The position numbers and the translations under genes were made by a program. From Vitrella brassicaformis CCMP3155 (Eukaryota; Protista; Chromerida): a DNA stretch of 64,000 nucleotides. Below, piece by piece: positions 1 through 64,000 of this stretch. Below the pieces are notes generated by a model. The model was not told the origin of the DNA, did no database searches, and worked only from the letters and a program-made list of their open reading frames with translations. The stretch lies in the NCBI GenBank assembly GCA_001179505.1, contig CDMY01000259.1:62001-126000 (forward strand). The letters are read 5' to 3'. Position 1 is the first letter of the stretch; every line of letters begins with the position of its first letter.

Positions 1-28
1 GGTATCCCTCCCTGTTTATTTGCTACAG

Positions 29-3000
29 GCAGATGACGGGCTCCTCGTCTGGTGCCACGATGAAGCTGTCGGGTGCGGCTCCGTGTGACATGTTCCACCT
101 GCTGGCTGCTCACGCCACGCTTCAGGCCGACTACGACAAGGCGCAGCAGGTGCTGCTGCACGGCTACACGACCGTCCAGCAGCTGTGGACACGCCTCTCG
201 CCGCTCGCACTCCCCGCCCACCACTCGCTGGTCAGCAGCATCGCCCTCCTGCGTGAGCTGGAGCACTTTCTCCACTTCATGACGGGCAAGAGCGTCCCCG
301 GCACCAAGGTCGTCAAGGTGGACCACCCTGGGCAGGTCGACAGAGGGGTGCAGTGCCTCGAGTGGCTGGAGCAGCGGTGTGACGCCACCAGCCTCTCCTT
401 CACCTTCGACCCCTTCGTCGCATGGGCCGATATGGGCATGCTCCGCTGCTTGGGGGTGCAATACCACAATGGCGTCGTCACTGGCAAGGGGCTGCCGGAG
501 GGGCAGAGGGTGGTGGACCTCGACGAGCGGCAGAAAAAGATGACGGCCCGCATCCACTTTAGTGTGGGGTCGGCCGCTCGCAAGCTGGGCAACCTGGAGG
601 GCGCGAAGGCGCTGATGGCCAAATCGTTAAGCATTCACAAGGACAATAGCAACCCGCTGATGCCCAAGGAGACCATCAAGACCTTGCTCAAGGAGGCAGA
701 CCTCCAGGAGGACCTCGCCAAAGTGGCACAGGTGAGTGAGTGATGGGAGACTGACCAGCAAGACGCGCAAGCCGCCTGCTCGTCTGTCTCCCCTGCCATG
801 CATTATGTGTGTGTGCGCTGTGCCCTGTGTTGTTTGTCATCAGTGCCTGACGAAGGTCGCGGGCGGTATCGCCAACAATGACCCCACCACACACCCCGAG
901 CTCCACACGGCTTTCCGCCTTATCAAGCTGCGCTGCCTGCTCACCCAGAACTCCATCAACATCCGACGGGATTCGATGCCCGAGGACCCCCGACCCCTCT
1001 GGCAAGACCTCGTGGACACGGCCAAATTCCAGCTAATCAGGACAGACGGCGGCCACACCGACACACAGGCCATGATCGACCTCCAGGATGCTGCCAGCCC
1101 AGGTCAGTCCGGTACGAAGCTCCACGGCGCCGCGAGCTGTGCCAAGGCCCTGCTGCAGCTGGCGGACGGAGCGGATCAGCTGCTGCGGCACTATGAAGAG
1201 AGGGAGGTGGTCGAGGGGCCATGGACGGCCGACGCCCGGAAGGCACAGACCTTCTGTGTCCTCAAGCTGCTGCACGGCGGGGAGGGGGTCGGCTCCCGCA
1301 GATTCGAGCGGGCACATGCGCAGCTGCCCCGTCTGCTGGAGATGCTCGCGACGCATGGCAGCGATGTGTCGGACATATGGGCGCATTTCCGTCCCTTGCT
1401 GCCGGTGCATCTCTATCTGGGTTGGCTCAACCAGCTGCTGAGCTGGGTGCCTCGGCTCGAGCGTGTGGGGCAGGGTGAGGCCTGGCGGGAGGTCTTGAGC
1501 AAAATCGCTGAGGCCTACCCGCAGGCACTCTTCTACCCGCTGCAGGTGCGCAGCGCAATACCTACAACAGACAGAGACGACAGAGAAATGCTCACACGTT
1601 CCGTTCCCGGCTGATGTGTGGGTGCAGGTGAGTGCCGAGGCGGCCCCCAAGAGCTCTCTGCTGCAGGAGCTTCTCGCCATGATGAGGCGGCAGCGTCCCC
1701 TCCTCGTGTCCTTCTCACAAGCCATCGAGTGCCTCATGGTGCCCGAACTGCGCGCAGTCGGACTCTTCCTGAATGATATTCTCACACACCTCGCCCTAAT
1801 GACCAAGGCCAAGTCGGGAGATGCCAGGGACAAGGTCAGCCCGGCACACGACAGCCCGACGGCCCATCCTGGTCACACAAGCAGTATTTCTGCCATGTCA
1901 TGGGTTCAGGCAGGTGACGAGGCCCGGAGGAAGGAGCTGTGGGAGGGTTTTGTCAAGTCGTGCGCGATGCCGCAGCAGCACTTCGACCAGATCGCGGGCC
2001 GTGAGGGTGCAGGACTGGGCAACGACCAGCTGGTCTTCTCAAAGGGGCTCAAAACCGTCAGCAATGCACACGAACAAAGCACCTCCGTGTTCACATGCCG
2101 TCTTCCTGTTCGTTCATTGCTGCAGAAAGTCGCTATGGCCCTCAGAGTCCAGTCCCTCCCCTCCTCCCCCTCCGCCCTGCTCCAGACCCTCAGCACAGCA
2201 TTCATGAAGCTCAACCCACACCAGGCACACCAGGTGGTGGACAAACTCATACGGGAGATCAACACAGAGAGTCACAAGAAGAAGCTCCAGTACCAGGACA
2301 AGCGCAACACAGAGGACGTGTGCGGCTGGCTGACGCGGGGCGACGGGTACTCAGCGGCCCTCGAGAAGCGGGCGTGGGGCGAGCGGAATGAGCGGGGGCT
2401 GCTGGAGGTGCCCGGCCAGTACGGCGCTGGGCTGAGGGCCCCTGACACAACCACCCACGTCAAGGTCGTCAGATTCGACACTCAGGTGAAGTCCGCCTGC
2501 CGGAGGCGAGGCCGCAGCGACTGTCTGTTGTATCTGTTCGTGTGTGTGTGTGTGTGTGTGCAGGTGCGTGTGTTGGCGTCGAAGCAACGTCCCATGAAGC
2601 TGGTGCTGCACGGCAACGACGAGCGGGAGTACCCCTTCCTGGCCAAGGGGGGAGACGACCTCAGACTCGACCAACGCATCCAGCAGCTCTTCCAAGCCAT
2701 CAACCGGGTGCGCAAGAGCTGCATGGCATCCATCTCTTGTGTGTGGTGTGAAGGCATGGATGGCCCTCTTCCCTTCCTCCCTCCCTGCTGCTCAGATGCT
2801 GTCATCGACGTCGTCTCTGTCAATCCGCACCTACTCGGTCATCCCCATGACCTCCCAGCACGGGCTGCTGCAGTGGGTCTCACAGACAGAGCCGCTCAAG
2901 GGTGTCCTGGAGGAGCAGGCCAGGGTGGATCGACAACGACTTGCCAGCGACGAGAATGCCGCACAGGACGCCGCGCAAGCCAAGAGCCCGTATGTGCAGG

Positions 3001-4319
3001 CCGCTGAGTTCTTCTCGGGCAATCTGGTCGATGTGCAGCGGAAGCGGAAAGAGAGAGACCTCGGGGGGCGCAGGGTGGCCAAATGGAATGACATATACAA
3101 GGGCATATTCGAGCTGACCCGTCAAGAAATCCACGAGAACTACATCAAGACATGCGAGTGAGCGAGCGAGGGAGGGAGGGAGGGAGGGAGGGAAGGGCAC
3201 GAGGTGCCAACATGGAAAATGACTCTGCTGTGTGTGGTTCCTGCAGGCGTATGCCGTCCGATTTGTTGCGGAAGCGACTGTGGGAGTCGAGTCTGACCCC
3301 GGATGCGTTCTTCGTCCTGCGCAAGAACTTCTGCATCTCACTGGGGGCCTTCAACGCGGCGGCATATGTGCTGGGCGTCGGCGACAGGCACCCCGAGAAC
3401 TTCCTACTCGACACGCAGAACGGCGAGGTCACACAGCAGACACGCAAGCAACAAGAGGCATGGGATCCCTCTGTGGTGAATGCAATGCCTGTGCTGCAGG
3501 TGGTGGGTATCGACTTTGGCTATTCCTTCAGCACGGGCATCCGGATGCTCCCCATCCCCGAGCTGGTGCCCTTCCGCCTCACCCCAAACCTCGTCGGAGT
3601 GGCCTGGCCCATCGAGTCCGCCCAGGGCAGCGGCACCCTGCTCAACACACTCATCGACACACTCACCGTCATGCGCGCCGACCAGGCCGCCCTCACCTCG
3701 TTGTGTTCGATCTTCATCAACGAGCCTCTGGTGGAGTGGCAGCAGAAGGACGGCAAGAGGGACATGATGGACGAGGGCGGCGTGGGGGCCGACGGTGGCG
3801 ATGGGGTGGAGGGAGCGGGTGTGGCCGTGGCCAAGGGCCGGCTGGAGATGGTGCAGCGGAAGCTGAGAGGCGAGGCGCCCACTGCCATACTCATCGACGA
3901 ACTCATGCACACCGTTCCTGTAAGTAAACAACAAGCACACCTGGCTGCATCAACCAACTGCTTATGAATGAGATACCTTACTGCTGCAGAATTCTGCTGT
4001 TGCCGCCATGGTGGAGTCCCGCGGCAAGCAGCCGCAGCGGACCAGCAGCAGGGCGGCCTCACACTGGCAGGACCTCCAGGACATCGTGACGGGCGAGAGG
4101 GCCAACTCTCTGCGATCTGAACTGCTCCGCGACGCCCTCACGAGGCGGCATAGGGGGCCATCCGCAGGGACCAAGGGGGCCACAGCGATGAATGGCGACG
4201 GTGTGACAGGGAAGGGCGTGGTGCTGAGTGTGTCGGATCAGGCGCGGAGCCTGGTCGATCTGGCGACGGACAGCAACGTGCTGGGCAGGGCGTTCATCGG
4301 ATGGGCGCCCTGGGTGTGA
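29..4319 (+). CDS. PRKDC: DNA-dependent protein kinase catalytic subunit (PIKK family), 3' part: FAT, kinase and FATC domains; multi-exon, 5'-truncated by window edge
   Basis: Spliced exons give LLEVPGQY..HVKVVRFD, VLASKQRPMKLVLHGNDEREYPFLAKGGDDLRLDQRIQQLF, VLGVGDRHPENFLLD, GIDFGYSF..LPIPELVPFRLT, and a FATC end LSVSDQARSLVDLATDSNVLGRAFIGWAPWV* (stop 4317-4319). These match DNA-PKcs-specific motifs as I recall them ([58 protein letters not shown]). Confidence 0.93.
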
Positions 4320-5200
4320 GTGTGGGGGATGTGTTGCCTGGCTCGGTGTTTTTATTTTGGGATGACGCTTAGATGAGGAAGGTGTGTATCTCATCGCATC
4401 TGCTGTACATAGCATAACCTACATGACCGGCCTTTCCTGGACTGCAATGATTGCAATGAGATCGCTATGAGATCGATATGTATGTGAGACTCGCGAACTG
4501 AAAGAAAGAACGAATGAGCGGGTCTCACAGCCAGCACAAGACATACGCAAAAAGTCACCAGCTGTCTAACTAACTAGTACTAGCTACACAATTAACACTG
4601 GTATCCACTTTCCAGCCACTGACTGTACATCCATCCCACCGCCCACCCCACCCGACGCGATGCGTTCAGCCATCATGCGGCCGAGAGGGCTGCCGGGCTA
4701 AGCGGTAGGCACATCGAAACGGGCCATGCTTCGATGATCGCTTGGCTCAGCAAACCCCTCGGCGACACGATGCCCGACACACACCCCAAGTCGATCAGTT
4801 ACATGATCAAGAGAGCGGACTCCTGCCACTCCGAAAGTAGTAGACAGACATCGACACTGAGGAGAGCAGCAGCCCGAGCCCGCCAAGTGTGAAGCCAACC
4901 CCCGTCAAGAGGCACCCGAGGCCGAGGCCGGCGATGCCCATGCCAGTGTAGTTGGGCTCTGCGGCCTTGGTGCTGCCGCTCTGCTGCCAGAAGTCACCCA
5001 ACGCGCTCTCAGATCTGTGCAGCACACAACAAGCAAATGGACACCATTAATGAATCACTGCAGTGCACTCGGGGAGGTGCGCATTTGAGCTCAGTGGTGC
5101 TTACGAGCTGCGCGTCACGTAGGCAACTTTTGGGTTGAGATCCGACCACACTCGGGTGCACCTTCCGGTGTCCCAGCTCAGAAGGCTGGGCACCTGCTCC

Positions 5201-5238
<38 letters not shown>

Positions 5239-5297
5239 TCACGTACACCCACTCATCCAGGCATTTCATTTGCCAGTCTTGTTTGTTTCTTTCCAGC

Positions 5298-5534
5298 TCA
5301 TGAATACAGTTTGAGCTTCGTCCAGTCCTCGAACTTGAGCTTCTCGCACACTGCGTCCTTCTTCTTCTCCTGCAGAGGCCAGTGGGTGAGATCAAGACGC
5401 ACAACTACTGAGCCCCACGCATACGCCATGTGATGCCTATCTACCTTGAGCAGTGCCTGAAGCTCGTCATCGCTGCTGATCTTTGTGCGCACGCCGTCGA
5501 TTGTGAAAACGTTCGGCGGCGACGCCATGATCAA
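5298..5534 (-). CDS. small hypothetical protein (~54 aa after removing one intron); may continue into exon-like sequence at 4698-5150
   Basis: ATG at 5534. An in-frame GTAGAT...CTGCAG intron joins ..ELQALLK to EKKKDAVCEKLKFEDWTKLKLYS*. A downstream exon-like segment (SALGDFWQQSGSTKAAEPNYTGMGIAGLGLGCLLTG) could not be joined in frame. Confidence 0.35.
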   Translation of the reverse strand: MIMASPPNVFTIDGVRTKISSDDELQALLKVDRHHMAYAWGSVVVRLDLTHWPLQEKKKDAVCEKLKFEDWTKLKLYS

Positions 5535-5758
5535 GATCAGATCTTCTGGTCGTACGTATCGATGCCGCTCACATCACCGGGCGCTGGTCGGGGGGAGATC
5601 TGCGATCTGAGCTCGCAGATCTCTCGAGGCGGAGCGGACGGGTGTTGAGGGTACACACAGTGATCAGAGGGTCCTCACTTCCACTCTGTCTGTTTGGTGT
5701 CCGTTGGCGATGAGTGGCTGACCATTTCCCAGATGACTTTCGGGCGGTGAGGTGACCT
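5535..5758. promoter_or_regulatory. divergent spacer with clustered AGATCT/GCTCGCA motifs
   Basis: AGATCT at 5596 and 5617; GCTCGCAG at 5611. Confidence 0.4.
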
Positions 5759-6776
5759 ATGTTCCAGCCAGACGTCACGCCGGATGCCATTCCGCCACGC
5801 AACTATCCACCCCATCTCACGACAAAGAAGGCAGCACTCTATGTGCTCATCGCGTCCACCCTGCAGATCTTGTTCGTCACGGCGGAGGAGCTGCTCCAAC
5901 GTCGGCTGCTGGGATGGGCCGCGCTGCCGCCCTCGGTCACTGATGACGCTGTCCGTCTGGCTGTCCGGTTCCTGCTCTGGGATGCACTGGCGATTGTGGG
6001 CTATGCGACGGTCTCCATTGTGACGCTTGAGCGCGGGCATTTGAGGAGCCGCTATGGCAGCTATGCGGAGCTGCTGAAGCTGCAGGCGTCCCTGCCGCTG
6101 ATCTACATCTGCACTGCTCCATCCGAGACTCTCTCGGCTTCCGGCGTCAGCTGGTCCGTCTACTTATGCGGGTTCTTCGTCGGTCTGCTGTTCACTTACT
6201 CGGACAACCAGCCCTTCTTGCAGCGGGTTGGGTGCAAGGTGCCCGTACCGGCCCTCTGGTCAACCCTGACGCGGAAGGAGGGCGTATTTGTGGCTGGAGG
6301 GCTTGGGGTGAGCTTGGCTGCGGCCCTGCAGCTGTGTGGTGAGTTGTGGAGGCAGCAGATGCTCACACGACGTAAGCTGGGCTGGCAGGGCAGCGACACA
6401 CACGGGTGGTGGACAGATGGGATGAGTGGGTGCAGGTGCACGGACTGGACAGCTCACCTAACCTAACCTGGTTGGTTCTTTTGTGTTGACTGACTGACTC
6501 GTATTTATGTGACTTACTGCCTGCCTGCCCGCAGTCGTGACAAACCTGGGGCTGCTGCTGTCGGCATTTGGCGCGTATTATCTGCACAAAGCGAGAGGGA
6601 AGAGATGGCGGTTCAGTGAGATTGGCGTCCACTTCCACCACTACATCAACGGGGGTCTACTGCCTCTGCTGTTCACCGCGTTTCGCGGCCGTCTGGCTGA
6701 GGCACTGCAGGGGGTGTTCTTCGGTGTGTACGTGGAGGGCATTGCTGTGTGGGGCATGGACCCGATCTTGTTCTGA
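5759..6776 (+). CDS. uncharacterised multipass membrane protein with C-terminal HFHHY motif (2 exons)
   Basis: ORF 5759-6338 has several hydrophobic segments. A phase-1 intron (GTGAGT 6339...CCGCAG 6534) joins in frame to VVTNLGLLLSAFGAYYL..VHFHHYINGGLL..GVFFGVYVEGIAVWGMDPILF*. Confidence 0.7.
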
Positions 6777-7257
6777 TGTATGGTTTGGCGTGTGATGTGA
6801 CCGATGCACATACGGGTGTGTGGGTGTGTGGTTGGACGCACAGCAGCTTCTCTCACTGAGTTGAGGCATGCCATTCATGTATGTGTGGACACGTCAGACG
6901 TCCAGCCCAGCCCCTCTGGACGGAATGAATGGGAACGTCGTGGAAATGAGCCTTCATCGACAGCCGTGCTAGCTAGATACACACACGCTCTTTGTCTGTA
7001 TGCAGAGAGAGCAGCCTCACATCATGCACCCGGCAGACAGATGCACGCATAGCACACAGCGAGCGGTGGATGTCGTTGAAGCCAACCAACACACACCATG
7101 CCACCCATTTACACACACGACAAATGCATTGATTGACACGCACGCACACGTAGCGCCAGAGAAAAAAGGCGAGAGATAGAGGCTAGCACATAAGACATAC
7201 ATAGAGGGCTGGCTGGCTACGGGGAGGGAAGGGCGGACGGAGGAAGGGGTCCCTCCC

Positions 7258-7938
7258 TCATTCGTAGTAGCACCCGAACACCATCCCCACGGCAAATAGC
7301 GAATCCTGCACGCATCGCATCCACACACAGCCCATCCATCCGTCCATCCATCCATCCATCTGTGTGTCGTGTGTCTGTTGTTGGTTGTGTGTCTGCCCGC
7401 ATACGTACGTTTTTGTATGAGAATGATGACCAGTTGTCGAGGTTGATGTCCCAGAGGCACTTGGAGGCCACACGGATGCCCTGCCCAGAGTTCTCCCCAA
7501 TCACCACCTGCACTATCAACTTGAAACGCGGAATCTCCAACTTCTCTGCACACACACATACACAGATACACACACAGACACACAGACAGAGAGAGATGGA
7601 CAAGTCACAGGCCAAAGCCTCCCGCCCGCTGCTGTGTGTTTGTTGCGGTGTGTGGGTCTCTGACCTTTGACGGCCTGTTTGATTTCGTTGCAGAGTTCGA
7701 GTGTCCATATCTTGGCCTCGTCTTGGTGGTACTGTTTGTCCGTCAGCTTGTCCTCCATCACCTGGCGAATCACACGCTCAACCTTGGACGGCAGAAACCT
7801 GCACAATCAACAGCCCGAATGCACCATGAACGGCTTTGAATGCCTTCACCCTTCTCCTGATGTGCTCACTCACTTTTCGTTTTCTGCCGGCTCTGTGCGG
7901 TAGGTGGGCTCCCAGACGTGAACCTGCTGGCCGTCCAT
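7258..7938 (-). CDS. TCTEX1D2: Tctex-1 family dynein light chain (TCTEX1D2-like), 4 exons
   Basis: Exons: MDGQQVHVWEPTYRTEPAENE / RFLPSKVERVIRQVMEDKLTDKQYHQDEAKIWTLELCNEIKQAVK / LEIPRFKLIVQVVIGENSGQGIRVASKCLWDINLDNWSSFSYKN / DSLFAVGMVFGCYYE*. The RFK..VQVVIGE..GQG...S.C.WD...D...N.SLFAV...FG.YYE pattern is the Tctex-1 signature. The subfamily call is less certain than the family call. Confidence 0.92.
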
Positions 7939-8141
7939 CGTCGTCAAACCTCTACCAAGGGGCTAGGAGCTTCGCTAGGCCTCAAATGTCACGCTGGCGC
8001 TTCTCTTCGGTGCACGAAGTAGCGTGATCCTCTCCGGTGTACCTCAGGCACACCAGCAGGAACCTCAAACGATTGAAAGAGGCGCGGTTTCTGCGCGAGC
8101 CTGGATTGCGAGCTTAGCCAAAAGGTCGCTTCTCTTTTTTC
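7939..8141. promoter_or_regulatory. 203-nt divergent spacer (Tctex-1 / APEH); candidate bidirectional promoter
   Basis: Contains TTGCGAGC (reverse complement of GCTCGCAA) at 8106. Confidence 0.45.
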
Positions 8142-11100
8142 ATGTTGGGGAGGCATTCACAGCTGATTCTGCTGCGCTGTTCCATCGTCTCGGCAGTGGC
8201 ATCCTCCATCTCTGTCGAATCTGCATCTGCATTCATCCATCAGCTGCGAGGGCCCGCTGCGGCACACGCCGGGAGGACCCGACAGCTCAGGATGGCCACC
8301 AAAGGTCAGCATGCATGGCGACAAACATGAGTGGACACAGATCTTTTGCTTTGACTGGCAGGTGGCGGCGGCATGCCATCGGGCATCACTTCTGAGTTGA
8401 TGAAAGATGTGACGAAGCTGTGGCGGATGAACGAGGGCGTCGCAAGCATCACATCGGGGAAGCTCTACGTGCCGACACCACTCTTGGGACAGAAGGACAA
8501 GATCAATGCGGTGCTGTTCAAGTCACAGGTCAGCAGCGAGCATTACACAGATGTCATCCACCCACCCAACGCGCCATTGATTGCCTGCCCGTTTGTGCGC
8601 CTGTCCATGTGCTTGTCCTTACCCACAGAGGGCCAACTTCAAGAAGAAGGCCTTTGCAGCGACATTCCCGACTGAGGGGGTGGTACTGCCCATGCCCACC
8701 GACAAAGTGGCGTCCCACGTCACGCCCGACGGCCGGGCCATGGTGCTGCTGGTGCCGGGGGAGAAGGGCAATGGCGACAAGGACAAGGACAAGGGCGGCA
8801 CGATTGAGCTGTGGAGCCTCACTGACGGTGCCATCCAAAGTGCGCTGTCGGCCGAGAAAAGGCATGGCCCATTTGAGGCGGGGGAGTATGGCGGGTGCGA
8901 TCTGGACGCGACCCAGACAAGGTGACAGCAGCGTCGGAGAGGTGCTCGTTTGCCACACAGCGGATGGATTGTGCGTCCATTTGTCTGCGTGTGTAGGGTT
9001 GTGTACGCGGCTGAAGTCAAGCCACCGACTACAAAGGGTGAGCGAGTCCACCTAGACACGACATTCACTCTCACCTTTGCACCTGCACGGTCCTTACTCT
9101 TCGTTACTACCGTGTGCAGCATTCTGGGATGAGGACGACAAGAAGGACGAGAGCAAGCCAGGCACTGACGGGGAGAATGGCAATGGCAGGGGGGCCAAGT
9201 ATGAGTACCAGCAGTCTTGGGGCGAGCAGCAGACTCAGTACACAAAGACCAACATCTACATCGCAGGTGTGGGAGGGAGAAGACACAAGCTCCATTGATC
9301 GATCAATGAGTGAGGCATTGCGCGTGTGGCTTTGTTGGCTGTGGTCAGATTTCTCCGCCGAGTCGATTGTCGAGGTCGAGGGGCTGCCCGACGGCAAGGC
9401 TTACGGACAGGTGAGCGGCAGAAGGAGGGAAGGCAGCACAATCACTGTTTGTGTCTTTCGATCATCTCATCAGCCCCGTTGGCTTCCCGATGGCAGCGGG
9501 TTTGTGTGTGTGGGCTGGGACATCGAACCCTTCAAGTGAGCCACCCAACCACAACCACAGACAGACAGACAGACAGACAGAGGTGGACGGCCATAACTTC
9601 TTTGTCATTCTCCAGGCTGGGCCGCATCTACTGCATGAACCGGCGGTGCGCCACTTACCTTTGCCGACTACAGCAGCAGCCCAAAGGAAACAATGACAAG
9701 AAGAAGACTGTCAAGGTGGATGTGCTGCCCCTTACAAGTGACGATGACTTCGCCGGCTGGAGCCCACTGCCACTGCCGCCCTTGAAAGGCGCAGAAAATG
9801 ATGATGAGTGTCGCGTTGTGTACATTTCCATCGACCACTCAAAGGTGACGCGACGACACCGAGACTCACACATGATTGTTGTGTTCTCGATGGGGGAATT
9901 CTGTCTTATCTTTCAGAATGCGCTGCCGCATATGGGCAACGTGCGGCTGATGATGGTGAATGTCAACCTGCCCCAGGACACGTCAGCTCCCTGCTCCATC
10001 AAGGACCGCAGCGTCCTCGTGGACTTCGTCAATCAGCCAGACAAAGAGGGGGGTTTCCCGGGCCTCTACGTCTTCAACCTGCCTGCACGATGCGTGTAAG
10101 TCCACCACACCTGCAAATCCATCCATCCACCCATCCATCCCCTCTGTGTGCAGGAGTGGCGACGGCAGGACCATTTTCGTCTCCTCGCCCAACAGGTGTC
10201 GCACAGCTGTCTGGGCAGTCGACACCACTACAAGTGAGAGAGCCAGCCGACCGAAAACAGTCACAGGCAGCCACCTGCCGCACCACGGGGAAGATGTGCT
10301 GGTGTTGTCACGTCAGAGAGCGTGAGTGAGGTGTACAGCACCCGAGGGGAGTCTGTGCAGTTTCTGGACTGCCTCGGCGACTACGTCCTGTAAGCGGCGT
10401 TAGATCAACACAGGCCCAGCTCTCGTGTCATGCCTTTCTGTGCGCTTGTGTTGCCCCTCAGGCTGAAGGAGAGCTCCCCCACCTGCCTGGACACACCCAT
10501 CATCGCCAGATGGTATCCATCGCAGAAATCTTTTGAGTGGTCTCTCAAGACAGCCGAGGGAGATGGCAGCAAGGAAGCCCTGTCATCCCTCGGCCCTCGA
10601 GGCAGGCTGCGCGAGGCCTTGAATTGCGTCGAGTGGAAGGTGCTGAATGGCAGGCACATCCTGGTGAAGCCGACCGGCAAGAGAGATGACGGCAAGCTGC
10701 CGCTGGTGGTCAACATCCATGGCGGCCCGCACACGGTGTACGACACCTCGTTCTTCTTCACGAGTGTCTTCTGGGCGAAACTCGGTGGGATGGATTAGGG
10801 AAGGAACGAAGCAAGGACAGACACAAATGCTATCGCCATTTATGTGGTGTGTATGTGTGTGACTGTGTATGTGGCTGGCTGGCCAGGCTACGGTGCGCTG
10901 CTTGTGAACTACCGTGGGTCGGTAGGTTTCGGCCAGGACGAGCTGCTGTCCCTCCTAGGTACGTGAAGGGGGGTGGCACTTGCGTCGCGTCCACCACCAG
11001 CAAACAGATTGGTCCCTCCATCCATGGATGTTCATCTCGTATATATAGGCAAGATCGGCACGCAAGACGTCAAGGACGTTTATGACGCCGTACAGACAGC

Positions 11101-12242
11101 TCTCAGGTACCTACCTACCATGGTGGGCCAGTGAGTAATGCCCCTCCATCCACCACACCGGGGGGGGGTATATGCGTGTGTCCAATTTTTCGTCAGTGAG
11201 GGGTGTTTCGACGAGAAGCGCCTGTGCGTCATCGGCGGCTCTCATGGCGGCTTCCTCACACTACACATGATCGGACAGGTACCACACCCACAGCAATGCA
11301 TTCGCCACAAGCTAAAGACCTAGGTGCGTTGCCATGAATGTGCTCTGCTCTGCCCCCCACCGTCTGTCCATCAGTACCCCGATATGTTCCGTGCTGCGTC
11401 GACCCGCAACCCCGTGGCCAACATAGCCTCCATGATCAGCACGTCTGACATACCCGGTGCAGTCACTTTGTTTGTGTCCACTTCCAATCACATGTAGCAT
11501 GCAGTTTGTTTGTTGGTGTGGGCAGACTGGTGCTATGCCGAGGTCTTTGGCGACAAATACCCATTCGCGGTGGGTGAGAGAGAGGTGATTGATATCTACT
11601 CCACGGGTGGGCGTGTTGTGTCCTTCCTTGATGCGTCGACGTGCGTGTGCAGGGGGCTAGTGGACATGAGCTGATGGCGATGCACCGGGCCTCCCCCATT
11701 CGCCATCTCTCTGACGTCAAGACGCCCCTCCTTACTGGACTAGGACTAGACGACCTCAGGGTCAGTGAGTGAGTCAGCCGGGGAGGGAGGGAGAAACGGA
11801 CAGGGCGTGGCGTACACAGACAAATGCTGGCTGTGTGTATGCGTGTCTGTGTGCGCCAACCACTCAGGTGCCTCCGTCGCAGGGAACGGAGATGCACCAT
11901 TATCTCACTGCCAAGGGTAAGGGAGGGAAGCTTTTCATTCAGACAGCAACACACGATGTGATGTATGCAGAGTGAATGATGGATGGGCTGTGTTGCGTGA
12001 TGTCTGTCTGTCTGTCTGTCTGTCAGGTGTGCCTTCAAGACTCCTGTGCTACCCAAAAAACGGTGGGACCACAAATAGTATATTTGTTCCCCACCCCGTG
12101 TATGTGTGTGTGTGTGTATGTGTGTGGGTGCCTGTGTGTATGGATTCGATCAGCCCATCCAATCGCCCAGCCGGAGTGCGAGAGTGATTACTTCATCAAC
12201 ACGGCCCTCTGGTTCCACGCACACACCCAAAAGCAGCCATAG
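8142..12242 (+). CDS. APEH: acylamino-acid-releasing enzyme / acylpeptide hydrolase (peptidase S9C), multi-exon
   Basis: Catalytic-domain motifs: PLVVNIHGGPHT, LCVIGGSHGGFLTLHMIGQ (nucleophile GGSHGG), RNPVANIASMISTSDIPDWCYAE, ASPIRHLSDVKTPLLLGLGLDDLRVPPSQG (Asp), YPKNGHPIAQPECESD (His). These follow a beta-propeller-length N-terminal region. Confidence 0.92.
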
Positions 12243-12754
12243 CCATAGATAGAGCCGGCAGGACAGCACACGGAACAACGATATGGCCAGCTTCCAGACA
12301 GACAGACAGACGCGAGGTCGGAGGGAATGTCGCTCGCTGCGGCACCCCACCTGACTGTGTACATCAATCACCTGGCTGCATGTTTGACGTTTTATGGGTA
12401 CCCGTGGCTATAGCTGAGTGCACGCACCTATGTGTTACGTATTAGCTGGACTCTCCACCCCTGGCTGCAGCAAAGCAAGGTCTGTCTCGTCAATCTCATC
12501 AATCTACCAGGATTGTGAGAAGAGAACCACTCTCGCTGATTCGCAAGCCCCACATCACATCGTAGCACAGTTGTCCCCCGCACCCGCACCCGGCCCCTCC
12601 ACCACAACACAGCCACACCAACAAATCGCAGCGAACTGTCCCCATACATATGAACAGCATCGGGTGGGGTGGGCGAGTGATGGATGGTTGGCACTATAAA
12701 ACACCCACCAGAGGTCAAAAGCAACCACCAACGTCTCGCCCTCTGCTGTGCGGG

Positions 12755-12785
<31 letters not shown>

Positions 12786-12896
12786 AGACGACTTCCCGTG
12801 GCCCGTTGCTCAACAGTGCTGAGGTCCCTGTGTCGTCATCCAAATAATCCTGAACACAATCGGCACACGATCAGAATGCAACAGCGATTCCTCCTC

Positions 12897-15370
12897 TCAT
12901 CCATCCATCGATCGTGTCCTCACGTGTATGTCGAATGAGGCCCCAGCAAAGGGGCTCCGCAGCAGGGGATGCCGGTAGTACGTATCTGGGATGCACACAC
13001 ACACAGCACAGCAGGGACGTCCGTAAGGTGACCAATTCCTGCCTGCCGTCTGTGTCTCCTACCGGTCATTCGGTATCCCGTCTTGTAGTTCTGCGCCTGC
13101 CCCTCCTTCTGCCCATCCTTCTCCTTGTGGCCCTCCTTGCTGTCGCCCTTGCTCTTGTTTGTGGCCTCGTCGCTGGGTGACTGGTGACTCTTCTCGTCAC
13201 GATGCGTCCGGTAGTCTTTGGAGAACTTCTTATGGTTTTGGTAGAAGTCGGTCGACAGCTGCTGGGCGGCCCAGGGGATGTTGTCGAGGGCCGGCACCAC
13301 ATACGGATGACGCAGCGCATCGGCAGCGGTAAGACGGCGCTTCGGGTCTGACGAGACACGACAACAAGGTGGTTCTCCTGGCGAGTCACGACTTTAGTCG
13401 GGTTTACTTGGTTCGAGGAGTTTCTTGATGAGGTCTCTGCACTCCTTGGGCGCGTGTCTGCATGCCTTTGTGGAGTACTGGCCCTTGAGGATCGCCCGCG
13501 CGACGTCATGGTCCTCGAACCCTGCACCAAGCACATTCCGGTCTGGTAGACAGCCACCCATGTGTCAGCATCCACGCTGAGGTGAGTGTGACCGACCTGT
13601 GAAAGGCGTGAAGCCCGTTATGATCCAAAAAAGGGTCACGCCTGCATTGGCAAAGGAATATCATGGAATTGGCTGTCGTCTCGTGTGTCTCTGGTGGATG
13701 TTTGCATACCGACGCTCCACATGTCAGCCTTGCGGCCGTAGTCGCCTGCCAACACCTCGGGCGCCAAATACGGCAGAGACCCAGAACTGAAGACACATAC
13801 ACACACACGTACACCAAGTGTAGCCACCAAGTCCTGATGATCTTTGGAGAAGGCCCCATTCGCAACGTCCCTTACGTGTCTGAGAGTCCAGCATGTTCGC
13901 ACTCGGTTTCGACAGCCAGGCCAAAGTCCGACAGCACCAGGCGGCCCTCATTAGTGACAAAGAAATTCTGGGGCTTGATGTCTCTGTGTCATCCATCCCA
14001 TCCATGGGAGGACAGCAGGAAAATGACACATGGATGCCTCATTCCAGTCATGTTTGATCCCACACCTGTGGCAGATGTTGAGTGAGTGGAGGTGATGGAC
14101 GGCCAGCAGAATGTGCGCCGTGGCCTCTGTCACTTTGGATGCAGGCCAGAAGAGGCAATCCACGCTCTCCAGGTCAGCGTCGTACCGCTCCATGACTGCA
14201 CGTAAGGGAACGGAACACACACCGTACAGGAGAGGCCAGACGGGTACCTGCTTGTCGGAAGCTCTACTTACCAATGTAGCATGACGCGTCGTATAGGAAG
14301 ACGTCGTGGACTAGGACGATGTTGGGGTGCTGCGCGAGCTTCAGCAGGTACACCTCCCGGTGGATCTCCTCCGGTGTCATCTTGGACTGACGACGCTGAC
14401 GCCCCTTGATGTACCTGACGCAGAAAGACAAAAAGTGTCACCGTATAAAGCCAGGACTGCAGAGATGTGGGTATCTGTCCGATTCACCTCAGGTAGGGGT
14501 TAAGCGACTTTCTGTTTTTCTTCTCCTCGGCAGTGGCGGCCTCGTCTTCCTCAATGGCTGTCTCGGATATCTGCGTGATCTTCACTGCCTGATGGGAGAC
14601 AGAGACAGACGTACACATGGACTATACCGGTCTGCATGCTCTATCTGCGTGGGTCCGCTCACCCTTCTTATCTTTGCTTCTCCCACAATGGCTCGAGGAT
14701 TCCTCAGGATGGCCTCACGGCAGGTGGAGAAGCCGCCCTCTCCCAGTTTCTTGCCCAAGATGTACTTGTCATTGAAACCTATTCGCAAAGGACGAAGATA
14801 CTACGTGTGCCTTTTGCTTGCCGTGCGTATGTTCTGCCTACCTGTCAGCTGTCCATTCTTGTCGGTCAGCCGCCGGAAGACGTCTGTCAGAGAGAACCTC
14901 CGTCTGTACTTGCCTCTCCCAGGGCTCCCCTCGGGACTCGCCCCCTCAGGGCCGCCTGGGCTCGTCGGCATCGTCGACATGTCACCCTCGCTCACTGGGC
15001 TCAAAAACGAACCCCGGCCACCGACAGAGCTGGCCACTGAGCCGCGCCGCATGCCCCCACCACCCTCCTTGATGCTCTCGTTGGACCTCTTGCGGAACAT
15101 GTTCATCAGCCGGGAGGCCAGAGATCCCTCTCTTGGACGGTTGGCCCTCCGAGCAGCGTGCTCCACCGGAGAGCCGGGCATACTGCCAAGCCGCCCGACA
15201 CCGCCCTTCTCAGTGACACCCTCATGCCAGGCGTGTGCCGATTTTCCAGAGTCATTGGTCGAGGGGGCCTGATGCGCACTATCTGTTGGGGGAGCGACGG
15301 TGGCAGCGACGCTGTGGCGGCGCTTCTCCTTGGCTGCGGAGGCAAAGTAGGACGAGGGCACCTCAGACAT
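12897..15370 (-). CDS. Ser/Thr protein kinase, CAMK-group-like, with long disordered N-terminus
   Basis: Spliced motifs: YILGKKLGEGGFSTCREA, HPNIVLVHDVF, LHSLNICHR/DIKPQNFF, LSDFGLA, GSLPYLAPEVLAGDYGRKADMWSVG, CRDLIKKLLEP/DPKRRLTAADALRHPY. The position of the last exon (stop) is uncertain. Confidence 0.88.
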
Positions 15371-16347
15371 CTTGCTAATGGGGCTTCAAATGGGGCTGCG
15401 GATGGCGAGAGTATTGGTGTGTGGCTGCTGCCGACTCACATACAGGGCGATAGCATCGTTTGGCAAGGACCGGGCGTGCAAAAGGAAAAGGGGTGAAGAG
15501 AGAGAAATGTGGGCCGCAGTCGAGAATTTCGCGATGGGGGCGAGACGCGATCCTTTTGGAAGATTTCGAACCTTTGATGCGATAGCCTGGATGCCTTTCC
15601 GCTCATATTAGAGCACAGCTTCAGCTGCCGCAGCCCATTAATCTATTTTCTGACTTCGCAACCCTTCTGCGCGAATCCTATTGTGCGAATCCCAGCGGCT
15701 GAAGGTGGCAGTTGACGGCGAACATCGCGGCGGCCTTGTGGCAGTTCCGCCAACAGGTACTCAAGGTGAAAGGTATGTGACAGACAGACGCCTACACCTG
15801 CATTTGCCCTGATGCAATGATGAATTCGCAGCAATGCGCCACCGTGACGCGAAAGGAACACTGTCAGAGGTGGGCTGGCTGTCCGCATCATTCCGTATGA
15901 CATTGTGCGTCTGTGTCAGTGATGTTAGATGGCCTTTGGGCCCACACTGGCGCGAGCCGCCGAGGAGTCCTTCTGAGCTGGTTTTGCAGGGGCCAGCCGG
16001 TTGCACCTCTTCCCCCGTCTCCTTTGGCGACAAAGAGGAGCTGGAGAGGGAAAGCAAGAGTAAGTAAGAGACACACAGACCGAGAGAATGGCACCATGCA
16101 GAATGAACACTGCCTTGTTCAGTCGTGCTGCCTTGTTCTGCAGTCGAGAACACATCGCTCTAGCTTTGAGCCCGTGATTTGCCATCCGGAAGAAAATCAA
16201 GAGATAGATTCCACAGAAGGTGAGCGAGGGAGGAGTGGAATCATCACCAGACGGGCAGAGGGTGCATGTGTGAAGCAGGACCTTGCCGTGATTTCCTTGA
16301 CGCTTTTGCTGCTGCTTGTGTGGATGCATATCAGGTGCTGCGGCAAC

Positions 16348-19300
16348 ATGAGCCTGCCCATCAGTGGTGTCACACCCCGCAGCACTCTCCGGCGGTGTAC
16401 AAGTGAGCCGCAGCTGGGCAGCCCCCTGCGGAGAGTCCAGTCGGAGGTGGACCGCTACATCCGGTCGGGCAGGCCCCTCCCAGTGCACGACACCCCCCTG
16501 CAGCAACTTGAAGAGATTGCCGCCGCCCTGGGCGCGGCATTCTACGGCCCACTAGGGGAGTCCGTCACATCGACCTCGACGCACAGCATCAAGAACCCTG
16601 ACTGCACCTGCATGGAGTGTTGGGTAAGCAAATCATGGGCGGGGAGGGAGAGAGGGAGGGAGGGAGGGAGGGAGGCTGGGAGGGAGGGATTGCCGGCACC
16701 GATTGCTCGTTTGTCGTGTCATGTTGGTCAGCGGGGCGTTCCTCTCGCCTTCTGCTGCCATACGTCGCCGACCTCGTAGCCAGGCACGCTGCCCGAGGGC
16801 TGGTCCCAGAGATGTCGATCCAGTTGGTCGACCACCTGGTGTTCCCCGAGGGACTGTCGGGCCGGACGGTCTTTGCGGCTGAGCCGCTGAGAGCGGCGGT
16901 GCGGAGTGCGGCCATTTGCCTGTGTAGGCAGATGATGGTACGACTGGTGGATGGGCAGCAGGACAACACATTCCTGACGCAGGTAAGCAAGGAGAGAGTG
17001 TGTTCCCACCCCACGCCCCCCCGCAGCATCACGCATACCAACACGAGGCCGCACACCACCAGCACCACCAGCAGGTGCAGCAGCGTGGTGACGCACAGCC
17101 GCCGCCCGAGCAGGCCTTCCTGGGGAAACATCGGGAGGTGGATACGGGGGATTTCGAGGTCCAGCCGGAGAACGTGAGCTTCCCCATGCCGCCCCTCTGG
17201 CCAAGCGCACTCACATCCCTCTACTCCATCCCGGTACGCATTGAGGAGGAAGTGGGCAGATGAGGCTGAGGTGGTGTGGTGCGTGTTGCAGTATCCCTAT
17301 GACGTGTTGGGCAGGGGAACGTTCGGCATAGTCGTCAAGGCCTACTGCAGGCTTCCAGGGGATCCCGTGGCGATCAAGGTCATATTCCACCTAGACGACC
17401 TGGCCGAAATCCATGTAAGTGTATGAGCAGGTAGGCAGTATACACACAGCGTGACACATCCATCCATGTCTCTCTCTGTGTCGGTCTGCTTGTCTGTATG
17501 TGTGTATGTGTGTGGATGGCATGCATGTGTGCAGGCCCAGGAGGAGATCGACAAGATGAATCAGTTGAGTGAGCATTCGGACCTGGCCAAGCACCGGCTC
17601 ATGGTCACAGCGGAGAACCGCTTTGTGCTGGCCCACTATGTAGTGCTGGGCGTTTCGCCCTTTGCGTCGAGGGGGGAGGTCGAGGATGCGTGGAAAAAGT
17701 GTCGCAAATGGGTGAGGGGCGCACAGCACTCGAGGCGACATCATGCTGTGGGATGGGGCGTGCATGCTGCGCGTGTTTGGGGTGTGCAGGCGCATCCCGA
17801 CCGCAAGATACTGCGGGACGGGATGATATTTTCGTACATGAATACCGCCCAGCAGCTGCTGTTGGATGAGGACAAGAGGGAGGCCTATGACCACAAGAAG
17901 GTACGCACACGCGCTGGAACCCTCACATACACTGCGGGCATATCCATCGTCGGTTTGCTGTGCTGTTGGCGGCTGGCTCCTTTCTGGATGGTGCAGGGTG
18001 TGAGTGAGGCCAACCGTGAGCACATCATTGCTCTCTGGAAACACGATTGCGGCCGTTTCGAGGTGGGCGACACAGAGATCCACACACATCCTACCCATAT
18101 CTACGCACATCCACCCTCCCTTCGTATGGTTGGTTGTCCCTCCAGTTCCTGGTTGAGCAGGAGAAGTTGAAGCCTACCAACACTGCCCAGCCGGTATGTA
18201 CGGGCGCACCGCCCAGCTGCAACCATCACCTTGATCAAAGGCACTGTGGATGGATGTGTGTGTGCTGGTTGTGCACTCCTTCAGGCCGCGGCTAAGCCGC
18301 CCGTGCCGAGTTCAGCTGCCGGCAGTTCGCCCACCAACGGCCGCACCGTGACGCCAAGCCGACTGCAGCTCGTCGTGGTGCCAGCGAAGCCTCCCACCCC
18401 CTCACCGTCCCCCTCCCCCTCCCCCACATCGACTCCCCCTGCTGCCCCTGCACCCACACGCGCCGCACCACAAGTGCAGAAAGCCACGCCATACTTGCCC
18501 CCGACTGCCGTCGCCGCTCACCCCCACCCGAACCCCCACCCTCACCCCATCCGCCACACAGCAGAGCAGCTGCCCTCGCCGGGCTACTACAGGCTGAAGG
18601 CGTCTGTCGAGGAGTGTGAGCGGTCCGGAAGCAGATGTGTAGGCCGCAGGTACATATTGATGAGGGCAGGGCCATCACACACGGCCAACACATCGATGTG
18701 ATGTACGTGTGCGTGGCTGTGTGTGTGTCAGGTATCATTGCGTACCAGATGATTCGGGCAAGGTAGTCACTGGCGGGGCGGCCTACAGGCGGGCAGATGA
18801 GCTGGGCGTGCCCGACATACGATACGACAATGAACACATAGAGGTCCTCCTCCCACCCACATACACACAGACACAGACACAGACAGGGACAGAGACACGT
18901 GTGGATGAATGGATGGATGGATGGATTTGTGTACTGCAGAAGGTGAGGGAGTCGGTGAAGGGCCCCAACTGGCCGCGGCAGGAGCTCTGGGACAAGCTGG
19001 ACCTCGCCACCAAGAAATTCCAGGAGCCGCCCTACAGGTCACTCAACAGCCTTCTCGACTACATCTCGCTCATGCTCGCCTACAGACGAGAACTGCGGCT
19101 CACCGCCCAGGAGGTCCGAACTCAGAAACCTACACGCACACGACCTGACATGACCTGACATGGCATGACATCCATGTGTGCAGCTGGTGGACCCAACGGC
19201 GGAGCACCCCGTGTTCGAGTCGATGCGGGAGGAGATCGCCCGGCTGCTGTCCGGGTGGAGCCCACGGGATCGGTACGAGCCCACGGGATCGGTACAACCT

Positions 19301-19358
19301 GGAGCAGATCACGGCCGTCTTCAACCCCAAGACGCGAGACTTCAAGCCGCGCACATGA
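16348..19358 (+). CDS. chimeric multi-exon protein: lineage-specific domain + kinase N-lobe + J-domain (HPD) + Pro-rich region + kinase subdomain X-XI remnant; last exon frameshifted
   Basis: Exon 17292-17414 encodes VLGRGTFGIVVKAYC..VAIKVIF, followed by AQEEIDKMNQL. Exons 17535-17711 and 17790-17900 encode HYVVLGVSPFASRGEVEDAWKKCRKW/AHPDRK..MNTAQQLLLDEDKREAYD. Later exons give LLDYISLMLAYRRELRLTAQE/LVDP. No HRD/DFG/APE motifs found in between. Confidence 0.65.
19258..19295 (+). repeat. perfect 19-bp tandem duplication (GAGCCCACGGGATCGGTAC x2) causing a frameshift
   Basis: Read directly. The frame before it reads ..RLLSGWSPRDRY. The continuation SPRDRYNLEQITAVFNPKTRDFKPRT* lies in a different frame (ORFs 19178..19489 vs 19176..19358). 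Confidence 0.9.
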
Positions 19359-19751
19359 GCACTCAAGGGGCCCGTGCCGCCCTTGTGCCCCCCCACACCC
19401 ATCCCCACACCGCGACCGTCAGCCGGCCCCCTCAGCCCTCCCATGGTGCGCCAGAGCCCCCCTCGCGGTCCAACCAAACTCGCACGTAACGCCAAATCTG
19501 TCCGGTAGGCAGAGGGAGGGAGGGAGGGAGGGAGGGAGAGAGGAAGGGTGCACACAAGCGGAAAAATGAAATCAAGAGTGCAATAAGCTCCCCTTCCCCC
19601 TTTCTCCGTCTGTTTTTGCTGCAGGGGTCTGCGCCTTCGGAGGGACACGACGACGCCCGAGGACGGCTGAGAGGGTAAAAGCGGTTGTTCCACAGAAACA
19701 AAGGGAGAAACCGTCTGTGAGTGCATGTGTGTTCTGCAGGTGGGTTGGCAA

Positions 19752-19805
19752 ATCGCTGTCTGCATTTTATATTCGTTTGGCTGTGTCTCACCTCTCAACG
19801 GACCA
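19752..19805 (+). repeat. dispersed ~55-bp AT-rich motif 'M', copy 1 (others at 21484-21537 and 39049-39085)
   Basis: Copy 1: ATCGCTGTCTGCATTTTATATTCGTTTGGCTGTGTCTCACCTCTCAACGGACC. Copy 2: ATCGCCGTCTACATTTTATATTTCGTTGGCTGTGTCTCACTTTGTCAACGGACC. Copy 3: ATCGCTGTCTACATTTTACATCCGGCTGTTTCTGTC. Confidence 0.8.
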
Positions 19806-19930
19806 CAAAGGACAGCATCGCGTCTCGTTGGAGGTGAGAAGGGCTGGAGGCAGACCAGTAGATAAGGAGAGAGGCTCAGCAGAAAGTAATGGCAATCGAA
19901 TGCGTCTATTCCTGTATATTCCCGTCCCTG

Positions 19931-20400
19931 ATGCAGCAGCACCAGCAGTACACCCGCGGCTTCGGTGAGGCCGAGTTGCGCCGCACAGCCGCAAGGTGGG
20001 CAACGCCAGAGGACATCGCGGCGATACGGGCGCTCATCGCGGCACACCGGGACCCCTCTAAGACCGACGCTGAGGTCCACGAGCTCGCCCTGAAGGTCCC
20101 ACACATGGGGGTAAGCGGGATGGGGCAGCAACGAGGGCAGAGAGAGTGTCAGCTCAGCCTCCCAGTCAGTCTCACTACACACAAGTGGAGGGTGACGGCA
20201 ATGGAATGCATCACATACCCTCATTGGTGTGTTGCTTCAGGAATGCGCCGAGGGCGGTATCGCCCACCTGACGGGAGTGGAGATGAGCGACCTGATTCAG
20301 GCGATGGGGCGGGCGTTCGGTCCGAAGCGCGGTGAGCAGAAGGGGACCAAGACGATGGACCTCGTCGACGCCATGGCCCGGCCCTCGAGGGCGGCGGGTG
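19931..20400 (+). CDS. divergent member of an unrecognised 'EDIAA..HRDP' domain family (copy 1), apparently truncated
   Basis: Exons TPEDIAAIRALIAAHRDPSKTDAEVHELALKVPHMG / ECAEGGIAHLTGVEMSDLIQAMGRAF, with an intron at a similar position to copies 2-4. Confidence 0.5.
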
Positions 20401-20466
20401 AGGAGGGAAAGACAAGATCGCATGAGACTGTAAAATAGCCATGTGTGTTATGCGCCTCCCTCTTTT

Positions 20467-21410
20467 CGGCCCGACATTCCCAAGACCAACCCTGTCGTGG
20501 CGCTACTGAATAGGTACGTGAACACGAGACATAATAAGGCAGTCAATCCAAGTGTGTGTACGTCTCCCGCTCTTTGGTGCTTAGAGGCGTAGATGCTCAC
20601 CTGGCTTGCGTCTGTGCGCGCGCGCGTGTGTGTGTGTGTATCGTGCAGATTGCTGCAGGTCAACCCAGCGGATCGACTCAAGGCAGATCAGGCCTTCTTG
20701 GACGACGCGTTCATCGCGGCCCGTGCTCACAAGGCAGGTCAGTCAATCAGCTTATGGGCAACACTGAACCACTCCCCACCGCAAGTGTCTCTGTCTTTCT
20801 GTGGCTGCTGGTGCTTTCAACAGCTCAAGCTGCTGCTGCCGCTGCTGCCGCCCTCGCACCACAGCCACCAGTGCAGCCGCCTCCTGCAGCCGCACCACAG
20901 CACCAGCCGCCTGCAGTCAAGAAGAAGAAGAAGGCCGCGCACGAGAAGGCCGCGCACAAGAAGGCCGCGCACAAGAAGGTCCCGCACAAGCCCAATAAGG
21001 TGTTCAAGAAGAAGCCCACAGGAAGCAGCCACATCGGGAAGGGGCAGCCGTCGGTCCAGGGCAAGGGCAAGAACGAGGTGGTGGGAGGGAAGCAGACGAG
21101 AAAGGCCATCGCAAAGAAGACACTCGCAGGAGCCAGCCATGGCGGCGGGAAGGCGCAGCCATTGGTCAAGAGGAAGGCCGCCAAGGCCAAGGCAGGGGAC
21201 ACGAAGGAGGCTATCGCAGAGAAGAAAGCCACAGCCACGGTACGAAAGAAATAGGATGAATGGATGACAGGATGACAGAGCCACGACAAGGACCATGGCG
21301 AGCTCTGTGTGTGTGTGCGTCTGTGCAGGCTCCTGTTTGTGAGGTCAAGGGCAAGACGAAGGTGCAGGCCATGCGGGCCAAGGCCGGCGAGGGCTGCGGG
21401 TGAGAGACAG
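20467..21410 (+). pseudogene. intron-containing partial duplicate of the 3' part of the kinase gene at 54618-58101 (kinase subdomain XI + Lys/Ala-rich tail)
   Basis: Near-identity to 56610 onward starts abruptly mid-exon at CGGCCCGACATTCC (RPDIPKT.PVVALLNR) and includes two introns. It then reads LLQVNPADRLKADQAFLDDAFIAARAH, a KKAAHKK-repeat exon, and an exon VCEVKGKTKVQAMRAK matching VCDTKAKAKVQAMRAK at ~57460. No upstream kinase core is present. Confidence 0.75.
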
Positions 21411-21568
21411 ACAAGCTGCGGGTGGATTCCCATGTATGTTGTGCGTCTCCATCCTCTTTTTTCGTCAGAAGACAGACCTTTGAATCGCCGTCTACATTTT
21501 ATATTTCGTTGGCTGTGTCTCACTTTGTCAACGGACCTCTTCAGCAGAAGGGAAGACTACTGCATCAG

Positions 21569-21679
21569 TGCGGCGTGAGATTGCGGAGGGGCCGCAGCTG
21601 ACGGCTGAGCAGATCGCACAAGATGGCGAGGGCGAGAGAGGAGAGGCGTAAAGAGGAGGAAGAGGCCAAGAGGAAACAG
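21569..21679 (+). pseudogene. frameshifted orphan exon paralogous to exon 31101-31238 (minus) of the large hypothetical gene
   Basis: Reads RREIAEGPQLTAEQIAQ [frameshift] MARAREERRKEEEEAKRKQ|gtgggatgg, versus MRREIAEGPQLEPEKLEALVREVEEEQKRRQEEARQRMEEEANARQ|gtgggatgg. Confidence 0.6.
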
Positions 21680-21721
21680 GTGGGATGGATGGATGGATGG
21701 GTGGGAAGGTTGACACGCACA

Positions 21722-21756
<35 letters not shown>

Positions 21757-21928
21757 GGAGGGAGAGAGAGAGAGACGAAACCAGGTACCAGCGAGATTTC
21801 TTTGGCCTCCCTGTCATCTTGCCGGTGTGTGCTGCCACCTAGCCGGTCGAGATGATCTCTTACTTGTCAACGCACCACAAAGACAGAGGTGAGGCGGGTG
21901 GGGGCAGACAGACGAGAACGGAGACATA

Positions 21929-23681
21929 ATGCAGTTTATGCTCTGCTGTTTATTCAAAGGCACGTCAGCAGCGAGCCGCTCTCGTTCTCGGGACCGCTCG
22001 CCTCGCGCCGCACATCGGCGGGTGACCTTAGAGGGCAGGAGGGAGTTGAGCCATGAGCGACAGCGCCAGCGCCAGGAGGTGGTGGCTTATTGGGGAGGAG
22101 GGGAGGAGAAGTTGCTGACGGACGAGGAGATCGATGCCATGATGCCGAGCGACGAGGAGACGGCGGCCATCGCCGAGCAGCGTCGGCGCGACAAGGAGAA
22201 GCTCAAACCCGAGGACATCGCTGCGGTGCGGAGGCTCATCGCCCTCCACCGCGACCCTCGGGCTACCGACGAGGAGGTCCTACGAGCCAAGCAGGAGATA
22301 CCGAGGGAGGTAAGGAGGGATGAGGGACGATGGCAGAAGAGACGCAGAAGAAGAGGCTCAGCAATCATTGTGGCACTGCTGCGTATATTCCTTCCAGGTG
22401 TACCGCACCGTCTGCCATGGGCTGGAGCGCCACGAGATCGAAGACCTCACCAAGCTCCTGATCAGGAACTGCCGCCACGCCGCCTGTAAGTAGAGAGAGA
22501 TGGAGAAGGAATGGATGACATGACATTCGACGACATACTTTCCCTTCTTCCCTTTGTCTGTCTTCTCCAGCCGTCATCGCCGCTGAGCGAGGCGTCCCTC
22601 CGGCCAGTTTGTTTCCGCCCCCCCTTCTCCCCCTTCTCGCCACACAATCCCACCCATCGCCACCACCCCCTCCCTCTCCCCCTCCTGCCCACGGTCCCAC
22701 CTGCACCGTCGCCCCTCACCGCCACCCACCGACTGAGAAGATCGAGGTGCTGCCCGCCCCTGCGGGCTACTACCGAGTGAAGGTCTCGGCGGCGGTGTGG
22801 GGGGAGGGCGAGAGTGGGGTCACCGGCTGCATCGCCAGCACCGTCGCCCAGCGACCGTGTCAAGCGTGAGGCCAAGAGCGAGCAGCAGCAGCAGCAGCAG
22901 CAGCCGAAGCGCTGCTGCTAAGGAGAAGCAGCACTGCGGCGGTGCCATCGTCTGTCTGCGCACGACGCCGGTCGCCATGCTGGCAACGCTGCGGCTGGTG
23001 CGGGTGGTGGTTGTGCCGGTGGTGGGCCTGAGCGGGAGGCCATCGAGGCCGCCGTGAGCTGCACCCAGCACAAGGCGCTGTGGGCGAGTTTGGTGAGCTG
23101 CTGGTGACCCCGACTCTCTTCCCGCTCGACGACTGCGACCTCTACACAGAAGAGGAAATCGCTATGTGGCTGGCTATGAAACAGCGTTGCCGACGCTGAT
23201 GCAGCAGTCTCCCGGCTGATCGTCTTGTCGGCAGCGAAAAGAGGGGGTCGTCAGACAATGGAGACGCCACGATTGGTGCGGGTGAGGCGCTGATGGGTTT
23301 GCCGGAGGCTGCGAGGGAGGGGGAGAGGCTGGAGGGCAAACACTCGCTGACCACGGCTGCAATGTCTGTGTCTGTGTCTGTCGTTCTTTTCTGTCTGCAG
23401 TCGCGGCGGGTTCGACGCCTCCCCCACTCCCTCCCCCTGTCCCGATGCCCGTCTACTTCGGCCGCCCGCCATACATCCCCCCTCCCTACCGCCGCCCCCC
23501 CGCCGCCATGCCCCTGGTCAAGCCGGACAAGTGCTGCCTGGTGGAGGGGTGGGAGCGCCTGTGTGAGTGTGTGCATGATGGGGTCGTGTATGTGTGTGGG
23601 AAGGTCCGGGACTTTGTCGTGTGGGTGTGGGAGGGCTGTGTGTGGGTGGCGACATGTGGGGGGGCCTGCTGCGTGTACTAA
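21929..23681 (+). pseudogene. 'EDIAA..HRDP' family copy 2; 5' exons intact, 3' part interrupted by stops and frameshifts
   Basis: Exons LLTDEEIDAMMPSDEETAAIAEQRRRDKEKLKPEDIAAVRRLIALHRDPRATDEEVLRAKQEIPRE / VYRTVCHGLERHEIEDLTKLLIRNCRHAA / Pro-rich..LPAPAGYYRVKVSA..QRPCQA* (22869). The family C-terminus DKC..VWVWEGCVWVATCG lies further on at ~23520-23681. Confidence 0.6.
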
Positions 23682-24118
23682 GTAGTTTGTTGCATCAAAC
23701 GTGGGGGCTGCAGTGTGCGTGCGAGGTGCTGGTTTCTTTTTTGAGCGCGTTGTCTGACCGTCACCACACCACGTCCGTCTGTCCGTCCGTCCGTCCGTCC
23801 GTCTGTCCGTGTCTTCTGTGTGTTTTCACGTGCCGTCTGTGCTGTGGTCTGCTGTGGTCTGCTGTGTTGTGTTGTGTTCTGTTGGGCCTCTGCAATTTGC
23901 TGACATTTGCTGCTCTTGCTTAGCACTTGTGCTGTTCATTTGCTTATTTGCTGCCTGAGTGACGTTCTTGGGTGTGGAGGGCAGGAGGGAGGGAGGGATT
24001 GAGGGAGGGAGGGAGGGGACTGGGAACTCATGAGGAGGGCGGACGGGCGTTCCTTGTGGGGTAAGTCAGAGGCACGACACACACACACACACACACACAG
24101 AGAGAGAGGGAGAGAGAG

Positions 24119-25164
24119 ATGGCACCTCCAACTTCTGGCGTGTTGTGTTGGTGCAGCGTCAGCTATGTGCACGGTCGCAATGGCGCCACGCGAGCATTCC
24201 CTGTGGGCTTCTCGCGTGCAGACGTCCAAGTCGAGGGCAACGACTCCACTGCGGCGGCCATGGAGGCCATCAAGCTGCGCAACCAGCATGCCAAGAAGCT
24301 CGGCCTTCCCCTCTTCGACTGAAGTATATGCGTCGGTGCGGCTGCCGGCTCACGGCAAGAATGTGTTTCTGCTGGGTAAGGTGCGAGTGCACTGGCGGTG
24401 GATCGTGCTGCCGGCCTACGGGTACATCACGGAGGCGGCTCATGTGGACTACTACGACAACGTGGAGTCGCGGCTGGTGTCAGTCAGTCAGTCTACCGCA
24501 CACCGGCACTGCCGCCCGAGCCACAAGTGAATGTGGAGGTCTATAGTGTTGTGGTCAACTTCTCGCCGAAGCTTCAGGTGAGTCGGGGAACAGACAGGCA
24601 AATATTCCGATCATGCATCTGCCTGCGTGTAGTGTGGCTGCTCTTCTGCGTCGTTTGTCAGATCCACCGACACGTCAGAGTTTGTGTTCTCTCTAAAGAG
24701 AGCGCGGCGTCGATGACGATCAGCGTCCCCGAGCCGGTCATGGGCCTCTCCCACACCCCTGCCACCGACTGGGTCCTCTCACACCCGCCTGTGCTCCTGT
24801 CCAGCCGCATCGCTCTCACCATCACCTTACCGAGGCCGCGGAGGGCCAATAAATCGGCGGCCACCTGACGCGCCCCCGCTACACCCCTGCGCCATCTGTG
24901 TGTATCGTCACTCACGAAGGGCGAGATTGGGAAGACACTCACCGTGGAGACACTCGTCTGCTGCACCGAGGTGCGTATGCGTGTGTGGATAGATGGGAAG
25001 CACTGGGAAGCAGGATGCCTGAGTGCGTGTCTGTGGTGGTGTTGTGGTGTGTTCAGGTGACGGACACGGTGTGTTATATGAGCCACCTTGTGCGAGACGC
25101 GCCGACACATGAGCGACTTAACCCCTTCCTAAACCGAGACGCCAAGACGCCCGACGAAAAGTGA
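24119..25164 (+). pseudogene. hypothetical spliced gene, probably frameshifted near 24320
   Basis: A GC3-rich frame (SVSYVHGRNG..AIKLRNQHAKKLGLPLFD*) shifts to EVYASVRLPAHGKNVFLLG|gtaagg. Further exon-like blocks with donor sites at ~24578 and an exon ending at 25164. No family recognised. Confidence 0.3.
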
Positions 25165-27989
25165 GCAGATCAAGCGGACACAATCAAGACCCCCAGACGG
25201 CCATCTCTCCCTCCCTCTGTCCATCAGGCTGAGGGCTGCAACGGCATCAGCCGTCAGTGCCGTGGAGCTGCGTATCGTCAGTATCTTGCTCGTCGCCATT
25301 CGCTGCATGCAAGACAGCCCTCCCCGCACCCAACCAACGCCAGGCCCCAACTCACCACATCCCTCCTGCTTAGCCCCGATTCGCCCACCCACGCCACGGC
25401 CATGGTGACACAGCTCTCCAAGGACGACAGCTGGATCGATGAGGGGCTGAGAGACCGCCATGGTGGTCGGGATGATTGGCCGTGCGAGTCGAGCGTCTCC
25501 CTCAGCAGGAGGGTGCCCTTGCTGGGGCCGGGCACGGAGTCAGTGGGATCACCACATGTCGAATGCCCTGGTGTCGCGGATACAGCGGCTGGCGGCCCAT
25601 CCAGGGGCACCAACACGACAGGCTCCCGCTGCCGAGATTCGACTCAGCACAGCGGCTGATGTTCGCCCGTCAGCACGCGAGGCGCCACCTGCCGACCTTT
25701 GACTATGGGGATCGAACAGCGGGCGTCCCGTGGCCACGGGCAACGGCCTCTACGGCGTTTCTGATCGCAGCCCTTCTCCCATCTCGCAAACCCACCATAT
25801 CTCGACAGACGTCACGGCAGCCCTCGCAGCTGGAAAGAGTGGGGAGCGAATGCGCCATGGCCGTCATTGGGCGGGTCTGCCAGATGCTGCCCGCCCCGGA
25901 GGTGCGGGCGCCTAACGCACCACTCCCTGGCTGCGTTCGATGCCGCGTCGTTTGTCAGCTACCGGGCGGCATCCGCCTGAGTGCTGGCTGGTTTAAGAGA
26001 GATGGAGGCTCTTGAGATGCTCATTCCGGCGTTACAGCTGTTCGCTCTGCTGGACGCGTGTTTGCCGCCGCCAACGAGAGAGGACGAGACCCCCACGCCG
26101 CACAGAGAGACCGGCGGCCTGCCCCACGTGGCCATACTGTCAACCCGTCTGGGCAACGGCATCGTGCTCGCAGCTGGGGCGTCCGTCGGCTCTCATTAGG
26201 GCTACTCCCACCCCCTCGTCAGCATCCCAGAGATCGCTGGAGGTGCGTCTCGACAACGTGCCTCGAGAATACCACCATGACGACTCAGGCATCTTCCCCA
26301 GCCCGCCAAGCTTTTCCTGGAGGTCTTCTTGCGCACACTGTTGCGGGGCGACACAGCCACGAGCACCAGCCCGCCGCCCCGCCGGCTGGGGACGGCCGAG
26401 CCGCCCACACTCGAGCGGCGGCACTCTCAGAGACGCAGGAGCGAGACCCTGCAGCCCCCTACCTTTGCCCTGGTGAAGCCGGCCCAGTGCCTGACCATCA
26501 ATGTGTCTTCCGAGCACCTGCACCTCATTCTGCAGCTCCCAAGCACTCCCCAGATGGACAGTGCGCATACGACGAGGGGCATTGCCCGGCAGCTCTCGTC
26601 GGTATGGCTGACCAAGGCAACTGCGGGTAAAGGGGGATGGCGCGGAGAGATGGCAGCTGTGTTTGGTTGCGAGGAGGGGGGGCAGCGGCCTGGCGAAATC
26701 CGTCCCGAGGTCGCGGCAGCTGTCGCGGAGCCACGCGAAAGATAGGGGTACACGAATTGGCGTCCATGTGCAGGTGAGTAAGCGGGGGCACCAGGGACGA
26801 AATACAGACAGACAGACAGACAGACCACACTCCATGTATACTGTTTGTCATTGTCAGGCGGTTGGGTGTCACGTCAAGTTCGCCGCGTGGGTACTCGTTG
26901 AGACTCGGGGGGCCAAGGCATGCCGCACCCACTGCACTCTTCCTGAGGGTGAGTCAGACGCACAGACGAGATGGGTGGCTGTGCTGCATGGTGGGTATGT
27001 GGCGTCTGTGTGAATCGTCAGGAGTGCCGGCGATGGGCACCGCTGGCCCTCTCATATTCAACCCGATCAGTGCGTCAACATCGACCTCTCCCCCTACTCC
27101 CTCCGCACACCCACGCCCCCATCCCTCCACTCACCGCCAAACCGGCCCCGGCAGAGGGCGACCCCTGTGTGTGTACGGTGCCCATTCAGTCAGCTGTATG
27201 TCCTTCGCGAGACTGCCTGAGGGGGTGGGCGTGATGACATATGAGTGAATGGCATCATGTGATGGTTGTTTGTGACGGCTGTCTGTCTGTCTGTCTGGCG
27301 TTGGCAATGCACTGAATGGTCCGGACATGTGTGTCTTCTTTTCGTTCTCCCTTCTGTTGGCCGCGCTGCCTAGCTCAGCCCACGGTGCTAGCGTCGACGT
27401 GTGAGTGCCCCTGAGACGGGTGTGAGTTGTTGATGCTTGGCTGTGGGCGACACAGCGCGGCCCTTTTGCTTGTCGGACATGTGCGGCCCCCACACGTGTG
27501 TGTGTATGCATTGCATCCATCGTCGTGTGCTGACTAACTTGAGATCTCCACGAGTGAATCTCTCTGACTTAATCCATTTGTGCCTTCCTGACGCCTCCTT
27601 GCAGTGCCATTGGCTCAGTGTATGTATACTCTGTGTGTGTATTACCTGATTGCACGACTAGAGAGCTGTTTTGTTAGCCATCTGACTGACGTACCACTTG
27701 ATCTGCCGGCCTTCGCAAGGCGGCCGGGGACCTCTTTACCTGACAGACAGACAGACAGGGCGATTCCTTGACTTAGAACAGCCGCCGGACCGGTAGCCAT
27801 CGTACCCTGAGATTCGCTGTGGATTGTCGCGATGCCTCTCAAAAGACCTCAACCAGCACTGGCCGCCGGCTTTGCGCTGTCCCTCAGATTAAAATTGTCC
27901 AAGACCAACACCAACACAATAGTGAACCAACACAGAGAGAGCAGCCATAATGATTGCAAAACGGCAAGGCGCCAGCGAAGCGCCAGTGC

Positions 27990-28067
27990 GAAGCCCCATG
28001 GCAGCACGTCTGAGGTGCTCCTTTCGTACTTTGCCTCTCCCGCAAAGGACAGGCGCCGCCACAGCGG
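27990..28067 (+). repeat. dispersed copy of the 5' end of the 15370(-) kinase gene (SEVxxSYFASxAKxxRRHS)
   Basis: GAAGCCCCATGGCAGCACGTCTGAGGTGCTCCTTTCGTACTTTGCCTCTCCCGCAAAGGACAGGCGCCGCCACAGCG matches the reverse complement of 15309-15387 (GAAGCCCCATTAGCAAGATGTCTGAGGTGCCCTCGTCCTACTTTGCCTCCGCAGCCAAGGAGAAGCGCCGCCACAGCG). The ATG is ACG in this copy. Confidence 0.8.
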
Positions 28068-28437
28068 CCAACCCACACAGGCGCCTGGGTGCTGAGGATG
28101 GTGCTGGTATGTTTGTCCGTGATTGAGGGTTGGCTGATTGACCCTGTTCATTTCGTGAGAGACCGACAGACTCTGCCTGCCGCTATGAGTAAAGTATTTT
28201 CACACCTACACAACCTGGCCATGAGTCGCTCATCTGCTTTCAGGGCCTCCGTGGGGCCGCCCACGGGTGGTGTGCCATGACACGGGCAGACTGTGGGCAG
28301 CAATCATTCAGCGTCTCGTGTGTCTATGAGCAGGCCAAGTCAACAGAGCAAGACGTCTGGCAAAATTGAAAGAACGGCACAAATGGGAATCATCACACAG
28401 CTACACAGCAGGCTACGTCACACACTCAATTAATTAC

Positions 28438-31400
28438 CTAGCCTCCCTGGCTCCCTCCCACTGGTGCCCCTCCCACTCCCCCTCCCCCCGGCTGTCCTCC
28501 TCCTTGTCCACCACGGCCATCCCCACCACCACGACCCATCCCGCCGCCACGTCCCGCAGCCGCAGAGGGCGGACCACTCGGAGAGGAGCCCAACGACGCG
28601 AAGGGTGGTACACTGGACGGGTGCACGGAGAGCGCTGCAGGGCGAGGGCCAGGGAGGGGATATAGTCGGCTGAGCGAGCGAGCAGCGGGTCGGTGTATGG
28701 TGAGCGTCGGGCGCACGTTGGGCATGGCGGGCTGGGGAGTCCGCACGACGGAAGCTGGTGCTGACGAGGGGCCGGAAAACACCCCACCACCACCATGGCC
28801 AGCAGAGAAGTGCAAGAATGCCACACAGACAGGACGCCACAGCTATGTCGAGTTGTACGCCAGCAGGCTCATGCATACCTGGACGGATTGTATGTTGCGG
28901 AGCGTCCGGGTCGGCAGAACCATCTCCCGGTGGAAGGCCCCCTGAGGGTCCCCAATGGCGACTGACAGCATGCAAAACAGACCAATGACTCATTCACACA
29001 TCGATTGCAACGGTGTCCGGTCAGCGAACCTTGGGGTGCAGCTGTCATGGTCTGATCGGTCGTCCATCGGTCGAAGTCCAGCCACAGGTCGGTCCGGCTC
29101 GGCCGACCCACAAACTCACGGGCACGTCCAGTCCCTGTGCACAGAGAAAGGGCTGAGACGATTGGTGCGGCGCCAGCCCGCATTACTCACCTCCTGCAGC
29201 CTCAGACGAAGTGAGTATCTGACGCGACGAGTGCACCACACGGCCTGTTGACGCACATCCAGACAGACAGACAGGCAAATCGTGTGTGTGTGTGTGTGTG
29301 GTGTTGCGTGGTGGTGGCGGTGTGTGTACCTGAGTGGTCGACGGTCGCCACAGCATCCACACGACCACCTGTGCAGTGAATCCATCCATACACACGCCCC
29401 AGTCAGTGGATTGAGCGTGGTTGTGCCGCCGTCGTTCTCTCTCACCTGCACGGGCAGAACTCGCAGCACCGACAGCAGCAGCAGCAGCCGATGTGTCGTC
29501 ACCGACAACAGCACCATTTGACGCACAGACAAGGACCACACACACACCATCGGTGGATGGATGGATGGATGTGAGTGTCGCTTCCTCTGATTCTGCATAT
29601 ACCAGCATGCGATCGTGGAGCACCAGCTGCTCGGGATACGGGGGCGCCGGACATGGCTCGATGGGTGCGGGCAGACGGCACCAACAGACTGGGCACAGAC
29701 GAATAGGCGGGAGGAGATGCCTGTAAGTCATGAGAAAGCGACACACAGAGCCCATCCATTGTGTTGCATGTGGGCAGACTCACGCAAGCTCGTCAGGGCA
29801 TACCTGAAACGACTGAATCGTCTGTAACATGTTGGCTGCACTCGGTGTCATCGGGCCGGCGACAGTGCGGGTGTAGACGCCCTCGGGGTCCAATGCACGA
29901 ACTGGCAGAAAGCAAAAGCAAACAATTGTGACACTCGATATCGGCCCGCTGCCCACATCAACGAACCTTGATGCGCCACCGTAAGGATTTCCTGCATCTG
30001 CAAGCCGGCGACGAGGATGAGGGTGTTGAGTTGGGCCTGCAGGGAGGCGAGATTGCCGCCACCGCCACCCGCCATACCCCCTGTTTGCGAAGGAGAGAGA
30101 GGGGGGAGGGACGTATAAGTGGCTGGCTGACGATTTCTCGTTGGCTGTCTGTGTGTGTACCTGAAGCCGCGCTGCCCCCAGCAATGAGATGCTCATGCGA
30201 TGGATCGACAACAGAACCTGACAGAGAGACAGACACGACACACATGGACACGTAGGTGGATGGATGGGTTGCTTACTGCGATGGTCACGATCTGTGTGAG
30301 CCGCAATGAGTGCCTGGTCATCCGATGGGGCACGACCATCACCTGACACACACCAACACACACTTAGGCAAGACCACACCGTTTTCCACCCCCTCTCCCA
30401 TCATCCATCCATCCATACCTTGCTGCGCTGTAGTAGGTGCGATGGCTACGTCAGAGCCCGCAGATGGCTCGGCCAGCGCCGCCGTCTCACCGCCCCCGCC
30501 TCCAAACACACACACATCGAATGTCGGGTGTGCTCTCCCCTGTGTTGACGAACGACCTACGTGTCTGTGAGGTCTGCAGTGGCATGCACAGTCGCTCGTC
30601 CACCGCATCATTGCCGTCAGCTGACACACAGACAGGGCAGAAAGGAACGTCGTGGTGCCCTTCTGTGCCTTGTGTGTGATAATGTTCGGTTCGCCCACTC
30701 CAGGGCTGAAGTGGGCGAAGCGAACGACCCAGCGGCACCCGTCCTGATGCGAAACGACATACATCAGACAGACACGTCAGTGCACACACCATCCTCAGTC
30801 AGCACTATCCGCTCACCGCTGCTTCTGGAAGGCGGGCCGGGGGCCTCTGACGGGCGAACGTCGTCTCGCATCAAACCTGCAGCACACACAACACACATGT
30901 GTGTGTCTATCAGCATGCCTGTGTTCTGAGCATCTCACTCGGCACACTGGAAGACGATGCTGCCGCTGCTGCCGCTGCACTTGCACTCGCACTCGCCTGC
31001 ACACACACAGTCCCACACACAGAGATGCACACAGACGGCATGCCGCCAATCGACGCATCGAAGTTCCCATCCTCCCGTCCGTCCAGCCATCCCATCCCAC
31101 CTGTCTGGCGTTGGCCTCTTCCTCCATCCGCTGGCGCGCCTCCTCTTGACGCCTCTTCTGCTCCTCCTCGACTTCCCTGACCAGGGCTTCGAGCTTTTCG
31201 GGCTCCAGCTGGGGGCCCTCCGCAATCTCACGCCGCATCTGACACCACACACACACACACACACGGACACATGTCAATACATGGACCCCTCCGCTCCCAC
31301 ACCCACACCCACCCACCCACCCACTTACCGACTCTGGGGTTGGGAAGAACTCGTCATCGGCGGCCACGTAGCCCCTTTGTCGCTGCTGTATGCTGGCCAA

Positions 31401-31727
31401 GTAGGTGGCCATGCGCGTGTGGTGGATGTACAGGTCGTGCAGGAGGGCGTCCAGGTCTGGGTCGGGTTCGACGTGTCTGGTGTGGGCGAAGAGCCGCACG
31501 AGGGTGGGGAGGATGTCGGCGAGGCGGTCGCGCTGGACGGCCGTGTGGGTGACAGCGTGCAGATCCAGCTCGTGTGGGCGGATGGGCAGCCCTCGCGCAT
31601 AAGTCAGCAGCCCGGTCAAGTCAGCGATCTGACAACGGAAGGATAGGACAGGACAGGAAAGGTAAGGCCACCCATACACACACCTGTCTGATCGATCCCC
31701 AACCCTCCTCTCTCTCTCCCTCCCTCC

Positions 31728-31764
<37 letters not shown>

Positions 31765-34409
31765 TGTGTATGACACTGCTTACGTTACTGAGGGTGTATG
31801 CGATGCCCCGCTGGTCCCCATCCAAGAGTTCCGTCAGCACCAGGTCGAGCAGGCTGATGGCCATCCGCCGCACGGCACCAGGCAGGTCCATCGTCTCAAA
31901 AGTGGTGTCGTCATACAGGCGGTATCGTGCGTGGTCCAATGTCAGCCGATCGATGACCATCCGCCACACGGCTATGTTGGGCATGCTGGCGCCGCGAGTG
32001 ACCAGCAGGAAGCAGATGTGGGGCATGGCGCGGGGCAGGTCGGTCAGGGAAGAGAAGGCGTTGTTGAGCTGACGTGCCTGAACGACAAACACGAATGCCA
32101 TCCATCCATCCACCCCTCTCTCCCTCAGTCGTCCGCTCACCCAGTACTGGAGGGAGCGTGGGTCGGTGGTGACGCTGGTCATGCCCTGGAAGGCCTCGGC
32201 CACGAGAAGCATCGCCTCGCGCGTCTCGGCAGGGTGCAGCAGAGGGCCGAAGAGGGTGTGGAACAGCATGTCCACTTGCGGAATGGTGGCGCGGCGGGGG
32301 TCGATGCCGTCAGCGACTGTTGTGGTAGCAGTTTCCTGGAGTTGCGGCGCGCTTGTGGCGCGGCGCAGCTGGCGGCTTGTGCTGAAGCCGATGGGGTAGC
32401 TCTCTCCCGCCGGGATGAGATCCTGCTGGTAGGTCAGCTCCCCGTCATCGTCATTGTTGGCCGGAGCGCTGCCCCAGTCGTAATCGTCGTCATTGGCCGG
32501 TGCAGGCTGCTCTGACGGCTGCTGCTGCTGACGGGGCTGCTGCTGACAACACACACGCCCCAGCCAGCAACACACGTGCCTATGTGTGCCCATCCGTCTG
32601 TCTGAATGTGTTCAGGGTGTTGTGGTGCCCACGTTGGCCGCCGGTAGGGAGTTGCCCGAGCCCAAGTCGTCGTCCGAATCATCGTCACCGTTCCTGCCTG
32701 CCGACACAGACACGGGGGCCACGATGAGCTCCTGCGACTGGGAAGGGACGAACGGTGCGATCTTGGGCATCTGCACATCCTTGAGCGGCTCCTCCTTGGC
32801 AGTGTGGATGTCGGTGTCCTTGGTAGTGCTGACCATGGTGACGGCGGGGGCGCCGGCGGACTTCTCGGGGTCCTCCGCAACACTCGCGCCTGACGCATGG
32901 CACATGCAGGGAAAGGTGAGGGGTTTAGGTGGTGACCAGCGAGTCGCGTGCGTACCCGCAGCAGCAGGGGCCGTCTTCTTGTTGTTGTCTGTGTTGTTCT
33001 TGTCCTTGGCCTCCTTGTCAACACTACCAGCTACTGAACAACACACACAGACATCCACAGAGAAGGGCACAGTGATGAGTGAGTGGTCCGTCCGTCCGTC
33101 CTGTCTTCTCCGTGTTGGCTGTGGGTGGCTTGTAACCTTTGTTCTCGCATGCTGCTGCTGCTGCTGCTGCTCGGTGCGATTCTCCCCCTCCCCCTCCTCT
33201 CCCTTCTGACCCTCAGCCGTCCCCTCCTCACCGCACACGCCCACACCCACACCCTCACCCTCACACGATCCATCAACTCCAAGACCAACAGCGACGTCAG
33301 GGGGCGACACCTGCTCGCCGCCCTCGCCACACGCAACAGCTCCCTCCTCACCCTCCCCCTCCCTGCCCTTGGCATCGTCCTTGGCCGCCTGGCCGTGGTC
33401 GTCGTCAGCTGTGTGGCCCTTGTCGATGTGGTGCTGGTCGACGGTCTGTGCGCCTTGTTCGGGTTTCGTCACGACGGGCGAGGCGGGTGGGCTTGCGCTC
33501 TCGATGAGCTGCTCGTGCTGCTTGACCATGGCCTCCACGGTGCACTTGGGCGGGCGTGAGGGGGGCTGTGGGGGTGTGGTGCGCTCGAGGGCGTCATTGC
33601 TGTGGTCGGATGGTGTCTGGAACTCCTGCTGCTGCTGCTGCTGCTGTTGGTCAGCCTGCCGTCCGCCGTCGCCATCGGTCTCCTCTGCGGGTTGGTTGCT
33701 GTCCTCTGGCTGGACGGCGGGTGACTCGTCCACAGTGGCATCAGCTGCGCACAGACAAACACATAGAGAGGGGGAGAAGACGGGAAACGTGTGGCAGAGG
33801 GGTGTAGTGGTGTTGTCTGATGGTGCAGTGGTGTGGAGGGGTGTGCGGCGGTGGTGGCGAGGCCTCTCTGACGTGTTGCTGACCCCAACGTGGTGGCGCG
33901 CGACCCCTCTGACCACGTGTGTGTGCTGGTCTACACCCCCTGCCCCTTCCCCCCCGCTCACCGGGCTGCTCGTGTGGTTTGCTCTCGGTGTTTAGCTGTT
34001 CTTGGTTGCCGTCGTTGCCCTCTCCCTGCTGGTCTCCGTCGACGGCACCAGCCTCCTGGTGCTCGGTGGTGGTGATGTGGCCGTTCTCGGCTGTGGGCTG
34101 CTGTTGCTGCGCCTCAGGGGAGTCGCCACCGTCTTGACCGACAGGGGAGGGGTCTGCACACACGCGCACCACACCCCCCCCCCCACACACATACAACACC
34201 ATGTTGGACGCGAGACACGTGTGGCGTGTGGTGCGGTGTGTGAGGGTGTGTTTTGGCTGTGTGTGGGTGTGCGGTGGTGTGTGGTGTCGGCGCTAGAGGG
34301 TGTGTGATGAGATGCCGGGCTGGCGTGGACGTGGGGAGGTGTCTTGGTGTCTGCCCGTGCCACCCGTGCCCGTCTCCGTACCTTGCTCGCCGTGTTCTTG
34401 GTCTGACAT
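28438..34409 (-). CDS. large multi-exon hypothetical protein: acidic low-complexity N-terminus, lineage-specific helical domain, coiled-coil, Cys cluster, Gly-rich end (may be two genes)
   Basis: MSDQEHGEQ|gtacgg start at 34409. Consecutive in-frame exons with canonical splice sites (DPSPVGQDGG.., ADATVDESPAV.., QQPRQQQQPSEQ..DPRSLQYW, ARQLNNAF..AYTLSN, IADLTG..FPTPES, MRREIAEGPQL..). RLCPVCWCRLP at ~29700. The 3' exon chain below ~30 kb is uncertain. Confidence 0.6.
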
Positions 34410-36573
34410 GGTGCGCAGTCTGTCAAGAAGGCCCTTGCCGTGACCGCCTGGCTCAGTGCTCCTCGGGAAACCTCAACACGTCGCCAACCTGGACAGACAT
34501 GCGCACCAAAGACACACAATGCGCCAAATGCATGAGTCTTCCTGCGAGGATCTCCCCTCCTCGCCCTCGCCCGTGCGCCACTGACCCGCTGCCTCTCTCC
34601 CTAGAGGCCTGGCTCCCTGCCCGGATGAATCAGCACGACGCTGTCTGCCTGATGTGGCATGCACTTACCTGGTTTGGTCTCAGGAGCTTCGTGAGGGCTC
34701 CCTGTCGCCACACGTAGAGAGATTGGAACACAGGAAATTCCCGAAAGGAGAGAAAAGGCCGAAAAACTCGGAGGCTCTCGAAGGTCGTCGGCTCGCTCGG
34801 TCTTGAAACCCTAGCCCTGTAGAACCCTGGCGGTTTCTTTCAAAGGAGAGGACGCGAACTGGCCTCATGCAGTGAAGATCTGCCTTGCGTGGAGCTCGTA
34901 TCCGGGGAGAAGGCGAACAACCGCCACATCGGCAAGCTCATCTCACCTCCGATGTGTCGTTCCTCACGCGCTGCACAGCCCTCGCCAACACCTCACCATG
35001 CCCCAGGCAGTCGGCTGCAGCTGCCCAGGGACAACGATCTGCCGCCCTTCCCTCCCCCTCTCTATGACGGCGAGAAGCATAAGCAGAAGGCGGCTGCAGA
35101 GGGCACAGAGGGCACAGAGGGCACAGAGGGCACACAGAGAGAGGGAGGGCATCCATCCATCCATCCATCCATCCATCCATCCATCCATTTTTCCTTTGTG
35201 TTGGTTTTGCGTTCCAGACTCCTGAGGGAAGCGCGAATATAACCCCTCCGTCTGGCCCAGCGCCCACCAAGCCCGTCACTCCACCCCCTCCCCAGGGCGT
35301 GCAGCAGCAGCACCAGCAGCAGCAACCTCCGATGCAGCCACCGCCACCGCCATCGATGAGTGACATGCCCTCAGCGGTCTGAAGCAGCTGAAGATGAACA
35401 CCATCAGCGCTTTCGCCGGCAAGCGCAGACGGCTGCTGGGGGCTCCCTATCCGGGGTTGGCCAGGGATTTCCTCGAGTTCTTCCTGGACCGAATGGACGC
35501 CTTCCCATCCCAGTGGATGAAGAGGGTCATCACTCTGTTGGTCGTGAGTGACAGCTAGACTGTCGTGTAGCCACTGGCTGCCTGGGTAGTAGGGAGGGAG
35601 GGAGGGAGAGAGGGAGGGGTGGTTGTTTTTGTACGTTTGTGCGATGCAATGACATCATCATCGGATGCATGACATGATGGGTGTACAGTAGCCTGACTGT
35701 CCTGTGGATCAGAGACGGATGACTTGCGTGAGGACCAGCGGCTCAGCTCGTCTGCGGCCGTGTGTGAGTCTTTTTGCTCGCTAAGGGGATGACAGCCTTG
35801 TCCCATGCGGTTGCGTCTTTATCCAGCAAACAAGGTGGTATGTCTACTAAGGTAGGCTGCTTCGCATGTGGCTGACGTCTGATGGACTGACAACCGCATT
35901 TGTTTTATGTGGTTGCGGGCACGGCTTTTCCTCATGCACATATCTCTGCCCTGCCCTGTTCTGTGGGCTGCGTATCCTTGGTCCTGTGCTGTCCTCTCAG
36001 CTGTTGTCTGAAGGGGCGATGAGGCCTTCCAATGAATGGCCGTGCAGGGGGGAGACAAGGAAGTGGTGCCCTACGTGTCGTGTTTGGACAGCGGCAGGGT
36101 GCAGTGGTCGATTACGTGCGGCGTGGAGGGCGGGTGCTTGAGCGATGCATGGCTAGAATGTGAACACATTATGGCTTTCGCTCTCGTACATGCCTCTCGT
36201 CGACCACATTGCAAAACTGGCGAAGAAACCCAGGTGGGTCTTCCGTGTGGTGTGTGTGTGTATGGAGGGGACGGGTCGAGAGCAGAGCAACCATTGAGTG
36301 CATTGCCTTGCCAAGTCATTAACGCCATGCACGTACGTGTACGTGTGTCTGTTCATGCATGGTATGCGAGTCAGCCGTGTCGAAAGAGAAGGAAGTGGTT
36401 GCCGCCTTTGGTGGTGCTGTGGATGGTGGCCTCGCAGCGGAGGAGGGAGAGGGCCGCCGCGCGCGGGACATCAGCTCGGAGAAGTGGCGAGCACTCGCTG
36501 CAGACACACACACAGACAGAGAGACATAGACGTTGATGCATGTGTCCATGATCCTGTTATGTGTTCACTGACC

Positions 36574-36622
36574 GTCTGAGGTGCCCTCGTCCTACTTTGC
36601 CTCTGCCGCCACACACAGCGTT
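36574..36622 (+). repeat. third copy of the SEVPSSYFASAA segment
   Basis: GTCTGAGGTGCCCTCGTCCTACTTTGCCTCTGCCGCCA..CACAGCGTTGC, nearly identical to the kinase 5' end with an internal deletion. Confidence 0.8.
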
Positions 36623-36906
36623 GCGCACGTGATGATTCCTCGCTCCATCACTGAGTCTCACCTAGTCTCACCTCGGGAAGGGGCTTCACTCTTTCTCGCT
36701 CGGAATGGCAGATCAATTGCGGCAGATCGAAGGCTCAAAGCGTCAGAAAGGTGTTGGCGGAGGCAAGCGACGTCCGACGGGCCGCTTCACCCTTGCTTTC
36801 GTTCATTTCCTCGCCGATCGCTGCTCGGCTGCCGAGAATTTCGCGACGGGGGCAGAGACGGCCTCCCCTCTTTTTTTTGTTTACTGTATTTTCATGATGT
36901 CGGGCG

Positions 36907-37653
36907 TTGGAGGCTGTTATTCAAAGCTTTGTGCAGCGAATCGGTTGCCATGGACGCGGCTGCGGCGGCGAACAGCTGCGGCGGCGAACAAGGACTGGCA
37001 AGGAGGTGCCGGAAGAGGGCACAGCAATGGGTGAGGAGCCGGGCGACAGCGCCAGCGCCAGGAGGTGGTGGCTTATTGGGGAGGACAGGTTGCTGACGGA
37101 CGAGGAGATCGATGCCATGATGCCGAGCGACGAGGAGATGGCGGCCATCGCCGAGCAGCGTCGGCGCGACAATGAGGACCTCAGGCCCGAGGACATCGCT
37201 GCGGTGCGGAGGCTCATCGCCCTCCACCGCGACCCTCGGGCCACCGACGAGGAAGTCCTACGAGCCAAGCAAGAGATACCGAGAGAGGTAAGGAGAGCAC
37301 GAGGGATGAGGGCCGAGGGCAGAAGAGACGCAGAGAGAAGTCGGGCTCAGCTGTCACAGCAACGCCAAAAGGTGGGATGCTCTGCTGCATGTATTCCTTC
37401 CAGGTGCTCCGCATCGCGCTCAACGGGCTGGAGCCACACGAGATTGAGGAGCTCGAGCAGGCAATTGTGCGGAACTGCCGCTGTGTCGCCTGTAAGTAGA
37501 GAGAGATGGAGAAGGCATAAAAGACGTGACACTCGACGACATACTTTCCCTTCTTCCCTTTGTCTGTCTTCCCCAGCCAACATCGCTGCTGAGCGAGGCG
37601 TCCCTCTGCCCAGTTTGTTTCCGCCGCCCCAAAACGTGAAACGCTTTCAGTGA
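36907..37653 (+). CDS. 'EDIAA..HRDP' family copy 3, truncated in its Pro-rich exon and abutting copy 4
   Basis: Exons MMPSDEEMAAIAEQRRRDNEDLRPEDIAAVRRLIALHRDPRATDEEVLRAKQEIPRE / VLRIALNGLEPHEIEELEQAIVRNCRCVA / NIAAERGVPLPSLFPPPQNVKRFQ*. The next ATG is 5 nt after the stop. Confidence 0.6.
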   Translation: MEAVIQSFVQRIGCHGRGCGGEQLRRRTRTGKEVPEEGTAMGEEPGDSASARRWWLIGEDRLLTDEEIDAMMPSDEEMAAIAEQRRRDNEDLRPEDIAAVRRLIALHRDPRATDEEVLRAKQEIPREVRRARGMRAEGRRDAERSRAQLSQQRQKVGCSAACIPSRCSASRSTGWSHTRLRSSSRQLCGTAAVSPVSRERWRRHKRRDTRRHTFPSSLCLSSPANIAAERGVPLPSLFPPPQNVKRFQ

Positions 37654-37658
37654 GCGCC

Positions 37659-39020
37659 ATGATGACGGACGAGGAGACCAACGCCATGATGCCGAGCGAC
37701 GAGGAGATGGCCGCCATCATCGAGCAGCATCGACGGGACAAGGAGAACCTCAGGCCCGAGGACGTCGCTGCGGTGCGGAGGCTCATCGCCCTCCACCGCG
37801 ACCCTCGGGCCACCGACGAGGAAGTCCTACGAGCGAAGCAAGAGATACCGATGGAGGTAAGGAGAGGGACGAGGGATGAGGGCCGAAGAGACTTGGGAAG
37901 AGACGCAGGAGAAGACGCTAAGGAGTCATTGTGGCACTGCTGCATATATTCCTTCCAGGTGTACCGCACCGTCTGCCATGGGCTGGAGCGCGACGAGATC
38001 GAAGACCTCACCAAGCTCCTGATCAGGAACTGCCGCCATGCCGCCTGTAAGTAGAGATGGAGAAGGAATGGATGACATGACTTTCTACGACATACTTTCC
38101 CTTCTTCCCTTTGTCTGTCTTCCCCAGCCAACATTGCCGCTGAGCGAGGCGTCGCCCTGCCGACGTCTCCCCACCCCTTTCTCGCCACACACGCCCCTCC
38201 CCCTGCCCCCGCCGTCTCCGACGCCCCTCCCTCTCCNNNNNNNNNNNNNNNNNNNNNNNNNNNNNNNNNNNNNNNNNNNNNNNNNNNNNNNNNNNNNNNN
38301 NNNNNNNNNNNNNNNNNNNNNNNNNNNNNNNNNNNNNNNNNNNNNNNNNNNNNNNNNNNNNNNNNNNNNNNNNNNNNNNNNNNNNNNNNNNNNNNNNNNN
38401 NNNNNNNNNNNNNNNNNNNNNNNNNNNNNNNNNNNNNNNNNNNNNNNNNNNNNNNNNNNNNNNNNNNNNNNNNNNNNNNNNNNNNNNNNNNNNNNNNNNN
38501 NNNNNNNNNNNNNNNNNNNNNNNNNNNNNNNNNNNNCCCCTCCCTCTCCCCCACCGCCACACACGCCCCTCCCCCTGCCCCCACCGCCACGTACGTCCCT
38601 CCCTCCGTCCCCACCGCCACATACGCCCCTCCACCTCCCCCCACCGCCACGTACGCCACTCCCCCCGGCCCCATCGCCACCTATGCTCCTCCCCCCGTCC
38701 CCATCGCCGCATACGCCACTGCCCCCGTCCCCATCGCCGCATACGCCCCTCCCCCCGTCCCCCTGGTCCACCCCGCAGCCCGGTTCGTCCACTCCAGCCA
38801 CCGATTTGTGCCCGTTCCCCGGTTCGTGCCCTCCCCGCTGCTCTCGCCGGCCATGAAGGAGGACGACAAGTGCTGGTGTGTTGAGATTGGGGAGTGGGTG
38901 GTGAGGGGGCTGGTGTGTGCGTATGAGTGTGTGTGTAACGGCGTGCGGTGCTTTGCGATGTGGGTGTGGGATGGGGTGAAATGGGTGGCCACGTGTGGCA
39001 CGTGTCGGCTGTCTGGCAGG
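37659..39020 (+). CDS. 'EDIAA..HRDP' family copy 4 with expanded 10-aa Pro/Ala/Tyr repeats; spans assembly gap
   Basis: MMTDEETNAMMPSDEE..PEDVAAVRRLIALHRDPRATDEEVLRAKQEIPME / VYRTVCHGLERDEIEDLTKLLIRNCRHAA / NIAAERGVALPTSPHPFLATHAPPPAP.. [gap] ..PTATYAPPPP repeats..DKCWC..MWVWDGVKWVATCG. That frame stays open to 39389, running into a repeat. Confidence 0.6.
38237..38536. other. assembly gap (300 N) inside a C-rich minisatellite
   Basis: Run of N, flanked on both sides by CCCCTCCC-type repeat sequence. Confidence 0.99.
38551..38760 (+). repeat. 30-bp minisatellite, 7 visible units, encoding PTATHAPPPA / PTATYVPPSV / PTATYAPPPP / PTATYATPPG / PIATYAPPPV / PIAAYATAPV / PIAAYAPPPV
   Basis: Units start at 38551, 38581, 38611, 38641, 38671, 38701 and 38731 with CCA(C/T)CGCC(A/G)C. 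This frame is continuous with ORF 38808..39389. Confidence 0.92.
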
Positions 39021-39048
39021 GACATCGGAGGCAGAGGGCCTGGCGGCC

Positions 39049-39424
39049 ATCGCTGTCTACATTTTACATCCGGCTGTTTCTGTCTGGCAAGGACTCGTCA
39101 CGATCTGATGACCCTTAATTTTATCATCAGTTGGCTCGTCACACCCTTTCACAGCGCTCGATGCCGGCCGGAGCATGCACGAGTGTCCGTGTTCCTCTCG
39201 TCATGCAGACGGACACTCGTGTGCTGTGTCCCTTCAAACCACCGTATTCTTAGCGATGATCGATCTTCTGCCTCGCGAAGGGCGCATCAAAAAGTTCCGA
39301 AGTTCCCCATATATCCGTGTGTCTTCCTTCCTGCGTGCACGATTCATGCAATTGGCCATGGATGTCAAAAAACGCACATAGCTACATAAAAGAGACATAC
39401 ATAGATATGAATTGTCCGGCAGAC
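39049..39424 (+). repeat. dispersed non-coding repeat (segments M-A-B), copy 1; possible non-autonomous element
   Basis: 39189-39424 matches the reverse complement of 53683-53929. 39158-39179 (TCGATGCCGGCCGGAGCATGCA) matches the reverse complement of 53454-53475 exactly. Confidence 0.85.
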
Positions 39425-39849
39425 GGAAAAATGACGATAGCTGGACGTCGACAGGGTGGACGGACCAATCTGAAGAGTCCATCCACCAATCGAGATCGAT
39501 CCACTTAGCCATCCAGCACCAAAACACCAAAACAGCTCTGTTTGTAGGTTTGTATGTGGGTGTGCATGCCATGCAAGTAGGTATGTAAGAAAACGCACCA
39601 CGGTATCGCTCTTGGACCCGCCTACACAGACAGACACGAAGCCACTCACACGCACACACACATGCACACATATACACATGCACACACACGCATGTCTGTC
39701 AGTCAGAAGGTAGACAGACGCGACACACACGCCCAGCCCAAATCCCGACCGCCATGAGCCAAAATGCTCGCACCACATACACACAGAACACACAAAGGAG
39801 ACTGCCACCGTACCGTGTTAGAGGGGTGGTTTGATTTGGACCGGTCATG

Positions 39850-39989
39850 TCATGCGGCAGCCGGGCTGCCCGAGAAGGGCGGCTTGATGCCCTTGGGGAT
39901 GGCGCTGAGCTTGTTAGAATACTCCTTGACGTCAGACAGCTCCTGGTTGTTCATCAGCTTCAGGTCGGCTATGCTCAGCACTCCGTCCC

Positions 39990-40024
<35 letters not shown>

Positions 40025-41780
40025 GGCATGTGTACAAGTGTGTGTATGGTTCTGAATGAGGTGTGTGTGCGTATGTACCGTTTTTGTCGAAGAATCTGAA
40101 GGTGCCCTGGATGTTCTCGAGGTCCTCCCTGCTCACGAGTTTGGTCTTCTCCAGCATGTAGAGCAGGAACTCCAGCTCGCTGACGGAGCCGCTGTTGTCC
40201 AGGTCAATGGCGATGATCCTGAACACAAACGCACAGGCACACACACACATGCATTGAGCGAATGTGTAGGCCGCGGGTGTGCTTTCGTGTGTACCGACCG
40301 ACCGTTCGAGTGTGAGTGCCTTTCGGTAGAACATCTTCCTGTCGGCCGCCTGCTTCCTCCCCACTATCTCGCTCGTCACCTGCACAGGCATACAGAGAGT
40401 ATCGGACGTCCACACGCATCGAGAATGCCCTCTCTCTCTCTCATCCTCACCCCCTCCCTCACTGGCCCACTGACTTGACTTACCTGTCCAATGACGTTTG
40501 AGGTCATGATGACGCCGATGACGGCATACAGCATGCACACGCTCTTGGTCAGCGGATGGCTCGGCACCAGGTCTGGACAAACACACAGAGATAACCCGAC
40601 AGAATGTGGCAAGGCGGTCTCTCTCCTCTGTGTGTGTCTTGTCTGTCAGCGTCTGACCTCCGTATCCGACGGAGCTGAGAGTGACAGTGGAGAAGTAGAG
40701 GGCCTGCAGGAAGCTCCAGTTCTCCATAGCCGAGAAGAACGCCTGACCAACACACACGACGTCAGTGCAGTCAAGGCTCAGTGCGTCAGTCCATCGTGTG
40801 GGTGCGTCATCCACCTACCGCTCCTAGTAGGAGGAAGATGAGTATCTGTCCGATGGCGAGGCCGATGAGTGTGTTGTGGCTGACAGTCACATCGCCGACC
40901 ATGTTGGCCGCAACCGTACCAATGGCGAAAGAGATTAGCGTGATGCTGCACACCACACACACACACACGGACACTTGCACTCAGACACACCCGTCGCGGC
41001 CCTTGTGTGTGCCATGTGCCACTCAGCCACCTGATGAATATGTACACGATTTGGAAGGTCATCATGGCGGAACTTTCGGGCTCCAAGTCGCCGTAGCCCA
41101 CTGTCGTGATCGTTATCTGGATGGAGCAGATGTGACAGACAGACAGCACACATCAACACTGCTTGTTCACTCACCGCCGAGAAGTACAGTGCATTGACGA
41201 TGGGCCATCCAGCAACGAAGTGGTACACACACGCCCTGACATGACGAGCAAAGCAGGAGGATGCTGATTGTATATGGGCGTGTGAAATGCGATTTGGTTA
41301 CCCGAACAGGAAGTGTGCAGTGAAGAGCCCAAACATGAGAGCCGTGAACCCCCATGACTTCATCGTGCCCTACATCCACCACATCCACCCATACACCCAT
41401 CCCGTGACCACCACACACTGCTCTCCCTCCCAATATGCGCCGTGCACACAGACTGACCTCATATTCCTCGTCCGTGCTCACAAGCGACAGCATCGACGCC
41501 TGCCCGATGAACGACTGCGTCACGCCCCGAGCAAACCCCCGCCAGCCTACCGGCCCTCGAGCTGCCGGGTGCGGCGCGTTGGTGATGAGGGTGCGGACTG
41601 ACGCTTCGGGCATCGATGTGGCTATCGATGTGGCTATCGATGGGGTCCCGACGATCTCACCATCCTGTGAGCACAGGGGTGAGAGGCACAACAAAGGAGT
41701 GGCTGAGTGTGTGGCGGTGCGACTGGTGAGCGTTTCCTTACATCAAGGAATGGCCTGCGGTTCTCAATGTCGCCCGACAT
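39850..41780 (-). CDS. two-pore-domain K+ channel with two C-terminal EF hands (plant TPK/KCO-like architecture)
   Basis: Pore 1: WPIVNALYFSAV/TITTVGYGDLEP. Pore 2: WSFLQALYFSTVTLSSVGYG/DLVP. EF-like segments: IAIDLDNSGSVSELEFLLYMLEK and FRFFDKN/GDGVLSIADL. Start placed at MSGDIEN (41780); alternative ATGs lie at ~41834-41837. Confidence 0.9.
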
Positions 41781-42155
41781 CAAATCAATGCGCCTGCGAA
41801 GACCACGACAGAAGTGGAATGCGTAGACGTCCATCATGATGTTGTGCAGAGTGCATGACTGACTGACTGTGATGCGATGCATCACCCACCTGCGTGTCTG
41901 CTTGAGAGCTGGAGCTTCCAACAGAGATAATCTTATCCGGTGCTTGCGCCGTCGAATCCGTTGCGCTACGTCACGGAGCACTCACTGCTGCTCTCGACTG
42001 TCGCTCTCAGGTGAGAGAGAAAGTGTGTTCGACAGATGCGGTGCTGATCTTTTCTGCTGCTGAATCAGATCTTGCAAGAGATCTCCCGGGAGTGATATCA
42101 CGACCGCACCAGATCTGCCGTTGAGCGCGCAGATGCAACGGTCACCTGGTCAATA
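41781..42155. promoter_or_regulatory. divergent spacer (TPK-like / adenylate-kinase-like) with three AGATCT sites
   Basis: AGATCT at 42067, 42079 and 42111. Confidence 0.4.
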
Positions 42156-43248
42156 ATGCACGATTTTATCTTTGTGATAGCACATCCCCTCGTCCGGGAC
42201 CGTGCCCGGCACCTCCTCACGTTCATTGACGGGTCGCCCTTCTTCAAACACGTCCGCATATCCGTCGAACAGCTCTTCCCACAGGTGAGCATCGCCCGCC
42301 TCAGTCTCGCCTCCTGTCTCAGTGTGCTCCACACGTTCATGGCATTGCGTGCAGGATGCGCCGGCCTGCAGTGCCCGCGAGGTGTTTGAGGCTGTCATGG
42401 ACGCTGTCGAGCCACACACGACAACCGAGAGCCTCTTCATCATCGATGGTAGAGACGACGGTCACCGGCACCCACAATGCCTGCCTTCGTTGCCCCCTGT
42501 CTGTTATCGCCCCTGCAGGCCTGCCGCGTTCGCTTGCCGACTGGAAGATTTGGCTGATGGCCCTCGGCTCCCACTCCCGCATCCGGTATGTCGTGCTCAT
42601 CGACCATCCTGACGGCATCATGCCGGCCCTCTCACAGACACTGAAGAGCCTCACCCTCCCGCCCCAACCAGCACCTTCGGAAGAAGAGAAGAAGGCGGAC
42701 GAGGGAGCCGCAGAGAAAGCAGAGAAGGCAGGGACTACGGCTGAGGATGAAGGACAGAAGGAGAGGGAGGAGACAGAAGAGAGAGAGGTGAATCGGTCCC
42801 GTGAGGTGTATGAGCGGCTGCACGAGTCGTATGAGGCCTACGGGAGGGAGACGGTGCCCATTCTGAACAACCTCTACCGAATCGGCAAACTCAGATCGGT
42901 CAGAAGGAAGAAGAGAAGAAATGGCCTGAAGGGTTCTCATCGGTGTGTGGTCATTGTAGATCATTCTTGATCCCTACGTCGACTTCTCTGCGTCTGTGGC
43001 CTATGGCTGGTCCTGCCTGAACGCCATCCTCGCACAAGCGGCCAAGGAGGACGACAGGCTCAGATTCTTCCGGCCACTGCCGAGTGAGACAGAGAGAGAG
43101 GGAGACACCATCACGAGGCCACTTGCAGACACCAGCTGCGTGTGCGTGTTTGGCGTCAGGTTCCTTTGTGGAGGGCGAGGGGCGTGATCGGTTTGGTCAG
43201 CCATTCGGGGCTGTCAATGTGATGGCCGTGCAGACGGCCACACAGTGA
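42156..43248 (+). CDS. adenylate / UMP-CMP kinase-like protein with degenerate P-loop
   Basis: Spliced SLFIID/GLPRSLADW (the family's FLIDGFPR motif) and RLHESYEAYGRETVPILNNLYRIGKLRS/IIL. The N-terminal FIFVIAHPLVRDRA occupies the position of (I/V)FVLGGPGSGKGT. Confidence 0.55.
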
Positions 43249-43616
43249 AGAACCAGCTTTGGCTGCGTGGGGACAGGTGGTCGGTGCATGTGTCGATGAA
43301 TGAATGAATGAATGGATACGTTCACTCATCCTTCATTCAAGGCAAGTATCAGACCGCAAGCCCTCTGCTGCTTTGCTGCCTGGGTGCGAATAGCTGCCAT
43401 TGACGTCTCCCGTGGCCGTGATGGCCACTAGGCCACGGGAGCCGTCGGCGCAGCATTCTATAACCAGTCAGCACCTCCACAGAGGAGGGGGTCATGTCAT
43501 GTCGAGATAACTCGTCCCACCACATCTCACCCCAACCCAGAGAGACACGCAGCAACAAGGCGAGAGTTCCTCGTCGAGCACACGCCAGGACATCCATCCA
43601 TCCATCCATCCATTCA

Positions 43617-46600
43617 TCAGTCGGTGCTGGGCTCCTCCAGTGCATTCAATATCGCAGGCAGACACCGGAAACACTCCGGCAGCCACGGCAGCGACACGAA
43701 CGGCACCTCCAGACCGTCAAAAGCGAACAGCGTCCTCTCCCGTATGTCCCGCTTCAGCACACTCGCATCGCGCAAAGACAGGGAAGGCCCATCGGCAGCC
43801 GGAGGCACCTCCATGGCGTCAACAGCTTCGTTGTTGCTGTCGTCCTCTGCATTGTCGCCAGTGGTGGTGTGATGGTGTCGAATGGCCGGGATCTTGGGGT
43901 ATCGCTGACTGAAATGGGTCAGGATCAGGTACCCACAGCCGGTGCGCTCGGCTGAGAGAACAGAGGGCAGGGAAGAGGTTGCAGAGCGCTGGTGTCAGTG
44001 TATCTCTGTGTCCTTTCTGCGCGTACCGATTTGGAAGGCTTCGTCGAGTGTGCTGTGGAGCTTCTCGATGGCCTCGGTGCGCAAACCATCCTCAAACGTG
44101 GCTGACAGAATGCACGAACACACAACAGCTCACGAGAAATCGACAGGGCAATGCTGTTATAGCCAGGCGCACCTTCGTGTATCAGCAGGTCACAGTTCTT
44201 CGCGAGAAGGGCCACCGCGTCGCATGGCCGCGTGTCGCCCGAGTAGACCACGTCAGGCAGCCCATCCATCGCCACACGAATGGCTGCGTCATCAGAGAGG
44301 AATAGTGAGCATGGGAACCCACAGACATGCCCACTCTGTCTGCCCATCTGCGTACCGAATGAGTCGGGGATGTGATCCACGAGTATGCTGGCCACCCTCA
44401 CGCCCAGCGCATCCAGCAGTGCATGACGCGACGCAACCCAACACGATGGCGCCTTCTCACCACCACCACCACCGGCAGCAGCGGCAGCTTCACTCTCGCC
44501 ACCGTCGGTGCACGGCACGGTCCAGCAAGCCGATTGGTCTTCCTGTGGGGTGAGGTTGACGAAGCTCTCGGGCGGCGTGAAGGGTGCGTCGTGTGGTCGG
44601 ATGATGAATCCCTCGGCCGGCAGGAAGCAGTGGGGGATGGCCTCCACACACTTGTGGTAAAAGGAATAGTACCGCTGATCGACACGCATCCACCCGCTGA
44701 TACCCGCCCGCCACAACAAGTGTCTGCCTGTGTGGGTGTCTACCTGCATTTTGTGTGGAGCCATCAGCACGGGGGCCTGCTCCTGCGGCCACATCCGCCC
44801 CCGCAGCGACAGCAAACGGGCCACACCTGCATGCACAGTAGACCAACCGCGCCATACCATCCAAGTACACACGGGCACAGTTGATCCACCTACTGACTGA
44901 CCCAGGTGATGGTCTGCGTGTATGTGGGAGACGTACACCACCCTGAACACATCACATTGGGAGGGCCGGACTGCCAACCAATGGTGCATTGTGTTCGTTG
45001 TATTGGCTCACTTGATCCGCTTGAGTGTGTCGGCAAAGCTCTCGTCCGACGTCTCGATCAGCCGCAGCTGTGACACGCTGCCCTCACCAAAGTCGAGCAA
45101 CATACCTGCCCCAGAACAGAACAAAACAGAGCACACACACGGCCTCCCTACCTCCACCCATTCCCCTGTGCTGTGTGTGTCGTGGGTGTTGGCCCCTTAC
45201 CTACCGAATGTCCGTGACATCTCGAGGAGTATGCCCGACACGTTGCGGAACTGCCCTGGCATCGCCGCACCCGTGCCCAGGAACCGCACACGGGGATACA
45301 CACACCGCTGTGTTGGGTGGCGGGCTGGGGGTGTCTGGTCGTGCAGTTGGCGGCACTTTGCCAGCCGGTCGGCCACCACAGGAGTGTCCAGGCGAGACAG
45401 CCGCTGAGAGGAACACGGACAGAATGAGGGACAGCTGCACAGTGTTGATCGTCTGACCTTTTTTGAGAAGGTTGGCTTCGCCTTTCTGAGGCAAGAGGAA
45501 TCATCAGCACCGACCTGCACACACACACACACACACACACACATCCACGCAGCACCTCGCCAAATGACTTTCGACACACTCTCTCACTCACTCACCCGGA
45601 CTGGCGGCGAGAGCGTGACCTTCATCAGTGGCGCCACAGCCACATCCCCCTGCTCCTCACCCTCACCCTCCTCTTCATGCCGCCTCTTTCCACCCACCTC
45701 GTCGCCAGACGACGCACCCCTCATCACCGCATCGCCATTGCCGACATCGCCGCTGGGCTGCTCTTGCTCGTCAACGGCCATGGCGGCCGGGCCGCCGCCA
45801 TTGGAGGGGCCGTTGTGCGTGCATGGCGGGAAGAGTGAGGGGAGTGCTTTCGCGAGGACGGCGTTGAGCGATGCTGACGAGGGGAAGAAAGACAGCTCAG
45901 ACGAGGCGGTGTCGCCACTGAGAGAGACAGCCGCGTACGCGCAGGGAAATGTGTGTGTCACCAGTGGTGTGTGTGTCGATGGTTACCGGTTGCAGAAAAG
46001 GTGCCGCACTTTGAGTTGCGAGCGGGAGGCCAGACAGCGCATGAGGGCGTCGTAGGAGGCAGTCCTCACCAGCTGAACATACAAACCAATCAGACCACCA
46101 AAAACAGGTGGAGGGATAGATTAGAGGGATCATTCTGCATGTTTTGCTGGGCGCACCGATGGGTCAGTGAGGTGAAACACGTGCGCCAGGTGGTCAAGGC
46201 CATATGCTTCACTCCCGCGCGTCAGTGCTTCAGTCTGGCAGGGCGCACACGCACCATAAGTCAATGAATGCCTCCACTTCTGTCGTGCGTGCGTCCATCC
46301 ATCCATACCATTTGCTTGACGTGTTGTTCATTGAGTGGCTGCAGGATGACGAAGCTCTGCCCCCTGAACCCAGGCTCGCACACGTCCTCCGAGCGCACCT
46401 GACACATACAAAGGCAACACACATGCACACACACCCCTTACACACGCGCCACACACACAACACCCTCGTCCACCCCACTCACCACAGTGCCGTCCTCCAG
46501 AGTGACGCTCTGCCCGCTCTTGAGCTTGCCAAACAGCGGCCCCTTGGGCACCTTAAGCGCATTCGCCCTCTCCACATCAAACTTGCCCGCCACATCGGGG

Positions 46601-47807
46601 CACCGACCCACACACACGACCGACGTCTGCCCGTCAGCAGGGGAGCATGTCGGCACCACTGCGTTGGGGAACACCGACGAAAAGCCGGGACTCTGCGAGA
46701 CGTCGCTGCTGCCGTTGCCTCTGAGGCGCTTGTGGGGGAGGGAGGGGGCAGGGGCGTCGGCTGGTGCTAAGGTGGTGGTGGCCGTGTCGTCGTGATGTGT
46801 GTCTTGGGCGGCCTTGATGGGCAGCAGCTGGATGTTGAATGAGTCGCCCAGGTCGCACTCCGTCGGGGACGAGACCTCGCATATCGTCACGTCGATCTGA
46901 CGCCTGCAGTGATGATAGAGCGGCCATAGTGCACGGACTGCGTGTGTGATTGACTATCATGCGCTTACAGGAATGCAAAGGTGCGTCTGACCCACTCGAA
47001 GTAGTCCTTGAGCGGCGGAGGCCCCCATATGCGGATGGCGTCGGCACCGCTGCCCTCCAAAGTCAGCAGCAGACCTGTAGACACGTACCGATGATTGACG
47101 AGCAGTGGAGGGAGTGTCTGTGGCCACCTGGCAGTCCTCCGACGTTTTCTGCGTTGAGTGCAGTGAGGATGATGTCACGTGTGCGGGACACACGCATCCG
47201 ATGCTCAAGGCAGAACCTGCACCCATATATCACACTCACACAATTTCTCGTGGAGTGTGATATCTTCTCGTAGCTCAAGCGATGCCCTGACCTCTGCGTG
47301 TTTTCGCCCGCATTGATGAGAATGCTGCAGCCAGGCAGACAGACAAGCACAAGCACAAGCACAAGCACAAGCACAAGCACAAGCACAAGCCAGATTGTTT
47401 CGTTGCTTCAGTCAGTGTCTGGGTCTGCTCGTGTGTGACTGACTGACTGACTGAGTTTGACTGACCGTTCGCCCTCTTTGAAGAGCTGCAGGCCGGGAGG
47501 CACCGCCAGGGGGTGTGTGCCCAACACCTGCAGGTGCAACAATGCGTCACAGACGCTCGAGATGCAAAAGGGATGGAACGTGTTGAACGTGCCATGTCGT
47601 GTGCGGCACCTGGGCAAAGATGTGCATCGGTTTGACAGTGCACCGTCCCAGAGCCAGATCTTGGAGTAGCTTGGATAGCCGATGCCTCAACAGCTTGCCT
47701 CTCTCTGTTTTGACCCTTTTCAGATACGAGCTTGCGACAGAACGGCACTCGCCGCTCAGCGCTCGACGATGAAGCAATTGAGATGTGCAAATCATTCTTC
47801 GATTCAT
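43617..47807 (-). CDS. ELAC2: long-form tRNase Z (RNase ZL / ELAC2 / Trz1), multi-exon
   Basis: MHIFAQ/VLGTHP..ILINAGENTQR; exosite [79 protein letters not shown] (HxHxDH); VVYSGDTRPC..LLIHE/ATFEDGL..HST; LTHFSQRYPK; stop at 43617. Confidence 0.93.
47341..47390. repeat. intronic hexanucleotide microsatellite (GCACAA)n, one example of the pervasive intronic microsatellites
   Basis: Read directly. (GT)n, (GA)n, (GACA)n, (GGAT)n and (GGGA)n tracts occur in many introns across the window. Confidence 0.9.
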
Positions 47808-48086
47808 TCATTCATCAATAGGTCACGAGTAATAAAGTCACTTGCCACGCGGCCAAGGGGTTGACCAACATGAAGGTGTGTCGCATGGCATACCGCACCT
47901 TAGACACGATGGACGACGTCGGAATGCGATTTGTCGATGCGGCACGAGGAATCGGTCCCACAACAAACACACCTCCGTCGTCCATGGCCTCTGCCGGGCT
48001 GGTCCATGACGCTTTATCCATGTCACTTTATCCATAGGGGCATGAGACAATGCGCCCCACCCACCCTCGCCCCATCTTCTCATCAG

Positions 48087-50898
48087 TCATGATGCAAACA
48101 TGTCCACATCGTCCTCCGCCCCGCCGGCCCCACCAGCACCCCTCAGCAACGTGTCCATCGCTGACACAACCAGAGGGATGCGGTGTGTGTGAGTGCGTGT
48201 GTTCCCTCCCTCTCTTTGTTCAGGCCGGATGACCCACCTTGTTTCCTCATGTCTTGGTCGAGAGTGCCGTCGGGGAGGACGTCTTGCCTCTGGTAGACCT
48301 GCACGTACGACTCGCTGAGGGCCACCAGCTGCGGCAGCACCGCCGTCACGCGCAGATCCTCCATCTCATACCACTGATTCGACGGCTGATCAAACATACC
48401 AGCGACACACACGACCGCACAATGCCGAAATGCTCGGGTGTGGTGGTCTGATCCCTCCCGCTTTCCCTCCCTCACTAACCGCATGGAGAACGTGTGCGCG
48501 GTATTTGCCGTCGTGCGGTTTGCCCTCGTGGCACACGTTGGCGATCAGGTCGTACCGGGTCACCGGGTTCTCCTCCTGCGCCTCGGGGTGCACGTCTACC
48601 ACACACACACACACACAGAGAGACAGAGAGAGAGAGAGATGCACCCGACCCCACCACCATGTGTGTCTCCACACGTACATTCTCTGAGGTCGAGGTTCTT
48701 GACGGGGAACGTGACGATGGTGGGGTTCTTCTCGAGGAAGAAATTGTTCTTGGAGAAGCGCTTGATGTGGAAGACCAGGTAGGGCGGCAGGCGCCAGAGA
48801 GAGTACCGCTTCACCTGCCCGCGCATCGTCTCGTGCCGCGTCTCGCCGTCGAACTTCTGCAGCAGGTCGAAGATCGGAACCTGATAACAGAACAGAGAAA
48901 GATAGAGCACCAAGAAAACGAGACACATGCTGTGTGTGGCATGTGGGTGGTGTGGATGGGTGAGTGCGGGGGCGTACGGTTGGGATCATGTTGCGGTCGA
49001 GGGAGTCCTTGAAGATGGGCGAGGGGGGCACCTCCAGGGTCAAGTAACTGAGGCAAGGAGGGAGGGAGGGACGGAGGGGACGGATGTGTCCGTGGCGGTC
49101 GAGCCATCGGTGAGTGGTGTTTGTAGTGTGTGCATGGTTACAGGAACGGGGTCTTGGACTCCTCTGGAGGCTTCACCGACTCATCGGCTGCACACACACA
49201 CACACAAAGTGCACGTTCCCCTCCCTGCCTCCCTGTACACCCTCTTCCTCACCGTTGACATCTGACGTCTTGACGAACACATCCCCCTGGAAACACTGAT
49301 GCACCACCGAACCTGCACGCCAAACAAACCAGTGCTCAATCGGCCCGCCAGCCGTGTGTGTGTGTGTGCGTACTTCCGGTTTGTTTGTCTTTGAGTTTGG
49401 CGTGTAGCCTGTTCATGAGCCACACAAAGAAGGTCAGGGGGTCCTCCTGCTGCCCGATGCGGAACTTCTTCTCACTCGCCACACCCACTGCCTGCATACA
49501 CACACCATGCCACACCATACCACACCACACCAGACGGACACACGTGCATCTGTGTGTCGCTCTGCCCGTCGCTCCCTCCCTCCCTCCCTCTCCCTCTCTC
49601 TGCGTGTCTGTCTCACCTGCATGAACTCGTGTGGCGACACGATGCCCTTGAAGTTGCGCGGGTTGAAGATCTTGCGCAGCAGCTCGCTGCAATTCAGCAA
49701 CACCGGGTCGGGCCTCTGCACAAACAAACCAGTAAGACCGTAGACTGCAGCGGGAGGCGCTCGCTTGTGTGTGACTCACTTATTGCACACCTGTTTGTGC
49801 GAGAGGTCCAGCAGCAGCAGTGCGTTTCGCAGGGGGATCACTTGACACAGAAACTGCACAACGACATTGCAGTAGTCCGTCCGCTTCAGGTCGTTCAAAC
49901 CGATGCAGCCTGACACAACACAACACACCCAGTGTGTGTATGAGCGAGCCAGCCTTTCGTGTGGAAGGCTCTCCCGCCCATGCCGTCCCACCAGGGATGA
50001 AGTCGGTGCCGTCGAGTGCCTTGCCGTAGACGAACCGCTTGCTGCTGAGGTCCTTGACCTCATCGGGCGTGTACGTTGGCTTCAAGTTGTACTGAACACA
50101 CACACAGCCACAGATAGGCAGGCAGCAGGTGGGAAGGGTGCGCCTGTCGTAGCTGTGTGTGTGGGTAGTGCGGCAACCTTGATGTCGTTGAGGGAGGCGT
50201 CCTCGACCAGGTAGTTCTCGGGCAGACAATACACCTGCAGCAATGCACCGCACCCATCAATGCAGCGGTGTGTGCGTGTGTGGCCAGGCAGGGCAGCCCA
50301 CTCCAGCCCACGTTGCAGTCGCTGAGGTTGATGTACACGTAGTGCCCCTCCTCCAACGCATGGGTGTACGAATGGGTGTTCTTGCCACGACCTGATTGAC
50401 ACACCCATCCATCCATCCATTCACCCACCCAGGCACACACACCTTATCGTCTATCTCTCCCTCCCTCCCTCCCCCCTGTCTGCCCGGCTCACCCTGGAAG
50501 TATTTGCCGCACACGAGGCAGCAGTAGACGTGAAGGTTGGACAGGGTGATAGAGCATAGCTTCTCGAAGTCAAAGTCCAGCAGGTGCCGATTCACCGTCC
50601 CGAGGTAGGGGCACGTCCGCCGCTGAGGGCGGACTCTCGGCGCCCTCTTCCCGCCCCCTCTCTGCTCCTTCTTGACGATATCCTTCTTGTCCTCCTCCGC
50701 CTCCACCTTGACTGACGCAGTCGACTGCGCATTGTTGGAGCCCGTCACGGTGACGTCGGCCTCGTCATCGGTCTCGCGCTTGATGGGGGGAGAATAATCG
50801 TGCGACCTTTGGGGTGCACGCACCTTGATGCGCTTCGCCGGCGGCGCGTCGGATGCACCAGCCGCCGCTGCTGCTGATGCGCTGGCGCTCTCGGACAT
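48087..50898 (-). CDS. USP39: U4/U6.U5 tri-snRNP-associated protein 2 (USP39/Sad1), catalytically inactive USP with ZnF-UBP
   Basis: RTCPYLGTVNRHLLDFDFEKLCSITLSNLHVYCCLVCGKYFQG/RGKNTHSYTH; YCLPENY; GLNDLKRTDYCNVVVQFL (Asp at the catalytic-Cys position, as in USP39); FNPRNFKGIVSPHEFMQ; KRFSKNNFFLEKNPTIVTFP; YDLIANVCHEG; WYEMEDLRVTAVLPQLVALSESYVQVY. Confidence 0.96.
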
Positions 50899-50994
50899 GC
50901 TGGCTTGATGTTTCTTCCGCTGCGTGCCGTGGCATCCAGCTCGCCGAAAAGCTCGCAAATAGATCTGCCCATTGATGGCTCAAGGGAGGCTCAG
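50899..50994. promoter_or_regulatory. 96-nt spacer between divergent start codons (USP39 / RbfA-like); candidate bidirectional promoter
   Basis: Contains GCTCGCAA (50951) and AGATCT (50961). Confidence 0.55.
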
Positions 50995-53215
50995 ATGGAG
51001 GCCATGAGGCGTGCTGCAGCTCCAAGATCCGCTTCCATCATCCCCTGCGTCGTCTCGCGTTCCTTCAGCAGTCAGGGCGGTCCGCCCCGCTACCGGCTGA
51101 ATGTGTTCAAAAAGCTGGACCAGGAGTACCTCGCATGGAGCCTCAAGAAGATGTCAGACACTGTCGAGCAGGCTGAGCGCGTCAATGACTCCATCAAGGG
51201 ATTGGCGGACAAGGCGCATCGATGGGAGATGCCGCAGCAACAGCAGCAAGATCCGGCCGAAAGCGACCCCGACAGCCGCGTCCAGAAGGGGCCCAAGTAC
51301 CGCGACCAGTTGAGGGACAATGTCGGGGCTGCCGGGGAGACCTTCGTGCCGCCGCTCTATGTGCCGCACCGGACAAGGGGTCACGAGTACCGGCAGTTTG
51401 CAAAGAACATCTACACCGACACCCCTCCGCCCGCACAGCGAGAGTGGCTCAAGGCAGAGAGCGGCGAGGGAGATGGAGAGGGGTATGAGGGCAGCTCGTC
51501 TCGGCGGGAGGAGTTCTCTGATCTGAACTTCGCTGGCGAGGAGGAGGAGGATGTGTTTGCGCGTTATGAGAGTCTGAAGGATGAGCCGCTGTACCAGGAC
51601 CTGACGCACGAGGAGGCGCGCAAGATGCAGGAGCTGCAGATGCGCCGCAAGCTGCTGGACCGCCGGATGAGGTGGCTCAAGATGAATATGCTCCCAAACC
51701 CACAAAAAGACGGTAGGTATGACGGAGGGAGGGAGGGAAGATGCGTTCGTGCAGGGAGCGGCTCTGTGTTGTCCCCACTTGTACATTCTTCCAGCCAAGA
51801 TGTATCTGCGTCAAGTGGACAGCGAGGCTGCTACGAATGATGACGATGAGGAGGAGCGGCTGTACCCGCCGCCATTCATGGACGAGCGACCAGACTCACC
51901 ACGCATCACGCGCATGGTGGTAAGCTGCGGTGGCCACGCGCACCGCACCAGCCACCGTCCCCGCCTCGCGACGCGTGGCCGATGGATGTCTGTCTCGTGT
52001 GGGTGGGTGTTGGTCAGAACGAGACTCGTCATTTGGAGGTGGAGAGTCGTCTTCGTGCCCGCATCCGTGAGGAGAAGTGGGAGGTGGCCCGCATCCTCAA
52101 AGAGCCCGCACCCACAGTCGGGGGCGTGGTGCTCGACCACCAAGAGTACCACGTACAACGACGCACGGTGAGCGAGGCAGACTTACTGGAGGGAAGAAAC
52201 AGGCACTTACCTGGTTGGGATGATTGATTTGCTCTCTGTGTGTGCGGTGCGGGTGTGTCCATCCATCCATGTGCTGTGTAGGTTCGTATTGGTCGCCTGA
52301 TTCAGTCTGCTCTCGAGCAAGTCATCACATGTACGTACGCGAGACGGGGGGTGGCCAATATGTTTCCAAGTCACCGCTCTCTGTCTGTGTGTGTGATGGT
52401 GGGTTGGCAGGCACGACCCCCCAAATACTGCATGAGATGCTCGGAGGTGGGCCGGCAGACGCACTCACACACTCACACATACATACATCCGCGCAGACAC
52501 ATATGGACATTCGGTGTGTGTGTTGTATGCGCGTGTGTGTGGTGTGTGTCAGGCGCGTCCATCACCGTCAACCACATCGAGCAGAGGACCTATCGGTCAA
52601 GATGCTACGTACGTCATCACAGCCACCACACAGACAGACATCCATGCACTCACTTGCTGTCTGCCTGCCGGTCTGTCTGTGTGGTCAGGTGTACTACTCG
52701 TTGGTGTCTGACCATGACCCTGAGGAGGTGCAGCAGAAGCTGGACACTGCCGCTCCCAAAATACGGTGCATGAATACATGATACACAATACACCGATCCC
52801 TCCACCCAGACAGACACGAAAGCATTGTGACATTCTGCAGGTATGAGCTGGCGCGAAGGCTCGAGCTGGGTAAGCCAGGCACACAAAAGGGAATAGAGGG
52901 CGTGTCTCGAACGGTCCGTCGTGGGTCTGTCTGTCTGTCTGTCTGTTTGTCCGTGCTGTCTGTGTTGGCGCAGTGCGCACTCCTGAGATTGCCTTTCGAC
53001 GGAACGACGACGGCTCGCAGTTCGACAAACACCGCCTGATGAGCCTACACATGTACGTACGCCATGGCCAACGGCTCTCCTCTGTCGGCATCATCGATTC
53101 TTGTGCTAATGGCTGTCTGTGTCTGTGGGTGTCTGTCAGGTCGAGTGATGAGCGTCGCGCGAGGGCCCGCCGAGTGCAGTCGACATTTGCGAGCGTCATG
53201 AACCACGTCAAGTAG
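50995..53215 (+). CDS. RBFA: probable mitochondrial ribosome-binding factor A (RbfA-domain) protein with long N-terminal extension
   Basis: The N-terminus MEAMRRAAAPRSASIIPCVVSRSFSSQ resembles a mitochondrial presequence. The spliced C-terminus VRIGRLIQSALEQVIT/CTTPQILHEMLG/GASITVNHIEQRTYRSRCY/VYYSLVSDHDPEEVQQKLDTAAPKIR/YELARRLEL/VRTPEIAFRRND fits the RbfA pattern (R...I...L..I; ITV..V; VY.S; L..A...IR.ELA.R..LR.TPEL.F). Confidence 0.65.
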
Positions 53216-53445
53216 CGTACGTAGCCTACCTTCGTCCCACTGATTTGGTGTACCTGTCGGTCGTTACACGCGTGTATGCGTGTTGACGATGCTGTGCAAA
53301 TGGGTGCGTGTATGTGACTCTCAGCCGGTTAACAATGGTCTTCACTGACGCAGCTAAGCATCAGCTGTCACGCCATACATCACCACGGTCTTTGTTTCCT
53401 ACACACACGCAGTCGTAGAGGCCCACTTCCGGGCCGGTGTCTCAA

Positions 53446-53929
53446 CCACTCTCTGCATGCTCCGGCCGGCATCGATCAGGCGGTGTGAGAGGGTCCCCGA
53501 TGAGCCAGACTGGCGATTGAATTATGCAAGTCGAGGTTCAGATCGTGATGAGACAGGAGTCCTTACGAGACACAGATACATATCTGCATGTCCCCCCTTG
53601 GGCTAATATGACCTAGGATTACGGGACCTACCTACTGTATATAGTACGATTCTCTGCTATATGCAACAGGGACCTGTTTTGAGTCTGCCGGACAATTCAC
53701 ATCTATGTGTGTATGTCTCTTTTTTGTACCCACCGATGTGAGGGCGTTTTTTGACATCCATGGCCAATTGCATGAATCGTGCACGAAGGAAGGAAGGAAG
53801 AGACACGGATATGTGGGGAACTTTGGAACTTTTTGATGCCGCTGTCGCGAGGCAGAAGATCGATCATCGCTAATAAAGGTGGCTGAAAGGCACACGAGTG
53901 AGTGTCCGTCTGCATGACGAGAGGGACAC
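53446..53929 (-). repeat. dispersed non-coding repeat, copy 2 (inverted relative to 39049-39424, segments A and B in permuted order)
   Basis: The reverse complement of 53683-53929 aligns to 39189-39424. The reverse complement of ~53454-53575 aligns to ~39085-39179. Confidence 0.85.
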
Positions 53930-54617
53930 AGATGACGAAACAAAGTAGGCAACGATTCAGTTTGAGAGAGAATCTCGCGCAGGCTCTTTCTGCATACCCC
54001 TTCGGGGGGCCGGGGTGGCAAGGTCCCCGTGAGGTGAATGAACGAACAGTCAGCGTCAGCAGACACAGACCCCCATCGCCACACACTGACTGAGCTGGAA
54101 TAAGCGCCGTACGCTAGCAATGACGCACTAGAGGAATGACCAAAAGTAACGAGCTTGCGGCGAGATTTGCGGGAATTCTCGCCGTCTCGAGACGGTTTTC
54201 TCGAGAAAAAGACAGAGCAAACAGTTTCCGAGCCGGCTGTCCTTATCTCTCACTGTTCGCCTCACATCTCCTTCGTTTCTCCTCATTTTTCGGCGGGAAT
54301 CGTCGGGCACCACCCGCCCGAGGCCCACGCAGCCCCCTCCGCTCGCCGTTTTCGAAGAGGACGAGTCCACCTGACCCGCCCTGACCCGCCCGCCCGTCAG
54401 ACGCTGACATCATCCTGAGCCTCCCTCCTCCCTTGGTGAGTGGTCGTTGGCTTGTGTGGTCCGCCCCGTCCCCTCCCGCCCATCCCGACGTGTCCGAAGT
54501 CCGTCTGTCACTTCCTTCCTTTACGCCGTGCCGCGAGGGAGGTCAGCCGGTGGCGAGGCAGGACATCAATCACATTTTCAAGACACGCCGCGATTACTTG
54601 TAAATTCTCTTCTGAAA

Positions 54618-57600
54618 ATGGGGGCCGCATGCAGACGGGACGCCCAGCAGCTCGCAAGAACTCGGCCTGCAGCCTCGTCGGCAGCCCAGTTTGCAGCAGA
54701 AGAAGGAGAGAAGCACCGCCGAGCACTGTCTCGCACCGACCACCAAGAAGACAGCCGCCGAGCTGTCAAGCGTGAGGCCATGGCCGGCCCTCCCGACGCC
54801 GCCTGGGCGATGGTGACTGGCGACGCGTGGGCCCAATCGCACTTCAACTTCAAGGAGTTGAAGGGAGCCGGTGGGCAGAGACAAGCCGCCACCATTGCAG
54901 TGATGCAGTATGTCTCCGTCTCGCTGTCTTCAGGGGCGAGTGGGGTTGTCGTTTCGTGTGAGCAGAGGCCTAGCAGCAACCTGCCGGACGTGCCGGCAAA
55001 CGGCCCTCTGGCTCTCAAGATGGTGAGCCTATACGGCCAGAGAGCCACTGGCAGAGGGCTAGAGGGTGTCACTGTTTTGGTTGATTGACATACTCATGTG
55101 TGTGATGCATTCATTGCAGCCCAAGCTGCCGCCCAACCCAACACCGGACGATATCGATGACGTGGAATATAGCACCCAGGAAGAGGTAATGGATTCATTA
55201 TCGCTCACCCCCGCCCGCCCGGCAACGCATTGTCGTTTGTGGTGCGTTGACTGCAGGTCAAGATGGGCAAAGAGGTGGCCGGCAACGACAACATATGCAC
55301 GACCTACGCCATGTTCACCACCTTGACCGGCCCCCAACACCAAAAGCGATTCTGGATCGTCCAGAAGGGGTGTGAGACGACTCTGGGGGTGTGGATCGAC
55401 GCGGAGAGGGCAAAAGACATCGCAGCGGGCATGTACGGTACGTTACCTTCTCAGTCAAGCAATCAATCAGACACTCAATCACACAAAGGTATGCCTGTCT
55501 CTGTCTGTGTGTGTCTGTGTGTGTGTGTGCGTGTGTGTGCGTGTGTGTGCGTGTGTGTGTGTCCATTGGATGCGACCAGGGATTGGCGTTGACAAGGTGT
55601 TGTTGAAGTTCTATCCGTTGCTCAAGGGGGTTGCTCACATGCACTTTAAGAAAGGTGCGAAGAGCCGGACATTCAACAGATACACAGGCGTGCAGACACC
55701 GAGTACGGCGTTTGTTTCCTGCCTGCAGTAGCCCACCTCGACCTCAAAGCCGAGAACGTATTCCTCACCAACACCGAGACGGTCAAGATAGGAGACTTTG
55801 GTACGGAGGCATAGACTCTTTCCCTTGTGTGCCTGTCTGTGGATGTTTATCGGTCTGGCTGTCTGTCTGGCTGTCTGTCTGGCTGTCTGTCTGTCTGGCT
55901 GTCCAGGATTGTCGGAGAAGTTTGACGCCTCCATCAGCCACCACACTCCGCAGATGGTCGGCGGCACAAGCCAGCCCGCAAAAAAAAGAGACATCCATCT
56001 ATTGGTTGGTGCATTGATGGCTTGGTGGTGCAGTGTACGCTGCCTTACCGGGCCCCAGAGATGCTGGGAGGCAAGACCGACTACACACTCGAAGTGGACA
56101 TGTGGTACACATTTGTGGACTGACACACATCATGGATCTGTCTGTCCATCTGACGCCTGTGTCTGTGTGTGTTTGTGTGGTGTCTGCAGGTCGCTGGGGG
56201 TAATGTTGTATGCCGCCCTCAAGGGCGTGGCTCCCTTCAAATTCACCCTGGACGACGATTATGGCCGGGTACGCCGAGCCCACATCATGAGATTGCGTAT
56301 TGTGTCTGTGTGTGTGATGTCTTTGACTCATTGTGCAGTTTGATTTGCTCAATGAGATCCTAAGGCACCGACGGGCGCCGCCGGCTTATCTGTAAATACT
56401 CGAGAGCCTGCCTCTCGTGCAAACCCTCGTCGCGCAGGGCGAGGTAATACACACATACTCGGAAAGCGTGTGCGTGTGTGTGGGGTGGTTCTGATTGTTT
56501 GTGCCCTCCCTCCCTCCCTCCTTACTTTGATCATCAGGCGCTCAACACGCTCCGAGCTCGTCATATGACCGAAGACGAAGAGCTGGAGGAGCTGCACAAC
56601 ATGCTCGGGCGGCCCGACATTCCGAAGACCCACCCTGTCGTGGCTCTACTGAATAGGTACGTGAAGACGGAGACATAATAAGGCAGTCAATCCAAGTGTG
56701 TGTACGTCTCCCCCTCTTTGGTGCTTAGAGGCGTGGATGCTCACCTGGCTTGCGTCTGTGCGCCCGTGTGTGTGTGTGTATCGTGCAGGCTGCTGCAGGT
56801 CAACCCAGCCGAGCGACTCAAGGCAGATCAGGCCTTGTTGGACGACGCCTTCATCGCGGCCCGTGCGCACGAGGCGGGTTAGTCAATCAGCTTATGGGCA
56901 ACACTGAGCCACTCCCCACCGTAAGTGTAAGTGTGTCTCTGTCTTTCTGTGGCTGCTGGTGCTTTCCACAGCTCAAGCTGCTGCTGCCGCCGCTGCTGCC
57001 GCCCTCGCACTACAGTTGCCAGTGCAGCAGCCCCCTGCAGCCGCACCACAGCACCAGCCGCCTGCGGTCAAGAAGAGGCGCGTCATTCCGAAGAGCTTTG
57101 CCAAGAAGGCCGCGCACAAGAAGGCAGGGAGGGTGGTCAAGAAGGACATAGTCAAGAAGCCGAAGCCACCAGCCAAGGCCAAGTCAAAGTCCTGCCAGGC
57201 CAGCAAGAACAAGGCCAACAAACGTATCGCACAGAAGCCGGGTGAGTGGAGGGGAAGGTGGTGCCACAAGTGCAAAGCTGGCAATGGATCATTCTGCTGC
57301 TGTGATGTGTGTCTGTCGTCTTCCCACATTCAGTCAGCAGGCGTGTTCGCGAGGCGCCGTCTGCCCCGCAAGTACGCAACATACCGCAATTCACACCTCA
57401 CCGTGAGTTCATGTCTCTCCCTCTCTCTCTCTATCTCTGTCTCTGTTTAGGGCGCTGCTGTTTGCGACACCAAGGCCAAGGCCAAGGTGCAGGCCATGAG
57501 GGCCAAGGTGCAGGCCAAGAGCGGTGTGGCGAAGAAGCGCATCGCTAACAAACCTACTGGTACACGCCGACGACACTGAGTGACGGGTGCGCTCATATGC

Positions 57601-58101
57601 CTTTCGATCCTTCTGTGTGTGCCGTGTCTGTAGGGGTGGGTGGCAAACCCAAGGCCAAGGCCAAGACTCGTAGATCCAATCGCAAAGGTGAGTGACCAAA
57701 TACACACACACACCTCACCTGAATCCATTCACCGTGCCTCCCGTGTGCCCTCCTCAGCGAAGAGCGGCAAGGACGTCAAGAAACCCATCCACAAGAAGCC
57801 GCCCGCCCCGCCAAAGGGCCGCAAGGCCGCCAGGAAAGCCAACAGTGCCGCAGCGGCAGGCACTTCCACGCCACGCGACGCCACGAAGAAGCCACCCAAG
57901 AAGCATCAGCCCAAGAAGCCCACCAAGCCGGCCGCACCCGCACCCGCCGCCGCACCGCCCCAGCAGCAACAGAATCGTAAGAAGCGCAAGGCGGGAGGCC
58001 AGCAGCCGGAGGGGGACAATCGAGGCGGCAAGGTGGCGAGGCAGGGCGTGATGACGCGGGCCATGTGCCGGAGCCAGGCCGCCTCGTCCACCCAGCACTG
58101 A
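54618..58101 (+). CDS. non-RD Ser/Thr kinase (HLD catalytic loop, NEK-like features) with long Lys/Ala/Pro-rich histone-H1-like C-terminal tail
   Basis: Spliced FKELKGAG/ASGVV..LALKM; KGVAHMHFKK/..VAHLDLKAENVFLTNTETVKIGDFG; TLPYRAPEMLGG..VDMW/SLGVMLY; LLQVNPAERLKADQAL. The tail exons read KKAAHKKAGRVVKKDIVKKPKPPAKAK.., TKAKAKVQAMRAK.., KKPPAPPKGRKAARK..KKPTKPAAPAP..VMTRAMCRSQ*. The start codon is uncertain. Confidence 0.85.
56610..57520 (+). repeat. source/partner segment of the duplication at 20467-21410
   Basis: Exon and intron sequence are near-identical to 20467-~20930, with weaker similarity beyond. Confidence 0.85.
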
Positions 58102-59520
58102 GAGAGGAGGAGGGGGGGTGGGAGGAAGGGAGCGTGTGCATGTTTCTTAGAAGGGGCTGTTTGAAGAGAAGTTTTTGAATCGTATCAGCAGTGGGTCGAT
58201 CCATTCATATTAATGATGCATTCCGCTGTGCGCCTGCGTCGAGTCACCGACCCGTCGAGTGTGTGGGATGGATGGATGGATGTGTGTGTGTGTGTGTGTG
58301 TGGGATGGCCGTCTGTATGTCTGTCTGTCTCTCTCTCCGTCTGAATATATGTGCTGCATTGCCCCCAGGGGTGGAGAGGGCTCTCGAAGCCACACACCCG
58401 CATCGCGTTAGTCCCTCTCTCTCTCTCTCTCTGTCAAATGAGTGGTATTGGCAACGGTTTCTTTCATCGGGGAGATTGCGACTACGAGTGAGTGGGTGGC
58501 CTGTTTCTCGCTGCATTCATTGCATACATGGCCGGCTGGCTGGCTCTTTCTGGCAAGGTGGAGGACGCACCGAGGCACCCGGGTCGGCTGTCCGTCTGTC
58601 TGTCTGTTTGTCTGTTTCTTGGGGCTGGCTGTGTGTCTGTGTGGTCTCGTCAGTTTGTCTCTCTCATCGTTTCGTATGAGTGCCAGTCTGCCTGCCATCT
58701 GAGAGCGATTTCTGCACGAGAATCTGTCTGTCTGTCTGTCAATCCGTGGCCACTCTCTCTCTCTCTCTGGTTGGCTGCTTTTGCTCTTGTCGTTGGTGGG
58801 AAGGTCGGCAACAGGCCATATTCCTGTCTGTCTGCGCAGCCAGGAAAATGGCCGTGGTGTAAGTGAGTGAGAGAGCCGGTAGAGAGCCGTTTCATTACAC
58901 ATTCGGAAAGACACACACATAAACGGATAGTGGGGGGCGTACTTCTAGCTCTTTCGGCGGGAGGATGTCCCGCTCTCATGCTCACGGAGGTGGAGGATGA
59001 CTCGGCCGGCCTTCCCTGTCTCTCTCTCTCTGTCTGTCTGTCTGTCTGTTTGTCGTTGCGCCCTATCTTTTTGCCTGGATGGATGGATGGATTGGTCTCT
59101 CCCCTTTTGTTTTCACCGCTGAGTCCGTGTGTGTGTGCGCTTGTGTGCGTCGGTCGACCGATCAGCCACCCACCCGCCCAGCTGATGGGAGATTCAGGGT
59201 GGAAGGGCAGCCAGCCAGCCATGGATGTATGGATGGAAAGGTGCAGCGTGAGACGGGTGCGTCCCCCCATACCAACCCCCGTGCACCAACAGACAGATAG
59301 ATGCGACAACGAACAGGGAGAGACAGATGGGAGAGACGGACTGATGTGTGTGATGGATGAAGATACCCATTTACGATGGATACGAACAAGGCAGGGTCCG
59401 CCAATGGATCAACCAATGAATTACCTGTACACGCCTTCATTCGCCCAGCCAGCCAGCCAGCCAGCCAGCCAATCAGCACACACCAACGTGCGTGTGCGCA
59501 AGCCCCAAGTCCAGTGACTG

Positions 59521-62210
59521 TCATGCTGTCGCCTCAAGGCCCTGCCCCTCCACATACACACCGTCCCTCCAGTCTGCCAGGGCAGCATTGGCCTTGAGGA
59601 TGCCCTTGTCGCGCCACATACGGTGAGAAGTGCACCAGGAAGGATTATACAGGTCCTGGAGAGAGAAAGCACTCGTCAGGAGATGCCGATTTACTGTAAC
59701 CAGCGCCTTGCCTTGTACCGTTGCTCTCTTCAGCACATTGTCAAGTTCACACAGGTCCTGACAGACAGACGACACACAGCACCATGGATGGATGGATGGA
59801 TGGCCGCCCAATGGGTTGCCTGATCTGATCTGGACTCACCTCGTCGGAGAACATCGCCACACGGCCATTCACCTCATGCGGAATCAACTCAAGCATATCC
59901 CGCACCTGTAATCAGCCCACACACACAGCCATCCACCCATCCATCCATCCATTCACTGCCTGACCCACCAGCCGCCTTTCCTTTCTCCTTTGTAACGTGC
60001 GCATCTCACCGTCTGCATGCCTGTGGCGATCTGTCGGCTGTCTGTCTTGGCGTCAGTGCCGGGTGTGCCTTCCCATGTGGTGTAGACATCTGTGAGGATG
60101 CGGGTGAGGGTCAGCAGGGCGGCAGGCTGCAGTGCGTGCAGCCGCTTCAGCAAGTGGCACAGAATGCCTAGAAGGAGAAATAAGTGATCGATCCACAGAT
60201 GTCATTCGCCTGTGTGTGCACGTGGATCTGACCTTCCATTTTGTCGGGGTCCCACCACTTGAGGTCACCCAGCACTTGCAGGGCCCTCACCCACTCCCCC
60301 ACTGACAAGGAACTCGGCCGCCTGTCAGCACAACACACAAACACAGCACAGATAAGGTAGACACCCGAGAGAAAAGCAGTGCGGGTGTGCGTTGCGTCAT
60401 GCGACTTCTTCTCACTCACTTGGCCAGTTCAGCCACGATGTCTTCGAGCGTGTCGCACGCCTCAGGAAGGGGTCCCAGTGTCAGCCGCCCTCTGCCCCAC
60501 CTGTCGGCGTCCCATCCTGACACACGGAAACGACTTGCCACGCTTCAAGCGATAGGAAGAGGAGCTTGTGTGTACTTCCTGACCTCGAATGATCGCCCGT
60601 TCCTCGGCGGACAGGCAGGACGACACAAAAGGATTCGACTCGGCCGCATTGGACTCGTCGTTAGTGGCCACCGGCAGATCTGCAGATCCAACGCCGATGG
60701 ACCGTGTCCCTTCGCCAGCTGGAGGCAGAGCAGGATACCGCTGGAAGTGCTCGTGGTAGCGCATGATGCCCACCAGTACACTGCATACGCACAAAAGAAG
60801 CGCAAAAACACTCGATCAGACAAAGATAGTATTCGTATCACTCCTCCTCTCCATACGTGGTCAGCTGCGCTGGCTCCAGCTCTGCTCGATGCCTCCGTGC
60901 ATCCCGAAGAGCACGGCTGACGAAGCGAAGCGCCGCTGGGGAAGAATAAGCGGGGAGGGAGGGGTGGATGTGGGGGTGGGGGTCCGCCGCTGCTGAGGGC
61001 GGGGCGAGCCGCATGTTGTTGTGCCCGAGGAAGAGAGCCACGCTCGCGAACAGCTTTGAGAAGTACTCGGATGGGCATAAATGGAGCTGACGGATATGGA
61101 ACAAATGAAACAATGACACTAAGCAACGGGCAGAGAAGGCGTGCCATTGGTATGCCACCTGTCTCTCTGTGACGGTGATTATCTGCTCGAAGAGCGTTGG
61201 CGACAGCAGCGGCACCTCGATATCCCCTTGCCACTCAAGATCTCCGCCGCCCTCCTGAACGGCCTGCTGCCGCATCTCCTCGAGCGTCAGGTACGCCGGC
61301 AGAAGGGTCGCCACGTCGGCTGGAGTGAAGTAACACAGCTGACACACGAACCAACAGCGAAGGACGGATCCGCAGGGAATACATGCATCACATATAGATA
61401 CATCCATCAGTCCTCACACATACCTGTCTTTCCACTTCGCTGGTGAGCTTCCGGAGCAGCGGCAGATGGAAGAACCGATGCCTGATGTCCACACACATGA
61501 AGGAACGATTCAGTCAGTCAAGACGCGCACAATGAGTCGGTCGTTATCCGCTCACTTTGCCAGGGCCTTGGCCAGCAGAGCCGAGTCGTTAGCTGTGAAG
61601 TCCTGCCACAGCTGTGCGCCCACCGGCCCATCCTCACCCTCCTCGCCCTCCTCCGACGACACCAATGCAGCTCCATCCCGGGCATCCGCCTCTCCCTCAG
61701 CGGATCGGGTCTCCGCCAGTGGCCGCCTGATGCCGCCCCAGACGCTCAGCTCGCGCTCCTCCGACCCGCCAGACAACAGACGCTCGGCCACCTGCCCAGA
61801 GCAACACACAGATCCCCCCCGTTATCATGAGATCGGCCATCCATCCATCCATCCATCCATCCATTTTATGTGCATACCTCGTTGAGCATGCGTGTGTCGC
61901 GGACTCCCACGCAATGGAAGCCGAACAGAAGACGGCACAGCTGAGCCGGGCTGCGACAGACCAAGATCAACACAACCAACACAGTCATGGCTTCCTTGTC
62001 CCCACTGCCTTCAGCCGTTGCTCACCTGAATTGCGGCAGAAGTGCAGTCGCCCGAGCAGCGTATCTCTCCCACAGCTTGGGATCACTGGCGTGGGGCGTC
62101 CGGGCGGCCTTTTCGATGGATGCGAGCAGCCCTTGAGTACCGTTCTTGGCGGTTGCGTAGAGGGCGTCCCGACGATGCTGCAGAAGACGGAGAGGCGCCT
62201 GAGGAGCCAT
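59521..62210 (-). CDS. heptatricopeptide-repeat (HPR)-like helical repeat protein, probably mitochondrial
   Basis: Spliced repeats: LLPQFSPAQLCRLLFGFHCVGVRDTRMLNEVAERLL; FTANDSALLAKALAKHRFFHLPLLRKLTSEVERQLCY followed directly by FTPADVATLL (exactly 37 aa from F to F). Further units resemble FSARCLVSLF, LSVGEWVRAL and LQPAALLTL. N-terminus: MAPQAPLRLLQHRRDALYATA. Confidence 0.72.
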
Positions 62211-62302
62211 GCCTCAAGGGCCAGAGATCTGCTGTGTTGAGCTCGCAAGTGGGCGATCCGTCGAGAAGGGCCGTAGAAACATCCAGCCGTCGAAGCATCG
62301 TC
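62211..62302. promoter_or_regulatory. 92-nt spacer between divergent start codons (HPR / BTB); candidate bidirectional promoter
   Basis: Contains AGATCT (62225) and GCTCGCAA (62241). Confidence 0.55.
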
Positions 62303-64000
62303 ATGGCAGCGGCAGCGGCTGCAGGGAGTGCGGCTGAGAAACGGAAGCGACCAAGTCCTGGTGGTGGGGCTGAGGATGAGTGCGGCAATCTGGATGAGAG
62401 CATCGCACACTGCCAGCAGCTCTTGGACGCGCTGCAGGAGATCAAGAATGACCTCATGCAGCAAGAGCGGGCCATTGGCGGGACGGCAGATACCAGCGAG
62501 CCATCTGTAAGCAGGCAGAAATGGAGGAAAAGGCACGGCTTAAGTCACATGCACTGTTCGCGTGCCTTCCTCTTTGTGCTGTCGTCATCAGGCCGAGTGC
62601 ATGCGTGAGATCTTGGCCTTCAACGTGGGCGGCGACACGACCGTCAAGGCTCGGCGGTCCACTCTGTGCGCCGTCAAGGGCACCGTGATGGCACTCCTGT
62701 TCTCGGGCCGCTTCGACGCGGGATTCAGACGGGACAGCAACAACCGCATCTTCCTCCAGCTGTTTCCGGATGCTTTTACGTGGTGGGCAGACACAGCATG
62801 ACTGGGGCAGGGCGTGGATCTCACACTGCCCCTCTGAGTGTGTGCGTGCGCTTTGTTTTTCAGGTTGGTAGGGCAGCTGCTCACATATGTCGGCGAGCAG
62901 ACAATCGATAGCATCGTCATACCAGATTCCAGACGAAACGACACGCCGTTCAAGTAAGCCACACCGACAGGCAGACAGACAGACAGATATACAGACGGCC
63001 GCGCGAGTTGTTGTGGTTGACATGTTGTGATGTGGCTGGTGTCTGTCAGGTATTGGGTAGAGTTGTTGATGTCGGACCCCGGCTACAAGCGCCGTGCGAG
63101 CCGTGTGCAGATCCCCCCCCTCACACAAGACCAGCAGGAGGAGCAGCAGCAGGGAGCGGGCGGCGAGCAGCAGCAGCAGCAGCAGCAGAGAGATGCTGAG
63201 GACCTCTCTGTAGAGCTGACGAGTATGATCAGGAGGGCCAAGGCTGACAGGGATGCCCAGATGGAGCGCCTCCAGGCCATCAGGCCGCTGCTCAAGACTG
63301 GCAACGTAGAGGACGATGCGGTGAGGTGAACAGAGATGGGCAGAGGAAGGCCAACTCGATGACGCGCTCTGTGCGTCATTTCCATGTTGGCAGTTGGTGT
63401 CGATTGAGGTGTCTGGTGCCGTCGTGACGGTGACCAAGGGCGTTGCCACTTCGCTCGGTGACGACTCCACCTTCGCAAACATATTCCTCAAGTGAGCAGC
63501 TGCCGTCACCGCACGCACACACAGACATCTCCACTGGATGCGATGCTGTCTGCGCGTGTGTCAGGTATGACCGCAGTAGTCATGAGGTAGATCCAGCGTA
63601 CGTGCGGCGCATCGTGGACGCGGTGGCACGTGCCCACATGATGGGTGTGGCCGTCAAGGCGCTCGATGTGCAGGGGGCGGTGGGGGAGCTGGCCATCAAG
63701 GGATACCGACACGCACTCACAATGTAAAAACGGTGTGCGCACACAAGGCTGCTCAGCACACAAGGCCAGGCCTTGACGCCTCTTCTGTGTCTGAATGTGT
63801 GTTAGGTACGGTTTGGATAGCGATCGCTATTTGGGCCCTGTCGACGGGCTCCTCAAGCTGGAGCACCTGCAGAAGATGCGGCAGTGGTGTGAGGACGAGG
63901 AGGAGGACCCTCCTGCCATTCCCTCCCACTTGGGCGAGCCGCTCATCCGCATATACAAGTGAGGAAGAAGACCGAAGCAACTGCCAGCATGACGGTCATC
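62303..64000 (+). CDS. BTB/POZ (K+-channel tetramerisation type) domain protein, 3'-truncated by window edge
   Basis: ILAFNVGGDTTVKARRSTLCAVKGTVMALLFSGRFDAGFRRDSNNRIFLQLFPDAFT/WLVGQL is a KCTD-type BTB motif. A second degenerate BTB-like segment reads VSIEVSGAVVTV..DSTFANIF..VDPAYVRRIVD. The last visible exon ends LIRIYK|gtgagg. A downstream TLDc domain is likely but not visible. Confidence 0.8.

What the first reader, a model, noticed from the sequence alone, without database searches (positions are those of the whole stretch)
17292..19358. Kinase 'shell' with its catalytic core replaced by a J-domain
Seen: Gly-loop (LGRGTFGIV), VAIK and an alphaC-like EEIDKMNQL are followed within the next exon by a J-domain with intact HPD (HYVVLGVSPFASRGEVEDAWKK..AHPDR..EAYD). 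After a Pro-rich linker comes a subdomain-XI-like LLDYISLMLAYRRELRLTAQEL. No HRD, DFG or APE motif is visible in between. Established: J-domains recruit and activate Hsp70 through HPD. Inference: a J-domain inserted into, and replacing, a kinase C-lobe, giving a possible pseudokinase co-chaperone. I know no such architecture.
Basis: partly seen in the sequence, partly recalled or inferred. Interest (0 to 1): 0.72.

Follow-up and report, generated by a model that had tools for sequence, protein, structure and literature searches.

The report
J-domain gene spliced into kinase remnant
One gene of the alga Vitrella brassicaformis is a mosaic in which most of a lineage-specific J-domain (Hsp70 helper) gene sits between the first 57 residues and a possible last helix of a former protein kinase, an oddity seen only in this genome and with no proof yet that it is expressed.

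Summary
The locus is the annotated Vitrella brassicaformis CCMP3155 gene CEL97939.1 / A0A0G4ELP3 (705 aa).

- **Kinase start:** Exon A encodes kinase strands β1-β3 with the Gly-loop and VAIK (Pkinase E about 5e-6, below the Pfam cut-off).
- **J-domain:** The next two exons encode a J-domain with HPD that passes the Pfam cut-off.
- **No hidden core:** No HRD, DFG or APE exon exists in any + frame of 17238-19500.

The reading needs three corrections.

- **What was inserted:** The insert is not a bare J-domain. It is nearly a whole member of a small chromerid J-protein family, running from that family's first codon (Met there, Leu286 here) through a conserved helix, the Pro-rich linker and a YRL motif, with the family's intron positions.
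- **How much kinase is left:** Only residues 229-285 are clearly kinase-derived. The subdomain-XI-like tail rests on one PDB hit (CK2α helix αI, E 0.43) and has no Pfam support. This is not a kinase shell and cannot fold as a pseudokinase.
- **Signs of neglect:** A perfect 19-nt tandem duplication shifts the frame of the last 24 codons. No relative shares the architecture. The only splice seen in public contigs lies on the opposite strand.

Most likely it is a lineage-specific chimeric J-protein, functional or drifting. Interest is modest.

The parts
16348..17233 (+). Exons 1-3 of the annotated gene (16348-16618, 16732-16937, 17027-17233), encoding residues 1-228. This is a helical, His/Gln-rich N-terminal region of unknown kind.
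   Evidence: tblastn of P0001 on the window and border check. Coding score is positive in frame. No Pfam family, no Atlas lead, and no relative of residues 1-302.
17292..17414 (+). Exon A, residues 229-269: kinase β1-β3 with the Gly-loop GRGTFG and the VAIK lysine.
   Evidence: Pkinase 17.6 bits for the exon alone. The exon's PDB search listed 174 hits at E up to 10; all 60 shown are kinases matched at their Gly-loop/VAIK region, the best being CMGC kinases at E about 0.005.
17535..17582 (+). 5' part of exon B, residues 270-285: αC-like stretch ending in an 'HxD/N'-like turn. This is the last clearly kinase-like sequence.
   Evidence: Adding it raises the Pkinase score from 17.6 to 25-26.6 bits, profile positions 6-76. 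It has no counterpart in J-family relatives.
17583..17711 (+). 3' part of exon B, residues 286-328: the J-family N-terminus and J-domain helices I-II. Codon 17583-17585 (CTG, Leu286) aligns with the initiator Met of relatives.
   Evidence: In alignment A1, column 9 has Leu in P0001 and Met in P0002 and both P0008 repeats. L002 has an ATG there. The MMETSP 'complete' ORF P0007 starts there.
17790..17900 (+). Exon C, residues 329-365: the HPD loop and J-domain helices III-IV.
   Evidence: DnaJ PF00226 36.1 bits over 303-362, cut-off 27.8. DNAJA1 J-domain E 2.5e-5. The intron before HPD is at the same place in L002, L003 and L004.
17997..18062 (+). Exon D, residues 366-387: the family-specific helix 'GV[ST]EA.R...W' after the J-domain.
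   Evidence: Conserved in P0003, P0007, P0008 and L002.
18146..18193 (+). Candidate exon E (16 codons, in phase), which is not in the public model.
   Evidence: GT-AG borders and coding score 0.82. P0003 carries a similar stretch (WFLKEDQEIP) at the same place, where annotated P0001 has a gap.
18285..18649 (+). Exon F, residues 388-510: the Pro-rich linker ending in a GYYRL motif, still J-family derived.
   Evidence: L002 shares 52% identity over 23-25 residues of the linker. P0008 has GSYRL after its linker.
18732..18843 (+). Exon G, residues 510-546: origin undecided. By eye it resembles both a kinase P+1/APE remnant (YRRADEL) and the family's W-D-x-x-H module.
   Evidence: No Pfam or PDB support. 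There is a weak BLAST match to P0008, E 0.61.
18940..19216 (+). Exon H (18940-19113) and the start of exon I (19184-19216), residues 547-615. This is a possible kinase C-lobe end, with the helix αI motif R-L-T-A-x-E and then H-P-x-F.
   Evidence: The sole PDB hit for residues 540-630 is CK2α 294-332, the end of its kinase domain, at E 0.43. A motif written after the fact occurs in 3 of 200,000 shuffles of P0001. There is no Pfam hit.
19258..19295 (+). A perfect 19-nt tandem duplication (2 x 19 nt) that shifts the reading frame near the C-terminus.
   Evidence: Exact repeat found by script. It is present without gaps in contigs of runs X1, X3 and X5.
19296..19358 (+). Former last codons and stop (19356-19358), now out of frame. 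The present frame runs on to the stop at 19487-19489.
   Evidence: The old frame scores 0.81 for coding. The annotated protein ends in the shifted frame.
19130..19207 (-). A 78-nt skip in one contig of run X5, with GT..AG ends on the minus strand. It is a possible antisense spliced RNA over the 3' end of the gene.
   Evidence: Joint 19127>19206, ends CT..AC at cut +2, side 172, depth 9.6. The minus-strand context is ggg|gtgctc ... gtgcgtgtag|g.

Best explanation
This is a lineage-restricted chimeric gene. A DNA copy of a chromerid-specific J-protein gene, running from its first codon through its Pro-rich linker with its introns, lies inside what was a CMGC-like protein kinase gene. It replaces everything from the end of helix αC to, at most, the last helices of the C-lobe.

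If spliced as annotated, the product has an unknown 228-residue head, kinase strands β1-β3 plus αC, and a complete J-domain with HPD. These are followed by the family helix, the linker and a 150-residue tail that may end in kinase helix αI. It cannot phosphorylate and cannot adopt a kinase fold, because the hinge, αD-αF, the catalytic loop and DFG are all missing.

The only part with a predictable activity is the J-domain. If the protein works, it works as a class C J-domain co-chaperone that stimulates Hsp70 ATP hydrolysis through HPD. The flanks would at most supply a binding or localisation surface.

- **Shown:** the sequence anatomy, the family relationship and the absence of a kinase core.
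- **Inferred:** the order of events, expression as one mRNA, and Hsp70 recruitment.
For: - **Identity and model:** P0001 is CEL97939.1, and the same exon chain is the public model.
- **Kinase start:** Pkinase covers residues 233-302 against profile 6-76 only, E 5e-6 to 1e-5. Exon A's PDB search gave 174 hits, and all 60 shown are kinases matched at their N-terminal Gly-loop/VAIK stretch.
- **J-domain:** it scores above the Pfam cut-off and aligns to the DNAJA1 J-domain with HPD and the basic helix II.
- **Family origin:** P0003, P0008/P0007 and the environmental contig L002 share the 17 residues before the J-domain, the J-domain, the GV.EA helix and the linker. They also share the intron before HPD and the intron after the J-domain. 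Their Met aligns with Leu286.
- **No kinase in relatives:** none of the relatives shows kinase sequence, and L002 has no N-lobe exon in the 916 nt upstream.
- **No hidden core:** no kinase exons lie hidden in other frames.
- **Coding signal:** coding scores support every exon.
Against: - No RNA evidence for the + strand junctions was obtainable. Contigs of the runs offered keep the introns, and the one clean splice is on the other strand.
- The C-terminal kinase remnant is statistically weak: E 0.43 for a single hit and no Pfam hit.
- The parent kinase was not found. The word searches could not see proteins under 388 aa, which is the usual size of CMGC kinases.
- The J-part is only about 45% identical to its nearest known relatives, so the age of the fusion is unknown.
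- The 19-nt frameshifting duplication hints at relaxed constraint.
- The AF2 single-sequence model is unusable, pLDDT 38.7.
Confidence: 0.5

Rival explanations
1. The gene is a neutral or decaying chimera. The fusion is an evolutionary accident that is annotated as a gene but makes little or no useful protein, and the open frames simply have not yet decayed.
For: - It is a singleton: no protein with this architecture appears among 1.84 billion representatives, in the word searches, or in JGI metagenomes.
- A perfect and therefore recent 19-nt duplication destroys a tail that still scores strongly as coding.
- It is present in two studies' contigs.
- Run X5, which looks RNA-like because of a canonical minus-strand splice, has zero depth over exons 1-C apart from repeats. 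It shows only unspliced or antisense cover of the 3' half.
Against: - Eleven or twelve exons keep open frames, canonical splice sites and positive coding scores.
- The J-domain keeps HPD and its structural residues although it is only about 45% identical to its nearest relative.
- The Gly-loop and VAIK are still near consensus.
- The kind of run X5 is not on record.
Confidence: 0.3
2. The model is an artefact that joins two transcription units. One unit would be an upstream gene or relic (exons 1-3 and A). The other would be an independent J-protein gene whose product starts at an internal Met (Met277 or Met292, 11-26 residues before the J-domain).
For: - Family relatives start 17 residues before the J-domain.
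- In-frame Met codons lie close to that point.
- The public model is an Augustus prediction (PMC4501334).
- The same annotation apparently fused two tandem J copies into P0008, while an MMETSP ORF starts at the second copy.
- An in-phase A/B junction is expected by chance one time in three.
Against: - The family's initiator position is CTG here, not ATG.
- Exon A ends with a strong GTAAGT donor, exon B begins after a typical TG-rich CAG acceptor, and both are phase 0.
- The 48 nt of exon B upstream of Leu286 score as coding and add 8-9 bits to the kinase match.
- Augustus used stranded intron hints.
Confidence: 0.12
3. One reading: a functional 'pseudokinase co-chaperone' in which the kept kinase pieces are selected. 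The N-lobe/αC surface would bind a kinase partner (a cyclin-like protein or Cdc37/Hsp90) and the J-domain would bring Hsp70 to it.
For: - The Gly-loop, VAIK lysine and αC acidic residues are unusually well kept for a fragment without a catalytic partner.
- Kinase-like sequence may survive at both ends in the right order, and both ends point to the CMGC group.
- Precedents exist for kinase fragments as binding modules (KIND, PMC2064798) and for kinase plus J-domain in one protein (GAK, PMC7054993).
Against: - Only about 57 residues of N-lobe remain. β4-β5, the hinge and αD-αF are absent, so no known kinase surface is complete.
- The C-terminal match is weak.
- There is no conservation in any other organism, and no expression data.
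Confidence: 0.08

Closest known systems
Vitrella J-protein family: CEM35631.1 (P0003, 362 aa), CEL96736.1 (P0008, 675 aa, two copies), and environmental contig ena:ERZ893784:k147_1930096 (L002)
   Same: The shared parts are the 17 residues before the J-domain, the HYVVLGVSPFA start, HPD, the helix GV[ST]EA.R..W, the Pro-rich linker and the YRL motif. The intron just before HPD and the intron just after the J-domain are also shared. Identity is 33-45% over the shared 100 columns.
   Different: The relatives show no kinase-like sequence. P0003 and P0008 end in a W.GEGEDG.Y..LTKW module that this gene lacks, and this gene's tail is not similar to theirs. Here the family's initiator codon is CTG and lies inside an exon.
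GAK / auxilin-2 (DNAJC26)
   Same: It has a protein-kinase sequence and a J-domain in one polypeptide, and the J-domain recruits Hsc70 (PMC7054993, PMC2821301; domain order from established knowledge).
   Different: GAK has a complete, active kinase domain at the N-terminus, PTEN-like and clathrin-binding regions in the middle, and the J-domain at the extreme C-terminus. Here the J-segment interrupts the kinase and the catalytic core is gone. No sequence relationship beyond the two Pfam families was seen.
[quoted passage not shown]
   Same: A fragment of a kinase fold is kept without catalysis and used as a protein-binding module (PMC2064798, PMC5338823).
   Different: KIND is a whole C-lobe that folds on its own and is conserved across animals. 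Here the clear remnant is a partial N-lobe, the C-lobe trace is at most one to three helices, and nothing is conserved outside one genome. No Pfam KIND hit was found.
CMGC protein kinases (CDK, DYRK/HIPK, CK2)
   Same: Exon A is closest to HIPK3, DYRK1A and CDK2. The C-terminal motif's only PDB match is the CK2α αI helix. By eye, a 'G-P-x-W' stretch precedes it, as in CMGC kinases.
   Different: Profile positions 77-263 of Pkinase are unmatched. There is no HRD, DFG, APE or αF, and the score is below the Pfam cut-off.

Membership tests
J-domain proteins (Pfam PF00226 DnaJ) | Match to the J-domain profile above the curated cut-off | tested here: met
   36.1 bits over residues 303-362 against a cut-off of 27.8. 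It also scores 30.7 bits when read through the intron.
J-domain proteins (Pfam PF00226 DnaJ) | HPD tripeptide between helices II and III, with a basic helix II | tested here: met
   HPD is at 330-332. 'KKCRKW' precedes it and aligns with 'RKLALKY' of the DNAJA1 J-domain.
J-domain proteins (Pfam PF00226 DnaJ) | Stimulates Hsp70 ATPase in an HPD-dependent way | not testable with these tools
   This needs a biochemical assay with an HPD>QPD control.
Eukaryotic protein kinase domain (Pfam PF00069), including pseudokinases | Profile match above the curated cut-off, covering both lobes | tested here: not met
   25.3-26.7 bits against a cut-off of 31.7. Only profile positions 6-77 of 263 are matched, in a single stretch even at E<=10.
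Eukaryotic protein kinase domain (Pfam PF00069), including pseudokinases | Gly-loop GxGxxG and VAIK lysine (subdomains I-II) | tested here: met
   GRGTFG is at 235-240 and VAIK at 254-257. They align to the same motifs of HIPK3 and DYRK1A.
Eukaryotic protein kinase domain (Pfam PF00069), including pseudokinases | Catalytic loop (HRD), DFG, APE and the αE/αF core (subdomains VIb-IX) | tested here: not met
   There is no such motif in a kinase context in any + frame. No Pfam kinase hit was found in 27 stop-free segments of 17238-19500. By eye there is only a degenerate 'YRRADEL'.
Eukaryotic protein kinase domain (Pfam PF00069), including pseudokinases | Subdomain XI (αI helix with the invariant Arg) closing the domain | tested here: inconclusive
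   The only PDB hit for residues 540-630 is CK2α 294-332, at E 0.43. There is no Pfam stretch. The motif is rare in shuffles, but it was written after seeing the sequence.
GAK/auxilin family | Complete NAK-type kinase, PTEN-like region, clathrin-binding region and a C-terminal J-domain | tested here: not met
   Pfam finds only a partial Pkinase and DnaJ, and the J-domain is internal. The domain order of GAK is taken from PMC7054993 and established knowledge.
Chromerid 'HYVVLGVSPFA' J-protein family (defined here) | J-domain with that start, GV[ST]EA helix, Pro-rich linker, and shared intron positions before HPD and after the J-domain | tested here: met
   Alignment A1 and tblastn on L002, L003 and L004.

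The most novel reading that the evidence does not exclude
The retained kinase N-lobe piece (Gly-loop, VAIK, αC) and the αI-like tail are under selection as a decoy or docking surface. The protein would imitate a half-folded kinase client or a cyclin-binding αC face, and would use its built-in J-domain to load Hsp70 onto a kinase partner or onto the kinase-chaperoning machinery. That would make it a dedicated 'kinase-shaped' co-chaperone with no known counterpart.
Probability: 0.06. Interest if true: 0.65.

Novelty: new variant of a known kind. Interest (0 to 1): 0.3.

Why it matters
If the chimera is expressed, it is a clean natural example of a new protein made by dropping one intron-bearing gene into another. 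The junction can be placed to the codon: the donor's start codon became Leu286. It would also be a J-domain protein whose targeting parts are scraps of a kinase. That makes it a useful case for how class C J-proteins acquire client-binding regions, and for how far a kinase can be whittled down and still be kept. If it is not expressed, it is a caution about automatic models in the compact Vitrella genome. Either way it does not change what is known about kinases or Hsp70.

Tried and rejected
- **Hidden catalytic exons:** I looked for them with a motif scan of three frames and Pfam on every stop-free + segment of 24 aa or more in 17238-19500. None was found.
- **RNA proof of the junctions:** the one run search and one read-laying run gave only contigs, mostly DNA-like with introns kept. 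There is no sense-strand junction evidence either way.
- **Relatives with the same architecture:** I ran the representative search on exons B-D, word searches with 176 aa, residues 1-302 and residues 226-302, and JGI metagenomes. Only the gene itself and J-family members came back. The word searches cannot see proteins under 388 aa, so the parent kinase may have been missed.
- **A kinase alignment for profile-profile comparison of the tail:** no kinase sequences could be obtained by reference. This step was dropped.
- **Structure:** the AF2 single-sequence model has pLDDT 38.7 and the Atlas model 0.44. Both are too poor for a fold search. The Atlas feature and structure leads are uninformative.
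- **Tail derived from the J-family's C-terminal module:** no significant similarity to P0003 was found.
- **Paralogues in the window:** none.
- **The 'HRDAKP' in an alternative frame of exon F:** rejected as chance, since it has no kinase context and no DFG.
- **The upstream kinase at the P0008 locus as parent:** it has no similarity to this gene.
- **Literature for a J-domain/pseudokinase fusion:** nothing relevant.
Full report
**What is there**

The window is eukaryotic, about 59% G+C, with short GT-AG introns rich in TG. The finding lies in a multi-exon + strand gene. I read the exons by eye and checked them in a script. Every exon has a canonical acceptor and donor and scores as coding in the proposed frame, while the introns do not.

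The representative search with exons B-D, given by reference and read through two in-frame introns, returned a 705-aa protein at 98% identity. This is P0001: CEL97939.1 / UniProt A0A0G4ELP3, 'J domain-containing protein' of Vitrella brassicaformis CCMP3155, contig CDMY01000259.1.

The public model equals mine, with two differences. It skips a 16-codon exon (18146-18193), and it uses the exon 1-3 borders 16348-16618, 16732-16937 and 17027-17233.

Exons were searched by reference, and full-length searches used the database's own record P0001. I joined exons once inside a script, only to read the translation.

**Checking the observation**

- **Exon A (17292-17414):** it carries GRGTFG and VAIK. 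Alone it scores Pkinase 17.6 bits. Its PDB search listed 174 hits at E up to 10; all 60 shown are kinases matched at their Gly-loop/VAIK region, best HIPK3, DYRK1A and CDK2 at E about 0.005.
- **Residues 226-302:** these reach 26.6 bits, E 4.8e-6, on profile positions 6-75 of 263. That is below the 31.7-bit cut-off because it is a fragment.
- **The J-domain:** it is real, at 36.1 bits against a 27.8 cut-off. It aligns with the DNAJA1 J-domain at E 2.5e-5, with HPD at 330-332 and a basic helix II.
- **The missing core:** no HRD, DFG or APE stands in a kinase context in any frame. Pfam finds no kinase signal in any of the other stop-free + strand segments of 17238-19500. The refutation 'hidden exons complete an ordinary kinase' therefore fails.

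**What the inserted part is**

The J-domain is not a generic one. Only seven proteins in 1.84 billion representatives reach E 0.001 with exons B-D. The informative ones are:

- two Vitrella paralogues, P0003 and P0008, the latter matched by an MMETSP ORF, P0007;
- an environmental contig from a Vitrella-like organism, L002.

Shared features:

- the start HYVVLGVSPFA and the 17 residues before it;
- HPD and the post-J helix GV[ST]EA.R..W;
- a Pro-rich linker, 52% identical over 23-25 residues between this gene and L002;
- a YRL motif.

The intron just before HPD is at the same place in L002, L003 and L004, and so is the intron just after the J-domain in L004. The J-part therefore came from a DNA-level copy of a family member, not from a retrocopy or a lone domain.

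In L002 an ATG stands 17 codons before HYVV. The MMETSP 'complete' ORF starts at the same position. In alignment A1 that Met column holds Leu286 of this protein, which is codon CTG at 17583-17585.

The HMM and PDB alignments run on to residue 302, as if through β4-β5 to the hinge. Residues 286-302 are in fact the J-family's own N-terminus. Clearly kinase-derived sequence is only residues 229-285, meaning β1-β3 and an αC-like helix. The junction lies inside exon B.

**The C-terminal side**

Exon F is family-derived to its end. Exon G is ambiguous. By eye it can be read as a P+1/APE remnant (YRRADEL) or as the family's W-D-x-x-H module, and no tool supports either reading.

- **For:** the only PDB match for residues 540-630 is the end of the CK2α kinase domain, residues 294-332, at E 0.43. 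CK2α is a CMGC kinase, like the best N-lobe matches.
- **For, but weak:** a pattern for subdomain XI plus the closing H-P-aromatic occurs in 3 of 200,000 shuffles of the protein. In 203,000 residues of six-frame translation it otherwise picks out only the true neighbouring kinase. I wrote that pattern after seeing the sequence.
- **Against:** Pfam finds no second kinase stretch even at E 10.
- **Neutral:** the tail is not similar to the tails of P0003 or P0008.

I rate a kinase origin of the tail as likely but unproven.

**Signs about function**

For function:

- All frames and splice sites are intact.
- The J-domain keeps its key residues at only about 45% identity to its nearest relatives.
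- The Gly-loop and VAIK are near consensus.

Against function:

- A perfect 19-nt tandem duplication (19258-19276 and 19277-19295) shifts the frame. The former last 24 codons, which still score 0.81 for coding, and the former stop at 19356-19358 are replaced by a 70-residue Pro/Gln-rich tail ending at 19489.
- The duplication is in contigs of three runs from two studies, so it is not an assembly slip.
- No protein with this architecture, and no relative of residues 1-302, was found anywhere. L002 has no N-lobe exon in the 916 nt upstream of its J exon.
- The runs offered were all contigs of unrecorded kind, and most keep the introns.
- Run X5 covers only 18040-19668 at low depth, unspliced with respect to the + strand. 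It carries one clean 78-nt skip whose ends are GT..AG on the minus strand. That suggests an antisense RNA rather than the sense mRNA.

The public model comes from Augustus with stranded intron hints (PMC4501334). Whether hints supported these junctions is unknown.

**Mechanism**

The product lacks the hinge, αD-αF, the catalytic loop and DFG. It can neither phosphorylate nor fold as a kinase, so 'pseudokinase' is too generous. The one predictable activity is HPD-dependent stimulation of Hsp70, which follows from established J-domain biology and is not tested here.

My estimates:

- about 0.5 that it is an expressed, lineage-specific class C J-protein whose flanks are incidental or at most a docking surface;
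- 0.3 that it is a drifting chimera of no use;
- 0.12 that the model joins two transcription units, with a J-only protein starting at Met277 or Met292;
- under 0.1 that the kinase scraps are a selected decoy or docking module.

**Comparison with known kinds**

- **GAK/auxilin-2:** it shows that kinase plus J-domain in one chain is not new (PMC7054993, PMC2821301). There the kinase is whole and the J-domain terminal.
- **KIND domains:** they show that kinase fragments can become binding modules (PMC2064798, PMC5338823). They are whole C-lobes and widely conserved.
- **The nested order here:** N-lobe piece, J-protein, possible αI has no counterpart in the searches I could run.

I class it as a new variant of a known kind (a J-domain protein). 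Interest is modest because it is a singleton without expression evidence and with a fresh frameshift.

**Limits**

- The parent kinase could not be sought among proteins under 388 aa.
- No kinase alignment was available for a profile-profile test of the tail.
- Structure prediction without an alignment failed (pLDDT 38.7).

Noticed in passing
window 19130-19207 (minus strand): One contig of run X5 skips 78 nt with GT..AG ends on the minus strand. X5 covers only 18040-19668 and keeps the + strand introns. This suggests an unannotated antisense spliced RNA over the 3' half of the gene.
   Followed up: partly
window 18146-18193: A 16-codon in-phase exon (FLVEQEKLKP...) is missing from the public model CEL97939.1. 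It has good splice sites, a high coding score and a counterpart in paralogue CEM35631.1, so it is probably a missed or alternative exon.
   Followed up: partly
L004 718-4440 and 5001-9205: At the locus of the paralogue CEL96736.1, a 690-aa protein kinase gene lies directly upstream on the same strand. It is not similar to this gene's kinase piece. The 675-aa J model looks like two tandem copies (87.6% identical) fused by the annotation, because an MMETSP ORF starts at the second copy's Met.
   Followed up: partly
window 13000-15385 (minus strand): The neighbouring gene is an ordinary multi-exon Ser/Thr kinase (HRDIKPQN, DFG, APE, RRLTAADALRHPYV; 592 aa in the annotation). It is transcribed divergently from this gene across a spacer of about 1 kb, and it is unrelated to the remnant.
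   Followed up: partly
window 1-4000: Long + strand ORFs with PIKK-type motifs (GDRHPENFLL, DFGYSF) suggest the 3' part of a DNA-PKcs/ATM-like kinase gene.
   Followed up: no
window 38237-38536: There is an assembly gap of exactly 300 N, flanked by a Gly/Trp/Arg-type tandem repeat region.
   Followed up: no
window 16654-16673, 19514-19537, 3170-3193 and 18911-18926: (GGGA)n and (GGAT)n microsatellites recur in introns and UTRs. Read-laying skipped several of them as repeats, and they inflate depth in all runs.
   Followed up: no
L002 1923-1991 and 2242-2316: The end of the environmental contig repeats the linker-coding stretch in inverted orientation. This is probably an assembly fold-back, so the 3' part of that gene is unknown.
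   Followed up: no
window 18305-18362: Contigs of runs X1 and X4 carry a variant with 8 substitutions within 60 nt of the Pro-rich exon F, beside the reference form. It could be an allele or a collapsed paralogous low-complexity stretch.
   Followed up: no
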